This document shows positions 1 through 47,650 of a DNA stretch of 47,650 nucleotides, piece after piece. A program made the position numbers and the translations under genes. The notes beneath the pieces were generated by a model. That model was not told the origin of the DNA. It worked only from the letters and a program-made list of their open reading frames with translations, and made no database searches. The DNA comes from a virus (lineage: Duplodnaviria > Heunggongvirae > Uroviricota > Caudoviricetes). How positions within the stretch are numbered: the first letter of the stretch is position 1; the number at the start of each line of letters is the position of its first letter. The DNA is taken from the IMG/VR virus record IMGVR_UViG_2541047798_000009, one strand, 5' to 3'.

Positions 1-221
1 ACCCGCAAACCACACTTCCCTTTAAAACGCGTAACATACATTGCTTGCGTTTAACTTTCTTTGAACTCTTGCAGAAAAATGAGAATTCGTGAGTACGATC
101 ACTCAAAATCGCCTGGCAAAAATAAAATCACCCTATAGATGCACAAAAAACGGGCAAAACTACCTGGTTCGCAAAACTGCGTCTAAAGTTAAACCGGGAC
201 CTCGCGAGCAAGGGTGAGACG

Positions 222-290
222 ATGGCGCTTTACACAATTGGTGAAGTGGCGTTGCTTTGTGATATTAACCCTGTCACGTTACGCGCGTGA
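222..290 (+). pseudogene. mlrA: 5' fragment of a MerR-family regulator gene (MALYTIGEVALLCDINPVTLRA then TGA), interrupted at the prophage junction
   Basis: ATG at 222 encodes MALYTIGEVALLCDINPVTLRA, a MerR-type HTH N-terminus recalled from memory as matching E. coli MlrA/YehV; the frame hits TGA where Trp is expected and downstream sequence is phage-like. Identity to mlrA is from memory, not a search. Confidence 0.45.
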
Positions 291-404
291 CGCAACATTT
301 TTAAAAATCGACGAAGATCGTCCAGGAGCGCCATTTTTCAAGGGTTGGACAGATGATTCGTTTTCGATGTCGACGAACTTCGACGGATTTCGCCGATAAA
401 AAGT

Positions 405-448
405 GTCCCATACATGCCCCATAGATGCCCCATAGATGCCCCATAGGC
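405..448. repeat. Four tandem copies of an 11-bp unit (GCCCCATAGAT, two perfect, two degenerate)
   Basis: Direct reading: gtcccatacat / gccccatagat / gccccatagat / gccccataggc immediately upstream of the dinI-like promoter; the period is about one helical turn. Confidence 0.8.
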
Positions 449-459
449 AATATTACCAA

Positions 460-512
460 TTGACACTGGTTATCCACACAGCTAAAAATAACACCTGTAC
501 ATAACTACAGTT
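460..512 (+). promoter_or_regulatory. Sigma70-like promoter (TTGACA -35, 17-bp spacer, TAAAAA -10) with overlapping LexA box CTGT-N8-ACAG
   Basis: -35 TTGACA at 460-465; -10 at 483-488; acCTGTacataactACAGtt at 493-512 matches the SOS box pattern CTGT-N8-ACAG with AT-rich spacer; AGGAGG RBS and ATG at 526 follow. Confidence 0.7.
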
Positions 513-525
513 ACAGGAGGGGGTT

Positions 526-774
526 ATGCGTGTTGAGATCTGTATCGCTAAAGAAAAAATCAGCAAAATGCCGAAAGGTTCTGTTCCTGCTCTGCAGCAA
601 GAAATGCTGCGCCGCATAGGTAAGCGATATGACGATGCAGATGTGATCGTTAAATCTGCCAGCAATGATGGACTCACCATTTTAAGAGCCGTCGATAAAG
701 AATCAGCACTGGAGTTCGTACAGGAAACACTACAGGAAGTCTGGCAAACCGCGGACGACTGGTTTATGCAATAA
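526..774 (+). CDS. DinI-like damage-inducible protein (82 aa)
   Basis: Translation [40 protein letters not shown]...WQTADDWF resembles E. coli DinI in length and in the N-terminal MR.E..IAK and C-terminal ADDWF motifs; preceded by a LexA box and strong RBS. Confidence 0.85.
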
Positions 775-865
775 CGGGATCATAATCACTGTAATGACCT
801 GTTTTGTATGACATTCTTAAAAGGCATAACAACGAGCTTGTCGTTTCAAGCGACTTCTTCTGGTT

Positions 866-892
866 GGGGAGCCTGAGTGCTCCCCTTTTTTT
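866..892 (+). terminator. Rho-independent terminator after the dinI-like gene
   Basis: GGGGAGC-ctgagt-GCTCCCC hairpin followed by a run of 7 T. Confidence 0.7.
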
Positions 893-1188
893 CAGCTAAA
901 AATCAGCATACAGCCATACAATCCCGCACAGGCCACCACCGGCACCACAAAATCCATCAGACTGGCCACATTCCACACACGCGGATCAAAACCGCCCCAC
1001 CACGGCATGTTCTGTCTGTGACCATCACCAAAACGCTTAATCCAGCGATATTCTGCCTGGGTATGTTCTCGGGCAATAAAGAACGTACAACCCGCTATCG
1101 CTCCGTAAACCCAGTCACCGGTAATGCACCCGACCAGCCCCTGCACGGCTACTGCACAAATTGCATGAAGTATCGGCGTGATATCCAT
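892..1188 (-). CDS. Hypothetical small membrane protein (98 aa)
   Basis: ORF with hydrophobic segments (ILHAICAVAVQGLVGCITG..., DFVVPVVACAGLYGCMLIF); function not recognised. Confidence 0.45.
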   Translation of the reverse strand: MDITPILHAICAVAVQGLVGCITGDWVYGAIAGCTFFIAREHTQAEYRWIKRFGDGHRQNMPWWGGFDPRVWNVASLMDFVVPVVACAGLYGCMLIFS

Positions 1189-1197
1189 CTGCTCCCC

Positions 1198-1476
1198 TTA
1201 AAACCACTCCCTGAGCGGGCGCTCTGGTGTAACCACCCACTCACGGAACACGGATTCATCAAAGCCATCGTCAAGAAGACGAATATTAACAAAGTACCCT
1301 TCGTCTCGCGTGTATTCAGGCTCCCCGTCAGCAGAAACACCTGACTCACTGAACGTAAAACCAATCTCATCAACCAGAACGGCATTCTGCAGCTCTTCGT
1401 CCTCTTCCCAGTTAAGTTTCCTGAGAAATGCCCTGAAATCTGCTTTATCACTGAAACGCAACGTGAAATCTCTCAC
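1198..1476 (-). CDS. Hypothetical acidic protein (92 aa) immediately downstream of the tail fibre gene
   Basis: ORF whose start overlaps the tail fibre stop by 4 nt (coupled); not similar to lambda Tfa as recalled; could be a fibre chaperone or cargo. Confidence 0.45.
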   Translation of the reverse strand: MRDFTLRFSDKADFRAFLRKLNWEEDEELQNAVLVDEIGFTFSESGVSADGEPEYTRDEGYFVNIRLLDDGFDESVFREWVVTPERPLREWF

Positions 1477-3533
1477 TCCACAACCTCCCCAAGCTGCGCA
1501 TCTGTTAGCTCTTTATGCCAGAGACGAAAATTCCTCACATGCCCAAATAAATGGCGTAATCCTGCTGTAGTTTGTCCACCAATGCGAATGGTTGCTGTAC
1601 TCCGGATATATTCCCATGTGGTTTTTGTTTCGCTGGATATACGCCCGTTACTTACTGCACATGTAGACTGATCTGACTTTACACGCATCCCCATAACCAT
1701 TTTTTTCAACGATGCGTTTTCGTTAACACGCCTATTTGATCCACCAATATCGCAATAAGGAAATCCGTCTGGCCCATCTGCCGAAGATCCGAAGCCAAGA
1801 ATAATAGCCGCTCCGGTTTGATGACCGCCGGTATCAAAAACACGTGGCGCTGCATTTGGCGTTTTATACCAGTTCTTATGTACCTCACAAAGAACCGTAA
1901 AAGGAAGATTATAAAGATTATTCTTAATCGGAACTGTAACCATATCGCTTGCGCGCGTCGCCGCCGTCGTTCCTGATATAATAAAAGATGATACACACGA
2001 ACCATCCTCAACCTGAGGGGTGGCCAGATAAATATAGTCACCAGATTCAACGACACCACCTTTTTTTGGTGCGTATTGTATTGCAGAGGTTATGTAAGTT
2101 TCTTTACTTGCTTGAATCGTTGCCTCTACAAAAATCCAGCCCGTAGCTTCATCTTTGTTAACTCGTGCGGTGAGCCTGTCGGCAGCTACACCGGTGATTT
2201 CAACCAATAAAGACCGCGTATTAACAATGGTATATCCAAGATTAGATGAAGCGCTGCCATCGAAGGCTTCAAACCTGATCCTTAACAGGAGTTCCAAATC
2301 CGTTTTAAATCTGCACGATGTCGTCACACACTTATTATCGCCTGATACATCGACAGCCCCCGAGGTTGAAACTACTGCCATATTAAGGGTTGTACTTTGC
2401 CCAATTAATGATTCATTACAAACAAACTTTCCATAAGTAAAACCAAAACTATCAGTTCCAACCTCAGCGACATTCATATTTGCAGATTTACCCCAAGAAG
2501 CTGGAGTTGCTGAATTCAACATGTAGTTGGTTCGCTGACCTTCAATCAATAAACCTTCTTTTTCAAATCGTGGCTCATTAATTTCCGCCGTTTTCAGTTC
2601 GCCAGATTTGTTGATATATGTTGCCGTTGATGCGCGACTGAAATTAACCTGTTTATCACTGGCAACCTGAACCACATTATCACCAATCTTCACTTTTTTA
2701 TAACCCGGAGAATAGCCCGTAATCATATCCAGCGAATCATTAAAGGGTATCCACACATCCGGCAGCGGCTGTAAAACATATCTGTACGGCTCTGCTGTCT
2801 GGTTTGCGTATTCTCTGGCAGCATCTTCACTTGCTTTTGCTGCCGTCTGGCTTGCTGCCGATGCTTTCGCCGAGTTCGCCGCCGCTGTTTCGCTCACCTT
2901 TGCGTTGGCTTCACTGTCTTTGGCATTCGTCTCACTGGTTTTCGCTGCCGTCTGGCTGGATTTTGCGTTTTTTTCGCTGGCCTTTGTGGCTGTCTCGCTA
3001 TTTTTCGCGCTGGTTTCTGATTTTTTGGCTGCTGTCGCGGAGTTTGCCGATGCAGTCTGCGAGGCCGCTGCCGCCTGTGCGCTGTTAGCTGCATTCGTTT
3101 CTGAGGTTTTCGCCGCATTCTTCGATGAGGCTGCTGCCGTTTCGGATTTCTTTGCCGCCGCTGCACTCTGTGATGACGCTCCGGCATGACGTGCCACTTC
3201 ATTCACCATCAGCTCAAAACGGCGCAGTGCCTCCGGACGAACATCATCCTCCGTCATGGCGCCGAGAAAATCATTCAGCGTACCTGGTCTGGAACCTTCA
3301 TAGACGGTAATGGTCCCGGCATGTGAAGGCGGAAAATCTTCAACCAGCAGGGTGACGCTGTACTGGCCATACTCAACATCCATGCTGTAACGCCCGGCTT
3401 CATCCGGATTTTCAGAGGCCACCGTGTTCACCACCACCGTGCTGCTGGTCCGTCTGGCCTTCAGCACAATGGTGCAGTTCTGTACTGGTTTTCCTGTGCC
3501 ATCTTTAAGCACGCCAGAAATTTTTACTGTCAT
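1473..3533 (-). CDS. stf: Side tail fibre protein (686 aa) with Ala/Ser/Thr-rich repeat tract and C-terminal LamG-like lectin domain
   Basis: N-terminus MTVKISGVLKDGTGKPVQNCTIVLKARRTSS... resembles the lambda Stf N-terminal domain; long SETAAASSKNAAKTSETNA... repeats; C-terminal ...LRHLFGHVRNFRLWHKELTDAQLGEV typical of a LamG jelly-roll. Confidence 0.85.
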   Translation of the reverse strand: MTVKISGVLKDGTGKPVQNCTIVLKARRTSSTVVVNTVASENPDEAGRYSMDVEYGQYSVTLLVEDFPPSHAGTITVYEGSRPGTLNDFLGAMTEDDVRPEALRRFELMVNEVARHAGASSQSAAAAKKSETAAASSKNAAKTSETNAANSAQAAAASQTASANSATAAKKSETSAKNSETATKASEKNAKSSQTAAKTSETNAKDSEANAKVSETAAANSAKASAASQTAAKASEDAAREYANQTAEPYRYVLQPLPDVWIPFNDSLDMITGYSPGYKKVKIGDNVVQVASDKQVNFSRASTATYINKSGELKTAEINEPRFEKEGLLIEGQRTNYMLNSATPASWGKSANMNVAEVGTDSFGFTYGKFVCNESLIGQSTTLNMAVVSTSGAVDVSGDNKCVTTSCRFKTDLELLLRIRFEAFDGSASSNLGYTIVNTRSLLVEITGVAADRLTARVNKDEATGWIFVEATIQASKETYITSAIQYAPKKGGVVESGDYIYLATPQVEDGSCVSSFIISGTTAATRASDMVTVPIKNNLYNLPFTVLCEVHKNWYKTPNAAPRVFDTGGHQTGAAIILGFGSSADGPDGFPYCDIGGSNRRVNENASLKKMVMGMRVKSDQSTCAVSNGRISSETKTTWEYIRSTATIRIGGQTTAGLRHLFGHVRNFRLWHKELTDAQLGEVVE

Positions 3534-3545
3534 ACTTTTCCACCA

Positions 3546-3578
3546 ATAAAAAAAGCCCGCAGCAGTGACGCCACGGGC
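3546..3578 (-). terminator. Hairpin plus T-run between lom and stf (minus strand)
   Basis: GCCCG...CGGGC stem followed by TTTTTTTATT on the minus strand, in the 150-bp gap downstream of lom. Confidence 0.4.
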
Positions 3579-3684
3579 TTCAGGACAGTGTAACTTTACG
3601 TTTCCTCAAACGCAGTTCACCCCATAAGGCGGATGAACCTGCGTATCATAACAATATTTACAGAAGATAAATCGGCGTCTGTTG

Positions 3685-4284
3685 TCAGAAACGGTATCCG
3701 ATACCAACAATAAATGCATCCGTTCGCCAGTCGCCACTACCGGAACCTTCATAAGCAATATCAATGGTCACGGATTCGGTCGGGTTAAACTGCACGCCAG
3801 CCCCCCACGCCAGAGAGGTATTGCTGTGGCGACCGTCATCACTTCCGGTCAGCACGTCGTGCGTTTTCCCCTTGTTGTCAGTTACGCGGAGATAATCCCC
3901 GGAGAACGTCGACACACGGCTGTAAGCCACACCCACCATCGCATACGCGCTGAACCATTCATTCACGCGTACAGACGGCCCCGCCATTACGCTGAACCAG
4001 CGGTTACGCACGGAATCTTCATGCCAGCGGGTATCGCTGTAATGCGTTTTTTGTTCATCTTCTGCGTCGGCATAACTGAAAGACGTAATCAGCCCCAGCG
4101 TGTCCGTAAACTCATAACGGTATTTCACGTTAATCCCGTTCAGATTATCGCTGCCGGGAGCGTTCGTACGGGCATGAAGATACCCCGCGCTCAGTGTGGA
4201 CTGATGTTCAGACGCCCATGCAGGCGCACCGGATACGGACAGACAGATGGCTGCGGACAAAATGGCTGCACATAATTTACGCAT
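3685..4284 (-). CDS. lom: Lom outer-membrane protein (Ail/OmpX family, 199 aa)
   Basis: Signal peptide MRKLCAAILSAAICLSVSGAPAWA, beta-barrel pattern ending ...GIGYRF; sits between J and stf exactly as in lambda. Confidence 0.9.
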   Translation of the reverse strand: MRKLCAAILSAAICLSVSGAPAWASEHQSTLSAGYLHARTNAPGSDNLNGINVKYRYEFTDTLGLITSFSYADAEDEQKTHYSDTRWHEDSVRNRWFSVMAGPSVRVNEWFSAYAMVGVAYSRVSTFSGDYLRVTDNKGKTHDVLTGSDDGRHSNTSLAWGAGVQFNPTESVTIDIAYEGSGSGDWRTDAFIVGIGYRF

Positions 4285-4351
4285 AATTACCTCTCGCTTT
4301 TCTGCAATAAAAAAGGCGCCATTTCTGGCGCCCGTATATGGGTTATAAAAT

Positions 4352-7300
4352 TCAGCTAATCGTGATGCCTGCAGTGGCTTTCTTCATCACAACAACCAGC
4401 AAATCGCTGATACTTGCTGTGGGATACCAGCCATTTACCCACCATGCTGATACAGAAAACTCCAGCGTCATGTCGCCGCGACCAGCAGGCATATCAATAA
4501 CACCACTGTAAACCAGCGTATTATCCATCGCGGTACGGTTATAAATTTCAGCACCGTTTTTCTTCACTATCAGGCGGCATGACGAATAAGTATCGCTGTT
4601 CTCCCGCTCATGTCTGGCACCGCTGAAAGCCACCGCCGGAATAACAATCTGCCGGTTAAACGGCTGATCGTCATAAACCCTGACGGTAATGGTTCCTGAT
4701 GGCCAACGCTTCGGTGCACGGGAGTCACGAGGGAAAGCCTTACCCACTGTTTTAACGAGATCGCCTTCAATCTGGTTTGCAGACAGTTTCCCTCTGATGA
4801 CACAGTTCTCGTTAATGGTGACATTATTGAGCGTGCCGGTATTCGCCGTGATGGCTCCACTGATATCCGCATTGCGGGCTGCCAGCCTGCCATCCGGCGT
4901 CAGGGAAAACGTAGGAGGATTGCCGGATGACGTGATGCTCACCGCAAACAGTCGCTTCAGGAACACGTCGTTCATGAACAGCTGATTCCCCTGCGCCACA
5001 AACAGCGGCGTGGTGTTGCCGTTCTCCGGGGTAATCATCGCAATGCGATCGGCCTGCAGCAGAATGTTACTCAGGGTCTGACCATCAACATCCTCAATCC
5101 CCGCGCCAATCCCGGCCACATAGGGAATACCGTTTTTTGTTTTCTGCACCTTCAGCATATACATGGCATTCAGCTCATTGCGCGTGTCTGACTGAACCCG
5201 CTGGATTTGCTGTATGGTCACGGCCTGGTCACCCAGCTTTTTATCCGTGGTCGAGGTAATTTCACTCCCTTTTTTATCCACGTACTGGCGGACCTGTGCT
5301 ATCTGTCGGGCGTTTTCTGACTGCCCCTGGCTGACAGTCTGTGAGATTTCACTGCTCACCCGGTCCACTTTCTGGCTCACCTGCGCGATGGCCAGTGTCT
5401 GATCCTCATTCTTTTTCGCAACCAGCTGCGTGAGGCTGTTTTCCGCCTTCCCGATTTTCCGGGTCACTTCTGCGATATCCGTGTCCATCCGCTGACGGAT
5501 ATCTTCTTCCAGTTGCGTGACCTCCGTACGCAGCGCTGAAGCATCAATGCGCTCTTTCAGTGCCTGGCCCAGAAGCGTCTCATCTATCAGCCCCCGGAAA
5601 ATTTCCAGATACCCTTCACCATCATTGCTGGGCTGCCCGCTGGCTTCCACAAAAGCAGATTTTCCCACCAGGTTGACGCTTCGCACGTAAAACCAGAAAT
5701 CCGTCCCCGGCTTAATCCGGCTCCCCTGGACAGTCCACTGACTGCCGGTCCCCAGATAACGGGCAGATTTTTCCACCTGTGCTGTGTTCGTGATGCGTTT
5801 TTCTGAGAACCAGAATTCAAACTGTACCGTCGGGTCATACACCGCAAGACGCGGGACCGCCGTTATCTGAAAATACCCCGGCGTCAGCTCAATGGTGGCG
5901 GGTTTTGCAGGTGCGTTAATCCGGAAGGTGGTGGTGGCAGGTTCACCCTGCTGGCCATAGCTGTTTATCGCCCGCACCGTCAGGGTGTATTCCCCGAGCG
6001 GCAGGCCGCTGAAACGGTGCTCCGTGTCTGCGGTGATGGCAGTGGTCACCAGTCTGGCATCCGTTCCCTTACCACTGGTCAGGCGCAGACTGAAGCGCAC
6101 GCCCTTCACCACCCGCGGCGTGTCCCATTTCGCCTGCGCCAGATACTGGCCATCAGCTGCGCTCACCTCCACCGTCAGGTGCTGCACTGCCGGTGGGATA
6201 ACGCTGTTCAGGGTGCCTGACTGCGGCTCAAAGCGGGCACCGTTATCCACGATGGCTTCTTTTTCCGGTACGTGCTGCACCGCCGTGATGGCAAAGGTGC
6301 CGTCCGTGTTTTCCCGGATGGAGACACAGCGGAACAGGCGACGGCGCAGTGACGGCAGGGAGAGTCCCCACACCCCGTATGTCTCCACACCATCAGGCAG
6401 GGTACTGACCTGTATCCGGTCCGGCGCGGGGTGTGCGGTGATGTCCACACTCACCGGCTTACCGCTGCCGTTAATCAGGTTCACCGCTGATGTACCTGTC
6501 TCCGGCAGGGTAACCTCACGGTCCAGCGTCAGGGTGCGGGTGGCAGCATCAATGGACAGGACACGTCCGCCGGTCAGGGTCCCGGCATAGTCATTATCAC
6601 AGATTTCAATAATGTCACCGGGTGTGTGACGCAGCCCCTGTGACCCGAGCGTGAAATCCACCGTCTGCGTTTCCAGCAGTTCGGTCTTTATCACCCACAG
6701 CCCGGCACGGTGGGCCTGACCGCGGCTGGTACAGCCGAACGCGTCCATCTTCAGCAGGTTGCGTCCGTAGCGCAGTATGGCTTCCGGGTCTTCCACCAGT
6801 TCCGTGGAGGTCTGCCAGCCGTTCTGCGGGTCGGTGTAATTCACCTCCACCGCCGTGTGCCGGTCCTTCAGGGCACTGAAGCTGTAGCGGAAACCCACGC
6901 CGTTATCATCCACCACCACATCGCTGCTGGTGTACGGCCACACCACATCCGACGGGCGGTCCTGAACAAACGTCAGCGTCTGACCGTTCCATACCGGCAT
7001 ACAGCGCATCGCAGAGCAGAAATCACTGAGAACGTCCCACGCCTTACGCTGTTGTGCCAGGTACGCATTAAAGGTCATCCGCGGCTCGGTCCCCCCGAAA
7101 CCATCCGGGACCGTCTGGTCGCAGTACTGCCCGATGGCATACAGCGCCCACTTGTCCACATCCGCCACCCCCAGACGTTTTCCCATGCCGTAGCGCGGGT
7201 GAGTCAGCATGTCCCACAGGCACCAGGCCGGGTTGTTGCTGTATGCCGGTTTCAGACTGCCGTCCCAGATACCACTGTACGTGCGTTTTTCCGGGTCATA

Positions 7301-8044
7301 GTTTGACGGCACCTGGATGATGCGACCGCGGATATGGTAGTTCACCGTCATCTGCTGGCCGCCGAACTGCTCCGCATCCACCTGCAGCCCCACAATGGCC
7401 GTGTTCGGGTAGCACTGTTTCACATCGATGATTTCGGTGTATGACGACCACAGCGTCTTATTCTGCAGCTGGTCCGTGGTGTTGTCCGCCGTCTCCCTGA
7501 CCATCCGGATGTTAAAGGGCCGGGGAGGCAGATTATCCAGAATCACCGAGGCCAGGAACTGCGAGGTGGTCTTGCCGTTAATGGTGACATCCTTTTCCGT
7601 CACCCAGCGACCATTACGCTGTAACTGAATCAGAATCCGGACAGAGGAAGGATTACGGTCGCCCTTTGACGTGGTCTGCACCAGTGACTGCACCCCGAAG
7701 GTAACCCGCAGGCGGTCAATGTTCGCGGACGTAATGGTGCGCGTCACCGGTTTTGCCTTCGTCACTTCCACGCCCAGTCCGGTTTCAGCTCCGGAGGACT
7801 CAAAGCCTTCCGGTGGTGTCTGCTCCTGCTCCCCGGCGCGCCAGACCGCGGTCACACCGTGTATCACGGGATTACCGTCCGTGTCCGTCAGCGGGGTTTT
7901 GTTCACCAGGATACTCTGCAGTCCCTTCACCGGACCTTCTATCGGTCCCTCACCAATCGCATCAATCACACTCATCATCTGCGTGGATTTGAGATTATCC
8001 TTCGCCTCGCGAGGCGTGTGTGCCTTACCGCCACCTTTTCCCAT
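4352..8044 (-). CDS. J: Tail tip / host specificity protein J (1230 aa)
   Basis: Starts [39 protein letters not shown]..., near-identical in pattern to the lambda J N-terminus; size and position after I. Confidence 0.93.
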
Positions 8045-8150
8045 ACAGCCTTCCCCTGAATAAATTAACCGCCACTTGCCATTCCGTACAGAAGTCGGAT
8101 ATCCTTCGCCCGAAAAGCATGAAACACATTTCTGCCATGCTAAAGAGAAA

Positions 8151-8183
8151 CCCCGGTATCAGCAGATACCGGGGTTTTCTTTC
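8151..8183. terminator. Strong hairpin (10-bp stem CCCCGGTATC/GATACCGGGG) with flanking T-rich runs in the I-J intergenic insert
   Basis: Perfect 10-bp stem with 4-nt loop followed by TTTTCTTTC on plus strand and TTTCTCTTT on minus strand; possibly bidirectional. Confidence 0.6.
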
Positions 8184-8249
8184 ATGCCCACCGATAATCC
8201 TGTTGGTTAAAACCGGTAATGGCATAAAAATTCTGAATATCTTCACATT

Positions 8250-8277
8250 TTCACAAACTGACTGTGGCGCGTATAAT
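8250..8277 (+). promoter_or_regulatory. Sigma70-like promoter (TTCACA -35, 16-bp spacer, TATAAT -10) in the I-J intergenic region
   Basis: Read directly: ttcaca-N16-tataat, oriented antisense to the tail operon. Confidence 0.55.
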
Positions 8278-8283
8278 TTCTCT

Positions 8284-8380
8284 GCGTTAATTTTTTTGTC
8301 GTGATATAAGAATAATTCCTTACACTTAATCTTCGTAACTCTCCCGCAGTTCCTGTCCGCGATCACTGCGGGATTTTTTT
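8284..8380 (+). ncRNA. Candidate ~95-nt small RNA (promoter-to-terminator unit with no ORF)
   Basis: Predicted start about 7 nt after the TATAAT; ends in CCCGCAGT...ACTGCGGG hairpin plus 7 T (8343-8380); no ATG-initiated ORF inside. Confidence 0.4.
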
Positions 8381-8387
8381 ATTCTTT

Positions 8388-9068
8388 TTACCCCTGCCGC
8401 CCGATAACCACGACCTTTCCGCCCCCGCCTTCATCACGGGTGCTGATGTCCTGGGATATACGGCGGGAGCCAACCAGCATTTCCCCGTAAGGCACCGGCA
8501 TCGGGTTCCCCTGGGCAATCATGTTATCCAGCGAGGAAAAGTACGTGTTCTGTCTGCCGTTATCCGTTGCGCGGTAATCCGGTGTTTTTGCCTTCGGGGC
8601 CAGCATCTGGGCCACACCGCCCAGTATCATGCTGGCACCCAGTGAAAACAGCATCGTGGTGGCAGAAAAACCGCCGGCACTCAGGGCTGTACCCCATAAC
8701 GCCATCGAGGCACCGGCAGTGAAGAAAGAGCCCACGATGGCTGCCGCCCCCAGCACAATCTGCAGTCCACCCTTTCCGGCCCCGGCCAGTCGCGGCACAA
8801 TGTGGATGACCGTTCCCTCACCCAGCTGTTCGTGAAGACGGGCATACACCGCCTCCGGTGCCGTGTCATCACCGGCAATACGTATCTGGTACCAGCCTTC
8901 GTTCATCTGACGGCGAAAGCCCGGCATCTGCATCGACAGGGCGCGAATGGCTTCCGCTGCCGTGTTCACATACAGGCTGAGGCGGCGGCCAAATCGTTGT
9001 AAATCCCCGTAAAGGCGGATGCGTGCCAGTGGCGGTGACGCCAGACTGAATGCGTTCGTCGTTGCCAT
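8388..9068 (-). CDS. I: Tail assembly protein I (226 aa)
   Basis: MATTNAFSLASPPLARIRLYGDLQRFGRRL... matches the lambda I pattern including the Gly/Ala-rich hydrophobic middle. Confidence 0.9.
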   Translation of the reverse strand: MATTNAFSLASPPLARIRLYGDLQRFGRRLSLYVNTAAEAIRALSMQMPGFRRQMNEGWYQIRIAGDDTAPEAVYARLHEQLGEGTVIHIVPRLAGAGKGGLQIVLGAAAIVGSFFTAGASMALWGTALSAGGFSATTMLFSLGASMILGGVAQMLAPKAKTPDYRATDNGRQNTYFSSLDNMIAQGNPMPVPYGEMLVGSRRISQDISTRDEGGGGKVVVIGRQG

Positions 9069-9709
9069 TTTTCGGAATACCTCTCCCGTTTACTCAGTTG
9101 TTCAGGAATATGGTGCAGCAGCTCGCCGTCACCACAGTAAACGGCGGCATGATTCGGCACCGATGAACCAAAGCAGCACAGCAGCACATCGCCTGCCTGT
9201 GCAGAGGACGGAGACACCCGGCAAAAGCCGTTTTCCGCCAGGTTGTCCAGGTACAGGTTCTGGCCGTTGCGCCACCAGTCATCCTCGCGATGAAAATCCG
9301 GCATTTCAGTCCCCGCCAGATGATAAGCATCCCGGAACAGCGTGTAACAGTCCGTCACCCCGTGCTCAAAGCGCCGTCCCGTCAGATGTGGCACACAGCG
9401 GAATTTGTGAATGTCACCCCGGCAGACCAGCCACCAGGGCAGTGCGCTTTTTATCTGCAGCCGCCGGTCAGCCTCGCTCAGCCAGGGCAGCCCACCGGGA
9501 TGACTGTGGACCAGTGCCACAATCTCCCCCTGCATCTCTGCCCGCAGCCAGTCTTCCGGTGCGATACGAAAATACGCCTCCGGCTCTGCGGAAATATTCA
9601 CACAAGGGATATACCACTCCCCCTCCGGCGTGCTTATCACGAAGCCGCACGACTCCGCAGGCGCACACCGCCGGGCATGCGCCAGAATCGCTGATTCAGT
9701 CTGTGTCAT
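8966..9709 (-). CDS. K: Tail tip assembly protein K (MPN/JAB plus NlpC/P60-like, 247 aa)
   Basis: Internal start MTQTESAILAHARRCAPAESCGFV... then HSHPGG and the C/H cysteine-peptidase region; the ORF-track start 9970 is an upstream extension; overlaps I by about 100 nt. Confidence 0.85.
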   Translation of the reverse strand: MTQTESAILAHARRCAPAESCGFVISTPEGEWYIPCVNISAEPEAYFRIAPEDWLRAEMQGEIVALVHSHPGGLPWLSEADRRLQIKSALPWWLVCRGDIHKFRCVPHLTGRRFEHGVTDCYTLFRDAYHLAGTEMPDFHREDDWWRNGQNLYLDNLAENGFCRVSPSSAQAGDVLLCCFGSSVPNHAAVYCGDGELLHHIPEQLSKRERYSEKWQRRTHSVWRHRHWHASAFTGIYNDLAAASACM

Positions 9710-9719
9710 AAACCGGGAT

Positions 9720-19637: not shown

Positions 19638-21575
19638 TCAGCCGCCGGACGCAGTTCCGTAGTTCACACCGGTGATCACCGCCACTGCCGCGGTACGGCG
19701 ACGACGCCAGTTGATCCAGCGCTCCGCACGGATGGCCACGCTGCCGGTCTGGAACATGGAGACCAGCTCCACCGGTGACGGTGTGCTGCTGTCGCTGGTC
19801 GGTTCAGACTGCATCTCCAGTGACGCTTCACGGGACATATCCACCGCCACACCGCCGTCATCAGCCAGATAAATATCCGGCGCATTCACCAGCACCAGCT
19901 GGTCACCCACGTACTGGGAGACAATCACCGGCAGGCCCTGGAAGGTGCCGCCAAGCAGGGTCATGTCCGGATATTCCTTCTGACCCAGCGCATTTTTACG
20001 CATGGACAGCGCCAGGGCATTTGTGCTGGACATCAGCCAGACCGCACCGGTGGGCTGCAGGTTTGCTGCCACAAACTGACCAAACGCGGCTTCCGCATCC
20101 GTATCCGGGTTACCGGTTGATGCCGTGCCCTTCACATCATGGGTGATGGACGCAGGGGAAACATCGGCCACCGCCGCTTTTTTCGGGTCCACAAAGTCTG
20201 TGTCCAGACGCGCCACCACCGCTTCCGCCAGTGCATTACGGACCAGCGCATCGGCGGCAGGACTGGAAAAACGGATCAGCTCTTCCGTCAGTACCGCAAT
20301 AGCCGCCACCTTCGCATGACTGAAGGTGATGGATTCAAAATCAAACTTCGTCAGGGGTCTGGCCTTACCCTGCCCCACCCAGCCGGCAGCACCACCGGAC
20401 ACCTGGGCATGCACGCGAATATTGAACGGCACCTGACGAAGTGCCGGGATCCCGCCATGACCAAATCGCCCGATAATGGTCTGCGGACGCAGATAATCAA
20501 TAAAGTCCTGCGCATATTCCTGATATTCAGACAGGCTGCCTGCCCACTGTGGGTCCGTGGTGGTCCCTGCCCCCACCGCCGACTTCAGGACATGATGCAG
20601 ACGGCTGTCATCCGGATACTGACGACGGGCCACTTCCAGGGCTTCAGAGCGGACACCTTTAGCCGCGGCCAGTGATTTGGCAAAGCGGGCGAAACCAATC
20701 CCCTTCTCCAGTTTCTGCTCAACACGGATCACCGGCGCTGAAGCCACCGTGGCCACATTCCCGTTACCGGCCTGTTTCACCGGCTGTGCCGTGGCGGCCT
20801 TACTGGTTTCCAGTTCACGCAGACGCTTCAGGTGCGCATCCACCTGACGGATTTCCGCTGCGGTGTTGTCGTAGTGCTCTTCCTCTTCCACATCCAGTGT
20901 GCGGCCTTCCTCTGCGGCTTTGGTCATGACCTCCTCAAGGGAGGCTGCCAGCGCCGCACGCTTGTTTTCAAAACTTTTAATCTGTTCGCCAATATTCATT
21001 ATGGTCTTTTCCTTATGAAAAACGGTTGTTGACTGTGCCGCAGCGCCGGCAGAAGATGCGATTTTCACCACCGGTTTCCGGTTGCCGGACGCGGCAGAAA
21101 ACGGGCGGTCGTAAGATTTAATGGTCCGGATGGTGCATTCCGCATTCGCGGGCACGGTGACGGCAGACACCTCCATCAGTTCCCAGCGCAGAAAATGCAG
21201 TCCGCCTCCGTCCAGAAAGGTGTATTCATGGGGACGGAAGCCCACGGACAGCCCCCTGACCAGCCCGGTCTTAATGGCCGCCCAGACCTCATCCAGCCGG
21301 GCAGCCAGTTGCGACGGCATATCCGGTACGGGCTTCACCAGTGTTGCCGTGATTTCCAGCCCTTCGCTGACCCGGCGCACCGTACACTGGCCTACAGGGC
21401 GGGAATGGTCATGCTGCCAGAGAAACGGGATCGTACTGCCAAACTCCGCCCCCTCCGGCTCCAGGATGTCACCATCCCGATCCGGAGAAGGCGTTGACGC
21501 AATCCCGGTGATCACCCGTTCATCCTCACTGAAGGATTTCACCGTCAGCAGGGAACAGGCCCGTTTAAGAGTCAC
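19638..21575 (-). CDS. Prohead protease (HK97 S78-like) fused to HK97-family major capsid protein (645 aa, GTG start)
   Basis: N-terminal 160 aa carry protease motifs (GIASTPSPDRDGDILEPGAF, PFLWQHD, EVSAVTVPAN); then coiled-coil delta-like region and capsid body; AGGAGG RBS 5 nt before GTG. Confidence 0.85.
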   Translation of the reverse strand: MTLKRACSLLTVKSFSEDERVITGIASTPSPDRDGDILEPEGAEFGSTIPFLWQHDHSRPVGQCTVRRVSEGLEITATLVKPVPDMPSQLAARLDEVWAAIKTGLVRGLSVGFRPHEYTFLDGGGLHFLRWELMEVSAVTVPANAECTIRTIKSYDRPFSAASGNRKPVVKIASSAGAAAQSTTVFHKEKTIMNIGEQIKSFENKRAALAASLEEVMTKAAEEGRTLDVEEEEHYDNTAAEIRQVDAHLKRLRELETSKAATAQPVKQAGNGNVATVASAPVIRVEQKLEKGIGFARFAKSLAAAKGVRSEALEVARRQYPDDSRLHHVLKSAVGAGTTTDPQWAGSLSEYQEYAQDFIDYLRPQTIIGRFGHGGIPALRQVPFNIRVHAQVSGGAAGWVGQGKARPLTKFDFESITFSHAKVAAIAVLTEELIRFSSPAADALVRNALAEAVVARLDTDFVDPKKAAVADVSPASITHDVKGTASTGNPDTDAEAAFGQFVAANLQPTGAVWLMSSTNALALSMRKNALGQKEYPDMTLLGGTFQGLPVIVSQYVGDQLVLVNAPDIYLADDGGVAVDMSREASLEMQSEPTSDSSTPSPVELVSMFQTGSVAIRAERWINWRRRRTAAVAVITGVNYGTASGG

Positions 21576-21638
21576 ATCAGCCTCCTGAAAATAAAAAAAC
21601 CGCCGGAGCGGTTCGTGATGGTTACAGTGTGAACAGGG

Positions 21639-23300
21639 TTATATGAAAAAAACCGCATATTCTTTCTTTTTCGGTTCCGGGTTAAGGGACATCAGGGAGA
21701 CCGCATTGAACAGCGCCATCAGCGGGTCAATTTTTCCCCGTCCACTGGCCTGTTTGGTGATAAGAATGGCGTTACCTTTAGGCTCCACCCGGGCATTGCC
21801 GACACACCAGGCCATCAGGGGCTGGTCACCATGCACCAGCACCCCTTCAGCCAGTTTGCGCTCGGTGGTTTTAATGGCCCCGCCCAGTTTCCAGCCCTGG
21901 CTTATCCCCACCACAATTCCGTCGGGGATCCCGGCTTCCGCCAGTGAATCCAGAATCTGCCCCACCCCTGACGGGTCAATACCGATATGGTCCAGTAACT
22001 CAGCCTCATGAATGCGACGCACATATTCCGCCACTTCCGCCGTGTCATCCCCGACACGCCGGACAATGGTCATATCTCCACAGGCAACAAGATCCTGAAA
22101 CCGGGACGCCTCGCTCTTCCGTCGGACCACCGCGGTTTCATGCGCCCAGGCATGGCCCCAGCCCAGCCATTCGCGGGTCTCCCGGTCACGCCCAATCACA
22201 TACATCCCCAGCAGATCATCCAGCCCTCCGCCGTCAATCCCCACCGTCACCACATCAGCACGACGCAGGATATCGTCCAGGCTGATACAACGGCCCTGCT
22301 CTTCCCAGAAATCAGCCCCCGCCCAGCGGTCAGAGCGCAGGGCAAGACCAATTTCCACATTGGCGTGTTTTGACATGAACCCCCGGAATGTCTCTTCACC
22401 GGCTTCCCGGGCTTTACGGTACTCCCGGTACAGAAAGGCCTCATCCACTGAATAGCCGAGATTCGGATTGACCATGGCGAGGTTTTCCATCAGCAGGTGA
22501 GCCCCGCTTTCCACCATTTCAGGAGGGTGTTCAAATATCACCGGCAGAAAGTGCGGATCATTAATTTTGCCGTCGCGCACATCCCGGGCGTACTGCAGTT
22601 TCTGTCTGAACACCCCGGCTGGCTGTTCATTCGACTGGGTGGTCGTATACACCACAAACCCTTCCGGGCGGGAGGCAAGCCCGCCGATGGATTCACGTAA
22701 CATGTCCTCCGCCTTGTACTGCTTGCCAAACAGCCACAACTCATCAATCAGCGTCCCCACGGACTTGATACCGGACACCGTATTCGGATCGGCTGCCACC
22801 ACCTTCAGGGTGGTGTCCGTCACCCGGTGGGTGATGGTCCGGATATGTGTCTGCACCTGACAGAGGTCATCCAGATCATCGTCCCGTCGTACCATATCCC
22901 TGGCAGGATTGAAGGCGTTGGCTGCCACCTCCACAGTCGGGGCCAGAATCGTGTAACCCGCCGCCTGCCGCCAGTTCAGTAACAGCGCCGTCATCATGAT
23001 CCCGGCGGCCAGTGTGGACTTGCTGTTTTTTTTGGGTATCAGAATGAACACTTCCTTGATATGGCGGACACCGGTCTGCGCATCGTAGGAGCCAAACAGA
23101 GCCGCCACCAGGTCAAACACCCACTGTGCACAGGACTCCCCGAACGTCGGGCTACCCGGTGCATCCACAATCCGCAGTTGTTTAAAAATAGCCAGGGCAT
23201 GTGCGGCCTGGTCCGGATAAATCGGAGCCGGAATAATCGACAGCCCCTTTTTCAGGCGCTCTGCCCAGTCCGGGCAGGCCGTGCTCCATACAGGTATCAT
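21639..23300 (-). CDS. Terminase large subunit (553 aa)
   Basis: Walker-A-like FILIPKKNSKST, size and position after the small subunit. Confidence 0.9.
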   Translation of the reverse strand: MIPVWSTACPDWAERLKKGLSIIPAPIYPDQAAHALAIFKQLRIVDAPGSPTFGESCAQWVFDLVAALFGSYDAQTGVRHIKEVFILIPKKNSKSTLAAGIMMTALLLNWRQAAGYTILAPTVEVAANAFNPARDMVRRDDDLDDLCQVQTHIRTITHRVTDTTLKVVAADPNTVSGIKSVGTLIDELWLFGKQYKAEDMLRESIGGLASRPEGFVVYTTTQSNEQPAGVFRQKLQYARDVRDGKINDPHFLPVIFEHPPEMVESGAHLLMENLAMVNPNLGYSVDEAFLYREYRKAREAGEETFRGFMSKHANVEIGLALRSDRWAGADFWEEQGRCISLDDILRRADVVTVGIDGGGLDDLLGMYVIGRDRETREWLGWGHAWAHETAVVRRKSEASRFQDLVACGDMTIVRRVGDDTAEVAEYVRRIHEAELLDHIGIDPSGVGQILDSLAEAGIPDGIVVGISQGWKLGGAIKTTERKLAEGVLVHGDQPLMAWCVGNARVEPKGNAILITKQASGRGKIDPLMALFNAVSLMSLNPEPKKKEYAVFFI

Positions 23301-23860
23301 CCGTTGCCCTCATTATCGTTATTCACCACCAGTCGTGGTGGTGGTGGTACCGCAAAACGGTTAGCCGCTTTTTTCGCGGCATCACCTTTTGCCGATTTTT
23401 TACCGGCATCGCCTTTTTTATGGTGTGTGAACTGCGCCAGTCGCCAGGCCGCATCCAGTGCCAGTTTCGGATCAATGCTGAGGTTTTCCACCAGGATCTG
23501 CCCCATAGCTTTCACCGGATCGGGAAGACCATCCTCCATATATTCAATACCATGAGACATCACCGCGGGCGGTGGCATCTCCGGATTGTTTTCGTCCGGC
23601 TGTGGTATTGCAGCCGCCTCACGGCGACGGGGTTTATCCTCCTGCTCTGATTTTTTCTGCCGGTAAACAGGAACCTCATCCACCTCCACCGTTTCGCACT
23701 GTTTACGGGCTATAAACGCGAGCACCTCCGGATCTTTTGCCAGCTGCGAGCCTTTAACCCTGGCGGTCTTCGCCGAATAACCGGCGGCAATGGCTGACGC
23801 TGTTTTGTTTTTCCCGGACATGAGCGCCAGCGCAAATTTTCGTTTTTGCGTTTTCAGCAC
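23297..23860 (-). CDS. Terminase small subunit (187 aa)
   Basis: N-terminal HTH-like KTASAIAAGYSAKTARVKGSQL typical of P27-family small terminases; coupled to the large subunit (4-nt overlap). Confidence 0.75.
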   Translation of the reverse strand: MLKTQKRKFALALMSGKNKTASAIAAGYSAKTARVKGSQLAKDPEVLAFIARKQCETVEVDEVPVYRQKKSEQEDKPRRREAAAIPQPDENNPEMPPPAVMSHGIEYMEDGLPDPVKAMGQILVENLSIDPKLALDAAWRLAQFTHHKKGDAGKKSAKGDAAKKAANRFAVPPPPRLVVNNDNEGNG

Positions 23861-23929
23861 AGCCTCCTCCCGGGTCCAGAACGCACTCAGCCGGGTATGG
23901 TTCAGCCCATTTTTCCCGGCGTCTCATGC

Positions 23930-24062
23930 CGCAAATGTTAACTGCTGCCTGGTTAACATTTTCTGAAAAAGCCAGTTAACATTTTTTTCGCACAACAAAC
24001 TGAATAATAAAGATAAAAACCGCAAAAATGCCCGGGCAGCCAGTTAACATGTTAACTGCCCT
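23930..24062. promoter_or_regulatory. Candidate cos / terminase recognition region with five copies of CAGTTAACAT in both orientations
   Basis: ATGTTAACTG, GGTTAACAT, CAGTTAACAT and an 18-bp perfect palindrome CAGTTAACATGTTAACTG in the 290-bp gap between the HNH and small terminase genes. Confidence 0.5.
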
Positions 24063-24149
24063 GAAACGGGAATTTTTTCTCTGCGTGAGAGGGGGCGCGG
24101 TGTCCAAAGCGATCGTTTTTTACGCCGGATGATACCCCCCCGGGTCGGG

Positions 24150-24515
24150 TTACAGTCCGATGATGTCGTCCGCTCTGCCACTACCTCCGGACACCTCCGG
24201 CAGCGTCGGGTCCGGCATACCACCCGCCGCTTCACGAGCAGACTTTTGTCGATGGCATTCGGTACAGAGCGTCCAGAGATTCGTCTCCTCATTACCACCA
24301 CCGAACTGAAGTGCAATTCGGTGATCAAGTTCACTGTCACAGAGGTCAACCACACGACCACAGATACAGCACTGCCCGGCGTCCCTGAGCCAGATATGAC
24401 GCTTGAGGGAAACACGTGCACTGCCACTGACACGACGCTGCTCCCCCTTCAGAATATTCACCCGTCGGGTATTCAGTGTTTTGATTCTGCTCTGGAGTGT
24501 ACGAAGCTGAGCCAT
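24150..24515 (-). CDS. HNH endonuclease (121 aa)
   Basis: HNH motif ...CCICGRVVDLCDSELDHRIALQFGGGNEETNLWTLCTECHRQK; sits next to cos and terminase as in HK97-like phages. Confidence 0.85.
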   Translation of the reverse strand: MAQLRTLQSRIKTLNTRRVNILKGEQRRVSGSARVSLKRHIWLRDAGQCCICGRVVDLCDSELDHRIALQFGGGNEETNLWTLCTECHRQKSAREAAGGMPDPTLPEVSGGSGRADDIIGL

Positions 24516-24556
24516 GTAAAATCCCCGTCATATGGCAATCAGTAAAGGAAATAAAT

Positions 24557-24748
24557 ATGTCATCGAAAAACCGGACCCGCAGAACCACAACCCGCAATAT
24601 CCGTTTCCCCAATCACATGATTGAACAGATCAACATCGCCCTTGAGCATAAAGGATCCGGTAACTTTTCAGCGTGGGTTATTGAAGCCTGCAGGAGAAGG
24701 CTGGCAACAGATGCAACGCATCTGTTGCCCGGCCAGCATGACAAATAA
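24557..24748 (+). CDS. YlcI-like small protein (DUF3950-type, 64 aa)
   Basis: MSSKNRTRRTTTRNIRFPNHMIEQINIALEHKGSGNFSAWVIEACRRRL resembles DLP12 YlcI as recalled from memory. Confidence 0.55.
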   Translation: MSSKNRTRRTTTRNIRFPNHMIEQINIALEHKGSGNFSAWVIEACRRRLATDATHLLPGQHDK

Positions 24749-24889
24749 CGAGAAATGAACGTTCGGTTACAGGAGCAGGTACCCACTGTCCTCCAACAAT
24801 ATTTCATCTTCATATCCGACGGAACAAGACTTACCCTGCCGGGATGTACAGAATAACAACAGAGTGATAATTAATTTCTGATGAAATAA

Positions 24890-25231
24890 TCAGGGTGCAG
24901 AAGGACTAAAGATAAACGTTTTCTTCACGCCTTTACACGGCCTGTCCTTCTCAAATCGCCATTTTGCCATCGCCTTTACAACCTGCTCATCAAACAAATG
25001 GTGCGGCTCTGAACGGATAAACTCAATTCGGGTGACAGTACCATCAGCACCAATATCAAACTTCACATCAACCCGTCCCTTTATATAATTTGCCGCTGCA
25101 TAGGCCGGATATTGTGGTAATGCCTTAACCAACTGTCGGGGCATATCTGTTTTATGTTGCGTACAGCCCATAACCAGAGAAGACAACAAAATAATTAACG
25201 GAAGATTTCTTTTCATTTTCATTCCCGGCAC
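24890..25231 (-). CDS. Lipoprotein with TonB C-terminal-like domain (about 110 aa; likely start at 25216-25222)
   Basis: Lipobox LVMGC after a signal peptide; C-terminal YPAYAAANYIKGRVDVKFDIGADGTVTRIEFIRSEPHHLFDEQVVKAMAKWRF fits the TonB_C pattern. Confidence 0.6.
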   Translation of the reverse strand: MPGMKMKRNLPLIILLSSLVMGCTQHKTDMPRQLVKALPQYPAYAAANYIKGRVDVKFDIGADGTVTRIEFIRSEPHHLFDEQVVKAMAKWRFEKDRPCKGVKKTFIFSPSAP

Positions 25232-25554
25232 AGATAAGAATAAGTCTTATTCTAACAATGCCACCCTGTCGATCATTAATCCTCTGCTTAATGGCAACGA
25301 CAATTATCCGGCTTAAATCACAAATCAGACACATGACATAACAGGGCTTGCGAGGTAACACATCGTCCGGTTTCTTCCACCATCGCACCGGACCAGCGAC
25401 CATGAGGGGACAACGCCGCGCTCCGTTAACGCGGTAAACCCCGGTGTGTATCGTTTTTGATTATCCCCGCACACTCGCGCAGAGGAGTCTCCCTGTCGGG
25501 CTGCGGTCTCTGTTAATGCGGGGATACGGCGACAATACCGCGCATCAGCAAAAC

Positions 25555-26022
25555 TTATTTCAGGCACTGAGTGCGGATATATTCCTGCGCCACTTCCAGC
25601 TGCTTCTGCATCAGCATCAACCGCTCTCTGAGAGTGAAATAATCCCGTTCAGCGGTGTCTGCCAGTCGGGGGCCGGTTGCATTATCCACGCCGGAGGTGC
25701 CGGTGGCTTCACGCACGGTACCGGGGCAGGTGGCGTTGATCCGCAGGCGCTTACGACCAGCGGCAACATCAGCGCGCAGAGTTTCATTTTCAGCTCTCGC
25801 ATCGGCTAATTCCCTCGAGTATCTGGCATCAAGTGCAGCAACATCACGCTGGCGCTGCTGCATATCAGTAATGGTTGCATTTGCCAGCTCCAGCTCTCTG
25901 GCTTTTTTATCGCGCTGCGCTTTGTAAGTGATGGCGTTATCGCGGTAATGATTCAGCCCCAGACTAAGCGCACCACAGGCCACCAGCAGAGCAATGATGA
26001 CCACACACAGAACGCGGTTCAT
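25555..26022 (-). CDS. Rz: Rz i-spanin (155 aa)
   Basis: N-terminal TM segment then coiled-coil periplasmic domain; immediately after the endolysin; contains embedded Rz1. Confidence 0.85.
25617..25787 (-). CDS. Rz1: Rz1 o-spanin lipoprotein embedded in Rz in the +1 frame (about 56 aa)
   Basis: [17 protein letters not shown] lipobox followed by a proline-rich sequence, entirely inside Rz. Confidence 0.8.
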
Positions 26023-26358
26023 TTCACCACCAACGGATTGCCCAGATCAGAACAGCAATGGCTATAATACGAATGGCAAAGGCTGCCGCTCTTGTTAAAT
26101 CCAGACAGGCTGGCGTCTCCACTTCAATGCCTTTCATAATGGACAACCTCAGAAAGAATCTTTTATACTTCCTCACAGGGAAAGCACCTCCCTCACCATA
26201 ATTTCTCCCTTGCCTTACTCAAGGTCAGAAAACACAAAACCCCGCTTGCAGCCAACAAACGGGGTTTTTACTTTTATTCACTTAGTTTTTGTCAGTTCGC
26301 AGGATTTCGTGTTATCCGCCCGCGTGGTCATTCCTCATTTTTCAGCAAAATATTCTGC

Positions 26359-26892
26359 TTATCTGTCGATACCCCAGCACGCCAGCGCGCTCTCCTGGTC
26401 ACGACGGGATACCTGACCGTAACAGTTATTTGAGCGAATACGGCAGTCTCTGCCACCGTCCTTAATCCACCAGCGAATCGCTTCGCAGGCACCTTTTCGA
26501 TCACCTGCATTAATTCGTCTGTAAAACGTCGACGGGAAACACTTACCGGGACCAATGTTGTACGGACAGAATGACGCGATCCCCGCTTTCTGGGGTTCGG
26601 TCAGCGGCACTCTGATGTTTTTCTCCACCCACGCCAGCGCTTTATCACGCTCAATGGCGTTAACCTGGTCGCATTTTTCCTTCGACAACTTCATGCCCGG
26701 AACGACAGGTTTGCCATCCACCATGATGGCACCACGGCAGATGGTCCAGATACCTGCACCATCACGGTATGCCGTGGTGTGGTTGCCTTCCTTTTCATCC
26801 AGAAACTGGTCGAGAATGTCAGGCGCAGGCGCACCAGCGGCAATCAGCGCCAGAACGGCAGCCGACAGGCCGTATTTGATTTTGGTGTTCAT
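26359..26892 (-). CDS. R: SAR-type endolysin (phage lysozyme, 177 aa)
   Basis: Gly/Ala-rich weakly hydrophobic N-terminus (SAR-like) and lysozyme core resembling phage 21 R. Confidence 0.85.
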   Translation of the reverse strand: MNTKIKYGLSAAVLALIAAGAPAPDILDQFLDEKEGNHTTAYRDGAGIWTICRGAIMVDGKPVVPGMKLSKEKCDQVNAIERDKALAWVEKNIRVPLTEPQKAGIASFCPYNIGPGKCFPSTFYRRINAGDRKGACEAIRWWIKDGGRDCRIRSNNCYGQVSRRDQESALACWGIDR

Positions 26893-26928
26893 GGATATAT
26901 TAAATATTCAGCCGCTGTCCCTGGCCCA

Positions 26929-27414
26929 CTAAATACGCACTTTAAGATAAGTCAGCCCCGGATGAAGCCAGTAAGCCGGCACTTTTTTAAAGGGTGGAGT
27001 ATTAAAATCACGAAGAAGAGCCTCCCGCACAATTGCATCCTTATCAGCACCACTGGCCAGCGCTTCAATCTCAGCGGCTACCTGAAGATATCCCATGCAA
27101 CGGCCAACGCGCTTCATCAGCCCCTGCTTTTTATTGTTCTTCAGGTAATCAATGGCAAATTCAATGAGCTCCTCACTGTGCTGGTGCGATGGAGGTGTTA
27201 CTTTCCCATTTTCTGAGATGGTTATTTTCCCAGCATCACCGGATACAACAAAGGATGGCCGGTTACACTCCCATTCCAGCTCACTGAAATTATCATTATG
27301 AATACTGAAACACTCTGCGAGATTTCTGCTCATCACTTTCCGACAATAATCGTCAAACGCAGCAAACTGCTCATCGCGGCGTTTTTCTTCAGGCCGCTGA
27401 AGATGCTCTTTCAA
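26929..27414 (-). CDS. Hypothetical protein (161 aa) inside the lysis cassette
   Basis: ORF between holin and endolysin, tightly packed with neighbours; no recognisable domain. Confidence 0.5.
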   Translation of the reverse strand: MKEHLQRPEEKRRDEQFAAFDDYCRKVMSRNLAECFSIHNDNFSELEWECNRPSFVVSGDAGKITISENGKVTPPSHQHSEELIEFAIDYLKNNKKQGLMKRVGRCMGYLQVAAEIEALASGADKDAIVREALLRDFNTPPFKKVPAYWLHPGLTYLKVRI

Positions 27415-27428
27415 TCGTGAAGCGCAGC

Positions 27429-27920
27429 TTAGATGCCCGCGCGATCAAGAATAGCTTCTTTCATTTCATCTGCTGCAAGCACCTCATTTTTTGTTGGGGC
27501 GCTTTTTTTCAATTCAGCGATATAGCGCTCCAGTTTTTCAATACGTGATTCAACATCATCTTTTTCTGACCGCAGTGTTGACGGCGGCATCTTCAGAGCA
27601 TCAGTAATTCTTCCCGGTAGCTTTCCTTTGTAGGTTATCAACACATCCTGCGCCTCTAAAATTATGGGGCGCTTTTCCGGCAACGGTTCGTTCCCTTCAC
27701 ATAACCCGGCAGCAACATCCATGAAAAACTGCTTCGCCTGCTTTTTCGCCTCAGCTTCGTAAAACTCCAGCGTGGCACCTTCAGTACGGTCAAGACTAAT
27801 CGCCACATCTGGCAACAACAGCGACGGATACCCACCAATTTCCAGTACCACAGTAACAGTAACCTTATCCCCGTAATTATTTATCCCCTTAACAACCAGT
27901 TCATATTTTTTATTCATCAC
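27429..27920 (-). CDS. Hypothetical protein (163 aa) with C-terminal coiled coil, inside the lysis cassette
   Basis: Start codon abuts the holin stop (translational coupling); no signal peptide; no recognisable domain. Confidence 0.5.
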   Translation of the reverse strand: MMNKKYELVVKGINNYGDKVTVTVVLEIGGYPSLLLPDVAISLDRTEGATLEFYEAEAKKQAKQFFMDVAAGLCEGNEPLPEKRPIILEAQDVLITYKGKLPGRITDALKMPPSTLRSEKDDVESRIEKLERYIAELKKSAPTKNEVLAADEMKEAILDRAGI

Positions 27921-27921
27921 T

Positions 27922-28137
27922 TTACTCTCCCCGCGCCGCCTTACGCCGGTCCTCTTTGATTTTGAAATACAGGTTAGTCAGGTACGTCAGCAGCCCAAAC
28001 AGCAGACTCCCCAGCACGCCTATTGCCGCCCACTGAGACGGGGAAACCCTGTCCAGCAACTGCAGGAACCAGTAGCCCGTTCCCACCGCTGACGTGGTGT
28101 ATGACACACCTGTTGTGATTTTTTCCATCTGGTACAT
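27922..28137 (-). CDS. S: Pinholin (phage 21 S-like class II holin, dual-start motif MYQM)
   Basis: [71 protein letters not shown] is clearly homologous to S21 as recalled. Confidence 0.9.
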
Positions 28138-28212
28138 ACCCCGTCTCCCGTTATCCGGAAGCTCACAACAACAAGTGGGGCATCAGCTCACACCGACACC
28201 CCCTGCGCATGG

Positions 28213-28482
28213 TTACATCATCATTTCGCCGTCAGGCTGAGGCTCTTCACTACCGTCAGGCTGAGACCCGACGCCATCTGAAACAGTACTGTCATCCGCA
28301 ATGCCTTCCGGCTCCGGAACCGCTGGTACGCCCAGCAGCTCATCCAGAATGGCATCCACTTCTGCATCAAGACGCGCCTCAAGGTTCTGGCGGAGTTTCT
28401 GTTTCAGTGCGCTCAGGACTTCTTCAGAGCGCAGGACTTCCTTCACTGCCTCAGCAGTGACCAGGGATGTGATTTCTGACAT
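28213..28482 (-). CDS. Hypothetical acidic protein (about 89 aa from MSEITSLV...)
   Basis: ORF upstream of holin; the start is chosen to avoid overlap with the next ORF. Confidence 0.4.
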   Translation of the reverse strand: MSEITSLVTAEAVKEVLRSEEVLSALKQKLRQNLEARLDAEVDAILDELLGVPAVPEPEGIADDSTVSDGVGSQPDGSEEPQPDGEMMM

Positions 28483-28519
28483 GGGATTTTCTCGTTGAAA
28501 GGTGTTGTCAAGAAAGTGA

Positions 28520-28702
28520 CTACGGAATGAGCGGATCTTCGGGTTTGCTTCCGGCTGACTGACTGGCGCTGATTCTCTCAGCGGCCCTTTTATCAATCTG
28601 CCTGCGCCAGAAATCGCGCACTGCCCTGTACCCACCCGAAAGAAGATACATAACACAGACTGCCGTACAGAAGTACAGCATCACCTGATGAATAAATGTC
28701 AT
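28520..28702 (-). CDS. Hypothetical small membrane protein (60 aa)
   Basis: Single hydrophobic helix LYFCTAVCVMYLLSGG; between the esterase gene and holin. Confidence 0.4.
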   Translation of the reverse strand: MTFIHQVMLYFCTAVCVMYLLSGGYRAVRDFWRRQIDKRAAERISASQSAGSKPEDPLIP

Positions 28703-28838
28703 AATTTCTTACCGTTATGGTTGACAATGAGAACTGTTTTCATTTAAAAAACCGATATACGAAAGCATCTTTTCTTTACATTCTCCATTGGGATTACCTC
28801 CGCCAGCTTCCATTCCTGCCGCTGGCGGCCTTTTTTTA

Positions 28839-30800
28839 TCATGCCGCGGCATCCGCGTTGTTCACTTCCACCTTCACACTGTCAATCAGCAGCGTATATG
28901 TCGCCGCCTTTGATATGCCTGTCAGTTGCAGTTTGTCCGCCGCCCCTGATGCCGGAGATTTCACCAGTGTGAACGGCGTCCCCCGTTTCTCATCCAGTAC
29001 CGGCGTCACCTGAATGCTGTTGTTTCCGGCAAACTCAAAAGCCAGTGTGTGCCATCCGTTATCAAAGACCCCGAACGTATCCAGCTTCGCATTCGGCTTC
29101 TTGTGGTGCATCGCGTTCAGGTTCGTCGCATCCGTCTGCAGGAAGAAGGACATCAGCATGTCGTTGCCTTCCTCTGCCAGCGTCACTCCCTCCGGCAGGG
29201 ACGACAACTGCCAGTAAATGCCCAGGGCAAACTGATTCGGCACCAGTGAACCCGGCAACTTAAACCGTACGCTCACACGTCCCCCCTTCTTCAGTAACTC
29301 CACTCCCTGTCCGGCTGCATCATGCTCCAGAAACCAGATGTGGTTTTCCGGTTTATTCAGTTGCAGGGCCTTACCTCCCGTAGCCCCCGCATCACTGACC
29401 ACCGCTTCAGCAATGTTTTTGTTAACATTGTCTCCGCTCGCCGGTTTGTGATAATAGCGCCAGCCCTGTGATGCCAGGTCTTCGCCGGACGCCAGCAGAC
29501 TCATCAGGGTTCGGTTACTGACCGGGGCTTCCGGCTCTCTCTCCGTACCTTCACCGGAAGGTCCGGTGGGCTTCACCGTATCAGGCTGTTTTCCGGTAAT
29601 GAATTCAGCGTTTCTCCCGGCATGCACAAGAATCGCCGTTGCCAGACGGTCGGAAATAATCCCACGACGTGCCCATGATCCAAAATGCGTTTTACGGTCA
29701 GCCGTCGTCCAGGTTTTGGCGTCCGTTCGACCACCGGCTCCGTAATACCCAATATCCGCAACATCCGGATCTTCTGACGGCTCGTTGGTACCCACATTTC
29801 GCCCGTTTTCATCCGTCATAAACGGCACAAAGAAGATTTTTTTTGCGGATTTCGTCTTGTATGCACCATACACCGCATCGTATTGCGAAGAATAAGTCTG
29901 CTTCCAGTAGTAGGTCGTGTCGCCACAAATCCAGGGAACTGATGACGGAGAGCCCCCGAGACACTGACCTCCGAATTCCGACAGGTCAGAACGATATTTT
30001 TCCACCATGGAATCAAACAGCCCCGGCTGAGTGGCGTATGCACCCTGTTTCAAATCAAACTCGCCCTGCATCCAGACCACTGCAAGCAGAATATTTTTAG
30101 GGTTGGCCTTCAGTGCGGCCTGAGTACGGGTAAGCAGGTCCTTGTACAGTGGCTTATCTACACCCCAGCGTGCCGAGGTCTCGCTTGCGCCGGTGGATTC
30201 GCTGAAGGTACCTTCATCGCCCGCCAAAAATGCAGAACCACCACGGCAGCACGGAACCAGAAGAATACCGGCATTCGCCGGAATAAACGGCAACAATTTC
30301 TTCGCGATATGTAATCCCTGCCCCACGCATCCATACTGAGCTGCGCTGGCTTTCGGGTGTGAAAACTTACTCAAATCCTGAACATCATGCAGGCAGTGGT
30401 CCGCAGGAATAATGTCATTGTAGTTACAGGACGCACCACCCGGCGTGACAGTGCTGCGACGCGCCAGCTGTTTAATACGCGGGTCCGGACGGTCATATGT
30501 CTCCGGCAGCGGAAGCCCTTCACCATACGCCATACCGTTTGACTGCCCGGCCAGGGCAACAACAAAGTAATACTCCGGGTTGCTGGTGGTGCTGATAACT
30601 GCGCCTTCTCCATCCGACGGCTTCACCACCACAGGTGTGGTGACATCACCTTCCGCCGCAATGGCCTGCATCAGGGTATAAGGCGTGATGGCCACCGGAC
30701 TGCCAAATGGCTGCCACCCCTCCTTCAGTTTTTGTGTCAGTCGTTTCGCAAGGTCTGACGGCGATGCCGCCCTGACCACGTCATAGTGTTTAAATGCCAT
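28839..30800 (-). CDS. Prophage sialate O-acetylesterase (NanS-p-like: DUF1737 N-domain plus SGNH esterase, 653 aa)
   Basis: N-terminal MAFKHYDVVRAASPSDLAKRLTQKLKEGWQPFGSPV... and size match the large esterase ORF found downstream of stx in Stx phages, as recalled. Confidence 0.8.
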   Translation of the reverse strand: MAFKHYDVVRAASPSDLAKRLTQKLKEGWQPFGSPVAITPYTLMQAIAAEGDVTTPVVVKPSDGEGAVISTTSNPEYYFVVALAGQSNGMAYGEGLPLPETYDRPDPRIKQLARRSTVTPGGASCNYNDIIPADHCLHDVQDLSKFSHPKASAAQYGCVGQGLHIAKKLLPFIPANAGILLVPCCRGGSAFLAGDEGTFSESTGASETSARWGVDKPLYKDLLTRTQAALKANPKNILLAVVWMQGEFDLKQGAYATQPGLFDSMVEKYRSDLSEFGGQCLGGSPSSVPWICGDTTYYWKQTYSSQYDAVYGAYKTKSAKKIFFVPFMTDENGRNVGTNEPSEDPDVADIGYYGAGGRTDAKTWTTADRKTHFGSWARRGIISDRLATAILVHAGRNAEFITGKQPDTVKPTGPSGEGTEREPEAPVSNRTLMSLLASGEDLASQGWRYYHKPASGDNVNKNIAEAVVSDAGATGGKALQLNKPENHIWFLEHDAAGQGVELLKKGGRVSVRFKLPGSLVPNQFALGIYWQLSSLPEGVTLAEEGNDMLMSFFLQTDATNLNAMHHKKPNAKLDTFGVFDNGWHTLAFEFAGNNSIQVTPVLDEKRGTPFTLVKSPASGAADKLQLTGISKAATYTLLIDSVKVEVNNADAAA

Positions 30801-31398
30801 GAATCCTCCCGGCCGGGATAATATTGTGAGTAAAATAAGGAGCGGGCTGAAGTCCGGAAGTTACAGGACAATGGCAGAAGAGAGACGACAGCCCGCAATT
30901 CGAAAAAGACCGCGCAGTTGCGCAGAGTGATTACTATGGGGTATTATTCGTCAGCTGAAATATTACTTCACGTTTTATTGTTTATTCCTTGCCGCCCGCG
31001 TCTCCCAGCGCGGGCTTTTTTTGTCCATAAGAAAGCCCCTCCGGAGAGGGGCTGGAGAGTGGCGCTATGTGCCATTGCATGATGCCGGGTGCCTCCCGGT
31101 GAGTTCAGCCCGGTGACACTGAACCCGCGTCATTCTCGTTTTGATAATCAGAGATTATACCATCACCAGTCGCCCCTCCGCTCAGGGGGATTCACCATGC
31201 CGTTCTCTTTTAACAAATTCGCCGCTAACAGGACAACATTCCGCTTTCTGAGTTGTGAGGAATTTAACACTTCACACCTGTGTGCATTTTCTACAGGCTG
31301 ATCCCAGCACCACAATACATCGCAGGCAACAGAAGCCAAATGCCCCACCACAGAAAAAACATGCAATTATGATTATTGTTTACTGCAAAGATGTAGAA

Positions 31399-31827
31399 TC
31401 ACGGTTTAAAATCCAGCACTCCATTGTGAAATACTTTATATACTTCCGGAGACGGCGGAACTGGTATATCAGCATGCTTCACCGCATTCATCGCTTCACG
31501 ACATAAATCGGGGTCTCCACCTTCTCTTTTAACCTGTAGCAGAAGACCATTCGGGGCCATATACATTCTCAGTGAACACTCTTTTCCTGAATACTTACTC
31601 GCATCCTTTAACTGTTCTTCTATGGCTTTCCTGACCTGAATGGCATACTGCCTGATTTCTTCACTGGCATCAGGGGTACGTTCCGATGAGCTCAAATTTT
31701 GCGACTTTATTAATTTATCTGAGTGATACAGAGAAGCATCATAATTATTTGTCGATACATCTTTTGTGCAGCCAGTTGTCAGACTGGCTAATATCAAAAC
31801 AAGAACTGGTACAGCACGGCAATACAT
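31399..31827 (-). CDS. Lipoprotein of unknown function (142 aa; possible TolA/TonB C-terminal-like fold)
   Basis: Signal peptide with lipobox LTTGC; occupies the slot between the tRNAs and the esterase where stx sits in Stx phages. Confidence 0.5.
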   Translation of the reverse strand: MYCRAVPVLVLILASLTTGCTKDVSTNNYDASLYHSDKLIKSQNLSSSERTPDASEEIRQYAIQVRKAIEEQLKDASKYSGKECSLRMYMAPNGLLLQVKREGGDPDLCREAMNAVKHADIPVPPSPEVYKVFHNGVLDFKP

Positions 31828-32105
31828 TTATCCATCTCCATATTAACAAGAACAATTATCTATAAAATATAGTAAATATGCGGGATCCGGGAGGACTTGT
31901 AACTATCATCTCCGGATCAGCATGTAGTTTTTATTTTTCCGGATGATATATGCCGCAATAATACCTCTGCATACAGATGCCTGCAAATATCTGCGAAGCA
32001 TCCGGCGAGAATAAACAAGGAAGTCTGAGGCTATCTTATATGATAGCCTGTTGCTCAAAAGACAATGATTCACTCATCAGAACCAACAACGCATAATGCA
32101 GATAA

Positions 32106-32182
32106 TGGACCGCCATCGAGGACTCGAACCCCGCGCAGCCAGCTTCGAAGGCTGGCGCTCTATCCCGATGAGCTAATGGCGG
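32106..32182 (-). tRNA. tRNA-Arg (anticodon UCG by hand folding)
   Basis: Hand-folded cloverleaf: 7-bp acceptor, D-arm GCTC/GAGC, anticodon stem CCAGC/GCTGG with loop CTTCGAA, T-arm CGGGG-TTCGAGT-CCTCG, CCA encoded. Confidence 0.7.
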
Positions 32183-32191
32183 TATGTGATA

Positions 32192-32267
32192 TGGTGGCCC
32201 TTGCTGGATTTGAACCAGCGACCTGGCGATTATGAGTCGCTCGCTCTCACCACTGAGCTAAAGGGCC
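32192..32267 (-). tRNA. tRNA-Ile2 (anticodon CAU, ileX/ileZ-like)
   Basis: Sequence GGCCCTTTAGCTCAGTGGTGAGAGCGAGCGACTCATAATCGCCAGGTCGCTGGTTCAAATCCAGCAAGGGCCACCA is very close to E. coli ileX as recalled; anticodon loop CTCATAA. Confidence 0.8.
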
Positions 32268-32307
32268 GGGCGCAGGATAATAACGGTACGTAACTAATTC
32301 TGCAATA

Positions 32308-32646
32308 TCATCCGTTCTGACTGACTAAATCCTGAACTTCCCGAACCGTCTGCTCAAAACGTTCAGTCTCCAGCTCAACGCCTGTAGCACGACGGCCCAG
32401 TGCCAGTGCAGCTTTAACTGTTGAACCTGACCCCATAAAAAAATCTGCAACCAGGTCACCCGGACGACTGCTTGCGCTGATTATCTGCTGCAGCATTTCT
32501 GCCGGTTTTTCGCACGGATGTTTCCCGGGATAGAACTGCACCGGTTTATGCGTCCAGACATCGGTATACGGCACCTGCGCCGTCACGCCAAAATACCGCC
32601 GCAGTCGGCATTCACAACCACCAGCGCATTTAACGTTCAGGCACAA
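32308..32646 (-). pseudogene. C-terminal fragment of a DNA N6/N4 methyltransferase (truncated at about 32640)
   Basis: Contains ...FYPGKHPCEKPAEMLQQIISASSRPGDLVADFFMGSGSTVKAALALGRRATGVE (AdoMet-binding motif) but no catalytic DPPY region; upstream sequence switches abruptly to AT-rich porin promoter DNA. Confidence 0.6.
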
Positions 32647-33096
32647 AAAAACCCGCTCGACGGCGGGTTTAAGCTGTGTGACGAAGTAACCACTCTTAAC
32701 AGCATAACCAATTTTTTACGTACGTAAACTACTAAATGATATTTGTGAGAATGCCACCGAGTGTTCAAAACACCACCACAAATACATAAGAAAACCTCAA
32801 CAAATAACCAATGAATAATTTCCGATGTTATTTTTAGGTTGTTTAAATTAAGCCAAAAAATTATAGGGCGCTTATAAATAAGTGTCATTAATATAAATTA
32901 GCTAATAGATTTATTTTTGTTCAAACAAGAGCCATGAATAGGATTAGATAGAAAAGGTTCAGATAAAAATAGAGATCTACGTCACAAATTAAATGAGAAA
33001 CTAAAACTTACATCTTGAAATAATCACATTGATTAGATGAATATTTATCGCGCAGTGACATCATTTTTTTATAATAGTTCAAAAAAAGGGCGTACA

Positions 33097-34179
33097 ATGA
33101 AAAAATTAACAGTGGCAATTTCTGCTGTAGCTGCATCAGTACTGATGGCGATGTCTGCTCAGGCAGCTGAAATTTATAATAAAGACAGTAACAAGCTGGA
33201 TCTATACGGGAAAGTTAATGCCAAGCACTACTTCTCCTCTAATGATGCAGATGATGGTGATACTACTTATGCTCGTCTTGGCTTCAAAGGTGAAACCCAA
33301 ATCAACGATCAACTGACTGGTTTCGGTCAGTGGGAATATGACTTCAAAGGCAACCGTGCTGAATCTCAAGGTTCTTCCAAAGACAAAACCCGTCTTGCAT
33401 TTGCAGGCCTGAAATTTGGTGATTACGGCTCAATCGATTACGGTCGTAACTACGGTGTAGCATACGACATCGGTGCGTGGACTGACGTTCTGCCAGAATT
33501 CGGTGGTGATACCTGGACCCAGACAGATGTGTTCATGACTGGCCGCACTACTGGTGTTGCAACTTATCGTAACAACGACTTCTTTGGTCTGGTCGATGGC
33601 CTGAACTTTGCTGCTCAGTATCAGGGTAAAAATGACCGCACTGACGTAACTGAAGCCAATGGTGATGGTTTCGGTTTCTCCACTACTTATGAGTATGAAG
33701 GATTCGGCGTGGGTGCAACCTATGCTAAATCAGATCGCACTGACGGTCAGGTCGCCTATGGTAAGAGCAAATTCAATGCCTCCGGCAAAAATGCGGAAGT
33801 ATGGGCTGCAGGCCTGAAATATGATGCGAACAATATCTATCTGGCTACCACATATTCTGAAACTCAGAATATGACCGTTTTTGGTAATAACCATATTGCA
33901 AACAAAGCACAAAACTTTGAAGCAGTAGCACAATATCAGTTTGACTTCGGTCTGCGCCCATCTGTTGCTTACCTTCAGTCAAAAGGTAAAGACCTTGGTG
34001 TTCATGGTGACCGAGACTTAGTCAAGTATGTCGATGTCGGTGCTACTTACTACTTTAATAAAAACATGTCCACTTTTGTTGATTACAAAATCAACTTAAT
34101 TGACGATAGTAAGTTTACCAAAACAGCTGGTATTGATACCGACGACATCGTCGCTGTAGGTCTGGTTTATCAGTTCTAA
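33097..34179 (+). CDS. Outer-membrane porin (OmpC/OmpF/NmpC/Lc family, 361 aa)
   Basis: Signal peptide [23 protein letters not shown] then [23 protein letters not shown]... and C-terminal ...[11 protein letters not shown]-rich promoter region upstream; antisense to late transcription as nmpC is in DLP12. Confidence 0.9.
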
Positions 34180-34367
34180 TCTGACTTACGAAAAAGATAT
34201 GTTGCGGGAGGCTTTGCCTCCCCAACATATAAGTGGAGCCCTCAAGCCACTTCCTTTAGAAGCACTACCTTGCTTCTTACTATATAAACCTTCTGTTATA
34301 TATTACCCTTTATTTTGGGGGCGTTTCCACGCCCCATTTTTAATAACTTTTAGTAAATAATTGCATA

Positions 34368-34760
34368 TCAATTAGAATTATTAGCAACGATATCCATATC
34401 TAACCGGATATCTAATGCCATTAACATCCCTTCAATTATGCCCTCAGCCTTCTGTAACCTTTTCCCGATATAACCATCCGAGCAGCAATGCTTACTTGCC
34501 AGTGACATGAATGTCATACCACATACATAATAATCTACTAATAAATCGTGTAAATCGCTGTTGTTCTTTTTCAGACGGGCCATGCACCCGCAAATGATCA
34601 TCGCGTCATCGTCACAACATTGCGGGCGAGATTTTACTTTTGAAGGAATTAATCCCTTAAAACCGGCAGCAATGGACGACCAGGTCACATCCTCATGATT
34701 ATTTGCCGCCCATGCGCCCCAGCGTTCAAGAACCATCTGAATATCACGCATTATTCGCAC
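34368..34760 (-). CDS. Late-gene antiterminator Q (DLP12 QuuD-like, 130 aa, GTG start)
   Basis: [60 protein letters not shown]... matches QuuD as recalled. Confidence 0.88.
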
Positions 34761-35608
34761 TCACCAACCAGATTGAGAATGACCGCTGCACCGTCGTCTT
34801 CCATGCATTCACCCTTACCACTTGCCAGAAACCAGCGGCACGCCTCCACGGCTTCAGCGCGTGTCACCGGTTTGATGGTTGCCAGCAATTTTTCAAGGTA
34901 GCGCTCCCGGTCATATACCGATTCGTGATGCTCAGAGTAACCAAACTCATCGCCCTGTTCTTTAGTTGCAGTGTGGCGAACACTGTAGAGCCAGTCCCAG
35001 TAAACGAACTCGCGAACAACATCAGACAGCGTATAAGGCTCAGGCAGCACATCGCGATATCCATCAACAAATGCCCGACGCTGTTCATCAATTTCGGTCA
35101 TGCGGCTGCCGCCAATGCTTCCGGCTTTTTTCTCTGCCGCAGTCCAGCCCCAGAGATGATCGTTGATAAATTTCTGGGAAGACCTGATGACCCGCTCTGC
35201 TTCCACATCTTCGAGCGCTGCTTCATAGCTACCAAACATAGCCCTGACTGATGCCGCTTTTTTGATGTTCTCCCGGGCGTTCCTGATAACCTGCGCAGGG
35301 TTATCCATGCCGATGATGCCGAACGCAACCTGGAAAGGTTCGTAACCATTCGCCAGCAGATAACGCGAATAGCGTTCCTGAGCCTCTTTTGGGGAAATTT
35401 TAATTTTCACCAGCGCAGCCTCAGCAGCATCCAGATGTGCGGGTTCGTTCAGACGGATAACCTCCAGCACCCAAAGATAAGCATCAGTCTGCTTATGCCC
35501 GGTGATTCTCCGTTGCTCTGGCAGGGGCTTGATGTTTGCGAGGGCGGAGCTGTACGCTGCCGTCGGGATGGTGAATAGTGCTTTATGTTCGTTATTATCA
35601 GTACGCAT
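34751..35608 (-). CDS. Hypothetical protein (285 aa) in the nin-equivalent region upstream of Q
   Basis: Long ORF coupled to neighbouring genes; no domain recognised. Confidence 0.5.
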
Positions 35609-36576
35609 TACGCAACCGCCTTTTTCTTATGGAAAACCAGCTCTCGAACCTGATCACCGTTCATGAGCATATTGTTGAAATCATCGTGATCCGGCCAGTA
35701 CACGCTCACGCGCTGCAGGTCATTCTTTGCCATCAGATTGGCATGAGCACATTCGCAAGCCGCAGCCAGCCCGGTGGCGCTGTTCTCGTCACGGTCGGCA
35801 AAAATAATCAGGTGCAGAACACCAGCTGGTACGCGAAACTTTTTCATAAAGCCGCTGTTAATGGTTGCCCAGGTGTTCACGTTATAAATCTGGTGCGCTG
35901 ACAGCGCTGTTTCGATGCCTTCGGCGATACCCAGAGTGCTGGCGACAGGAAACATGCGGATAGCTACAGAACGAGCGTGATCCAAATAGTTATCTTCCTG
36001 CAGGGATTTGAGGCGCTTTGCACTGCTACCGATATCTGCTTTTTTATCACCATCAAGCAGAGTCTGGTGCAGATAGCACAACTCCCCTTTATCGTCCGTA
36101 GCAAGTGAATAAAGAGACTGGAACACACTCCCGTTGTGTCTCTGCCTGGCATTGAACCGGATCGCCTCAGCAGGAAGACTGAATATTCCACGAGAATTAA
36201 GATACGCTGCGCCGGATGTACCACGCAGTGCCTCCAGTTTTGAAAACTTGCTCAATACCCGTTTGCGTAAGCTGGTGGCGCTGCTGGTTACCGGGATTTT
36301 AACCCGTTGGTAATCATTACCGATCAGGCGGTCTATTTCGGTACAAATCTCGTTAAATGGCTTCGCCTGTGTCAGGGTGACAAGTTTCATACCATCGCCA
36401 CTACCACATACACAGATCCACGTTCCTGCACCGTCGCGGTCGTCAATTCGGAACTTGCCACGTGCACCGCATACCGGGCATTCACCCTTGAAGTGATTTT
36501 TTCCGGTTATCGGCGGCAGACCGAAGTGCTCTAATATTTCAGGCCAGCGGCCTTTCGCTGCATCTGCTGTTTTCAT
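35608..36576 (-). CDS. DNA primase (zinc-ribbon plus Toprim domain, 322 aa)
   Basis: CPVCGARGKFRIDDRDGAGTWICVCG zinc ribbon; Toprim motifs GIAEGIETALS and LIIFADRDENSATG. Confidence 0.8.
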   Translation of the reverse strand: MKTADAAKGRWPEILEHFGLPPITGKNHFKGECPVCGARGKFRIDDRDGAGTWICVCGSGDGMKLVTLTQAKPFNEICTEIDRLIGNDYQRVKIPVTSSATSLRKRVLSKFSKLEALRGTSGAAYLNSRGIFSLPAEAIRFNARQRHNGSVFQSLYSLATDDKGELCYLHQTLLDGDKKADIGSSAKRLKSLQEDNYLDHARSVAIRMFPVASTLGIAEGIETALSAHQIYNVNTWATINSGFMKKFRVPAGVLHLIIFADRDENSATGLAAACECAHANLMAKNDLQRVSVYWPDHDDFNNMLMNGDQVRELVFHKKKAVA

Positions 36577-36577
36577 C

Positions 36578-38236
36578 TTACTGACTCAGACTGTTTATAT
36601 TTTTCTGGAGTTGGTGCTTTGCCTGCATGATGCGCCAGGCCTCACTGCCTGCCGGTATCTCACGTCGTTCATCACGTTCCTGAGATAAATCAATCGTTGT
36701 TTGTGCGTTTTCAGTGACCTTCTGAACCCGCTGGTGGCCTTTGGCAAACCGGATCAGTTTGTGTCTGATGTAGTTATTTACCTCAGGGGTAATTTCCATC
36801 GGAAAGTTACTCAGTCCGTCAGGCCACTCACCGAACTTTTCCCGGAAAGTGTGAGCACACCATCCGTCACTGACTGGACGCCCCAGCGAAGCACGCTGGC
36901 GCTGATAAAATTTGATCTGACTCCACCAGGACTGTTTCTCTGCCTTCGTCGACTGATGCTGATTTTTACCCAGCTTATTAAGTTTGCGGCTAGTGTCAGT
37001 ATCAACGTCTTCACCTCGCAGCGGCTTGTGTCCACATTTCGGGCAAACATAGACGCCTGCTGGCTTCATGTAGTGGCATTGAGGGCATTCATGTGGCAGT
37101 TTTTCGGCCCGTTCCTCAACTGCCCGGCGCGCGCTTTCCTCCATGCCGTCAGACTTACCGGGAAGCTCGTCGTACTCGATTGAATCCGGATAACCCAAAC
37201 GGTGCACGGTGCCGCTGTGATCGAAGATAAGGCAGGACTCTTTACCCGGTGCGGTGCGCAGCCCACGCCCGAGAGCCTGCAACCAGCGAATTTCGCTTTT
37301 TGTTGGCCTGGCGTAGATGATGCAACGAACGTCACTATCAAAGCCGGCCACCAGAACGCCCACACTAACGATGATTTTCGTTGCACCGGTTTCAAAGCGG
37401 TGAATGATGGTCTGGCGCTCATCTACCGGAGTGTCGGCGGTCATTACCTCAGCGTTAACACCCGCCAGGTTAAACTGGATTGTCAGATAATTGGCGTGAG
37501 CTACGTTGACGCAGAAAGCGATGGTAGGTAAATCCCGACCATTCTCCAGCCAGTTCTGTACGATGTCGCCCACCAGCGTAGAGCCGCACATGATTTCAGC
37601 CAGCTGTGTTTCGTTGTAATCGCGGCCGTACTCAAGCGAAGATGTGGTTTTAACACCTTTCAGATCCGGCTTAGTTGGCGCGTAAAATTCGTATTTACTC
37701 AGATCGCCACGCTGGATTAACTCGCCGATGGTGGTCGGCTTAATCAGTCGGTCATAGTATTTGCCCAGGAACGGAGAAAACGGAGTACCCGACAGGCCAA
37801 TCACCTTTACGCCTTTGCCGCGCAGACGTTCGATATCCTTCAGGATGCGTTTTTTACGCAGGTGCGCTTCGTCGATAATCAGCAGATCGATATTTTCAGG
37901 AAAAACACGACGAATAAGCGTGTCAGCGCTGGCAATCTGAATTTTCCGGTCCGGATCGTAGTTCGGGTGATCCGCCCAGATATAACCGATTTCATCTCCA
38001 GGTAAACCATACTGCACGAACCGATTAGCCGTCTGACCAATCAGGATGGTGTACGGAACACAGAACAGAACACGCATACCACGGCTGACAAAACCAGCAA
38101 CTATGAAGGCTGCCAGACCCGTTTTACCGCTACCTGTTGGCGAATACACCATGAAGGTGTCGTTTGCCTTCCAGTCACGGCGCAACATGTTTAACGCTCG
38201 TTCCTGTGCAAAATTCGGCGTGATCGTCAGCTCCAT
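36578..38236 (-). CDS. SF2 (DEAD/DEAH-box) DNA helicase with C-terminal zinc ribbon (552 aa)
   Basis: Walker A YSPTGSGKTG, DEAH box LLIIDEAH, SGTP motif, and CPQCHYMKPAGVYVCPKCGH. Confidence 0.85.
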   Translation of the reverse strand: MELTITPNFAQERALNMLRRDWKANDTFMVYSPTGSGKTGLAAFIVAGFVSRGMRVLFCVPYTILIGQTANRFVQYGLPGDEIGYIWADHPNYDPDRKIQIASADTLIRRVFPENIDLLIIDEAHLRKKRILKDIERLRGKGVKVIGLSGTPFSPFLGKYYDRLIKPTTIGELIQRGDLSKYEFYAPTKPDLKGVKTTSSLEYGRDYNETQLAEIMCGSTLVGDIVQNWLENGRDLPTIAFCVNVAHANYLTIQFNLAGVNAEVMTADTPVDERQTIIHRFETGATKIIVSVGVLVAGFDSDVRCIIYARPTKSEIRWLQALGRGLRTAPGKESCLIFDHSGTVHRLGYPDSIEYDELPGKSDGMEESARRAVEERAEKLPHECPQCHYMKPAGVYVCPKCGHKPLRGEDVDTDTSRKLNKLGKNQHQSTKAEKQSWWSQIKFYQRQRASLGRPVSDGWCAHTFREKFGEWPDGLSNFPMEITPEVNNYIRHKLIRFAKGHQRVQKVTENAQTTIDLSQERDERREIPAGSEAWRIMQAKHQLQKNINSLSQ

Positions 38237-38649
38237 TGTGCAGCTCCCGTGCTGATGAGATAATAATTTTGTGATGTGGTTTTCATGGATTCCCCCTCAC
38301 ATGGCTGGTGGCCTCCCCAAAGGCTGCCAGCCTCCCTTCTGATTCAGCTCCTCTGAAAAATCACTCTTCCAGGAAGAACCCTTTTCGTTTCTCAGCGCCT
38401 GAGCGCTTTGTACTACCTTGCTGATACGGGCGTTTTTTTAAATTGCGCCCTTAAGACAGTGATCTACTTAACCAATGGATCTCTCCTGTTGGAAAAGACC
38501 CTATTCCTGCCCCAACACCCAATCCCCCCTTACCCCCCTTACCCTCTTCCCCATAAAAACGTACTACTTCCCTAGTACACATGAGGAGTTGGGTCAGTTG
38601 GTTGCCAACCTGAACAGGCACCTTTAAGCCTGCTTCTGTTCGGGTACCT

Positions 38650-38958
38650 TTAAACCCGAAACAATGAGGAGCGCGATTGCGTTCCTGCCAGGGGCGGCTG
38701 AGTTGTATACCCCTGTAAAGCTCTGCCCTGATTTCTCACAAACAAGCGGAGCCTTGTGTTTGCTTCGTGCCTTGCTCTGTTCTCCTTGCGGAATGAAACA
38801 GGCTCAGCGTCAAAAGTGATTTCGTATACCTCCGCATATTTCAGGGCGACCTTCCGTCTCAGTGACGGAGGCAGCCCCTGTAACTGCTGCTGAATCCACT
38901 CTTCGTCTGCCTGGCAGTACCTAGCTGGCATTTCAACCCTGACTAAATCCTGTTGCAT
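38650..38958 (-). CDS. Hypothetical protein (102 aa); C-terminal 20 aa run into the C-rich intergenic region and may not be native
   Basis: ORF from the track; the first ~80 aa look protein-like, the tail is low-complexity. Confidence 0.35.
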   Translation of the reverse strand: MQQDLVRVEMPARYCQADEEWIQQQLQGLPPSLRRKVALKYAEVYEITFDAEPVSFRKENRARHEANTRLRLFVRNQGRALQGYTTQPPLAGTQSRSSLFRV

Positions 38959-38961
38959 GGC

Positions 38962-39081
38962 TTACTCTTCCCGCTTCGCTATGAGGTTATAAACCCCGCT
39001 GATCGGGTCATACCATATGCTGCGTGGCAGCAGCTTCTGGAAGTAGCGCGGATCTGGCATTACGGTTGACTGTTGTGACAT
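38962..39081 (-). CDS. Small ORF (39 aa) coupled to the cro-like gene
   Basis: ATG sits 4 nt after an AGGTG that overlaps the cro-like stop; the start lies inside a 12-bp perfect palindrome GTGACATGTCAC. Confidence 0.3.
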   Translation of the reverse strand: MSQQSTVMPDPRYFQKLLPRSIWYDPISGVYNLIAKREE

Positions 39082-39088
39082 GTCACAC

Positions 39089-39289
39089 CTAACTATTTGT
39101 TTTCCGTAATGGAGAAAAAATGAGGCTCTCTTTAGATAATTTGAGGGTTGGTGAAACTTTAGATACCGCTTCCTCAATTCTTTCAGCCATTGCAACTGAG
39201 GGGCGCCTAAAACCCAGAGCCATCTGGTTCAGGTATGCAACGCTAGTCCCAGATAACTGTGCCAGCCGCCTCCATTCATCCGCGCTCAT
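39089..39289 (-). CDS. Cro-like HTH regulator (about 66 aa; alternative starts at 39322 or 39334)
   Basis: MSADEWRRLAQLSGTSVAYLNQMALGFRRPSVAMAERIEEA is a Cro/YdaS-type HTH; divergent from the repressor gene across operator palindromes. Confidence 0.6.
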   Translation of the reverse strand: MSADEWRRLAQLSGTSVAYLNQMALGFRRPSVAMAERIEEAVSKVSPTLKLSKESLIFSPLRKTNS

Positions 39290-39344
39290 GACTCCTCTGA
39301 TTGAGAGCAATACACTGGACATAAAAAACCCCATACTGTATTGG

Positions 39345-39416
39345 TTATTAGCAACGTGCTAACATTAGCACATGAGATCACAATACAGCAATACGCTGTA
39401 AAGCATTTAGCTAACA
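39345..39416. promoter_or_regulatory. O_R-like operator region with TTAGCA/TGCTAA half-sites
   Basis: 15-bp perfect palindrome TTAGCAacgTGCTAA (39348-39362), a TTAGCA half-site (39365-39370) and palindrome TTAGCTAA (39407-39414) between the divergent regulators. Confidence 0.55.
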
Positions 39417-39427
39417 ATGAGACAAGC

Positions 39428-39883
39428 ATGGAAATCAAAGATATTCGCTTAAAAAATCTACAGACGGTAATCCAACGCAGCGGCTTAACCCAGACAGATC
39501 TGGCGTTAAAATGTGAGATATCACCCTCACTTATAAGCCAAATAATGACTAAGCGCAGAAATATGGGAACTGCTCTCGCTAGAAAACTCGAGGGGCGACT
39601 GAGCCTATCAGAAGGATGGTTTGACATCCCCCACTCATTGCTGGATTCCCCATGGCATCTAGCTAAAATGAGGGAAAAGACTGGTGAGACCACTATTGAT
39701 GAACAGCAACTAACTAAAAGAGAGACTCGACTTATTGAGTTATTCAGACAAATGCCTGAAAGCGAAAAAGACAGGATAATCAGTGAGTTATCTGAAAAGA
39801 AACGTAATTTTGACAAACTACTTGATGAGCTAATGGCTGTTAAAGCATCAAGAATGCCGATCGACAAAGACGAAAATGAATAA
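39428..39883 (+). CDS. CI-like repressor with N-terminal HTH and no LexA-type S24 peptidase domain (151 aa)
   Basis: HTH LKNLQTVIQRSGLTQTDLALKCEISPSLISQIMTKRRNMGTALARKLE; C-terminal half is coiled-coil-like with no Ala-Gly/Ser-Lys autocleavage motifs; the track start 39341 is a TTG inside the operators. Confidence 0.6.
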   Translation: MEIKDIRLKNLQTVIQRSGLTQTDLALKCEISPSLISQIMTKRRNMGTALARKLEGRLSLSEGWFDIPHSLLDSPWHLAKMREKTGETTIDEQQLTKRETRLIELFRQMPESEKDRIISELSEKKRNFDKLLDELMAVKASRMPIDKDENE

Positions 39884-39917
39884 TAAATACAACGCACTAT
39901 AAAAAAAACAGCAAATA

Positions 39918-39989
39918 TTAGCATTTTGCTATTGTCAAGAATAACGCATAGCGCTACATTCACCTCAGCAAGTAAAAACAAGTGAGGTG
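39918..39989 (+). promoter_or_regulatory. P_L-like promoter with operator palindrome TAGCAtttTGCTA and an RBS-sequestering hairpin
   Basis: Palindrome at 39919-39931 matching the O_R motif; -35 TTGTCA (39932-39937), -10 TACATT (39955-39960); inverted repeat CACCTCA (39961-39967) / TGAGGTG (39983-39989) whose right arm contains the GAGGTG Shine-Dalgarno. Confidence 0.45.
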
Positions 39990-39995
39990 AATGTA

Positions 39996-40439
39996 ATGTT
40001 AAATGATAAACATGACTCTTATTCCGTAAACTCTCTGTTGATTTGTGCTCAAGCGGCACTATTAGGCGGTACCGCTTCAAACCATGACGTCATCAACCTC
40101 TTAGATGTTGCACAAGACATCATCTCTTCAACTATGAATTCCTTTACAGATAGTAGCGCTCCCGGCGCTAATGTTGATTTATTTACCAAAGAAGTTAGCG
40201 CTAGTAATTCCCCAGCATTATCTTTCGGTCAACGTATTCTCCAAGCGCGTAAATCAGCAAGTCTTCAACAACATCATATTGCCAGCGGTGCTGGAGTGAC
40301 TGTTCAGGCTGTTTCGTTATGGGAAAATGACTCAGCAATTCCTACTTGCGACAAAATTATCCCATTGGCAAATCTTCTTGGCTGCGATCCAATGTGGTTA
40401 CTGACTGGTGCTTATAAACAAAATCAGGAGGAAGCATAA
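39996..40439 (+). CDS. Hypothetical protein with C-terminal XRE-type HTH (147 aa) at the N-gene position
   Basis: C-terminal SFGQRILQARKSASLQQHHIASGAGVTVQAVSLWENDSAIPTCDKIIPLANLLGCDPMWLL is an HTH_XRE pattern; ATG 6 nt after GAGGTG. Confidence 0.55.
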   Translation: MLNDKHDSYSVNSLLICAQAALLGGTASNHDVINLLDVAQDIISSTMNSFTDSSAPGANVDLFTKEVSASNSPALSFGQRILQARKSASLQQHHIASGAGVTVQAVSLWENDSAIPTCDKIIPLANLLGCDPMWLLTGAYKQNQEEA

Positions 40440-40440
40440 G

Positions 40441-40632
40441 ATGAAAATGTTCAAAGGCCTCACCAACGAACCGGAAACAGCTTTTCATCACATTGCCGTA
40501 CTGCTTGAAGCGGGGTTAATCATTTCGGCTTCCGGTGATGAAGAATGTGATGAACTTTCGGATGATATCTTTTTACTGGCACAACAATACGCCAGAAGCG
40601 CATGCGATGCATTTAAGGAGCAAAGAACATGA
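40441..40632 (+). CDS. Hypothetical small acidic protein (63 aa)
   Basis: ATG 2 nt after the previous stop, AGGAGG upstream. Confidence 0.45.
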   Translation: MKMFKGLTNEPETAFHHIAVLLEAGLIISASGDEECDELSDDIFLLAQQYARSACDAFKEQRT

Positions 40633-40820
40633 TAACTCCATTAAATATTCTTGAGGAAGTGGCAGCACAAATAAAAGAGAATACATCCATGCTTGAATTT
40701 ATATTTAAGAATTCGCCTGATTCAGGAGAGACAGACGATTATTTATGTTGCCTCATTCGCTCCATGAATAAAACCTGTGAAATGGCTTACGCGTATATCG
40801 ACACACTGCGCAACGAATAA
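40629..40820 (+). CDS. Hypothetical small protein (63 aa)
   Basis: Start overlaps the previous stop by 4 nt (ATGA). Confidence 0.45.
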   Translation: MITPLNILEEVAAQIKENTSMLEFIFKNSPDSGETDDYLCCLIRSMNKTCEMAYAYIDTLRNE

Positions 40821-41004
40821 AGAAAACTCAATAAACAATCACCCATAAAAACATAACGGCCTCTGGTCGGGAATTTCCACAACCTGAAAATGGTGGTGAT
40901 GCATGAAAAACAGAAGTGCTTATAAAACCGCATTATTAATGGCTAATGCAGGATACTGGTCAGTTGCAATACTGTTTCTCAGAAAAGCATACGGGAAATA
41001 ACAA

Positions 41005-41364
41005 ATGACACATGAACCCATTAATACATATCGTCGCCGTATAGCTGTTGCGGCACTCCATCGAATAAAACGTAAAACAGGTGGTAATCTGCTTATTGTT
41101 GACCTTCCGGATGGGAACATTACGACCATAGAAATAACTGAACAGTTTATAAACCAGTTGCTGTTACGCTTCGAAGGTATTACCCGTGGTGAATTGGGCC
41201 GGGTGGAGGGTGAAACCGAAATCCACACTGCATACCAGAATGCTATCGGGATTAATCAACATACTGAATACCTGACTGAAACCGGAAAGTTAATTATAGA
41301 CAACCTTTTTCAAGAGGTTATTGATTACGCGAAAGAAAAATATATCAGCGGAGGAATTAACTGA
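41005..41364 (+). CDS. Hypothetical protein (119 aa)
   Basis: ORF in the early-left operon; coupled to the next ORF. Confidence 0.45.
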   Translation: MTHEPINTYRRRIAVAALHRIKRKTGGNLLIVDLPDGNITTIEITEQFINQLLLRFEGITRGELGRVEGETEIHTAYQNAIGINQHTEYLTETGKLIIDNLFQEVIDYAKEKYISGGIN

Positions 41365-41579
41365 TGGCTAATTTATCCCCTGTATCTGTTGTGCACGAAA
41401 AAGTGCAGATCGTTATGACAATTGAAAATGGCCAAGTCACAGGTGTCTGCAAAGTCCGCGATGGCGAGCTGATTGCCAGCATGGATACATTCATACGGCT
41501 GGCAGAAAGAGCGGGGTATCAGATAACAGCACCTGCTCAGGAGGAAACCGGTGGCATTAACAGCAACACGCATTCCTGA
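41364..41579 (+). CDS. Hypothetical protein (71 aa)
   Basis: Start overlaps the previous stop (ATGA/TGATG-type coupling). Confidence 0.45.
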   Translation: MANLSPVSVVHEKVQIVMTIENGQVTGVCKVRDGELIASMDTFIRLAERAGYQITAPAQEETGGINSNTHS

Positions 41580-41765
41580 GCGGATCCACCGGCAGGCATT
41601 GCAGGTCCTGTTGTTGTACCGATGCCGACGGATATTTCCGCATCGGATACAGCGCACCGGATATCTCAGTCTGAAGGTTAACCGTCGCTGGCGGCTGTTA
41701 TCGAAAGACGACGGCCGGAACTGGGAAGTAATGAGTCATGAACGTTATTCGGGAGAAATAAAGAA

Positions 41766-42158
41766 ATGATCGACAACCGCACCGCCAGCGCCATTGACCA
41801 GGCATTACAGAAACATGATACACCCGTCGGCCCGTTATTTTTTGTAACACGCCACGGAAGAACAAAAAAATGCCTCACTCGAAAAACGGCAATTCGTTAC
41901 CTGGCCTTCTTTATGACCACCCGCGCTTTTGAACGTTCAGGATTCCGACAACGCTATCCTGACAAGCGTTTTATCTTCAACAGGAATGAGATATGGAAAC
42001 GTGGAGAATCAACCACAGAGTATACCCGCGCACACCAGCGAACAATCAGACGACTGCGCAGACTCATCGCCAGGAAACAGTATACAGAAAAATGGTTCAG
42101 AAAATATGACACATGGAGCGCCGGATATTACGAACTGATGGCAACAAAACCATTCTGA
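41766..42158 (+). CDS. Hypothetical strongly basic protein (130 aa)
   Basis: Arg/Lys-rich ORF (…TIRRLRRLIARKQYTEKWFRKY…) suggesting nucleic-acid binding; no domain recognised. Confidence 0.45.
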   Translation: MIDNRTASAIDQALQKHDTPVGPLFFVTRHGRTKKCLTRKTAIRYLAFFMTTRAFERSGFRQRYPDKRFIFNRNEIWKRGESTTEYTRAHQRTIRRLRRLIARKQYTEKWFRKYDTWSAGYYELMATKPF

Positions 42159-42218
42159 CGTAAACGAAATTAACCATGACGCAATTAAATAAGGCAAGCC
42201 GAATACATCAGGAGGACC

Positions 42219-42407
42219 ATGAACATTTATTTCAGAATAGTTATATCACTGGCAATTATCACATGTATTTACGGATTAATCGTTCCGGCCCTCATATCAA
42301 TGAAGGATACGGTAGCAGTGATTTCTGGCTTTGCTCTGGCGTGTCTGACCCCGCCCTGCATTTATGCCATTTATAAGGGTCTTTCTTTTTCTAAGGATAA
42401 AAGATGA
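42219..42407 (+). CDS. Small two-helix membrane protein (62 aa)
   Basis: Two hydrophobic helices (IVISLAIITCIYGLIVPALI and VISGFALACLTPPCIYAIY); its stop overlaps the SPFH gene start by 4 nt. Confidence 0.5.
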   Translation: MNIYFRIVISLAIITCIYGLIVPALISMKDTVAVISGFALACLTPPCIYAIYKGLSFSKDKR

Positions 42408-43231
42408 AAAAATTACTTTTTGCTTTAGCCCTTGTTCTGCCGACCATTGGCCTTGTCGGTTGCGATCGCGTTGAGCCTGGTAATGTGGGCATCAAAGTAA
42501 ACAAACTGGGCGACGATAAAGGCGTCGGTGAAGTGGTCGGTGTTGGGCGCTACTGGACGGGATGGAACACTGAGGTTTACATCTTCCCGACCTTTAAGCA
42601 GATGAAGACCTACGATGATCCATTCAGTTTCCAGATGAGTGACGGTACAACCATCGGCTATCACATCGGCGTGGCCTACAAAGTTGATCCATCCAAAGTT
42701 ACCACAGTCTTTCAGACCTACCGCAAAGGCGTGGACGACATTACCGACACCGACCTGCGCCAGAAGATAGCCGACGCACTCAACCGACTGGCCAGCAAAA
42801 TGACCACCGACAAATTTATCGACGGCGGCAAGTCTGAGCTGCTGGATGCAGCTCTTAAAGACATTCAGGAAGAAATGACGCCCATCGGTATTCAGGTAAT
42901 GAGCCTCTCATATGTGGGTAAGCCGGAGTACCCGCCTACTGTTATCGACAGCATTAATGCCAAAGTCACGGCGAACCAGAAAACCCTGCAACGCGAGCAG
43001 GAAGTAAAACAGCGCGAAGCGGAAGCCAACATGTTGCGCGCGGAAGCTGCCGGACAGGCAGATGCGATTCGCACAAAAGCCCAGGCCGAAGCCGATGCTA
43101 TTCGTTTACGCGGTGAAGCTCTGCGCCAGAACCCCGGTGTTATGGAGCTGGAAGCCATCAACAAGTGGAACGGTACACTGCCGCAATACATGACCAGCGG
43201 TGCCAACACACCATTTATTCAGGTTAAGTAA
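42404..43231 (+). CDS. SPFH/band-7 (HflC/prohibitin-like) lipoprotein (275 aa)
   Basis: Lipobox LVGC after the signal peptide; SPFH-like core and an Ala/Glu/Arg/Gln-rich coiled-coil tail (…QREAEANMLRAEAAGQADAIRTKAQAEADAIRLRGEA…). Confidence 0.65.
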   Translation: MKKLLFALALVLPTIGLVGCDRVEPGNVGIKVNKLGDDKGVGEVVGVGRYWTGWNTEVYIFPTFKQMKTYDDPFSFQMSDGTTIGYHIGVAYKVDPSKVTTVFQTYRKGVDDITDTDLRQKIADALNRLASKMTTDKFIDGGKSELLDAALKDIQEEMTPIGIQVMSLSYVGKPEYPPTVIDSINAKVTANQKTLQREQEVKQREAEANMLRAEAAGQADAIRTKAQAEADAIRLRGEALRQNPGVMELEAINKWNGTLPQYMTSGANTPFIQVK

Positions 43232-43274
43232 TACATATGCCCGGTATTACACGTCGGGCTGTCTGGAGATAAAA

Positions 43275-44024
43275 ATGAATATTGTAACCATCAACAACAA
43301 ACAGTTTCCGGTAATCGAATATCGCGGTCAGCGTGTTGTGACATTTGCAATAATTGATGACGTCCACCAGCGCCCGGAAGGTACCGCCCGTGCTGCGTTT
43401 AACCGCAACCGTTCTCACTTTATCGAAGGGGTGGATTTTCTTGAAATGACTGCGGACGTAATACGTACGGAGTCACTTTCTGATGCCTTTGCCGCGCGAA
43501 CTGCCAAAGGGATCATTCTTTTCGAGTCTGGTTACCTGATGTTGACGAAGCCTTTTAACGATACTCTTGCATGGCAGGTTCAGCGCGAACTGGTTAACAG
43601 CTATTTCCGAACTCACGCGCCGCTGACGGAAATGGAGATGATCGCTGCAATGGCCGCCGATGCCGTTCGCCAGCAGAAGCGCCTGAGTCATGTTGAAGAG
43701 AAGATCGAAACAGTCACCAAAGCTGTGGAGAACATCAAACGCGGCACAATGCGCACCGGATATGTCGGTTACCGCCAGGTGGTAGCCAAAAGCGGAATGA
43801 GTGACGCCAAGTGCCGGAATCTGGTCAACGCCTACCACATCCCTACCGACACGCACGAATTTATGACTCCGGACGGTCTGTTGTCTCGCAGGGCTATCGT
43901 CGAGCTTGAGACATTTATGGCGGCATTCCACCAAATGATGTCAGAGGCTGAACCACGCGGCACACGCTGGTATCACCCGAAGATGGGGCTTTTCCAGGTA
44001 ATCGGATGGGAGGATAAAGCATGA
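43275..44024 (+). CDS. ORF6N-domain protein (putative antirepressor, 249 aa)
   Basis: N-terminal FPVIEYRGQRVVTFAIIDDVHQRPEGTARAAFNRNRSHFIEGVDF fits the ORF6N/AntA-type domain found in phage antirepressors. Confidence 0.55.
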   Translation: MNIVTINNKQFPVIEYRGQRVVTFAIIDDVHQRPEGTARAAFNRNRSHFIEGVDFLEMTADVIRTESLSDAFAARTAKGIILFESGYLMLTKPFNDTLAWQVQRELVNSYFRTHAPLTEMEMIAAMAADAVRQQKRLSHVEEKIETVTKAVENIKRGTMRTGYVGYRQVVAKSGMSDAKCRNLVNAYHIPTDTHEFMTPDGLLSRRAIVELETFMAAFHQMMSEAEPRGTRWYHPKMGLFQVIGWEDKA

Positions 44025-44590
44025 TCATCCAGTCAAAACTTATTCGCGCCGCTCTGGTGTGCGCTGCTAAAAACGACGTTCGTTATTACCTGAACGGTCT
44101 TCACATCACGCCAAAACATATTGAGGCAACCAATGGTTCCGTGGCACTGCGCATGACTCACGGCATCCGGACGAAGAAAAACATCATTGTCCAGTTCGAA
44201 GGTGGCGTCCCGGCCAAAGCCGAAACGACAGAGCTGATTTTTAGTAAAGAGCCGATCGCTGTTCATCGCGACCAGTTTCAGCGCCGACTGTCCATTACCG
44301 GCATTAAATTGGTGGACGGTTGTTTTCCGGATTTGGAACGCATCATTCCGAAAAAATTTGACCTCTGTACACACCCGGTGATCCAGGCGGGTTACCTGAG
44401 TTATCCAGAGAAGATGTTTGGTCGTGAGCGTAAATTTATTCCCGTCCAGTTACGTCCCTCCGGTGACGGGCAAGCGGTCAGAATTCAGTTTGATTCCATC
44501 ATCAACTCAATGTATGGCAATCCTGAATTTGTTGTGATGCCTTGTCGTGATCATGGCGATTTCAACGTGGCTCAGGAGCATCCGGAATGA
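44021..44590 (+). CDS. Hypothetical protein (189 aa)
   Basis: ORF coupled (4-nt overlap) to the antirepressor-like gene; no confident domain. Confidence 0.45.
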   Translation: MIIQSKLIRAALVCAAKNDVRYYLNGLHITPKHIEATNGSVALRMTHGIRTKKNIIVQFEGGVPAKAETTELIFSKEPIAVHRDQFQRRLSITGIKLVDGCFPDLERIIPKKFDLCTHPVIQAGYLSYPEKMFGRERKFIPVQLRPSGDGQAVRIQFDSIINSMYGNPEFVVMPCRDHGDFNVAQEHPE

Positions 44591-44820
44591 AAATCGAATA
44601 CCAGGACTACGGAGCCGTAGCGAACATCGTGATCACCTGCACCGTGTTCGAATTTCGTAAACATAACCGGGTGGTGGATGCTGCATTGCTTTGCACGCCG
44701 GACGTTATTGCAACTCACAGTGGTGTGTTTTTCATGAAGTCGGTTTTGTCCGGTAAAACCCGCGATATGTTGCGGGCATATAAAACAGCACAGGGAGAGG
44801 TCGGGCGTGAGCGGGATTGA
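44587..44820 (+). CDS. Hypothetical protein (77 aa)
   Basis: Coupled small ORF in the early-left operon. Confidence 0.4.
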   Translation: MKIEYQDYGAVANIVITCTVFEFRKHNRVVDAALLCTPDVIATHSGVFFMKSVLSGKTRDMLRAYKTAQGEVGRERD

Positions 44821-45172
44821 TTATCAGGCACTGCGTGAGGCAGCAGTAGCAATTGAAACAGTGGCAACGCCTCAAAAATTGCAGGCGTTTCGGATGAAGG
44901 TCACACCGTCGGTGGTACTGGCGCTGCTGGATGAAATTAAGCGCCTGGAGGACACAAATATTGATGCTATGTGCCGAATTGCAGAACTGGAAGCGAGGGA
45001 AGTCGAGTTACCGGACGGCTACGAACCCCGTATGGGCCACCCAATAAATAGCGGTGAGCGGGTGGTAATGATGCCGCACCACTTTGGTGGATGGCTGGAC
45101 CGCTTCGACGTCGAGCACGCATTGCAGGCAGCGGGGATCAAATTCAAAACAGCGGGGGTTGAGTACGAATGA
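44807..45172 (+). CDS. Ead/Ea22-like protein (121 aa)
   Basis: MSGIDYQALREAAVAIETVATPQKLQAF...PSVVLALLDEIKRLED resembles the conserved Ead/Ea22 N-terminal region as recalled. Confidence 0.5.
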   Translation: MSGIDYQALREAAVAIETVATPQKLQAFRMKVTPSVVLALLDEIKRLEDTNIDAMCRIAELEAREVELPDGYEPRMGHPINSGERVVMMPHHFGGWLDRFDVEHALQAAGIKFKTAGVEYE

Positions 45173-45402
45173 TTGAGGGTATTAGCAATAAATCGTTGAA
45201 CACAGCATGTGTCGACGGTGGGTTGTTGTACAAAGTGACGTTTACGCAAATCGACAACGAAGATAACGCATTCACTGTGATTTACACGTCGCCAGCGATG
45301 GCGCAGAAGTGGGTGGATCTGCACAGGCTATGTGGTTTTCGTGTTGAGTGGGGGTGTTATGAGATGCGATGCAGATGGCATCATCGGGGGGATGAAAAAT
45401 GA
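45169..45402 (+). CDS. Hypothetical protein (77 aa)
   Basis: Coupled small ORF. Confidence 0.4.
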   Translation: MIEGISNKSLNTACVDGGLLYKVTFTQIDNEDNAFTVIYTSPAMAQKWVDLHRLCGFRVEWGCYEMRCRWHHRGDEK

Positions 45403-45593
45403 GCACTACGCTTGAGCAATGGCTGGAACAGCAGCACGGCAAAATTGATGTTGATTGCGGCTGTGTGAGCACTGAAACGCTTATGCACTGGATGCGTGTG
45501 GCGTATGAGGCTGGCAACTCTCCGGTAACTCCGGATGGTTGGATAAGCTGTAGTGAGCGAATGCCGGACGACAGGCAGGAGGTGAATCAATGA
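45399..45593 (+). CDS. Hypothetical protein (64 aa), possibly DUF551-like
   Basis: Contains ...PDGWISCSERMPDD..., reminiscent of DUF551 phage proteins; weak. Confidence 0.35.
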   Translation: MSTTLEQWLEQQHGKIDVDCGCVSTETLMHWMRVAYEAGNSPVTPDGWISCSERMPDDRQEVNQ

Positions 45594-45677
45594 GCTGGCC
45601 TGATGCAATCGTAACTCTGGGGGTGGTATTCGCAGCAGCGTTTGTTGTGTTCTCGATTTGTCGATGGGGATAACCAC

Positions 45678-45920
45678 ATGTTCGCTTTGATTCAACGCGG
45701 TCAGATATACACGGACAGAGCTGGATACCCCGTGGTGATTACTCGCATCACTGAGCACTCAGTGTTCTTTCGACGGATGGACGGACGATCCGGGCGGGTA
45801 CGCATTGGTGAGTTAAACTGCCTGTTCGAACATATTGACCACCAGGAGTACCGCAAAATTCTCGCGGACACTGAGCAGGAAAAGCACCTGAAAAAATTAC
45901 GAGCCATAAAAAGGAAGTAA
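45678..45920 (+). CDS. Hypothetical protein (80 aa)
   Basis: ORF starting MFALIQRGQIYTDRAGYPVVITRI...; the track start 45642 is an upstream extension. Confidence 0.4.
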   Translation: MFALIQRGQIYTDRAGYPVVITRITEHSVFFRRMDGRSGRVRIGELNCLFEHIDHQEYRKILADTEQEKHLKKLRAIKRK

Positions 45921-46076
45921 AGAATGAATAAAGCATTTGAACGATGGGTCCACCAGCGTTACGGCAATCGCTATGACCTGACGCGAGATGTTGACGGCTT
46001 CTACTGTCGTGAAGTTGTGAAGCGAATGGTTGAAGTGTGGTGCCACTGCCGTGGATGAAAATTTTATGAGGTTGGC

Positions 46077-46364
46077 ATGCAGACAATCATCTATCAGATA
46101 ACCCCCAGCAAATGGTGTACGGAGAGAGTCCTCATTGCATCAACAGGGCTAAAGCCTGGCACCATTGAGCGGGCAAGAAGAAAGTCATGGATGCAGGGAA
46201 AAGAATACCGCCATTACGCTGTAGAAGGTGATCCGGGGCACTACAGTGAATGCCTGTACAACACGAAGAAATTATGCGATGGATCGAAAACCAGAAACAA
46301 CCAGGTGCCAAAAATGCAAGTTCCGGTTAACCTGTTAATGCTCCTGGACGTCTGGGAGGTTTAA
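46077..46364 (+). CDS. Excisionase-like protein (95 aa)
   Basis: Small basic ORF immediately upstream of and coupled to the integrase gene. Confidence 0.5.
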   Translation: MQTIIYQITPSKWCTERVLIASTGLKPGTIERARRKSWMQGKEYRHYAVEGDPGHYSECLYNTKKLCDGSKTRNNQVPKMQVPVNLLMLLDVWEV

Positions 46365-47650
46365 TGAGTAACGCATCATACCCGACAGGCGTTGAAAACC
46401 ATGGAGGATCACTCCGTATATGGTTTCACTATAATGGCAAACGTGTCAGAGAAAACCTCGGTGTTCCTGACACAGCCAAAAACCGGAAGATCGCTGGTGA
46501 ACTTCGCACTTCCGTTTGTTTTGCAATCAGAATGGGGAGTTTCGACTATGCCGCGCAGTTCCCTAATTCCCCTAACCTGAAACACTTTGGTCTGGGAAAA
46601 AGAGAGATAACCGTTAAGGCACTTTCGGAAAAATGGTTGGACCTTAAGAAAATTGAGATTTGTGCGAATGCACTTAACCGTTACCAGTCAGTAATTAAAA
46701 ACATGTTACCAATGTTAGGTGAAAAAAAACTGGTTTCATCCATAACAAAAGAGGATTTACTTTTCGTAAGGAGAGATTTGTTGACCGGTTACCAAAAGCT
46801 TTCTAATGGAAAGACTTCTTCCATAAAAGGGCGCTCAGTGGTCACGGTAAACTACTATATGACAACCATAGCTGGAATGTTTCAATTTGCAACAGATAAT
46901 GGTTATACCTCAGGAAACCCATTTAACGGTCTGGCTCCCTTAAAAAAGTCCAAGGTAAAACCAGATCCTCTCACCCGTGACGAATTTATTCGTTTTATTG
47001 AGGCTTGCCGTCATCAACAAACAAAAAACCTGTGGATTCTCGCTGTATACACGGGTATTCGTCACGGGGAGTTGGTATCGCTGGCATGGGAAGATATAGA
47101 CCTTAAAGCAAGGACTATAACCATCCGTAGAAATTATACAAAACTTGGCGAATTCACTCCACCAAAAACCGATGCAGGCACCGGAAGGACAATTCATCTG
47201 GTTCAACCAGCTATTGATGCTCTTAAAAGCCAGGCGGAAATGACCATGCTTGGAAAGCAACATTCTGTAGAGGTGAAGCAGAGGGAATATGGGAGAACTG
47301 CTGTGCATAAATGCACTTTTGTTTTTAGTCCTCAGGTAACAAAACAGCAGCAGTTGTCCGGACCTCACTACAAGGTTGACTCCATCAGGGAGTCATGGAC
47401 AAGTATCTTAAAACGCGCAGGTCTGAGACACAGAAAATCGTACCAATCCAGGCATACTTATGCATGCTGGTCACTTGCCGCAGGAGCTAATCCTAGTTTT
47501 ATCGCAAGCCAGATGGGCCACACAAACGCACAAATGGTATTCAATGTTTACGGAGCATGGATGAAAGACAACAATCACGAACAGATAGAACTCCTTAACA
47601 AAAGACTATCTGAAAGTGTCCCATGTATGCCCCATAAGAAAGCTGGGTAA
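46364..47650 (+). CDS. int: Tyrosine integrase (lambda Int family, 428 aa)
   Basis: Arm-binding N-terminus; catalytic region with ...RHTYACWSLAAGANPSFIASQMGHTNAQMVFNVYGAW... (R, H-x-x-R, Y pattern); ends at the last base of the window. Confidence 0.92.
   Translation: MSNASYPTGVENHGGSLRIWFHYNGKRVRENLGVPDTAKNRKIAGELRTSVCFAIRMGSFDYAAQFPNSPNLKHFGLGKREITVKALSEKWLDLKKIEICANALNRYQSVIKNMLPMLGEKKLVSSITKEDLLFVRRDLLTGYQKLSNGKTSSIKGRSVVTVNYYMTTIAGMFQFATDNGYTSGNPFNGLAPLKKSKVKPDPLTRDEFIRFIEACRHQQTKNLWILAVYTGIRHGELVSLAWEDIDLKARTITIRRNYTKLGEFTPPKTDAGTGRTIHLVQPAIDALKSQAEMTMLGKQHSVEVKQREYGRTAVHKCTFVFSPQVTKQQQLSGPHYKVDSIRESWTSILKRAGLRHRKSYQSRHTYACWSLAAGANPSFIASQMGHTNAQMVFNVYGAWMKDNNHEQIELLNKRLSESVPCMPHKKAG

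Follow-up and report, generated by a model that had tools for sequence, protein, structure and literature searches.

Introduction

Eru1-type replication modules stand in for the lambda O and P genes in many enterobacterial prophages. The Eru1 'EHEC phage replication unit', for which the Stx2 phage TL-2011c is the prototype (Llarena et al., 2021, PMC8044961; Fagerlund et al., 2022, PMC8951638), consists of an SF2 helicase gene followed by a primase gene. The Eru papers link Stx phages with Eru1-type modules to highly virulent EHEC and to less stable lysogeny; term searches of both papers gave no mention of an origin, of a non-coding element or of a route of helicase or primase recruitment for the module (PMC8044961, PMC8951638).

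Several replication origins outside this family depend on an RNA-DNA hybrid. At the ColE1 origin, a stretch of rG in the transcript that pairs with a stretch of dC in the template is essential for the persistent origin hybrid (PMC4412123). The phage T4 origins oriF and oriG and the mitochondrial OriH use R-loops or hybrid G-quadruplex structures (PMC4412123, PMC5027508): the T4 origins comprise a promoter and a downstream element that holds a persistent R-loop, and at mitochondrial CSB II a G tract in the non-template strand gives rise to a hybrid G-quadruplex of nascent RNA and DNA that influences genome replication (PMC5027508, PMC4412123). Here we compare with these systems a gap that precedes the helicase gene of an Eru1-type module.

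Results

The gap lies upstream of a variant Eru1 module

The window analyzed (47,650 nucleotides; IMG/VR record IMGVR_UViG_2541047798_000009) is an E. coli lambdoid prophage. As in TL-2011c, a gene for an SF2 DEAD/DEAH-box helicase followed by a gene for a Toprim primase lies downstream of cI/cro, in place of lambda O/P. The helicase gene (36578-38236, minus strand) encodes an Eru1A-like protein, 67% identical to TL-2011c Eru1A, with a RadD-like core, a C-terminal zinc ribbon and Pfam matches to ResIII, DEAD and Helicase_C. Its resemblance to RadD, together with weak similarity to PriA and RecG, marks it as a relative of structure-specific helicases. The primase gene (35608-36576, minus strand) encodes an Eru1B-like protein with a zinc ribbon and a P4-alpha-type primase domain (Pfam Zn_Ribbon_Prim, DUF7146 and Toprim_3). 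The third gene encodes a 285-aa PHROG 6204 protein without a Pfam match, whereas TL-2011c has Eru1C/NinB at this place; since the third gene is not eru1C (DUF1367/NinB-like), the module here is a variant of the Eru1 unit.

The gap itself (38237-38649; 413 bases, transcribed on the minus strand) separates this module from a 102-aa gene of PHROG 852, a family of unknown function (38650-38958, minus strand). Searches with the 102-aa protein return only a sub-threshold Pfam match to Sld7_C and no NCBIfam match; its AlphaFold model is a low-confidence three-helix fold (pLDDT 61.5), for which Foldseek finds no match in the PDB with E < 2.5. Gene orientation implies read-through from the early-right promoter across the gap. 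A promoter and terminator scan of 37900-40800 finds no sigma-70-like promoter on either strand of 38237-38649. Rfam places an STnc100 RNA elsewhere in the same window.

The transcribed strand carries an array of G tracts

The initial annotation had described the gap as C-rich on the plus strand, with direct repeats and potential to form G-quadruplexes, and each of these features is borne out. On the plus strand of 38237-38649, C makes up 30.8% and G 18.9% of the bases (GC skew -0.24), compared with 28.5% and 23.4%, respectively, over the full window. The bias is concentrated at 38498-38553, where 56 nt hold 33 C and 1 G. Two copies of CCCCCCTTA and a degenerate third copy occupy 38522-38551 with a period of 9 nt. 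On the minus strand, the array (38499-38552) reads, from 38552 to 38499, GGGG-AAGA-GGG-TAA-GGGGGG-TAA-GGGGGG-ATT-GGG-TGTT-GGGG-CA-GG-AATA-GGG, which is more G runs than had been listed, and is dominated by twin G6 runs at 38538-38533 and 38529-38524, again with a 9-nt period.

A canonical G-quadruplex motif (at least four runs of at least three G, with loops of 1-7 nt) is present as GGGGAAGAGGGTAAGGGGGGTAAGGGGGG at 38524-38552 of the minus strand, and more runs follow downstream. With a 50-nt frame, the G4Hunter score of -2.06 on the plus strand (2.06 on the G-rich strand) is the strongest of the window, the next best being 1.26, and a score of at least 1.5 is reached by just 0.08% of scored frames. 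ViennaRNA predicts a G-quadruplex in the core RNA, the folding energy going from -19.6 to -29.6 kcal/mol once G-quadruplexes are allowed. Fels-1-type and TL-2011c-type cores, however, have too few runs of three or more G for a canonical three-tetrad G-quadruplex, which indicates that the conserved feature is the twin oligo-G tracts and not the G-quadruplex as such.

The length of the G runs differs by one base (G6 vs. G7) in several sequences, which rules out any open reading frame across the array on either strand. We accordingly discarded two plus-strand frames (38408-38575 and 38475-38627), a minus-strand frame (38451-38621) and both small CDS of the phage Fostie annotation, all of which would be shifted by these polymorphisms.

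A two-box core of fixed spacing is conserved across divergent lineages

The array forms the first half of a core of about 100 nt (38455-38556). The second half (38455-38498, minus strand) contains a CTTTTCCAA motif at 38497-38489, GATC sites at 38481-38478 and 38464-38461, and a TAGATCACTGT box at 38466-38456. The core evolves at a rate about six times below that of helicase synonymous sites: mean pairwise identity is 94.5% for the core but falls to 86.5% for the 5' region of the helicase gene and to 68% at third codon positions of the helicase. Across at least eight genera of enterobacteria, over 100 distinct sequences share the entire gap at 84-100% identity.

A profile-alignment scan with the helicase gave close relatives only, and a second scan seeded with a Pectobacterium helicase reached other lineages. 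The two-box element is present in 167 distinct sequences that fall into 10 divergent upstream lineages, down to 65% helicase identity, and its carriers include Fels-1 and TL-2011c. At 65-69% helicase identity (Morganella, Pectobacterium, Symbiopectobacterium, Salmonella, Fels-1 and TL-2011c) a G-tract array followed by a GATC-containing box still lies upstream of the helicase gene; in TL-2011c the core is present in reduced form, GGGGGTAAGGGGG ... GGTTAGGTAGATCACTGT, and follows a PHROG 852-like ORF that lacks annotation. Of the 10 clusters of upstream sequences, 8 have twin G5-6 tracts on the helicase-sense strand, and in all lineages examined the G-rich strand is the helicase-sense, non-template strand. 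The distance from the twin-G tract to the GATC box (TAGATCWCTGT) is 60-64 nt in 162 of 167 distinct elements, under a search pattern that permitted 50-75 nt, and the sequence of the spacer varies among clusters. YTTWCCAR and GATC occur together in 134 of 144 upstream regions, with GATC present in one to four copies per element.

The element also keeps its genomic place. The helicase gene lies downstream of 161 of the 167 elements and a PHROG 852 homologue upstream of 160. The distance from element to helicase ranges from 49 to 662 nt, its place being kept even where an extra ORF has been inserted between the two, so that its role is independent of the helicase ribosome-binding site. At one locus (L336) the element lies directly 5' of the primase gene, with no helicase or PHROG 852 gene detected in the flanking sequence covered (about 1.5 kb downstream and about 3.5 kb upstream). 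In three lineages the core includes a perfectly covarying N5-GAA-N5' hairpin, among them d(GCGAAGC). The pattern GGGGGWAAGGGGG-N60-64-GATCWSTG offers a cheap marker of the module for prophage annotation.

These comparisons argue firmly that the gap is a selected, functional non-coding element. That the region is mere compositional noise or a degenerating, functionless spacer is a reading to which only the absence of annotation lends anything, and it is scarcely credible: core identity of 94.5% against 68% at neighboring synonymous sites contradicts it, as does the recurrence of the motif, with its spacing fixed, among 167 distinct sequences and 10 divergent lineages. As far as we have searched, the element is undescribed, in that we found no paper on it and no Rfam family. 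Rfam 15 gives no match for the region at the gathering threshold, and a sensitive scan (E up to 10) gives only noise, with E of at least 3.

Two sequence boxes about six helical turns apart, one of them a conserved box with GATC sites, could also be expected if the core were no origin but a duplex DNA platform to which a transcription regulator binds, such as an internal promoter or operator of the replication genes that is sensitive to Dam. The near-palindromes GGTTGGCAACC and TTCTTCCTGGAAGAG look operator-like, and at another locus (L314) a homologous G array adjoins a good promoter-like TTGACA...TATAAT region. We nevertheless consider such a platform distinctly unlikely: neither strand of 38237-38649 yields a sigma-70-like promoter, duplex binding would not need the strict strand asymmetry of the G tracts, and the element tracks the replication module and not the highly variable immunity and regulatory genes.

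The core is a candidate transcription-activated origin

The initial annotation had offered three alternatives for the gap: replication origin, structured leader controlling helicase translation, or unannotated RNA element. Our results add that the region is a conserved non-coding element with a conserved leader ORF; among the alternatives the origin gains most, and a role at the RNA level is possible. We tentatively propose, as a plausible but far from assured reading of the sequence comparisons, that the gap is the cis-acting control region of the Eru1-type module and that its core, in which a YTTWCCAA motif and the TAGATCWCTGT box follow the G-tract array, is an origin of the transcription-activated, R-loop/G-quadruplex type. 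According to this proposal, early rightward transcription from the immunity region would run across the core, the displaced G-rich DNA strand would fold into a G-quadruplex, and the resulting branched or single-stranded structure would be the entry place for the RadD/PriA-like SF2 helicase and the Toprim primase, without iteron-driven melting. The downstream box, about six helical turns away, would provide a second contact for a module protein.

An origin is favored over the other alternatives on four grounds. The part conserved in every lineage of the helicase-primase module is the core of G tracts and GATC box; the internal spacing of this core is fixed; the core remains linked to the module where an additional ORF lies between it and the helicase start; and the replication genes contain no iterons elsewhere. 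Direct repeats of at least 14 nt are absent from the helicase, primase and third genes, which leaves no competing origin candidate in the helicase and primase genes. The G-rich strand is the non-template strand, so that an rG stretch of the transcript could pair with the dC template, as expected of an R-loop origin. We also count in favor the kinship of the helicase to structure-specific helicases, the rank of the array as the strongest G-quadruplex motif in the window, the element before the primase gene at L336, and the covarying N5-GAA-N5' hairpins in the core.

Other observations weigh against an origin, among them the shortage of G runs in Fels-1-type and TL-2011c-type cores noted above. 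A clear AT-rich unwinding element is lacking, and the A-rich patches that are present are short. Several lineages have, immediately before the G array, a hairpin and U run that resemble a terminator and would reduce the transcription that reaches the array. A bias toward G.U over A.C in two flanking hairpins (see below) shows selection on the minus-sense RNA over at least some of the region. With a primase of its own, the module would not need an RNA primer, and the variation in GATC copy number, from one to four, suggests that GATC may be merely part of a motif and not a Dam target. 

An origin of the iteron type, with three or more direct repeats of about 17-22 bp beside an AT-rich unwinding region, is not seen here: the only direct repeat is the 9-nt CCCCCCTTA, in two to three copies. 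A search for small plasmids that carry the module alone, made to delimit a minimal replicon, returned none, only 37-40-kb phage-like Klebsiella 'plasmids' and very distant cyanobacterial helicases.

Like ColE1, the core has no iterons and places G runs (here two of G6) on the transcript strand over C6 runs of the template, the hybrid here being putative. Unlike ColE1, to which it has no sequence similarity, it shows no RNA I/RNA II antisense control, and where ColE1 depends on RNase H, Pol I and PriA, the module here supplies a helicase and a primase of its own. The core differs from CSB II and the T4 origins in that its U run comes before and not after the G tracts and in that no dedicated promoter adjoins it; the T4 elements, moreover, are AT-rich, whereas this element is G-rich. 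With lambda (ori inside O) and P4 (ori and crr) it shares a position in or beside the replication genes of a temperate enterobacterial phage, and with P4 a P4-alpha-like primase domain, but it has neither iterons of 17-22 bp nor a long AT-rich block, only the 9-nt G6 unit repeated two to three times.

The two-box core of about 100 nt, with its fixed spacing, provides a concrete origin candidate for the Eru1-type module. A bolder generalization, which taken as a whole we regard as rather unlikely, is that temperate phages of the Eru1 type, among them the Stx2 phages from the O103:H25 outbreak of 2006 and the O104:H4 outbreak of 2011, start replication at an iteron-free, transcription-dependent origin at which twin oligo-G tracts drive a persistent R-loop/G-quadruplex recognized by a RadD/PriA-like SF2 helicase and a Toprim primase. 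If true, a G-tract/R-loop origin would be an initiation mode that we did not find described for temperate phages in the literature searched. It would give bacterial viruses a counterpart to the mechanisms of ColE1 and mitochondrial CSB II, and would be one of few examples of a G-quadruplex-type motif under selection in enterobacterial DNA. It would also tie early-promoter activity directly to amplification of the phage genome, and hence to toxin gene dosage.

Flanking hairpins carry signs of selection as minus-sense RNA

The whole gap folds better than shuffled controls (z = -4.0). At its upstream edge lies hairpin H1 (38641-38658, minus strand; -9.5 kcal/mol), CGGGU-UUAAAGGU-ACCCG, with the stop codon of the 102-aa gene within its loop. 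In the alignment of H1, 99% of cells are paired, and minor variants comprise 10 G.U and 2 A.C, as fits a minus-sense RNA; the loop motif is also kept in Fels-1 and in a Klebsiella lineage. The same loop recurs 26 nt further downstream in hairpin H2 (38614-38633, minus strand; -10.8 kcal/mol), (G)CAGGC-UUAAAGGU-GCCUG(U), in which one compensatory change, C-G to U-A, is found in ENT39118. A lambda-type nut site has a conserved boxA (CGCTCTTA-like) and, a few nt downstream, a short stem capped by a GNRA-like pentaloop. We rejected a nut site here: relatives do not keep the boxA-like CGCTCCTCA that lies upstream of H1, and the H1 and H2 loops are 8 nt long (UUAAAGGU). A put-like RNA of the HK022 type was likewise rejected, the hairpins of the gap being too small for put. 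An OOP-like antisense RNA was dismissed in view of the lack of a plus-strand promoter and of the G.U bias, which favors minus sense.

Between H2 and the core lie an 11-bp near-palindrome, GGTTGGCAACC (38600-38610), read from the sequence and mostly conserved in the close group, and a weak terminator-like hairpin, UGUACUA-N6-UAGUACG followed by U5 (38555-38579, minus strand), with a conserved stem and a variable loop. The stem of the latter has 7 bp with two G-C pairs, and the segment has a folding energy of -7.1 kcal/mol; Fels-1 lacks the U run. Because it has only two G-C pairs it was missed by the terminator scan of 37900-40800, which within the gap called only a weak plus-strand hairpin at 38615-38632, that is, H2 on the other strand.

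Downstream of the core, a hairpin GGGCG-(13-nt A-rich loop)-CGCCC (38428-38450, minus strand; -8.1 kcal/mol) has an outer pair that is G-C, G.U or A-U (52, 34 and 12, respectively), with 45 G.U vs. 4 A.C among minor cells. It is followed by the near-palindrome TTCTTCCTGGAAGAG with GTGA and U5 (38356-38378, minus strand), which is near-invariant in the close group and kept in a Klebsiella lineage with 73% helicase identity; in Fels-1 an inserted ORF replaces it. A stable hairpin, hairpin I (GGCUGG..CCAGCC; 38303-38332, minus strand; -19.4 kcal/mol), lies directly 5' of the ribosome-binding site of the leader ORF and is conserved in Fels-1 and phi467. A Chi sequence, GCTGGTGG, is present on the plus strand at hairpin I (38304-38311). 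Covariation support throughout is thin, since most pairs are invariant, and kinship among the sequences inflates it; helices that had been defined by eye (a 'CUCAG' hairpin and a palindrome) proved mis-registered and were left out of the covariation analysis.

The fold of the gap, together with the tolerance of H1 and the A-loop hairpin for G.U and not A.C and the series G-C/G.U/A-U, the latter two being signs of selection on sense-strand RNA, raises the possibility that the region acts as RNA, as a long structured intercistronic leader of the early-right operon that sets the amounts of helicase and primase. Rich in G, poor in C and folded into hairpins, this untranslated stretch of 400 nt would be protected against Rho and RNases. 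Its core would be the target of a protein, which might be the 102-aa product or come from the host, or else form an RNA G-quadruplex on which the stability or processing of the transcript, or passage through the weak terminator, would depend. The constancy with which the G-rich strand is the transcript strand, a predicted gain of 10 kcal/mol in stability for an RNA G-quadruplex over the alternative fold, the terminator-like hairpin and U run ahead of the core, and the leader ORF with hairpin I, which clearly act at the RNA level, all agree with such a leader. We regard it as possible but doubtful, because the core, family-wide, consists of short conserved motifs at fixed spacing without a conserved base-pairing scheme, because the 10-bp hairpin predicted in this window (GGGUCUUUUC/GGAGAGAUCC) is absent from other lineages, because the core can lie up to about 660 nt and a whole ORF from the helicase start, and because Rfam gives no match even at E < 10; the thin and inflated covariation weighs in the same direction.

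A conserved block of about 190 nt flanked by the two hairpin-plus-U-run features (38579-38555 and 38378-38356) could, alternatively, encode a separate small RNA, a G-rich sponge or regulator with its own promoter and terminator; prophages often carry small RNAs, and STnc100 is encoded in this very window. This we judge very unlikely: a promoter-like site upstream of the block was not found, Fels-1 has an ORF in place of the downstream hairpin and U run, no Rfam family corresponds, and the boundaries of the element vary among lineages, the core alone being kept. We continue to favor, with the reservations above, the reading of the core as an origin.

A 19-codon leader ORF probably couples translation into the helicase gene

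The last ~110 nt of the gap have a different character. A Shine-Dalgarno sequence, GAGGGGGA (38298-38291), stands 5 nt upstream of the ATG of a 19-codon ORF, MKTTSQNYYLISTGAAQWS (38286-38227, minus strand; ATG at 38286-38284, TGA at 38229-38227), the whole unit spanning 38227-38298. The ORF, its ribosome-binding site and an overlap with the helicase start of about 10 nt had been noted in the initial annotation; the overlap with the helicase ATG (38236-38234) is exactly 10 nt and is kept in relatives. A length of 19 codons with an ATG or GTG start is kept in 100 of 104 distinct sequences, and the commonest polymorphisms are enriched at third codon positions (3/3/7).

The leader ORF resembles upstream ORFs that couple translation in its strong Shine-Dalgarno sequence, its conserved start, frame and length, and a stop that overlaps the next start, here by 10 nt. 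We conclude that it probably couples translation into the helicase gene. Hairpin I, the strong Shine-Dalgarno sequence and the 19-codon ORF would restart translation after the long untranslated stretch, and the ORF would feed ribosomes into the overlapping helicase start, a job separate from that of the core. Control of helicase translation, as had been suggested for the gap as a whole, thus fits its last ~110 nt but not the G-rich core, which can lie up to about 660 nt from the helicase ATG. The helicase gene also has a Shine-Dalgarno-like sequence of its own, GGGAG. Sister lineages show the same kind of overlap between a longer ORF and the helicase start: the 125-aa gp29, which TL-2011c has in place of the 19-codon ORF, and a 91-aa ORF in locus L024.

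A G-tract array and a GATC-containing box lie between the 102-aa gene and the helicase gene

The stretch is an E. coli lambdoid prophage: 601 bases around the gap under study match those of E. coli VR50 and other human isolates at 100% identity, and those of phages Fostie, YP3, and ENT39118 (Hendrixvirinae) at 86-90%. The early-right operon, on the minus strand, comprises a cro-like HTH ORF (39089-39334; 81 aa; weak HTH_3 match, E = 5e-4), a 102-aa gene (38650-38958), a 413-nt gap, a DEAD/DEAH helicase gene (36578-38236; 552 aa), a Toprim primase gene (35608-36576; 322 aa), a 285-aa gene, and the gene for antiterminator QuuD. The 81-aa ORF at 39089-39334 (-) is in the cro position; the RefSeq record of E. 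coli VR50, identical here, does not annotate it. This helicase-primase pair is the 'Eru1' replication unit, a substitute for lambda O/P in some Shiga-toxin phages (PMC8044961, PMC8951638); Eru1A of phage TL-2011c is 67% identical to the window helicase. In NCBIfam the window helicase most resembles RadD and weakly matches PriA and RecG; its sequence thereby places it near these structure-specific enzymes of the SF2 superfamily.

The initial annotation had described the gap as C-rich on the plus strand, with direct repeats, G-quadruplex potential, and a 19-codon leader ORF, and all of these elements are present. On the plus strand the gap (38237-38649) is 30.8% C and 18.9% G, and the C bias centres on 38498-38553, where 56 nt hold 33 C and a single G; the direct repeats take the form of 9-nt units, CCCCCCTTA, at 38522-38551. 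The minus strand accordingly carries, in order, GGGG, GGG, GGGGGG, GGGGGG, GGG, GGGG, GG, and GGG. As a sequence pattern, this array has a 50-nt G4Hunter score of 2.06, where the runner-up in the whole 47.6 kb scores 1.26, and the predicted folding energy of the core RNA changes from -19.6 to -29.6 kcal/mol once quadruplexes are allowed. The sole other canonical G4-type motif in the window (407-442, minus strand) is made of three tandem copies of the 11-nt unit GGGGCATCTAT. The G runs vary in length by one base between related sequences, and a coding ORF across the array is therefore ruled out.

In the sense of transcription, the gap region opens with a hairpin that has a UUAAAGGU loop and surrounds the 102-aa gene's stop codon (38658-38641), a second hairpin with the identical loop (38633-38614), a near-palindrome, GGTTGGCAACC (38610-38600), and a weak terminator-like hairpin with U5 (38579-38555). 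The core (38455-38556) consists of the G-tract array (38552-38499, minus strand) and a segment with a CTTTTCCAA motif, two GATC sites, and a TAGATCACTGT box (38497-38456). Beyond the core are a hairpin with a 13-nt A-rich loop (38450-38428), which shows a G-C/G.U/A-U series among variants, a second near-palindrome, TTCTTCCTGGAAGAG, with U5 (38378-38356; palindrome itself 38364-38378, minus strand), hairpin I (38332-38303; -19.4 kcal/mol), and a Shine-Dalgarno sequence with the leader ORF (38298-38227). The TTCTTCCTGGAAGAG near-palindrome precedes the helicase start by ~30-130 nt. It is nearly invariant in the close group of relatives, is retained in a Klebsiella lineage at only 73% helicase identity (L387:3463-3477), and may be a protein-binding site. 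A Chi sequence, GCTGGTGG, lies within hairpin I just 5' of the leader ORF (38304-38311, plus strand); ~80 of 104 related sequences have it, and the remainder have GCTGGCGG or GCTGGCAG.

In the two UUAAAGGU-loop hairpins, G.U variants outnumber A.C variants, and there is one compensatory change. A G.U bias in two flanking hairpins, the one at 38658-38641 and the one with the A-rich loop, together with a folding z-score of -4.0 for the gap, supports a leader acting at the RNA level; the core itself is without a pairing scheme conserved across lineages, and we regard such a leader as a rather unlikely, though serious, account of the region.

The core is conserved across divergent lineages and is linked to the replication module

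No annotation of the gap was found in any record. The gap is conserved in Escherichia, Yersinia, Cronobacter, Enterobacter, Salmonella, Citrobacter, Trabulsiella, Pseudocitrobacter, and others, with >100 distinct copies in IMG/VR. Among 18 sequences, the window and 17 relatives whose retrieval did not depend on the G-rich core, pairwise identity averages 94.5% for the core (38455-38556), 92.3% for hairpin I plus leader (38336-38237), 86.5% for the first 600 nt of the helicase gene, and 68% for helicase third codon positions.

Distant helicase relatives gave the decisive result on family-wide conservation. The upstream DNA of lineages at 65-69% helicase identity (Morganella, Pectobacterium, Symbiopectobacterium, and a Salmonella lineage) has no BLAST similarity to that of the window. 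Read directly, it nevertheless repeats the window's layout immediately behind a PHROG 852-like gene: first a T run, next a G-tract array in which WAA divides two G5-6 runs, and finally a GATC-containing box. Reduced versions of the core occur in Fels-1, phi467, and TL-2011c, and a full version in a Klebsiella lineage. When 145 distinct helicase-anchored upstream regions (10 sequence clusters, 700 nt examined) were compared, twin G5+ tracts were present in 8 of the 10 clusters, the other two being the Fels-1/phi467 type, with a reduced G array, and L174, where the best-scoring segment falls at the far end of the 700 nt. In every case it is the sense strand that is G-rich, with sense G4Hunter maxima of 0.96-2.34 in 9 of 10 clusters and antisense values of -0.28 to -0.46. 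In three clusters (L005, L006, L024, L299, and relatives), a perfect N5-GAA-N5' hairpin with covarying stems (AGCCC, AGTGC, AGCGC) lies inside the core, between the G tracts and a CTTTWCCA motif; it is absent from the window's own cluster. Two versions contain GCGAAGC, a very stable DNA mini-hairpin.

The pattern GGGGGWAAGGGGG-N50-75-GATCWSTG identified 167 distinct elements, with a box-to-box gap of 60-64 nt in 162 (60-61 nt in 80, 63-64 nt in 80). The two boxes of the core are about six helical turns apart, and the core has a strict strand asymmetry. Recurrence in clusters, fixed spacing, and core identity relative to the helicase contradict a chance origin of the pattern, which we exclude. 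The helicase gene is downstream of 161 of the 167 elements (three more contigs are too short to tell), and the PHROG 852 gene is upstream of 160. Between element and helicase start there are 49 to 662 nt, a spread due to an extra ORF that can intervene: the 122-aa STM0899 in Fels-1 (L005:3113-3481), gp29 in TL-2011c (L145:5164-5541), or a 91-aa ORF in L024 (2730-3005). These lineage-specific ORFs share one spot between core and helicase, and each overlaps or abuts the helicase start; the spot looks like a gene-insertion hotspot. We conclude that the core behaves like a cis element in its own right, tied to the replication module and not to the helicase ribosome-binding site.

The core is a candidate R-loop/G-tract origin

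Iterons are absent from the gap and from the replication genes, and term searches of the Eru papers gave no mention of an origin for the Eru1 module (PMC8044961, PMC8951638). In ColE1, the persistent origin hybrid requires pairing of an rG stretch with a dC template stretch (PMC4412123), and R-loops or hybrid G-quadruplexes are in use at T4 oriF/oriG and mitochondrial CSB II (PMC4412123, PMC5027508). Because of these precedents, the cis-element behaviour, the lack of iterons and of a named origin, and the structure-specific helicase, we rank first, tentatively, a transcription-activated origin of the R-loop/G-tract type. Anatomy, conservation, and linkage are what we observe; in the mechanism that we infer, an RNA-DNA hybrid would form at the core, the helicase would enter there, and replication would initiate there. 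A promoter scan called no promoter on either strand of the gap; a regulatory site in duplex DNA is an improbable reading, and an independent sRNA a still more improbable one. The origin, RNA, and other readings are not mutually exclusive.

The element matches no Rfam family, and we found no description of it in the literature; we class it as a putative origin or control region of the R-loop/G-tract type. It is part of a medically relevant, barely characterised phage replication module, and its striking conservation pattern makes the replication start site of Eru1 phages directly testable.

The leader ORF overlaps the helicase start

The 19-codon ORF reported in the initial annotation is at 38286-38227, with GAGGGGGA 5 nt 5' of its ATG and a 10-nt overlap with the helicase ATG. 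In 100 of 104 distinct sequences it keeps its 19 codons, begins with ATG or GTG, and ends in the same overlap. The exceptions are two ORFs of 18 codons, one truncated to 12 codons, and that of L088, where a natural deletion of 26 nt (aligned to window 38279-38254) joins the ORF in frame to the helicase and adds 10 residues at the helicase N terminus. Frequent polymorphisms at codon positions 1/2/3 number 3/3/7. The ORF occurs only in the close group and in that of Fels-1; in sister lineages a longer ORF likewise overlaps the helicase start. This arrangement is consistent with translational coupling once a long untranslated stretch has been passed and, whatever the core does, the sequence clearly points to a role in translation for the proximal 110 nt.

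Exceptional loci and records

In one IMG/VR contig (L336, 3504-4581), a cI-like repressor gene is followed by the G-tract/GATC element, directly by a Toprim primase gene, and then by a Q-like gene. Neither a helicase nor a PHROG 852 gene was detected within ~1.5 kb downstream or ~3.5 kb upstream of the element, and the locus may represent the module in a reduced or satellite-like form. In locus L314 (655-1340), a homologous array, GGGG-AGA-GGGGG-TAA-GGGGG-TGT-GGGG, lies in unrelated context. It has GTGAC..GTCAC inverted repeats on its flanks, then a promoter-like region resembling TTGACA/TATAAT and AT-rich TAGTATA-type repeats, with a 30-bp tandem repeat (4.8 copies) ~430 nt downstream; the whole resembles an origin or control region from a different type of phage.

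The window also carries, between its Q gene and late region, the sRNA STnc100 (31023-31229, minus strand; 158 bits), tRNA genes (32109-32267, minus strand), and an OmpC-like porin gene (~33037-34179, plus strand). Nearby in the identical VR50 record, a DUF6645 gene is frameshifted and a methyltransferase gene is truncated, so the prophage may be partly degraded. NZ_CP083847.1, NZ_CP076549.1, and similar 37-43-kb Enterobacter/Klebsiella records are deposited as non-mobilizable 'plasmids', yet are whole phage genomes with an Eru1-type module, and may represent excised prophages or else phage-plasmids.

Follow-up and report, generated by a model that had tools for sequence, protein, structure and literature searches.

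In a lambda-like prophage of E. coli that is inserted in mlrA, the immunity switch raises the question of how it can be thrown if its repressor is unable to cut itself after DNA damage. The window, meaning the whole stretch of 47,650 bp that was analysed, was searched for the repressor, its operators, candidate antirepressors and sites of LexA control (Table 1). For comparison, related loci were gathered from viral contigs and by exact-protein look-ups; a scan of genome contigs with the repressor alignment yielded no confirmed locus. The initial annotation had described the cI-like protein as having an XRE helix-turn-helix (HTH) and no S24 peptidase domain, and the domain searches and the structural model agreed with it. 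Residues 16–65 matched HTH_3 above the Pfam cut-off, while formal searches of Pfam and NCBIfam found no S24 domain in the protein. Direct reading of its sequence revealed no Ala-Gly dipeptide, and no Ser/Lys peptidase dyad was present. The AlphaFold model was all-helical, with the HTH at residues 1–70, a disordered stretch at 72–92 and two helices at 97–108 and 111–142. Further, phmmer searches using LexA, Fels-1 FsoR and phi467 cI as queries detected no S24-like segment in any of the 1,089 ORFs of the window. The locus thus resembles the lambda cI/LexA type in its OR/OL layout, in the divergent orientation of cro and in the kinship of its DNA-binding domain with that of H-19B cI, but its repressor lacks the C-terminal S24 domain, Ala-Gly site and Ser/Lys dyad of that class.

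Table 1. Position and description of the features of the immunity region and of other genes considered in the window.
Feature	Position	Strand	Description
dinI-like gene with LexA boxes	464-774	+	Tandem LexA boxes (464-483, 493-512) and dinI-like gene (526-774); monocistronic
cro-like gene	39089-39322	-	77 aa; ORF runs to 39334
OR1 (predicted operator)	39348-39370		Perfect palindrome TTAGCAACGTGCTAA (39348-39362) and third half-site TTAGCA (39365-39370)
PR-like promoter for cro (predicted)	39362-39391	-	-35 TTGCTG (39386-39391), 18-nt spacer, extended -10 TGcTAATGT (-10 at 39362-39367)
Weaker operator-like site	39385-39399		ACAGCAATACGCTGT; over the PR -35
Weaker operator-like site	39400-39414		AAAGCATTTAGCTAA; 3 mismatches; just upstream of the repressor start
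Repressor (cI-like) gene	39428-39883	+	151 aa; XRE HTH, disordered linker, two-helix DicA-like C-terminal domain
OL1 (predicted operator)	39918-39932		TTAGCATTTTGCTAT; adjoins the PL -35
PL-like promoter (predicted)	39932-39960	+	TTGTCA (39932-39937), 17 nt, TACATT (39955-39960)
Stem-loop	39955-39995	+	13 bp; arms 100% complementary; -23.1 kcal/mol, z -6.5
HTH2, first left-operon gene	39996-40439	+	147 aa; unknown N-terminal domain and P22 C2/DicA-like HTH at the C-terminus
o71	41364-41579	+	71 aa; start overlaps the o119 stop (TGATG); candidate member of the GfoA/GftA/FsoA/Rem family
ORF6N-domain protein	43275-44024	+	ORF6N E 1.6e-12

Profile comparisons aligned the repressor family with Qin DicA (hhalign 97%, E 1e-10, 113 columns covering both domains), with Gifsy-2 GtgR (94.5%, E 8e-8, 101 columns) and with the N-domain of SPC32H Rep (94%). 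DicA, GtgR and SPC32H Rep are repressors under antirepressor control. The N-terminal HTH was nearer to the cI of H-19B and other Stx phages (39% identity over 71 aa), while the C-terminal domain is, as judged from these alignments, most DicA-like; the NCBIfam DicA model matched it with E 3.6e-10, a value below the family cut-off. The best PDB matches, by sequence and by fold, were to SPC32H Rep in the Rep-Ant complex (PDB 5D50). The protein of this Salmonella phage likewise has no peptidase domain, but in their C-terminal domains the two proteins resemble each other over a short motif only. With the Gifsy-1, -2 and -3 repressors (GfoR, GtgR/GftR and GfhR), which are also short XRE proteins without a cleavage site, the protein has a C-terminal LFxQ(L/M)PExEK motif in common. 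Its length lies within the range of the non-cleavable DicA/Gifsy class (about 130–200 aa, with an N-terminal XRE HTH), it has neither Ala-Gly nor the S24 Ser/Lys pair, and its homology to DicA and GtgR includes the C-terminal helical domain. By sequence, the repressor is of the DicA/Gifsy type, without a self-cleaving peptidase, and is predicted to be unable to cut itself after DNA damage.

The cro-like gene lies divergent beside the repressor gene in every related locus (45–97% identity). Its start was set by alignment of the relatives, a 77-aa homologue in the related locus L019 fixing the position. The protein gave a weak HTH_3 match (E 5e-4, below the Pfam cut-off) and matched PHROG 35, 'transcriptional repressor', with E 5e-4. 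In E. coli VR50 the gene was left unannotated by PGAP. The predicted PR-like promoter has counterparts of the same layout in L003 (TTGCTG-17-TAATAT) and L019 (TTGCTA-17-TATAGT), and the spacing of the predicted PL-like promoter is kept in the same two loci (TTGTAA-17-TACATT and TTGATA-17-TATATT, respectively). No promoter for the repressor gene could be placed with any confidence.

Palindromes sharing the half-site TTAGCA had been reported between these divergent genes and upstream of the next operon, and both enrichment and conservation bear this out. The consensus is TTAGCA-N3-TGCTAA, and TTAGCAACGTGCTAA and TTAGCATTTTGCTAT are the sole 15-mers in the 47,650 bp with two or fewer mismatches from the palindrome. 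Four of the nine TTAGCA/TGCTAA hexamers of the window fall inside 205 bp of regulatory DNA, where 0.039 would be expected (Poisson 9e-8; 0 of 20,000 shuffles). The OR1 and OL1 sites are both kept in relatives with repressors as distant as 41% identity: a counterpart of OR1 is found in L005, L016–L018 and L019–22 (TTAGCAATATGCTAA), as well as in L003, where one half-site is divergent (ACAGCAATGTGCTAA), and the OL1 pattern TTAGCAnTTTGCTATTG was present in all ten loci searched for it. On this evidence the palindromes are predicted to serve as operators, both at OR and at the promoter that drives the next operon (OL). OR1 overlaps the -10 region and +1 of the leftward promoter. The two weaker sites between OR1 and the repressor gene are operator-like and may be regarded as putative operators; better versions occur at the same places in L005 (ACAGCAACACGCTAA), L003 (AAAGCAATATGCTAA) and L019 (ATAGCATTTAGCTAA). 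A further palindrome in the PL spacer, TAGCGCTA, was rejected, since L014 and L016 do not keep its palindromic form. OL1 lies upstream of the -35 region, with its centre near -42. An operator so centred can activate as well as repress; repression at OL is the predicted outcome.

The left operon, which runs from PL with no plus-strand terminator between the promoter and o71, contains the gene that appears most relevant to the question. This gene, o71, lies 1.5 kb downstream of the repressor gene and had been overlooked in the initial annotation. Searches of the window with SPC32H Ant, Gifsy-2 GftA and IrsA (tblastn, phmmer) gave no convincing match; o71 first appeared there as a weak top match, and was later strengthened by profile comparisons. 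The closest counterpart is a 78-aa ORF of Fels-1 (hhalign 98%, E 3e-13), with which o71 is syntenic, lying between homologues of o119 and o130. From its position, its size and its being the sole ORF of the Fels-1 left operon that aligns with GftA (E 4e-4), we infer that the 78-aa ORF is FsoA; pairwise BLASTP of this ORF against GftA or Rem returned nothing. Over the same core, the o71 profile also aligned with Rem (E 2e-4) and with GftA (E 5e-4), and the family profile retrieved K-12 Rem (E 2.7e-4). Relatives of o71 with 73–86% identity carry precomputed PF27490 'Rem' hits, whereas a search of a Pfam copy that either lacks PF27490 or places these proteins under its threshold gave no match for o71, GftA or the L003 protein labelled 'Rem (weak)'; the link to Rem rests on these precomputed labels and on our own profile searches. 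The o71 monomer was modelled by AlphaFold with low confidence (pLDDT 64), and a PDB profile search found no relative. In size (about 65–85 aa) and in homology to a characterised member, o71 conforms to the small antirepressors, with FsoA taken as presumptive.

A gene of the o71 type is retained in most close relatives, though no homologue was found in L016 or L019–L022, and phi467 and Fels-1, phages whose repressors are of the S24 type, have homologues too; o71 is therefore not a strict partner of this repressor family. It is a gene of the left operon, which is predicted to be under operator control, and it is without a LexA box. From sequence comparison, o71 is the likely antirepressor candidate of the prophage, rather than the ORF6N-domain protein proposed initially.

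The whole prophage was scanned with a LexA matrix, a check that the initial annotation had suggested. Only two boxes were found in the 47.6 kb, both at the dinI-like gene, which is thus the only LexA-controlled unit. The matrix recovered the box of SPC32H ant (score 25.3) and that of Gifsy-2 dinI (24.4), real sites scoring from 12 to 28. Among 17 related loci, scanned with flanks of up to ±10 kb, no score exceeded 15.3; three isolated LexA-like sites (14.2–15.3) fell within the range of shuffled sequences. Two weaker sequences were discarded: a LexA-like site upstream of o119 (40970–40989; score 6), kept in the near-identical phi467 only, and a half box at 39334–39353 (score 6.6). The LexA control earlier ascribed to the dinI-like gene stands, but not its limits (493–774), of which the first 20 nt are the second LexA box. 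The gene is followed by a terminator-like hairpin and then by no ORF, and no homologue of GftA or IrsA lies beside it.

In the Gifsy phages of Salmonella the repressors are not cleaved, and small antirepressors (GfoA, GftA, GfhA) encoded in a LexA-controlled dinI-antirepressor-irsA operon release them from DNA (PMC3121763). The present prophage has a small antirepressor-family gene as well, but its dinI-like gene is monocistronic and at the prophage end, and its antirepressor-like gene has no LexA box; Gifsy-type SOS wiring, with the whole operon in the same prophage, is absent. The Rep-Ant arrangement of SPC32H is missing too: the window contains no Ant homologue (tblastn E ≥1), and no further LexA box like the strong one that precedes ant in that phage. 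The earlier proposal of Gifsy-type antirepression holds as regards the homology of the repressor to DicA, GtgR and Rep; the LexA-controlled antirepressor operon is lacking, and the ORF6N protein is not the best candidate.

Two other systems bear comparison. In Fels-1, fsoA lies in the left operon under the control of the phage repressor and not of LexA (PMC3121763); the same is predicted of o71, which has the o119-o71-o130 gene order in common with the presumed fsoA. However, FsoR is a cleavable S24-type repressor (PMC3121763), while the repressor that would control the left operon here is predicted to be non-cleavable, so that o71 would be repressed by the very protein that it probably targets. 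Much like the present locus, the Qin DicA/DicC/Rem region pairs a divergent cro-like gene with that of a short non-cleavable repressor, which is followed at once by a second repressed promoter, and encodes a small Rem protein whose gene likewise has no upstream LexA box. There, however, rem is on the side of cro, flanked by the replication genes and Q, whereas the Rem-like gene here is in the left operon. Rem derepresses DicA (PMC10448788).

The reading that we favour, with modest confidence, is that of a Gifsy/DicA-type antirepression switch wired like Fels-1 fsoA, with o71 as a self-repressed latch. The repressor, built of its XRE HTH and a short helical domain for oligomerisation, joined by a flexible linker, would bind the TTAGCA-N3-TGCTAA operators: the perfect OR site over the -10 region and start of the leftward cro promoter, a weaker site over its -35 region, and the near-perfect OL site abutting the -35 region of the rightward early-left promoter. 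Because autocleavage is not available to it, inactivation would most likely occur by stoichiometric binding of a small antirepressor, in the way that Rem inactivates DicA, and GftA and FsoA inactivate GtgR. Within the prophage itself, the candidate for this role would be o71. Given its place in a repressor-controlled operon without a LexA box, o71 would act as a self-reinforcing latch once repression begins to give way, and would induce co-resident prophages in trans; it would not be the sensor of DNA damage. The first trigger would come from elsewhere, either the antirepressor of another prophage in the host or stochastic or stress-induced switching of the DicA/DicC kind. The antirepressor activity and specificity of o71 and the identity of the trigger are put forward as candidates; most likely, no LexA-controlled gene in cis encodes the primary trigger. 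The initial annotation, which left the induction route undecided, was right in part, an SOS-controlled antirepressor being absent in cis, but it had not considered o71.

A somewhat less probable, though still serious, alternative is that the SOS signal arrives only in trans, from an antirepressor of another prophage controlled by LexA or by a cleavable repressor, in a crosstalk like that of the Gifsy and Fels-1 phages, o71 being irrelevant to self-induction. In the window and in the DNA flanking related loci, none of the candidate antirepressors was associated with a LexA box, antirepressors of the GfoA/GftA/FsoA family act across heteroimmune repressors (PMC3121763), and phages whose repressors are unrelated have o71-like genes too. 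Induction in trans is, however, compatible with a role for o71 as a latch and does not exclude it.

That no antirepressor is involved seems unlikely. The switch would then flip stochastically or under non-SOS stress, by repressor instability and competition from the Cro-like protein, and the prophage would be effectively blind to SOS. The C-terminal domain is most like that of DicA, DicA/DicC switch spontaneously and under urea or heat independently of Rem (PMC10448788), and SOS input is absent in cis. Against this, most close relatives have kept a gene of the Rem/FsoA kind, and the prophage appears complete, which suggests that selection has maintained an induction route.

It is improbable that HTH2 is the counter-regulator of the module, whether as an antirepressor or as a second switch protein, silenced in lysogens by the stem-loop that precedes it. 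The 5′ arm of this structure includes the PL -10 region and the 3′ arm the Shine-Dalgarno sequence of HTH2; in transcripts reading through from the repressor gene, the hairpin would hide the ribosome-binding site. The Salmonella relative L003 retains the stem despite three changes on both sides; loci of the L019 group have no stem-loop, and have a terminator after the repressor gene instead. Rfam recognised no known RNA in the immunity region. In all relatives of at least 54% identity HTH2, which matched PHROG 4836 ('CII-like regulator'), comes next after the repressor gene, yet it is itself only 35–63% identical. HTH2 and the repressor vary in identity independently of each other (63% and 99%, respectively, in L014), the S24-type cI of phi467 also has a related gene behind it, and the homologue search returned generic 'helix-turn-helix' names only, none of them characterised.

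The ORF6N protein is a poor antirepressor candidate, and the prospect that it plays this part is slighter still. PHROG families labelled 'anti-repressor' match it, and its gene is in the left operon. The ORF6N domain reported earlier is indeed present, but Pfam shows this DNA-binding domain only, without the ANT/KilAC domain, and no P22 record is among the best 25 of its 94 phage tblastn matches, so on these two counts it falls outside the P22 Ant/KilAC type (C-terminal ANT/KilAC or homology to P22 Ant). Annotations of its phage homologues are mixed. The gene is absent from L003, L005/6 and L017, all with the same repressor family, and present in phi467, whose cI is of the S24 type. As had been noted, it has no obvious LexA box (best upstream score 4.4). 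Finally, it is very improbable that the LexA-controlled DinI-like protein inactivates the repressor, for although it is the only unit with LexA boxes (two, over its own promoter) and Tum, the antirepressor of phage 186, resembles DinI in its C-terminal half (PMC3121763), the protein is an ordinary full-length DinI (Pfam E 7e-17; NCBIfam DinI) with no extra domain and no similarity to Rem, GftA or SPC32H Ant, and non-polar dinI deletions leave the induction of Gifsy phages unaffected (PMC3121763).

Returning to the self-repressed latch, a bolder and distinctly tentative form of it may be proposed, in which a complete lambdoid prophage has no DNA-damage sensor of its own. Its sole cis antirepressor would be under a non-cleavable repressor, and induction would come from the antirepressors of co-resident prophages or from non-SOS cues; o71 would serve as an all-or-none latch and outgoing signal, and the hairpin would block read-through translation of the first lytic-side gene.

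As matters stand, the locus is in large part known biology applied. Many E. coli prophages have non-cleavable repressors, and STEC strains are among the carriers of the present module, which was counted in 19 E. coli genomes. The induction route of such prophages bears on the spread of phage-borne genes and on the response to DNA-damaging antibiotics. With its predicted operators, a repressor akin to those of three characterised antirepression systems and a candidate latch, the locus is a compact, testable case. If the proposed wiring is correct, it would inform what triggers Rem-type antirepressors, a question left open by the study of Qin (PMC10448788), and would extend the 'prophage crosstalk' model from the Gifsy and Fels phages of Salmonella to the lambdoid prophages of E. 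coli.

The window is an E. coli prophage of the lambda-like type. Its right 15 kb matches E. coli VR50 at 99.7% identity, and at its left end the prophage interrupts mlrA/yehV some 22 codons into the gene. Just inside this end CATAGATGCCC occurs in three direct copies, which may serve as arm-type sites for the integrase. The genes for tail, head, lysis, Q and replication lie on the minus strand, and the early-left operon, xis and int on the plus strand; the cro/repressor switch thus occupies the place of lambda's cro-OR-cI-OL. The stretch from the late promoter region to Q contains an STnc100 sRNA (Rfam, 158 bits), tRNA-Arg(TCG), tRNA-Met(CAT) and an OmpC-like porin gene. The immunity region has 100% identical copies in several genomes. 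Phage phi467 shares the flanking genes at 85–97% DNA identity, but one segment (Table) has no match there, its place being taken by a 229-aa S24-type cI. The immunity module has been swapped as a cassette relative to phi467.

Features of the immunity region and of other prophage segments (positions in the window)
Feature	Position	Strand	Remarks
mlrA/yehV first codons and CATAGATGCCC direct copies	224-290 and 415-447
LexA boxes	464-483; 493-512		scores 15.3; 17.3
dinI-like gene	526-774	+
STnc100/tRNA-Arg(TCG)/tRNA-Met(CAT)/OmpC-like porin stretch	31023-31229; 32106-32267; 33037-34179	-; -; +
Exchanged cassette	38932-40356		small ORF, cro, repressor, operators, N-terminal two-thirds of next gene; vs phi467
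cro-like gene	39089-39322	-
OR site	39348-39362		TTAGCAACGTGCTAA
Leftward promoter (predicted)		-	TTGCTG-18-TGcTAATGT; sequence read against relatives
Repressor gene	39428-39883	+	ATG at 39428; 151 aa
OL1	39918-39932		TTAGCATTTTGCTAT
Rightward promoter (predicted)		+	TTGTCA-17-TACATT; -35 abuts OL1
Hairpin element	39955-39995		stem 39955-39967 with 39983-39995
HTH2 (first left-operon gene)	39996-40439	+
HTH2 and two 63-aa ORFs	39996-40820
o71	41364-41579	+	71 aa
ParE-like ORF	41551-41769	+	72 aa
Accessory pair	42219-43231	+	62-aa membrane-like ORF, SPFH/band-7 lipoprotein gene
ORF6N gene	43275-44024	+

The initial annotation described divergent cro-like and cI-like genes, the latter coding for a repressor without an S24 domain, and both points held. 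The cro-like ORF showed a weak HTH_3 match and was conserved (45–97% identity), in the same divergent place, in every related locus; its start was set by alignment with the 77-aa homologue in one of these, L019. HTH_3 was the sole Pfam domain of the repressor. An S24 peptidase can be ruled out because neither Pfam nor NCBIfam detected one, Ala-Gly dipeptides are missing from the sequence, AlphaFold (mean pLDDT 76) models it as an HTH domain followed by a disordered linker (72–92) and two helices (97–108 and 111–142), and phmmer searches with LexA, Fels-1 FsoR and phi467 cI found no S24-like segment in any of the 1,089 window ORFs. Among PDB entries, the closest to it in both sequence (E 4e-4) and fold was SPC32H Rep, a Salmonella phage protein whose structure was solved as a complex with the antirepressor Ant. 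Profile alignment of the repressor family gave 97% (E 1e-10) with DicA of Qin, both domains being aligned, 94.5% (E 8e-8) with the Gifsy-2 repressor, and 94% with the Rep N-domain, which supports the Gifsy-type reading proposed earlier. For the C-terminal motif LFRQMPESEK...DKLLDEL, DicA has LFNALPESEQ...NKLFEEL and GtgR has LFNQLPEAEK; over its first 71 residues the repressor shares 39% identity with the cleavable cI found in H-19B and in several Stx phages. The repressor therefore looks, from its sequence, like a cI-type DNA-binding domain fused to a DicA-type tail.

The TTAGCA palindromes reported between the divergent genes and before the next operon proved to be the only 15-mers in the whole window within two mismatches of the palindrome (OR site and OL1). 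Four of the nine TTAGCA/TGCTAA hexamers in the 47.6 kb lie in the non-coding DNA on either side of the repressor gene (205 bp), where 0.039 would be expected (Poisson 9e-8; 0/20,000 shuffles). The relatives examined, with 41–99% repressor identity and from Klebsiella, Enterobacter and Salmonella genomes and uncultivated viral contigs, all carried the OL site, and all but one the OR site; in the exception, the Salmonella locus L003, one half-site has diverged (ACAGCAATGTGCTAA). This conservation fits the nearly invariant recognition helix of the repressor family. Over 21 nt, the OR and OL segments repeat one another in inverted orientation. Comparison with relatives suggests a leftward promoter with its -10 region and start point under the perfect OR site and its -35 region under a weaker site, and a rightward promoter next to OL1; OL1 is centred near -42, a placement from which it might in principle activate instead of repress. 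The promoter of the repressor itself could not be placed by this reading.

No terminator was found between the repressor gene and PL, the promoter of the early-left operon. A perfect 13-bp stem (-23 kcal/mol, z -6.5) has the PL -10 region in one arm and, in the other, the Shine-Dalgarno of HTH2, the first gene of the left operon; it is kept in a Salmonella relative through three compensatory changes on both sides. Since transcripts from PL lack the 5′ arm, the hairpin should be confined to RNA that reads through from the repressor gene, where it would block translation; it looks like a fold-back inhibition of translation from read-through transcripts. In more distant relatives the hairpin is absent and a rho-independent terminator follows the repressor gene instead. 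The uncharacterised HTH2 product carries a P22 C2/DicA-like HTH at its C-terminus; every relative with at least 54% identity has HTH2 beside the repressor, yet its divergence is independent of the repressor's. By eye, the N-terminal 70 aa of HTH2, the two next 63-aa ORFs and the small ORFs in the corresponding place of L019 (7157–8130) seem to form a single family of short, helical proteins.

SOS inputs were sought with a 20-bp LexA matrix built from 22 E. coli sites, which recovered two positive controls, the ant box of SPC32H (25.3) and the dinI box of Gifsy-2 (24.4). Boxes in the window stood out only at the dinI-like gene, where two overlie the promoter, and there was none upstream of the ORF6N gene, nor anywhere from PL to 41364. 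The dinI-like product is a normal DinI, and a terminator-like hairpin with no further ORF follows its gene. Across 17 related loci, scanned with flanks of up to 10 kb, no box scored above 15.3; three isolated sites scored 14.2–15.3, in the range of shuffled sequence. In Fels-1, a strong box (24.1) lies within the fsoR repressor coding sequence (5796–5815).

Neither antirepressor candidate initially put forward is likely: not the DinI-like protein, nor the ORF6N protein, which has the ORF6N domain alone and inconsistently annotated phage homologues, is missing from several loci with the same repressor family, and is present beside the S24-type cI of phi467. A better candidate, overlooked at the time, is o71, which begins within the stop of the gene before it. 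The 66-aa protein at the equivalent place in L003 matches o71 (E 2e-6) and has a precomputed weak Pfam 'Rem' label, and o71 relatives at 73–86% identity bear PF27490 'Rem' matches. Fels-1 has a left operon syntenic with that of the window, and in it a 78-aa ORF, between the homologues of o119 and o130, the neighbours of o71, matches o71 (E 9e-6 by phmmer; 98%, E 3e-13 by hhalign). We take this ORF to be FsoA, because it is the only Fels-1 left-operon ORF that aligns with GftA (E 4e-4) and lies in the interval to which fsoA was mapped by Lemire et al. (PMC3121763). The o71 family aligned with Rem (E 2e-4) and GftA (E 5e-4), sharing a strand-strand-helix core ending in DTFxxxAxxAG, and a combined profile found K-12 Rem (E 2.7e-4). 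Rem has been shown by experiment to be an antirepressor of DicA (PMC10448788), and GftA and FsoA of GtgR (PMC3121763). Genes of the o71 type also occur with other repressor types and are not exclusive to that of the window. A ParE-like toxin domain (PF24732, E 3e-17) is encoded by the ORF that overlaps the 3′ end of o71; the two genes occur together in loci L005/6 and phi467, not in L003, L014 or L017. Further along the operon lies an accessory pair, partly present in L014 too.

In the mechanism we propose, the repressor would keep PL and its cro-side counterpart PR shut through the TTAGCA operators. Since it cannot autocleave, it would probably be inactivated by binding of an FsoA/Rem-type protein, by analogy with the systems cited. 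With neither a plus-strand terminator nor a LexA box between PL and o71, this gene would be made only after repression weakens, so that it may act as a positive-feedback latch and possibly as an inducer of other prophages, like fsoA in Fels-1. The initiating signal would then not be encoded under LexA control within the prophage, the main options being trans-acting antirepressors of co-resident prophages, or spontaneous and stress-dependent switching of the DicA/DicC kind. The window combines a non-cleavable repressor with a left-operon antirepressor-type gene of the kind of Fels-1 fsoA. The locus is one more antirepressor-controlled switch in the known DicA/Gifsy class, and its interest would be modest unless experiments show that the prophage truly has no SOS sensor of its own.

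Follow-up and report, generated by a model that had tools for sequence, protein, structure and literature searches.

Fold-back inhibition, which Davis, Simons and Kleckner are said to have described in 1985, reportedly protects IS10 and Tn10 from transcripts that enter the element: sequence that precedes the element's own start site base-pairs with the ribosome-binding site (RBS) of the first gene and silences the entering transcripts. A similar protection against read-through exists in IS50. Among the prophage and phage systems that bear on the locus described below, DicA of the Qin prophage is the repressor of the dicB operon that lies downstream, and MOR of phage TP901-1, an HTH protein and the product of the first lytic gene, inactivates CI. 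Phage lambda carries the rexAB genes, exclusion cargo that is expressed in the lysogen. The insertion sequence IS200 combines a terminator against impinging transcription with a stem that sequesters the Shine-Dalgarno (SD) sequence (PMC4513863). In Bacillus subtilis, SinR is an HTH regulator with a helical oligomerization module, and SinI is a related small protein (PMC3163267); an analogous logic has been described for phage AimC and AimX (bioRxiv 10.1101/2025.11.23.689978).

Here, we report a computational analysis of a locus within a 47,650-nucleotide stretch of viral DNA, referred to throughout as the window. In this locus, a gene for a 147-aa protein stands immediately downstream of a cI-like repressor gene and is followed by two 63-aa open reading frames, ORF2 and ORF3. 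An earlier note, made from the sequence alone, had drawn attention to the region and had read it chiefly as cargo. With slightly more confidence than doubt, we consider the region to be the head of a repressor-controlled early-left operon in a lambdoid prophage that lacks N.

Results

The window is a lambdoid prophage of Escherichia coli VR50 (100% identity), integrated beside mlrA. The 2.4-kb interval from 39000 to 41400 was found in 130 of 5,426 complete E. coli genomes, and 19 of those 130 carry most of the stretch. The replication genes (helicase, toprim) lie on the minus strand, and the cro-like gene, O_R, the cI-like gene, and the locus follow in that order (Table 1). From the locus, a long operon runs on along the same strand, with xis and int at its end. 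A genuine ParE-like toxin gene is found 0.7 kb further along the same operon. The cro-like gene has no CDS at its place in the RefSeq record; similar Cro-like genes stand behind arrays of TAGCAnnnTGCTA in the loci L227 and L230. The cI-like protein matches DicA (NF007257) in its C-terminal half and phrog_5736 at 6e-60. Neither a site scan nor folding revealed a terminator-like site between the cI stop codon and the promoter. A scan for LexA boxes showed none near the locus, the sole perfect box being that of a dinI-like gene. The prophage has no N-like gene, and searches of Pfam, PHROG, and NCBIfam gave no match to lambda N or to rexAB.

TABLE 1 Positions of the genes, operators, promoter, and stem arms of the locus within the window
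Feature	Position	Strand	Remarks
cro-like gene	39089..39289	-	66 aa from MSADEW..., SD GAGGAG; from the ORF list; weak HTH_3 match (E 5e-4)
O_R operator palindrome copy TAGCAACGTGCTA	39349..39361		Between the cro-like and cI-like genes
cI-like repressor gene, DicA type	39428..39883	+	151 aa; N-terminal HTH (HTH_3 match); without S24 peptidase domain
Spacer, cI stop to promoter	39884..39931	+	Without terminator-like site; fold energy -4.5 kcal/mol, z -0.31
O_L operator palindrome copy TAGCATTTTGCTA	39919..39931		Abuts the -35 hexamer
Sigma-70-type promoter (TTGTCA, 17 nt, TACATT)	39932..39960	+	Promoter scan; hexamers at 39932-37 and 39955-60
5' arm (anti-SD)	39955..39967	+	-10 hexamer plus 7 bases, to the predicted start site
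3' arm	39983..39995	+	Holds the SD GAGGTG (39984-89); ends at position -1 of the ATG at 39996
Gene for the 147-aa acidic protein	39996..40439	+	As in RefSeq; pI 4.7
ORF2	40441..40632	+	63 aa; acidic two-helix hairpin; phrog_4587
ORF3	40629..40820	+	63 aa; acidic; phrog_6882

The operator palindrome TAGCAnnnTGCTA occurs exactly twice in the 47.6-kb window (at 39349 and 39919), against 0.03 copies expected, and none of 100 shuffled sequences reached two copies. Across all six sequence variants of the window's locus type, the O_L copy is invariant. The promoter that it abuts came from a promoter scan in which promoter-like sites overall were not enriched over shuffles. In five to six variants of the locus type, TACATT is invariant, TTGTCA is kept (TTGTTA in one variant), and the 17-nt spacing is constant, while the sequence of the spacer varies. 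The start site at about 39967 is a prediction from the consensus promoter, set at 7 nt past TACATT. Relative to this predicted start, the operator is centered at about -42, which is the geometry of class II activation; activation of the promoter by the cI-like repressor is a possible alternative to repression. A metagenome scan with the 17-mer of operator plus -35 hexamer returned mostly chance matches and no further variants of the window's locus type. We also considered an antisense promoter-like site at 40030-40003 as the source of an RNA-OUT/sar-like RNA and rejected it on the grounds that its sequence is not conserved in the other variants and that the scan is not enriched over shuffles. 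The earlier note had placed the 147-aa gene first after the cI-like gene, behind a promoter-like element preceded by a copy of the repressor operator, and had seen nothing that resembles N or rexAB. All of these observations are borne out, the repressor being of the DicA type.

The inverted repeat ahead of the 147-aa gene is a perfect 13-bp repeat, TACATTCACCTCA (39955-67) and TGAGGTGAATGTA (39983-95), with a 15-nt loop. It had previously been described as a 7-bp repeat with the SD sequence in its right arm; the repeat is real and the SD sequence is sequestered, but the perfect pairing extends over 13 bp, not 7. RNA folding of the hairpin, suggested in the earlier note as a check, gave a strong stem, with a predicted RNA energy of -19.2 kcal/mol (z -6.45), and none of 200 shuffles folded equally well. 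The sequence of the stem arms has no other occurrence within the window. A longer imperfect duplex is possible around the stem, with 34-nt arms of 71% complementarity. An Rfam search of the region gave no match. A put-like antitermination RNA was rejected on the basis of that search and of the 5' arm, which sits in the promoter.

The two RNAs that could carry the RBS differ in silico. Opening the RBS (positions -15 to +5) was calculated to cost 21.6 kcal/mol in the read-through RNA versus 7.5 kcal/mol in the RNA from the gene's own promoter, which retains a weak alternative SD pairing. As in fold-back inhibition, the anti-SD would lie upstream of the gene's own start, provided that this start is the predicted one, 7 nt past TACATT. 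The proposal that the stem gates the gene's own mRNA probably does not hold, as the predicted start site is preceded by the 5' arm; for the same reason, the stem would form solely on transcripts coming from the cI-like gene.

Related loci were gathered from phage records, IMG/VR, and assemblies, and they fall into at least 13 upstream-region types that are mutually unrelated in sequence. Genes encoding a helical N-domain and a C-terminal HTH directly after a cI-like gene are common among the collected loci. Types a (that of the window's locus), b (Stx1-phage), d (phi467), f, and k have no terminator after cI and have a strong SD-covering stem; the stems of types h and l are weaker. In types a, b, f, and k, the promoter spacer or the -10 hexamer supplies the 5' arm, which in type d starts just past the -10 hexamer. 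In the stem-bearing types, opening energies were 10 to 23 kcal/mol for the read-through RNA versus 2.5 to 9 kcal/mol for the own-promoter RNA, and sequestration of the SD sequence on the external transcript only was also computed for types b, d, f, and k. A hairpin-plus-U-run terminator follows cI in types c, g, i, and j, which have no such stem and gave opening energies of 4 to 7 kcal/mol; of these terminators, the ones in types i and j did not pass the strict rule and were admitted because of their fold energies. There are two exceptions, type d', in which terminator and stem occur together, and type e, which has instead an operator-like inverted repeat that leaves the likely SD sequence uncovered. 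The anticorrelation between stem and terminator is borderline over the 13 types (Mann-Whitney p 0.045, n=13). A profile search of genome contigs with the family alignment yielded only 2 loci, both irrelevant.

The pattern of substitutions bears on the nature of the repeat. In types a, b, and f, all of the main-stem substitutions (5/5) turn a Watson-Crick pair into a sense-strand G.U pair, so that pairing is kept throughout, and the stem arms are much less variable than the loops. This pattern speaks for an RNA structure rather than a protein-binding palindrome. Type d has 2 disruptive stem changes. Judging from the sequences compared, the stem appears to have arisen independently in several immunity types. 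Repressor operators were located in some of the sister types as well: in type f, the operator TTTCGAAA lies within the stem loop, at the start site, and types k and l have palindromes inside the promoter spacer. The overlap of these operators with the promoter spacer or start site indicates that the sister-type promoters would be repressed by the cognate repressor.

An AF2 model of the 147-aa protein shows two helices (aa 8-24 and 29-49) that form a hairpin with a 4-residue turn (pLDDT about 70), a disordered linker (aa 50-72), and a confident five-helix XRE HTH (aa 77-137). HTH_3 (PF01381) matches aa 82-135 with 33.4 bits, against a gathering cutoff of 23, and the N-terminal half has no Pfam or NCBIfam family match, in agreement with the earlier description of an unknown N-domain followed by a C-terminal XRE HTH. 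In Foldseek, the HTH domain superimposes on P22 C2 (3jxb, 2r1j) with an rmsd of 0.8-0.9 Å over 65 residues, 31% identity, and a target TM-score of 0.92-0.94; by sequence, it matches P22 C2 (1adr) in a phmmer search of the PDB at E 4e-6. All family members are acidic (pI 4.1-5.8). The net charge of the HTH domain is 0 here and -4 to -7 in the commoner types, compared with +5 for the N-terminal domain of P22 C2 and +8 for DicA. Recognition residues are plausible in the window's HTH type. Loci of the same HTH type share no non-coding motif, their matches being confined to coding sequence, and no candidate operator that covaries with HTH type was found among the related loci.

The 147-aa protein belongs to phrog_4836 (3e-57), which is labeled 'CII-like regulator.' The earlier note had held that a match to a known regulator family would speak against its reading; such a match exists nominally, through the label of an uncharacterized family, but there is no match to the lambda CII family of Pfam. 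Identity with lambda CII was rejected, given no Phage_CII Pfam match at E values up to 0.1 and an HTH type uncoupled from the immunity type. An antiterminator of the lambda N type was likewise rejected, with no N family match in Pfam, PHROG, or NCBIfam, an acidic pI of 4.7, and no Rfam match. Taken over the three proteins, the homology and structure searches that had been proposed returned an HTH domain of P22 C2-like fold and three PHROGs only. The public names of family members are generic ('helix-turn-helix domain-containing' or 'hypothetical'), and we found no functional study of these proteins in the literature. A survey of Stx-phage regulatory regions mentions a 'CI clade VIII' as atypical, with a second HTH present and the peptidase domain missing (PMC8951638), and this clade may be a two-HTH form of the family to which the 147-aa protein belongs.

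ORF2 starts 1 nt past the stop codon of the 147-aa gene, and ORF3 overlaps ORF2 by ATGA. The two ORFs had been called tightly coupled; they are indeed adjacent or overlapping, but translational coupling is not necessarily needed, since both have strong SD sequences of their own (AGGAGG for ORF2 and AAGGAG for ORF3). The AF2 model of ORF2 (pLDDT 88) consists of helices 11-29 and 34-62 joined by a 4-residue turn, and a fold search with this model returned only generic helical hairpins of Rop-like shape, with E values above 2. Both phrog_4587 and phrog_6882 are function-unknown PHROGs. By hhalign, the ORF2 family shares homology with N-domains found in sister HTH proteins (types c, d, e, and g, with phi467 and ASU11 as examples) at a probability of 98% and an E value of 7e-14, and the HTH fusion P0178 matches ORF2 at a library-wide E of 1e-7. 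With the window's own N-domain, hhalign gave probabilities of 0.2% for ORF2 and 1.2% for ORF3. It also found nothing significant between window-type N-domains and the ORF2-like N-domains, and BLASTP found no similarity among the 147-aa protein, ORF2, and ORF3. Nearly all related loci have an ORF2-like gene next after the HTH gene, and ORF3 is present in the majority. Homologues of ORF3 are also fused within proteins of 116-160 aa, and three phage records have ORF2 and ORF3 directly after cI, with the HTH gene absent. We infer from these similarities that ORF2 is a free-standing member of the hairpin-domain family that is seen as N-domains in the sister proteins.

In a cross-tabulation of the related loci, 14 N-domain clusters mapped one-to-one onto 11 repressor clusters. 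The HTH types followed no such rule: the window's pair of repressor and N-domain is joined by any of four HTH types, and a single HTH type accompanies nine combinations of repressor and N-domain. The same ORF2 follows seven different N-domain classes, with no covariation between the partners. The N-domain is thus matched one-to-one with the repressor while the HTH types are shuffled, and therefore a mosaic joint lies inside the gene. The N-domain appears to move as part of the immunity module, and the HTH together with ORF2 and ORF3. A mosaic of this kind speaks against the HTH being a CII-like or autoregulatory factor. As the HTH type is uncoupled from the immunity type, the domain would therefore not recognize sites of the immunity region such as P_RE. 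The N-domain is a candidate for the immunity-specific determinant; alternatively, its pairing with the repressor may come from simple linkage to the adjacent repressor gene.

Discussion

We consider it somewhat probable that the stem insulates the early operon against read-through from cI and so takes the place of a terminator. RNA from the operon's own promoter would start after the 5' arm, and its RBS would be open because the 5' arm is missing from that transcript. The repressor gene is transcribed continuously in the lysogen, and RNA that reads through from it would carry both arms, fold back on itself, and hide the RBS, such that no 147-aa protein would be made from it. In the most speculative step of the model, the untranslated 444 nt would expose the read-through RNA to Rho, shielding the rest of the operon. 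The stem would in this way do the job of the intrinsic terminator that follows cI in sister prophages and in lambda. All three acidic proteins are probably early-only products, made after infection or derepression.

Two other functions of the inverted repeat have to be weighed against insulation. The stem might belong to the gene's own mRNA, with transcription starting upstream of 39955, and need to be opened by a trans factor, RNase III, temperature, or an upstream ribosome. The strong stem covers the SD sequence as well as the base before the AUG, the imperfect duplex with its 34-nt arms and 71% complementarity is a possible substrate for RNase III, and in the phi467 type most of the 5' arm is downstream of the predicted start. 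In lambda, too, the N leader contains a hairpin that is sensitive to RNase III, and its map position is equivalent. Against these points, the sole conserved promoter-like element sets the start at about 39967, within or after the 5' arm, and an arm meant to be transcribed from this promoter would hardly be expected to overlap the spacer or the -10 hexamer, as the 5' arm does in four or five independent types. Some types have a terminator after cI and no stem, and no Rfam family was matched, so we regard an own-mRNA stem as unlikely. The other function, that of a DNA operator for Cro, the cI-like repressor, or the 147-aa HTH protein with no RNA structure involved, would fit the overlap with the -10 hexamer, a classic position for repression, and the promoter-near inverted repeats of types b, e, and h, which contain or resemble operator motifs. 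However, perfect 13-bp arms with centers 28 bp apart are unlike a dimer site, the arms are absent from O_R, and the palindrome of the repressor differs from them in sequence. Identical arms accompany four different HTH types, and the stem changes in types a, b, and f are all sense-strand G.U, equivalent to A.C mismatches on the other strand, a distinction that would be irrelevant to a protein site. An operator function of the repeat is very unlikely on these grounds.

The proteins themselves allow two further readings. A conventional DNA-binding regulator, either a second repressor or a CII-like activator, with ORF2 and ORF3 as SinI-like antagonists that bind its hairpin oligomerization domain, would make the locus a second switch, the alternative named in the earlier note. 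The HTH has the P22 C2/434-type fold with plausible recognition residues, ORF2 shares homology with N-domains in sister HTH proteins and an ORF2-like gene follows the HTH gene nearly everywhere, the N-domain and ORF2 are both two-helix hairpins with a 4-residue turn, and there is precedent in SinR/SinI (PMC3163267) and AimX/AimC (bioRxiv 10.1101/2025.11.23.689978). Yet the window's N-domain has no detectable homology to ORF2 or ORF3, one ORF2 stands behind seven N-domain classes, ORF2 and ORF3 can be found in loci that lack the HTH gene, every member of the family is acidic, the HTH net charge being 0 here, and the HTH type is uncoupled from immunity, with no common non-coding motif in loci that share an HTH. 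We hold a second switch of this kind to be possible but improbable. The other reading, that the three genes are exclusion or abortive-infection cargo, as the earlier note preferred, or toxin-antitoxin cargo, expressed in the lysogen, draws on a position beside the immunity gene that recalls rexAB, on weak similarities to antitoxins of the MqsA/HipB type that are limited to the HTH, and on the ParE-like toxin gene 0.7 kb downstream in the operon. But no toxin or defense model in Pfam, NCBIfam, or PADLOC matches any of the three proteins as such, the PADLOC matches (RmrA and HTH_VI models) covering the HTH region only, and ORF2 and ORF3 are acidic helical hairpins, which are not toxin-like. The arrangement of promoter and operator and the fold-back stem both predict silence in the lysogen. 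Because a repressor-operated promoter and the stem would keep the genes off there, the control logic disfavors the exclusion reading, and we consider cargo of this kind highly improbable.

Returning to the insulated early operon, we suggest with low confidence that the 147-aa protein is an immunity-specific modulator of the switch, antirepressor-like, and not a conventional DNA-binding repressor. A broader proposal, which we offer tentatively and think rather doubtful as a whole, is that, across a large group of lambdoid prophages of Enterobacteriaceae that lack N, Stx1 and Stx2 phages among them, the gene at the N position is a new component of the lysis-lysogeny switch. It would consist of an immunity-specific hairpin (e.g., an antirepressor that binds the cognate repressor or Cro) on an exchangeable acidic HTH-fold module, with free-standing paralogues of the hairpin, and would be silenced in the lysogen by an insulator made of the -10 box and the anti-SD. 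The tracking of repressor type by the N-domain, one-to-one, is a lead to such an unrecognized player in the switch. If the fold-back model is true, it shows how early-left genes are silenced in prophages without a terminator after the repressor gene, and by a compact design in which a single sequence is both -10 box and anti-SD. The gene pair stands first in the early-left operon of hundreds of prophages from E. coli, Shigella, Klebsiella, and Salmonella, and the carriers include Shiga-toxin phages, whose induction controls toxin release. The arrangement is common yet uncharacterized.

Each of the described systems shares part of its design with the locus. With SinR/SinI, AimC/AimX, and CI/MOR of TP901-1, the locus shares an XRE-type HTH protein, a helical module, and related small helical proteins. 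Unlike in SinR/SinI, the hairpin is N-terminal, so that the order is reversed, the proteins are acidic, and homology between hairpin and small protein is found in sister proteins only. The HTH domain has the same five-helix fold as the P22 C2/434 repressor domain, but it is C-terminal, has a net charge of 0 rather than +5, and is not followed by a peptidase or dimerization domain. The Qin dicA-dicC/dicB region resembles the locus in its DicA-type repressor without a peptidase domain, its divergent cro-like gene, and its downstream operon on the same strand, which begins with genes for small proteins, whereas the first gene of the window's operon encodes a protein with an N-domain plus HTH. YdfA, YdfB, and YdfC were not among the search matches of ORF2 and ORF3. 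The likeness to t_imm and the P_L/O_L-N region of lambda lies in the same map position, where repressor transcription toward P_L must not express the early-left genes, and in a repressor operator at the early-left promoter; types c, g, i, and j carry a terminator at that place. In contrast to lambda, the locus in the window has no terminator, no N, and no nut-like element, and it has one full operator abutting the -35 hexamer, not three across the promoter. The logic of IS10, in which outside transcripts are silent in translation and the element's own transcript is translated, is what we predict for the locus described here. In distinction to IS10, the outside transcript would be the mRNA of the prophage repressor, the anti-SD would be the -10 hexamer, and the protected unit would be a phage early operon.

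Additional genes in the prophage

Besides the 147-aa gene, the early-left operon likely carries a toxin-antitoxin pair (41364-41769); both members are annotated only as hypothetical proteins. The small ORF at 40903-41001 has a counterpart in the Stx1 phage Stx1_499 (5694-5807 of that locus), which lies at the equivalent relative position and ends in ...CLFLRKAYGR. Elsewhere in the prophage, a porin gene and tRNA genes separate the gene for a Q-like antiterminator from the lysis genes, and a DinI-family gene follows a LexA-box-like site.

Features of the VR50 prophage, in window coordinates
Feature	Coordinates	Strand	Remarks
LexA-box-like site	495-510	+	CTGTACATAACTACAG, perfect; 15 nt 5' of DinI-family gene
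DinI-family gene, 82 aa	526-774	+	PF06183, E 7e-17
Porin gene of the ompC family; tRNA genes for Arg (two) and Ile (one)	~33098-34180	+	VR50 annotation
cro-like gene, 66 aa	39089-39289	-	Good Shine-Dalgarno sequence; absent from VR50 RefSeq annotation
32-aa ORF	40903-41001	+	Unannotated; ends ...ILFLRKAYGK
71-aa ORF	41364-41579	+	phrog_340; 5' of the 72-aa ParE-like gene, overlapping it
72-aa protein	41551-41769	+	ParE-like toxin domain, PF24732, E 3e-17

Operator type and local signals

The operator/repressor type of the window appears to range well beyond the enterobacteria, because arrays of TAGCAnnnTGCTA-type sites lie 5' of Cro-like genes in two GC-rich IMG/VR contigs (L227 and L230), and these genes resemble the cro of the window.

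The stretch of the 147-aa gene that encodes the linker contains, at 40154-40170 on the plus strand, a terminator-like hairpin with a T-rich tail. Sites of this kind are no more frequent here than expected by chance; the hairpin could matter if the gene stays untranslated. On the opposite strand, a promoter-like site is present at 40003-40030. An antisense RNA from this site would start at about the ATG of the 147-aa gene and run through the stem that covers its Shine-Dalgarno sequence, towards a T8 run at 39901-39908. The promoter-like sequence is not conserved among other variants of the locus type.

Relatives of ORF2 and of the 147-aa protein

A hairpin like that of ORF2, the acidic 63-aa protein encoded directly after the 147-aa gene, also forms the C-terminal half of 121- to 127-aa proteins at many loci, among them L003 (ASU11; 4669-5052) and L017 (3663-4034). 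These longer proteins share a conserved N-terminal part (MKKFENITVLHVD...) that has no match in Pfam. Some members of the 147-aa family have two tandem acidic HTH domains, as in Stx1_499 (4755-5405) and ASU11 (3752-4465). Stx phages have been described with an atypical "CI clade VIII" that has an extra HTH and is without the peptidase domain (PMC8951638), and the tandem-HTH proteins of Stx1_499 and ASU11 may be this clade.

Follow-up and report, generated by a model that had tools for sequence, protein, structure and literature searches.

A lambda-like prophage integrated at mlrA in E. coli VR50 carries two overlapping genes, which encode a small membrane hairpin protein and an SPFH domain protein with a lipoprotein signal. 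The same pair recurs in temperate and virulent phages and on bacterial chromosomes, and natural fusions of the two proteins exist. We tentatively read the pair as a split HflK/C-like SPFH cage that would be produced early in the lytic cycle and sit on the inner membrane at its outer face, and we hold this reading with slightly less than even confidence. The window, which is the whole stretch of DNA that was analysed, is 47,650 nucleotides long.

Position of the gene pair

The pair belongs to the leftward operon (early-left type), with the immunity region on one side of it and xis/int on the other, in agreement with the first-pass annotation of this DNA. The gene order, with HTH regulators followed by the pair and then xis/int, is likewise found in phiP27, Fraca and the Stx2 phages. 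On one side the SPFH gene is flanked by the hairpin gene and on the other side by an ORF6N gene. The two genes share the four nucleotides ATGA (42404-42407), an overlap that was also noted before, with the SPFH start codon inside the stop codon of the hairpin gene. An AAGGA sequence is found 6 nt before the SPFH start codon. The coordinates of all features are listed in Table 1.

A crude consensus scan of the plus strand from 41034 to 45749 detected neither promoter-like nor terminator-like sites around the pair, and an autonomous moron with its own promoter and terminator was therefore rejected. Across the SPFH gene there is no more than a modest increase in GC content. The host strain VR50 is an isolate from human urine.

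Table 1. Features of the hairpin-SPFH gene pair, with positions in the window.
Feature	Position	Strand	Basis
Shine-Dalgarno-like AGGAGG, 3 nt ahead of the start codon of the hairpin gene	42210..42215	+	read from sequence
Hairpin gene, 62 aa	42219..42407	+	ORF, PHROG 1130, AF2 model, charge bias, dN/dS
Conserved hairpin turn P23-x-L-I-S27-M-K-D-T31, predicted periplasmic	42285..42311	+	family alignments
SPFH/Band-7 lipoprotein (predicted) gene, 275 aa	42404..43231	+	ORF, Pfam PF01145, PHROG 200, AF2 model, Foldseek
Lipoprotein signal peptide aa 1-19 and lipobox Cys20	42404..42463	+	sequence MKKLLFALALVLPTIGLVG followed by CDR
SPFH (Band 7) domain, aa 22-208	42467..43027	+	Pfam envelope
Ala/Glu/Gln-rich long helix, aa 178-242	42935..43129	+	AF2, pLDDT 80-91
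Conserved C-terminal tail K254-W-N-G-x-L-P260 ... P270-F-I-x-V-K	43163..43228	+	alignments A2, A3, A4

The SPFH lipoprotein

The SPFH core that had been noticed from the letters of the sequence is confirmed by the domain search, in which Band_7 (Pfam: PF01145) reaches 107.9 bits where 23.6 are required (E = 8e-31) and is covered at profile positions 2-176 of 176. The protein also matches PHROG 200 (lipoprotein, E = 9.7e-115), and its RefSeq entry is WP_000734576.1, 'SPFH domain-containing protein'. With a dN/dS of 0.04-0.06 it is strongly conserved, and the identity between the proteins of E. coli phages and those of Dyella chromosomes is still about 40%.

Proteins of this clade are routinely mislabelled 'serine protease', and the partner gene is often left unannotated. 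We reject the label, which stands in many GenBank records, because Band_7 is the only domain detected. The sole weak 'protease' PHROG match (E = 9e-4) falls over the coiled-coil region (residues 165-256), and the label seems to have been carried over from the term 'membrane protease subunit, stomatin/prohibitin homologue'.

The lipoprotein signal proposed earlier is present as the lipobox L17-V18-G19-C20, which is followed by D21, and C20 is invariant or nearly so in the alignments A2, A3 and A4. Aspartate at position +2 is an inner-membrane retention signal in E. coli, while several relatives have Glu, Arg, Ser, Asn or Gly at this position. From the signal peptide together with Asp +2, the SPFH domain is predicted to lie on the periplasmic side; in the fusion proteins the signal peptide is kept and separates the hairpin from the SPFH part.

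The AF2 monomer model (pLDDT 81) consists of beta strands in residues 19-94, helices and a strand in residues 96-175 and a single 65-residue helix (178-242), which is the coiled-coil tail of the first-pass annotation. In alignments this helix falls on the coiled coils of HflK, HflC and prohibitin, and as modelled it corresponds to the wall helix of SPFH cages. Foldseek assigned a probability of 1.00 to HflC/K, prohibitin (8rrh), erlin (9vvg), human stomatin (9oh9, 3e-11), flotillin (9bq2) and QmcA (8z5g), with E-values of about 1e-13 to 1e-8. HflC (7vhq_G) matches at 1.2e-13, and HflC/HflK, prohibitin, erlin and stomatin all fall between 1e-13 and 1e-11. These alignments span 250-300 columns and include the 65-residue helix.

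The C-terminal tail is disordered in the monomer model (pLDDT <60) and conserved in sequence. W255 and G257 do not vary in any of the alignments A2, A3 and A4, and neither does P260 in A2 and A4, while in A3 it is nearly invariant. K254 is invariant in A2 and almost invariant in A4, and P270 is nearly invariant in both of these alignments. By analogy with the solved SPFH cages we consider the tail a candidate cap or oligomerisation segment, which may help to close a cage.

The hairpin protein

The description of the upstream gene product as a 62-residue, two-helix membrane protein holds. Its transmembrane segments are at about residues 5-25 and 32-52 and are followed by a basic C-terminal tail, and the AF2 monomer model has two helices (3-25 and 28-60) and no beta structure. 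Among 102 distinct members of the hairpin family the N-terminus has on average 1.6 Lys and Arg residues, the loop 0.5 and the C-terminus 3.4, a charge bias which indicates that both termini are cytoplasmic (N-in/C-in).

The turn from P23 to T31 is the only strongly conserved stretch in the family. P23 is invariant in the family alignment A1, and S27, K29, D30, T31 and G37 are invariant in the close relatives, while the loop pattern S-x-x-[DS]-[ST] is kept across the 102 distinct members. Judged from a dN/dS of 0.30 against phiP27 and of 0.22 against Fraca, the hairpin ORF is under purifying selection.

The protein matches PHROG 1130 (membrane protein, E = 1.5e-23), which belongs to the category 'moron, auxiliary metabolic gene and host takeover', and had no match in Pfam, NCBIfam or PADLOC (Pfam and PADLOC at E<=0.1). 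The hairpin is a member of an undescribed family whose genes are located directly upstream of this SPFH clade.

Linkage, fusions and distribution

We ran the hairpin profile on 4,667 ORFs of 173 related loci and measured the spacing relative to the profile match. There were 149 matching ORFs, and each of them precedes an SPFH gene that is read from the same strand; the modal spacing is -4 nt, and adjacency of hairpin and SPFH is kept in 147 of these 149 occurrences. Together with the purifying selection on the hairpin ORF and its PHROG membership, this shows that the arrangement is no coincidence. A match was found in 78 of the 80 loci from IMG/VR, in 62 of the 80 from GTDB genomes and in 9 of the 13 reference phages, and the loci span gamma-, beta- and alphaproteobacteria, Leptospira, Bacteroidota and Dependentiae. 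Moreover, there are at least 16 natural single-chain fusions with the order hairpin, signal peptide with lipobox and SPFH; 14 of these belong to the top 150 representatives of the SPFH clade. The conserved linkage and the fusions argue that the hairpin and the SPFH protein act as one unit.

The SPFH lipoprotein is present without the hairpin in Cytophagales, Kapaibacterium and Ounavirinae. Between P88 and the pair described here the mature SPFH protein is 93% identical and the hairpin only 23%, so that any contact between hairpin and SPFH protein would rest on very few conserved residues.

The SPFH protein is found in 780 of 50,697 phage records, i.e. about 1.5% of sequenced phage genomes. Its clade, which comprises 227 clusters, is represented in about 10% of the complete genomes of E. 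coli, where Stx2-converting phages and P1-like plasmids are among the carriers. Carriers of the module are lambdoid, P2-like and P1-like phages as well as strictly virulent phages, for example the N4-like KpCHEMY26 (Schitoviridae) and the rV5-like GAP31 (Vequintavirinae). An analogous pair of a small membrane protein and an SPFH protein is encoded by phiCbK.

In Rhodanobacteraceae the module occupies a syntenic chromosomal locus in about 20 species, and the copies in Leptospira and Bacteroidota have housekeeping flanks. The neighbours of the cellular copies are housekeeping or uncharacterised genes (hemerythrin, EAL, HMG-CoA reductase, NAD synthase and ribonucleotide reductase) and give no functional clue. 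The synteny in Rhodanobacteraceae and the housekeeping flanks suggest that the function of the module is self-contained.

In full-text searches of the literature we met phage SPFH genes at annotation level only and found no functional study. No defence model of PADLOC-DB 2.0 matched either protein or two of their neighbours (E<=0.1), and a known anti-phage defence system was rejected on this basis.

A proposed split SPFH cage and its alternatives

We propose that hairpin and lipoprotein are halves of a single membrane scaffold, i.e. a 'split' SPFH protein. The hairpin would span the inner membrane with its two ends on the cytoplasmic side, and the SPFH protein would be exported, receive a lipid at Cys20 and be retained through Asp +2 on the periplasmic face of the same membrane. 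Translational coupling through the ATGA overlap would deliver both proteins in matched amounts. The lipoprotein is then expected to oligomerise through its long helix and the conserved C-terminal tail and so form a closed ring or dome that covers part of the inner membrane. We propose a ring or dome because of the analogy with every solved full-length SPFH protein, and the conserved tail residues W255, G257 and P260 are consistent with such an assembly. The hairpins would form a transmembrane fence, which HflK/C, prohibitin and stomatin carry in the same polypeptide. Such a scaffold could insulate or stabilise a region of the cytoplasmic membrane, and our best guess for an enclosed client is an FtsH-type quality-control machine or another envelope machine.

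The module is probably co-transcribed with the leftward early operon, and it would then work in the infected or induced cell rather than as a lysogeny switch. It may also be expressed in the lysogen, for example by read-through from the repressor promoter.

Superinfection exclusion, also raised in the first-pass annotation, is another reading, which we consider unlikely. Here the scaffold would cover or rigidify the inner membrane so that incoming phage DNA cannot cross, to the benefit of the infected or lysogenic cell. Exclusion systems of temperate and virulent phages are usually early small inner-membrane proteins and lipoproteins, for example T4 Imm and Sp, P22 SieA and the lipoproteins Llp, Cor and Ltp, and the pair has this usual form. 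Within the leftward operon it occupies the accessory part, which is the place of sieB in lambda, and the PHROG category of the hairpin is compatible with such a role. In the Salmonella phage PhiSH19 an SPFH gene adjoins a gene annotated as superinfection exclusion protein (PMC3220722). However, no PADLOC defence model matches, PHROG shows no similarity to known exclusion proteins, and the strong conservation of the SPFH protein is unlike fast-evolving exclusion factors. Furthermore, the resident syntenic copies in bacteria suggest a general membrane role.

Less probable still is that the phage SPFH protein mimics or displaces HflK/C and thereby alters FtsH activity, the stability of a CII-like regulator and finally the lysogenisation frequency. 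In lambda the FtsH inhibitor cIII lies in the operon that corresponds to the one with the pair, and in the window the gene at 39987-40439 codes for a 'CII-like' HTH protein (PHROG 4836). Of the solved structures, HflK matches best in sequence (7vhq_E, E = 2e-4), HflC and HflK are among the best fold matches, and the SPFH domain is predicted to be periplasmic like that of HflK/C. The first-pass annotation had suggested a bias of the lysis/lysogeny decision through HflKC, FtsH and CII, and the HflKC-CII speculation was already made in 2016 for another phage-satellite SPFH gene (PMC4936722).

The identity to HflK is, however, only 22%, and orthology to HflK or HflC was rejected because the scores are far below the NCBIfam equivalog cutoffs (TIGR01932 hflC, 25.4 bits against 134.4; TIGR01933 hflK, 23.4 against 159.4). 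There is also one SPFH gene with a predicted lipid anchor instead of a TM-anchored heteropair. The HflK residues implicated in binding of the FtsH periplasmic domain are Arg141, Glu142 and Arg185 (PMC13220708). Arg141 and Glu142 map to an indel-rich loop that is absent here and shows no conservation among 48 members of the family. For Arg185, BLAST gives R119 as the counterpart and MAFFT D111, and HflC has Lys in the conserved R119 column as well. The comparison of FtsH-contact residues lends no support, and the mapping varies with the alignment method. Finally, the module is carried by virulent phages and on Rhodanobacteraceae chromosomes, where there is no lysogeny decision, and judged from this distribution a role specific to lysogeny or CII is unlikely, which weakens the earlier suggestion. 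Sequestration of FtsH for reasons other than CII is, as a best guess, part of the split-cage explanation that we prefer.

A role in lysis timing or permeabilisation, with a holin- or antiholin-like hairpin and an SPFH cage that restrains this hairpin, other holins or abortive-infection pore formers up to the proper moment, seems to us highly improbable. The hairpin has the hallmarks of class II holins, being small with two transmembrane helices, N-in/C-in topology and a basic C-terminal tail, which is a generic resemblance. In Kayvirus the analogous mbpV-mbpS pair is part of the lysis module, where lysK and tgl flank it, and a resemblance of MbpV to holins was noted (PMC7150955). Against this, the prophage has its own complete lysis cassette of class II holin, lysozyme and lysis protein about 14 kb from the pair, and Pfam and PHROG assign the hairpin to no holin family. 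In Gram-negative phages the pair sits among early and nucleotide-metabolism genes and not among lysis genes, and the bacterial copies have no lysis context.

We give hardly any weight to a lysogenic-conversion or virulence lipoprotein that would be made in the lysogen, reach the outer membrane or vesicles and act in host-pathogen interaction, e.g. through TLR1/2, since the precedent of the Pasteurella protein PM0222 (PMC9872710) and the urinary origin of VR50 are set against the retention predicted in E. coli from Asp +2, the lack of an own promoter or terminator, the repression that is expected for the operon in lysogens, and carriers that include virulent phages and environmental bacteria.

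Returning to the split cage, a broader version would be that temperate and virulent phages of many lineages build a periplasmic-face SPFH cage from a split precursor as a general host-takeover device, a generalisation that we regard as doubtful. Such a device could sequester FtsH or another envelope machine, block the entry of competitor genomes or neutralise abortive-infection effectors that attack the membrane.

Significance

[quoted passage not shown] Recognising the conserved and often SPFH-fused hairpin partner defines a compact two-gene unit, which can be deleted, expressed and purified as one object and which is a simpler, probably homo-oligomeric counterpart of HflK/C. The specific lysogeny hypothesis, from which the finding drew its appeal, is not supported. 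If the pair shapes the membrane of the infected cell, phages would have a further, new type of host-takeover function; should membrane stabilisation be its only effect, the pair would remain useful as a model SPFH cage. Should the general host-takeover reading be true, the pair would stand for a widespread undescribed class of phage membrane-remodelling or counter-defence systems and offer a tractable homo-oligomeric model for client selection by SPFH cages.

Comparison with known systems

The pair shares with the HflK/HflC-FtsH complex (PDB: 7vhp/7vhq, 7wi3, 9cz2) the SPFH fold, the long wall helix and a large domain that is periplasmic, here by prediction. HflK and HflC form a heteropair of tandem TM-anchored paralogues, whereas the phage unit has a single SPFH gene and a predicted lipid anchor. 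In the host operon hflK-hflC is followed by yjeT, a gene for a 65-residue protein with two TM helices, so the combination of a periplasmic SPFH protein with a tiny two-TM protein recurs in hflK-hflC-yjeT and in the phage pair. However, yjeT is located downstream of hflC and the phage hairpin gene upstream of its partner, to which it is translationally coupled. Homology between the hairpin and YjeT (DUF2065) was rejected: hhalign of A1 against the YjeT of VR50 gave a probability of 0.5% (E = 0.11) over 12 columns, and the hairpin has no match to Pfam PF09838.

In the NfeD-SPFH operons (QmcA-YbbJ, PDB: 8z5g; YqiJ-YqiK; the archaeal stomatin PH1511 with the NfeD protein PH1510) a membrane-protein gene likewise adjoins a co-directional SPFH gene, and the products of both genes are expected in one complex. 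The first-pass annotation had called the pair a classic NfeD-SPFH arrangement, and this part does not stand. The partner does not match PF01957, its model is all-helical and it lacks the NfeD OB-fold domain; with 62 residues it is too short for two TM helices plus an OB domain. QmcA, which is partnered by an NfeD protein, faces the cytoplasm, whereas the phage SPFH domain is predicted to be exported, and in fold QmcA matches less well (8e-8) than do HflK/C, prohibitin or erlin.

Among phages, the MbpV-MbpS pair of Kayvirus (Staphylococcus phages K, A5W and 812) is similar in that the gene of a small membrane protein overlaps the SPFH start, by 1 nt, and MbpS is a distant homologue of the SPFH protein (25% identity, E = 1e-7). 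MbpV, which the hairpin profile does not match, differs from the hairpin in its single TM helix and its long charged tail; MbpS is TM-anchored and has no lipobox, and the pair lies in the lysis module. It is likewise uncharacterised (PMC7150955).

Among prophage SPFH proteins, we found experimental data in the literature for one only, PM0222 of Pasteurella multocida C48-1 (OAZ06802.1). This HflK/C-like protein of a lambda-like prophage belongs to the SPFH superfamily, has 25-35 kDa and is reported to be released in outer-membrane vesicles, to signal through TLR1/2 and to contribute to virulence in mice (PMC9872710). The TLR1/2 signalling would fit a lipoprotein. It differs in being reported from outer-membrane vesicles and as a virulence factor, and an outer-membrane location is therefore possible for the family.

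Stomatin and podocin combine a membrane hairpin, an SPFH domain and an oligomerising helix to build a ring on one face of the membrane, as we propose for the phage pair. The stomatin hairpin is monotopic and its SPFH domain stays in the cytoplasm, whereas the phage hairpin is predicted to span the bilayer twice and the signal peptide to take the SPFH domain across the membrane, where it would be lipid-anchored. The natural fusions of the phage type recreate the single-chain hairpin-SPFH arrangement of stomatin.

The gene pair and its place in the prophage

The window corresponds to the entire lambda-like prophage of E. coli VR50, limited by the host gene btsS and by the integrase adjoining mlrA. 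The two ORFs proposed in the first-pass annotation, for proteins of 62 and 275 amino acids, are both present and share an ATGA overlap, as read from the sequence. They lie, as had been claimed, in the early-left region, within a series of close-packed co-directional small ORFs that runs from two HTH regulators to xis/int, with the helicase, primase-like and Q genes diverging from it on the opposite strand. A weak scan of 41034-45749 on the + strand found no promoter-like or terminator-like site, so the pair seems to belong to the leftward early operon like its other genes and not to be a self-contained moron. Placement near xis/int is also found in phiP27, Fraca and Stx2-converting phages.

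Coordinates of the gene pair and of further prophage features
Feature	Coordinates	Strand	Remarks
Hairpin ORF	42219-42407	+	62 codons; Shine-Dalgarno-like motif upstream
SPFH lipoprotein ORF	42404-43231	+	275 codons; Shine-Dalgarno-like motif upstream
HTH_3 regulator	39428-39883	+	151 aa; no peptidase domain; one of two HTH regulators opening the run
Second HTH regulator	39987-40439		opens the same run
PHROG 340 ORF	41364-41579	+	71 aa; overlaps the 5' side of the ParE-like gene
ParE-like toxin domain gene	41551-41769	+	72 aa; PF24732, E=3e-17
ORF6N/anti-repressor-like gene	43275-44024	+	directly 3' of the SPFH gene
PHROG 3007 gene	44021-44590	+	189 aa; 'RusA-like Holliday junction resolvase', E=6e-65
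Porin gene, annotated ompC	~33098-34180	+	between quuD and the tRNA cluster
Q antiterminator gene quuD	~34368-34751		
tRNA cluster (Arg, Arg, Ile)	~32017-32268	-	upstream of the lysis genes

Several neighbours were noted in passing. The PHROG 340 and ParE-like genes form a possible toxin-antitoxin pair in the leftward operon, two genes ahead of the SPFH module. The HTH_3 protein is likely the repressor, and its lack of an S24 peptidase domain would fit induction via an anti-repressor. Phage Fraca has the same gene order, hairpin-SPFH-ORF6N-xis-int. The 189-aa protein also has weak DnaN/beta-clamp matches (PF02767, E=5e-3; TIGR00663, E=5e-4) and is called 'beta clamp domain-containing protein' by RefSeq in other genomes, which clashes with its PHROG label.

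The SPFH lipoprotein

A domain search bore out the proposed SPFH core, with residues 22-208 of the 275-aa protein matching Pfam Band_7/SPFH at E=8e-31. The N-terminus, MKKLLFALALVLPTIGLVG followed by CDR, has the features of a lipoprotein signal peptide, Cys20 being the lipobox cysteine and Asp the +2 residue, in line with the predicted lipoprotein nature. In the AlphaFold model (48-sequence alignment, mean pLDDT 81), SPFH1 is rich in beta structure, SPFH2 is alpha/beta and a single unbroken helix spans 178-242, which is consistent with the coiled-coil tail described at first; the conserved tail after this helix is disordered in the monomer model.

The protein is a divergent SPFH protein and a member of PHROG 200, and its clade comprises 227 clusters at E<=1e-30 when 1.84 billion representatives are searched exhaustively. 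Its best sequence match among solved structures is HflK (E=2e-4), and it is 22% identical to VR50's own HflK. By fold it comes closest to full-length cage formers, namely HflC, prohibitin, erlin, HflK, stomatin and flotillin, with QmcA a weaker match. Orthology to HflK or HflC is ruled out by scores of 23 bits (cutoff 159) and 25 bits (cutoff 134), respectively. GenBank records, among them phiP27, Stx2-converting phages and EaP8, commonly label the protein 'serine protease' or 'putative serine protease'. A protease identity is ruled out, Band_7 being the sole detectable domain, and RefSeq already uses the name 'SPFH domain-containing protein'.

The hairpin protein

Three findings show the 62-aa ORF to be a real gene. 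Its dN/dS is 0.30 against the phiP27 copy and 0.22 against the Fraca copy, its product belongs to PHROG 1130, and relatives occur in very different genomes. It is left unannotated in the phiP27, EaP8 and Stx2 phage records. The model consists of two hydrophobic helices, 3-25 and 28-60. Searches of Pfam, NCBIfam and PADLOC gave no match. The 'classic NfeD-SPFH arrangement' was thus right about a coupled two-helix membrane partner and wrong about its nature, since an NfeD partner is ruled out by the missing Pfam match and the lack of space for an OB fold. By its sequence the hairpin defines a family of its own, with the conserved turn G-x-x-x-P-x-[LM]-[IV]-S-x-x-[DS]-[ST]-x-x-V-[IL]-x-G. Mean K+R counts across the family are 1.6 at the N-terminus, 0.5 in the loop and 3.4 at the C-terminus, from which both termini are predicted to be cytoplasmic. 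This would bring the turn to the periplasmic surface, the expected site of the SPFH protein's lipid-anchored N-terminus.

Linkage and fusion of the two genes

The hairpin gene lies directly upstream of the SPFH gene, mostly with the ATGA overlap, across phages of falling similarity: phiP27, Fraca, the P2-like P88, the N4-like KpCHEMY26, EaP8, Aeromonas phage Gekk3-15, Ochrobactrum phage ORM_20 and Burkholderia phage phiE125. The rV5-like GAP31 has one additional ORF between them. This intervening ORF of rV5-like phages encodes the 54-aa soluble GAP31_160 (2667-2831 of GAP31 locus L003) and overlaps the genes on either side.

We retrieved 160 loci by SPFH homology alone (80 IMG/VR contigs and 80 GTDB species genomes), added 13 reference-phage loci and scanned the resulting 4,667 + strand ORFs with the hairpin profile. 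All 149 matching ORFs lie upstream of an SPFH gene on the same strand, 147 of them at most 120 nt away or fused. The GAP31 match is 152 nt away, and two matches are parted from the SPFH gene by an IS1-like insertion. The most frequent spacing is -4 nt (76 loci). Sutterella loci fall under the profile threshold and nonetheless encode a two-TM product of 57-64 aa whose turn reads LP-x-L-I-S-S. The ~770-bp insertion carries IS1 InsA-like ORFs (Shigella flexneri SFBU1023 and E. coli ECMA0423; L095 1234-2000, and L096), changes the hairpin C-terminus and naturally disrupts coupling with the SPFH gene.

Single-chain fusions were found at locus L139, in the proteins P0029 (E. coli) and P0259 and in 14 of the 150 highest-ranking clade representatives, four other cases being probable. 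Each chain begins with the hairpin and continues through a basic linker and a signal peptide bearing the lipobox Cys to the SPFH part. This arrangement supports the view that the two proteins are physical partners, and likewise the topology predicted for them, in which TM1 and TM2 are followed by an export signal and an SPFH part outside. Taken together, these sequence comparisons indicate that the hairpin and SPFH genes form a single unit. Every natural fusion (P0029, P0259, various of P0265-P0366, L139) retains the signal peptide and lipobox Cys between its two parts, and the fusion is possibly a polyprotein cleaved by signal peptidase II, not a three-TM protein. Between P88 and the window the mature SPFH parts are 93% identical, the hairpins 23% identical and the signal peptides different, and nucleotide similarity to 42219-42460 begins near SPFH codon 17. 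Hairpin and signal peptide thus seem to have been exchanged as a cassette. P88 shows that such an exchange can leave the mature SPFH almost unchanged, so recognition must rest on few residues.

Distribution and novelty

A tblastn search of 50,697 phage records detected the SPFH protein in 780. Virulent carriers include Schitoviridae, Vequintavirinae, Ounavirinae, Bruynoghevirus, phiCbK-like phages and Kayvirus, and haloviruses, crAss-like phages and megaphages are listed with them. In lineages further removed, its partner is another kind of small membrane protein (phiCbK gp141, Kayvirus MbpV, PaCe gp52). Matches to the pair occur in 535 of 5,426 complete E. coli genomes, with 418 chromosomal and 198 plasmid placements, the latter mostly on P1-like replicons of ~90-100 kb. 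The module locus is syntenic across ~20 species of Rhodanobacteraceae; copies in Leptospira, Saprospirales and Bacteroidales have housekeeping-gene flanks, and those in Cupriavidus and Sutterella are prophage-borne (NinB, DUF2303). This occurrence in virulent phages and resident bacterial loci argues against a lysogeny-specific job, and with it against the lysis/lysogeny role first suggested. A speculation on HflKC and CII had already been made in 2016 for another element (PMC4936722).

SPFH superfamily and PHROG membership are on record, so the finding as first written is not new in kind. In the literature and profile libraries we found no description of a hairpin family dedicated to partnering the SPFH lipoprotein and separate from NfeD and YjeT, of recurrent hairpin-SPFH lipoprotein fusion, or of the unit's spread over phages (virulent and temperate), phage-plasmids and loci resident in bacteria.

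Proposed working and comparison with known systems

To our knowledge, every solved full-length SPFH protein oligomerises into a ring or dome. By analogy, the pair is most likely a split SPFH cage on the inner membrane, with localisation, lipidation, oligomerisation and hairpin-SPFH contact all predicted. The lipoprotein would be kept in the inner membrane by the Asp +2 rule; the +2 residue differs among relatives, so localisation may differ among them too. Its 65-residue helix would mediate oligomerisation together with the conserved tail, K-W-x-G-x-L-P...P-F, and the hairpins would form the transmembrane fence of the cage. Such a cage, made as an early lytic product, would insulate or stabilise a local area of the inner membrane.

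Analogy with HflK/C and prohibitin, which face outward, makes FtsH the obvious candidate for an enclosed client. FtsH binds HflK alone (PMC13220708, PMC12048511), and the HflK residues concerned seem to lack a conserved counterpart in the phage protein, which would weaken the HflK/HflC-FtsH analogy drawn in the first-pass annotation.

Control of membrane permeabilisation and superinfection exclusion by the pair are both live alternatives. A point for the former is the analogous Kayvirus pair, which has MbpV as its small membrane protein and is located in the lysis module (PMC7150955). A virulence role for the window copy, modelled on Pasteurella PM0222 (PMC9872710), is the least likely reading.

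The host offers an architectural parallel to the phage pair. On the VR50 chromosome hflK-hflC are followed by yjeT (L175 45651-45848), a 65-aa two-TM DUF2065 gene that goes unmentioned in two HflK/C structure reports (PMC12048511, PMC13220708). Homology of the hairpin to YjeT/DUF2065 is ruled out by profile comparison (probability 0.5%). The host arrangement thus resembles the phage pair in architecture, with a non-homologous small protein encoded 3' of the SPFH genes.
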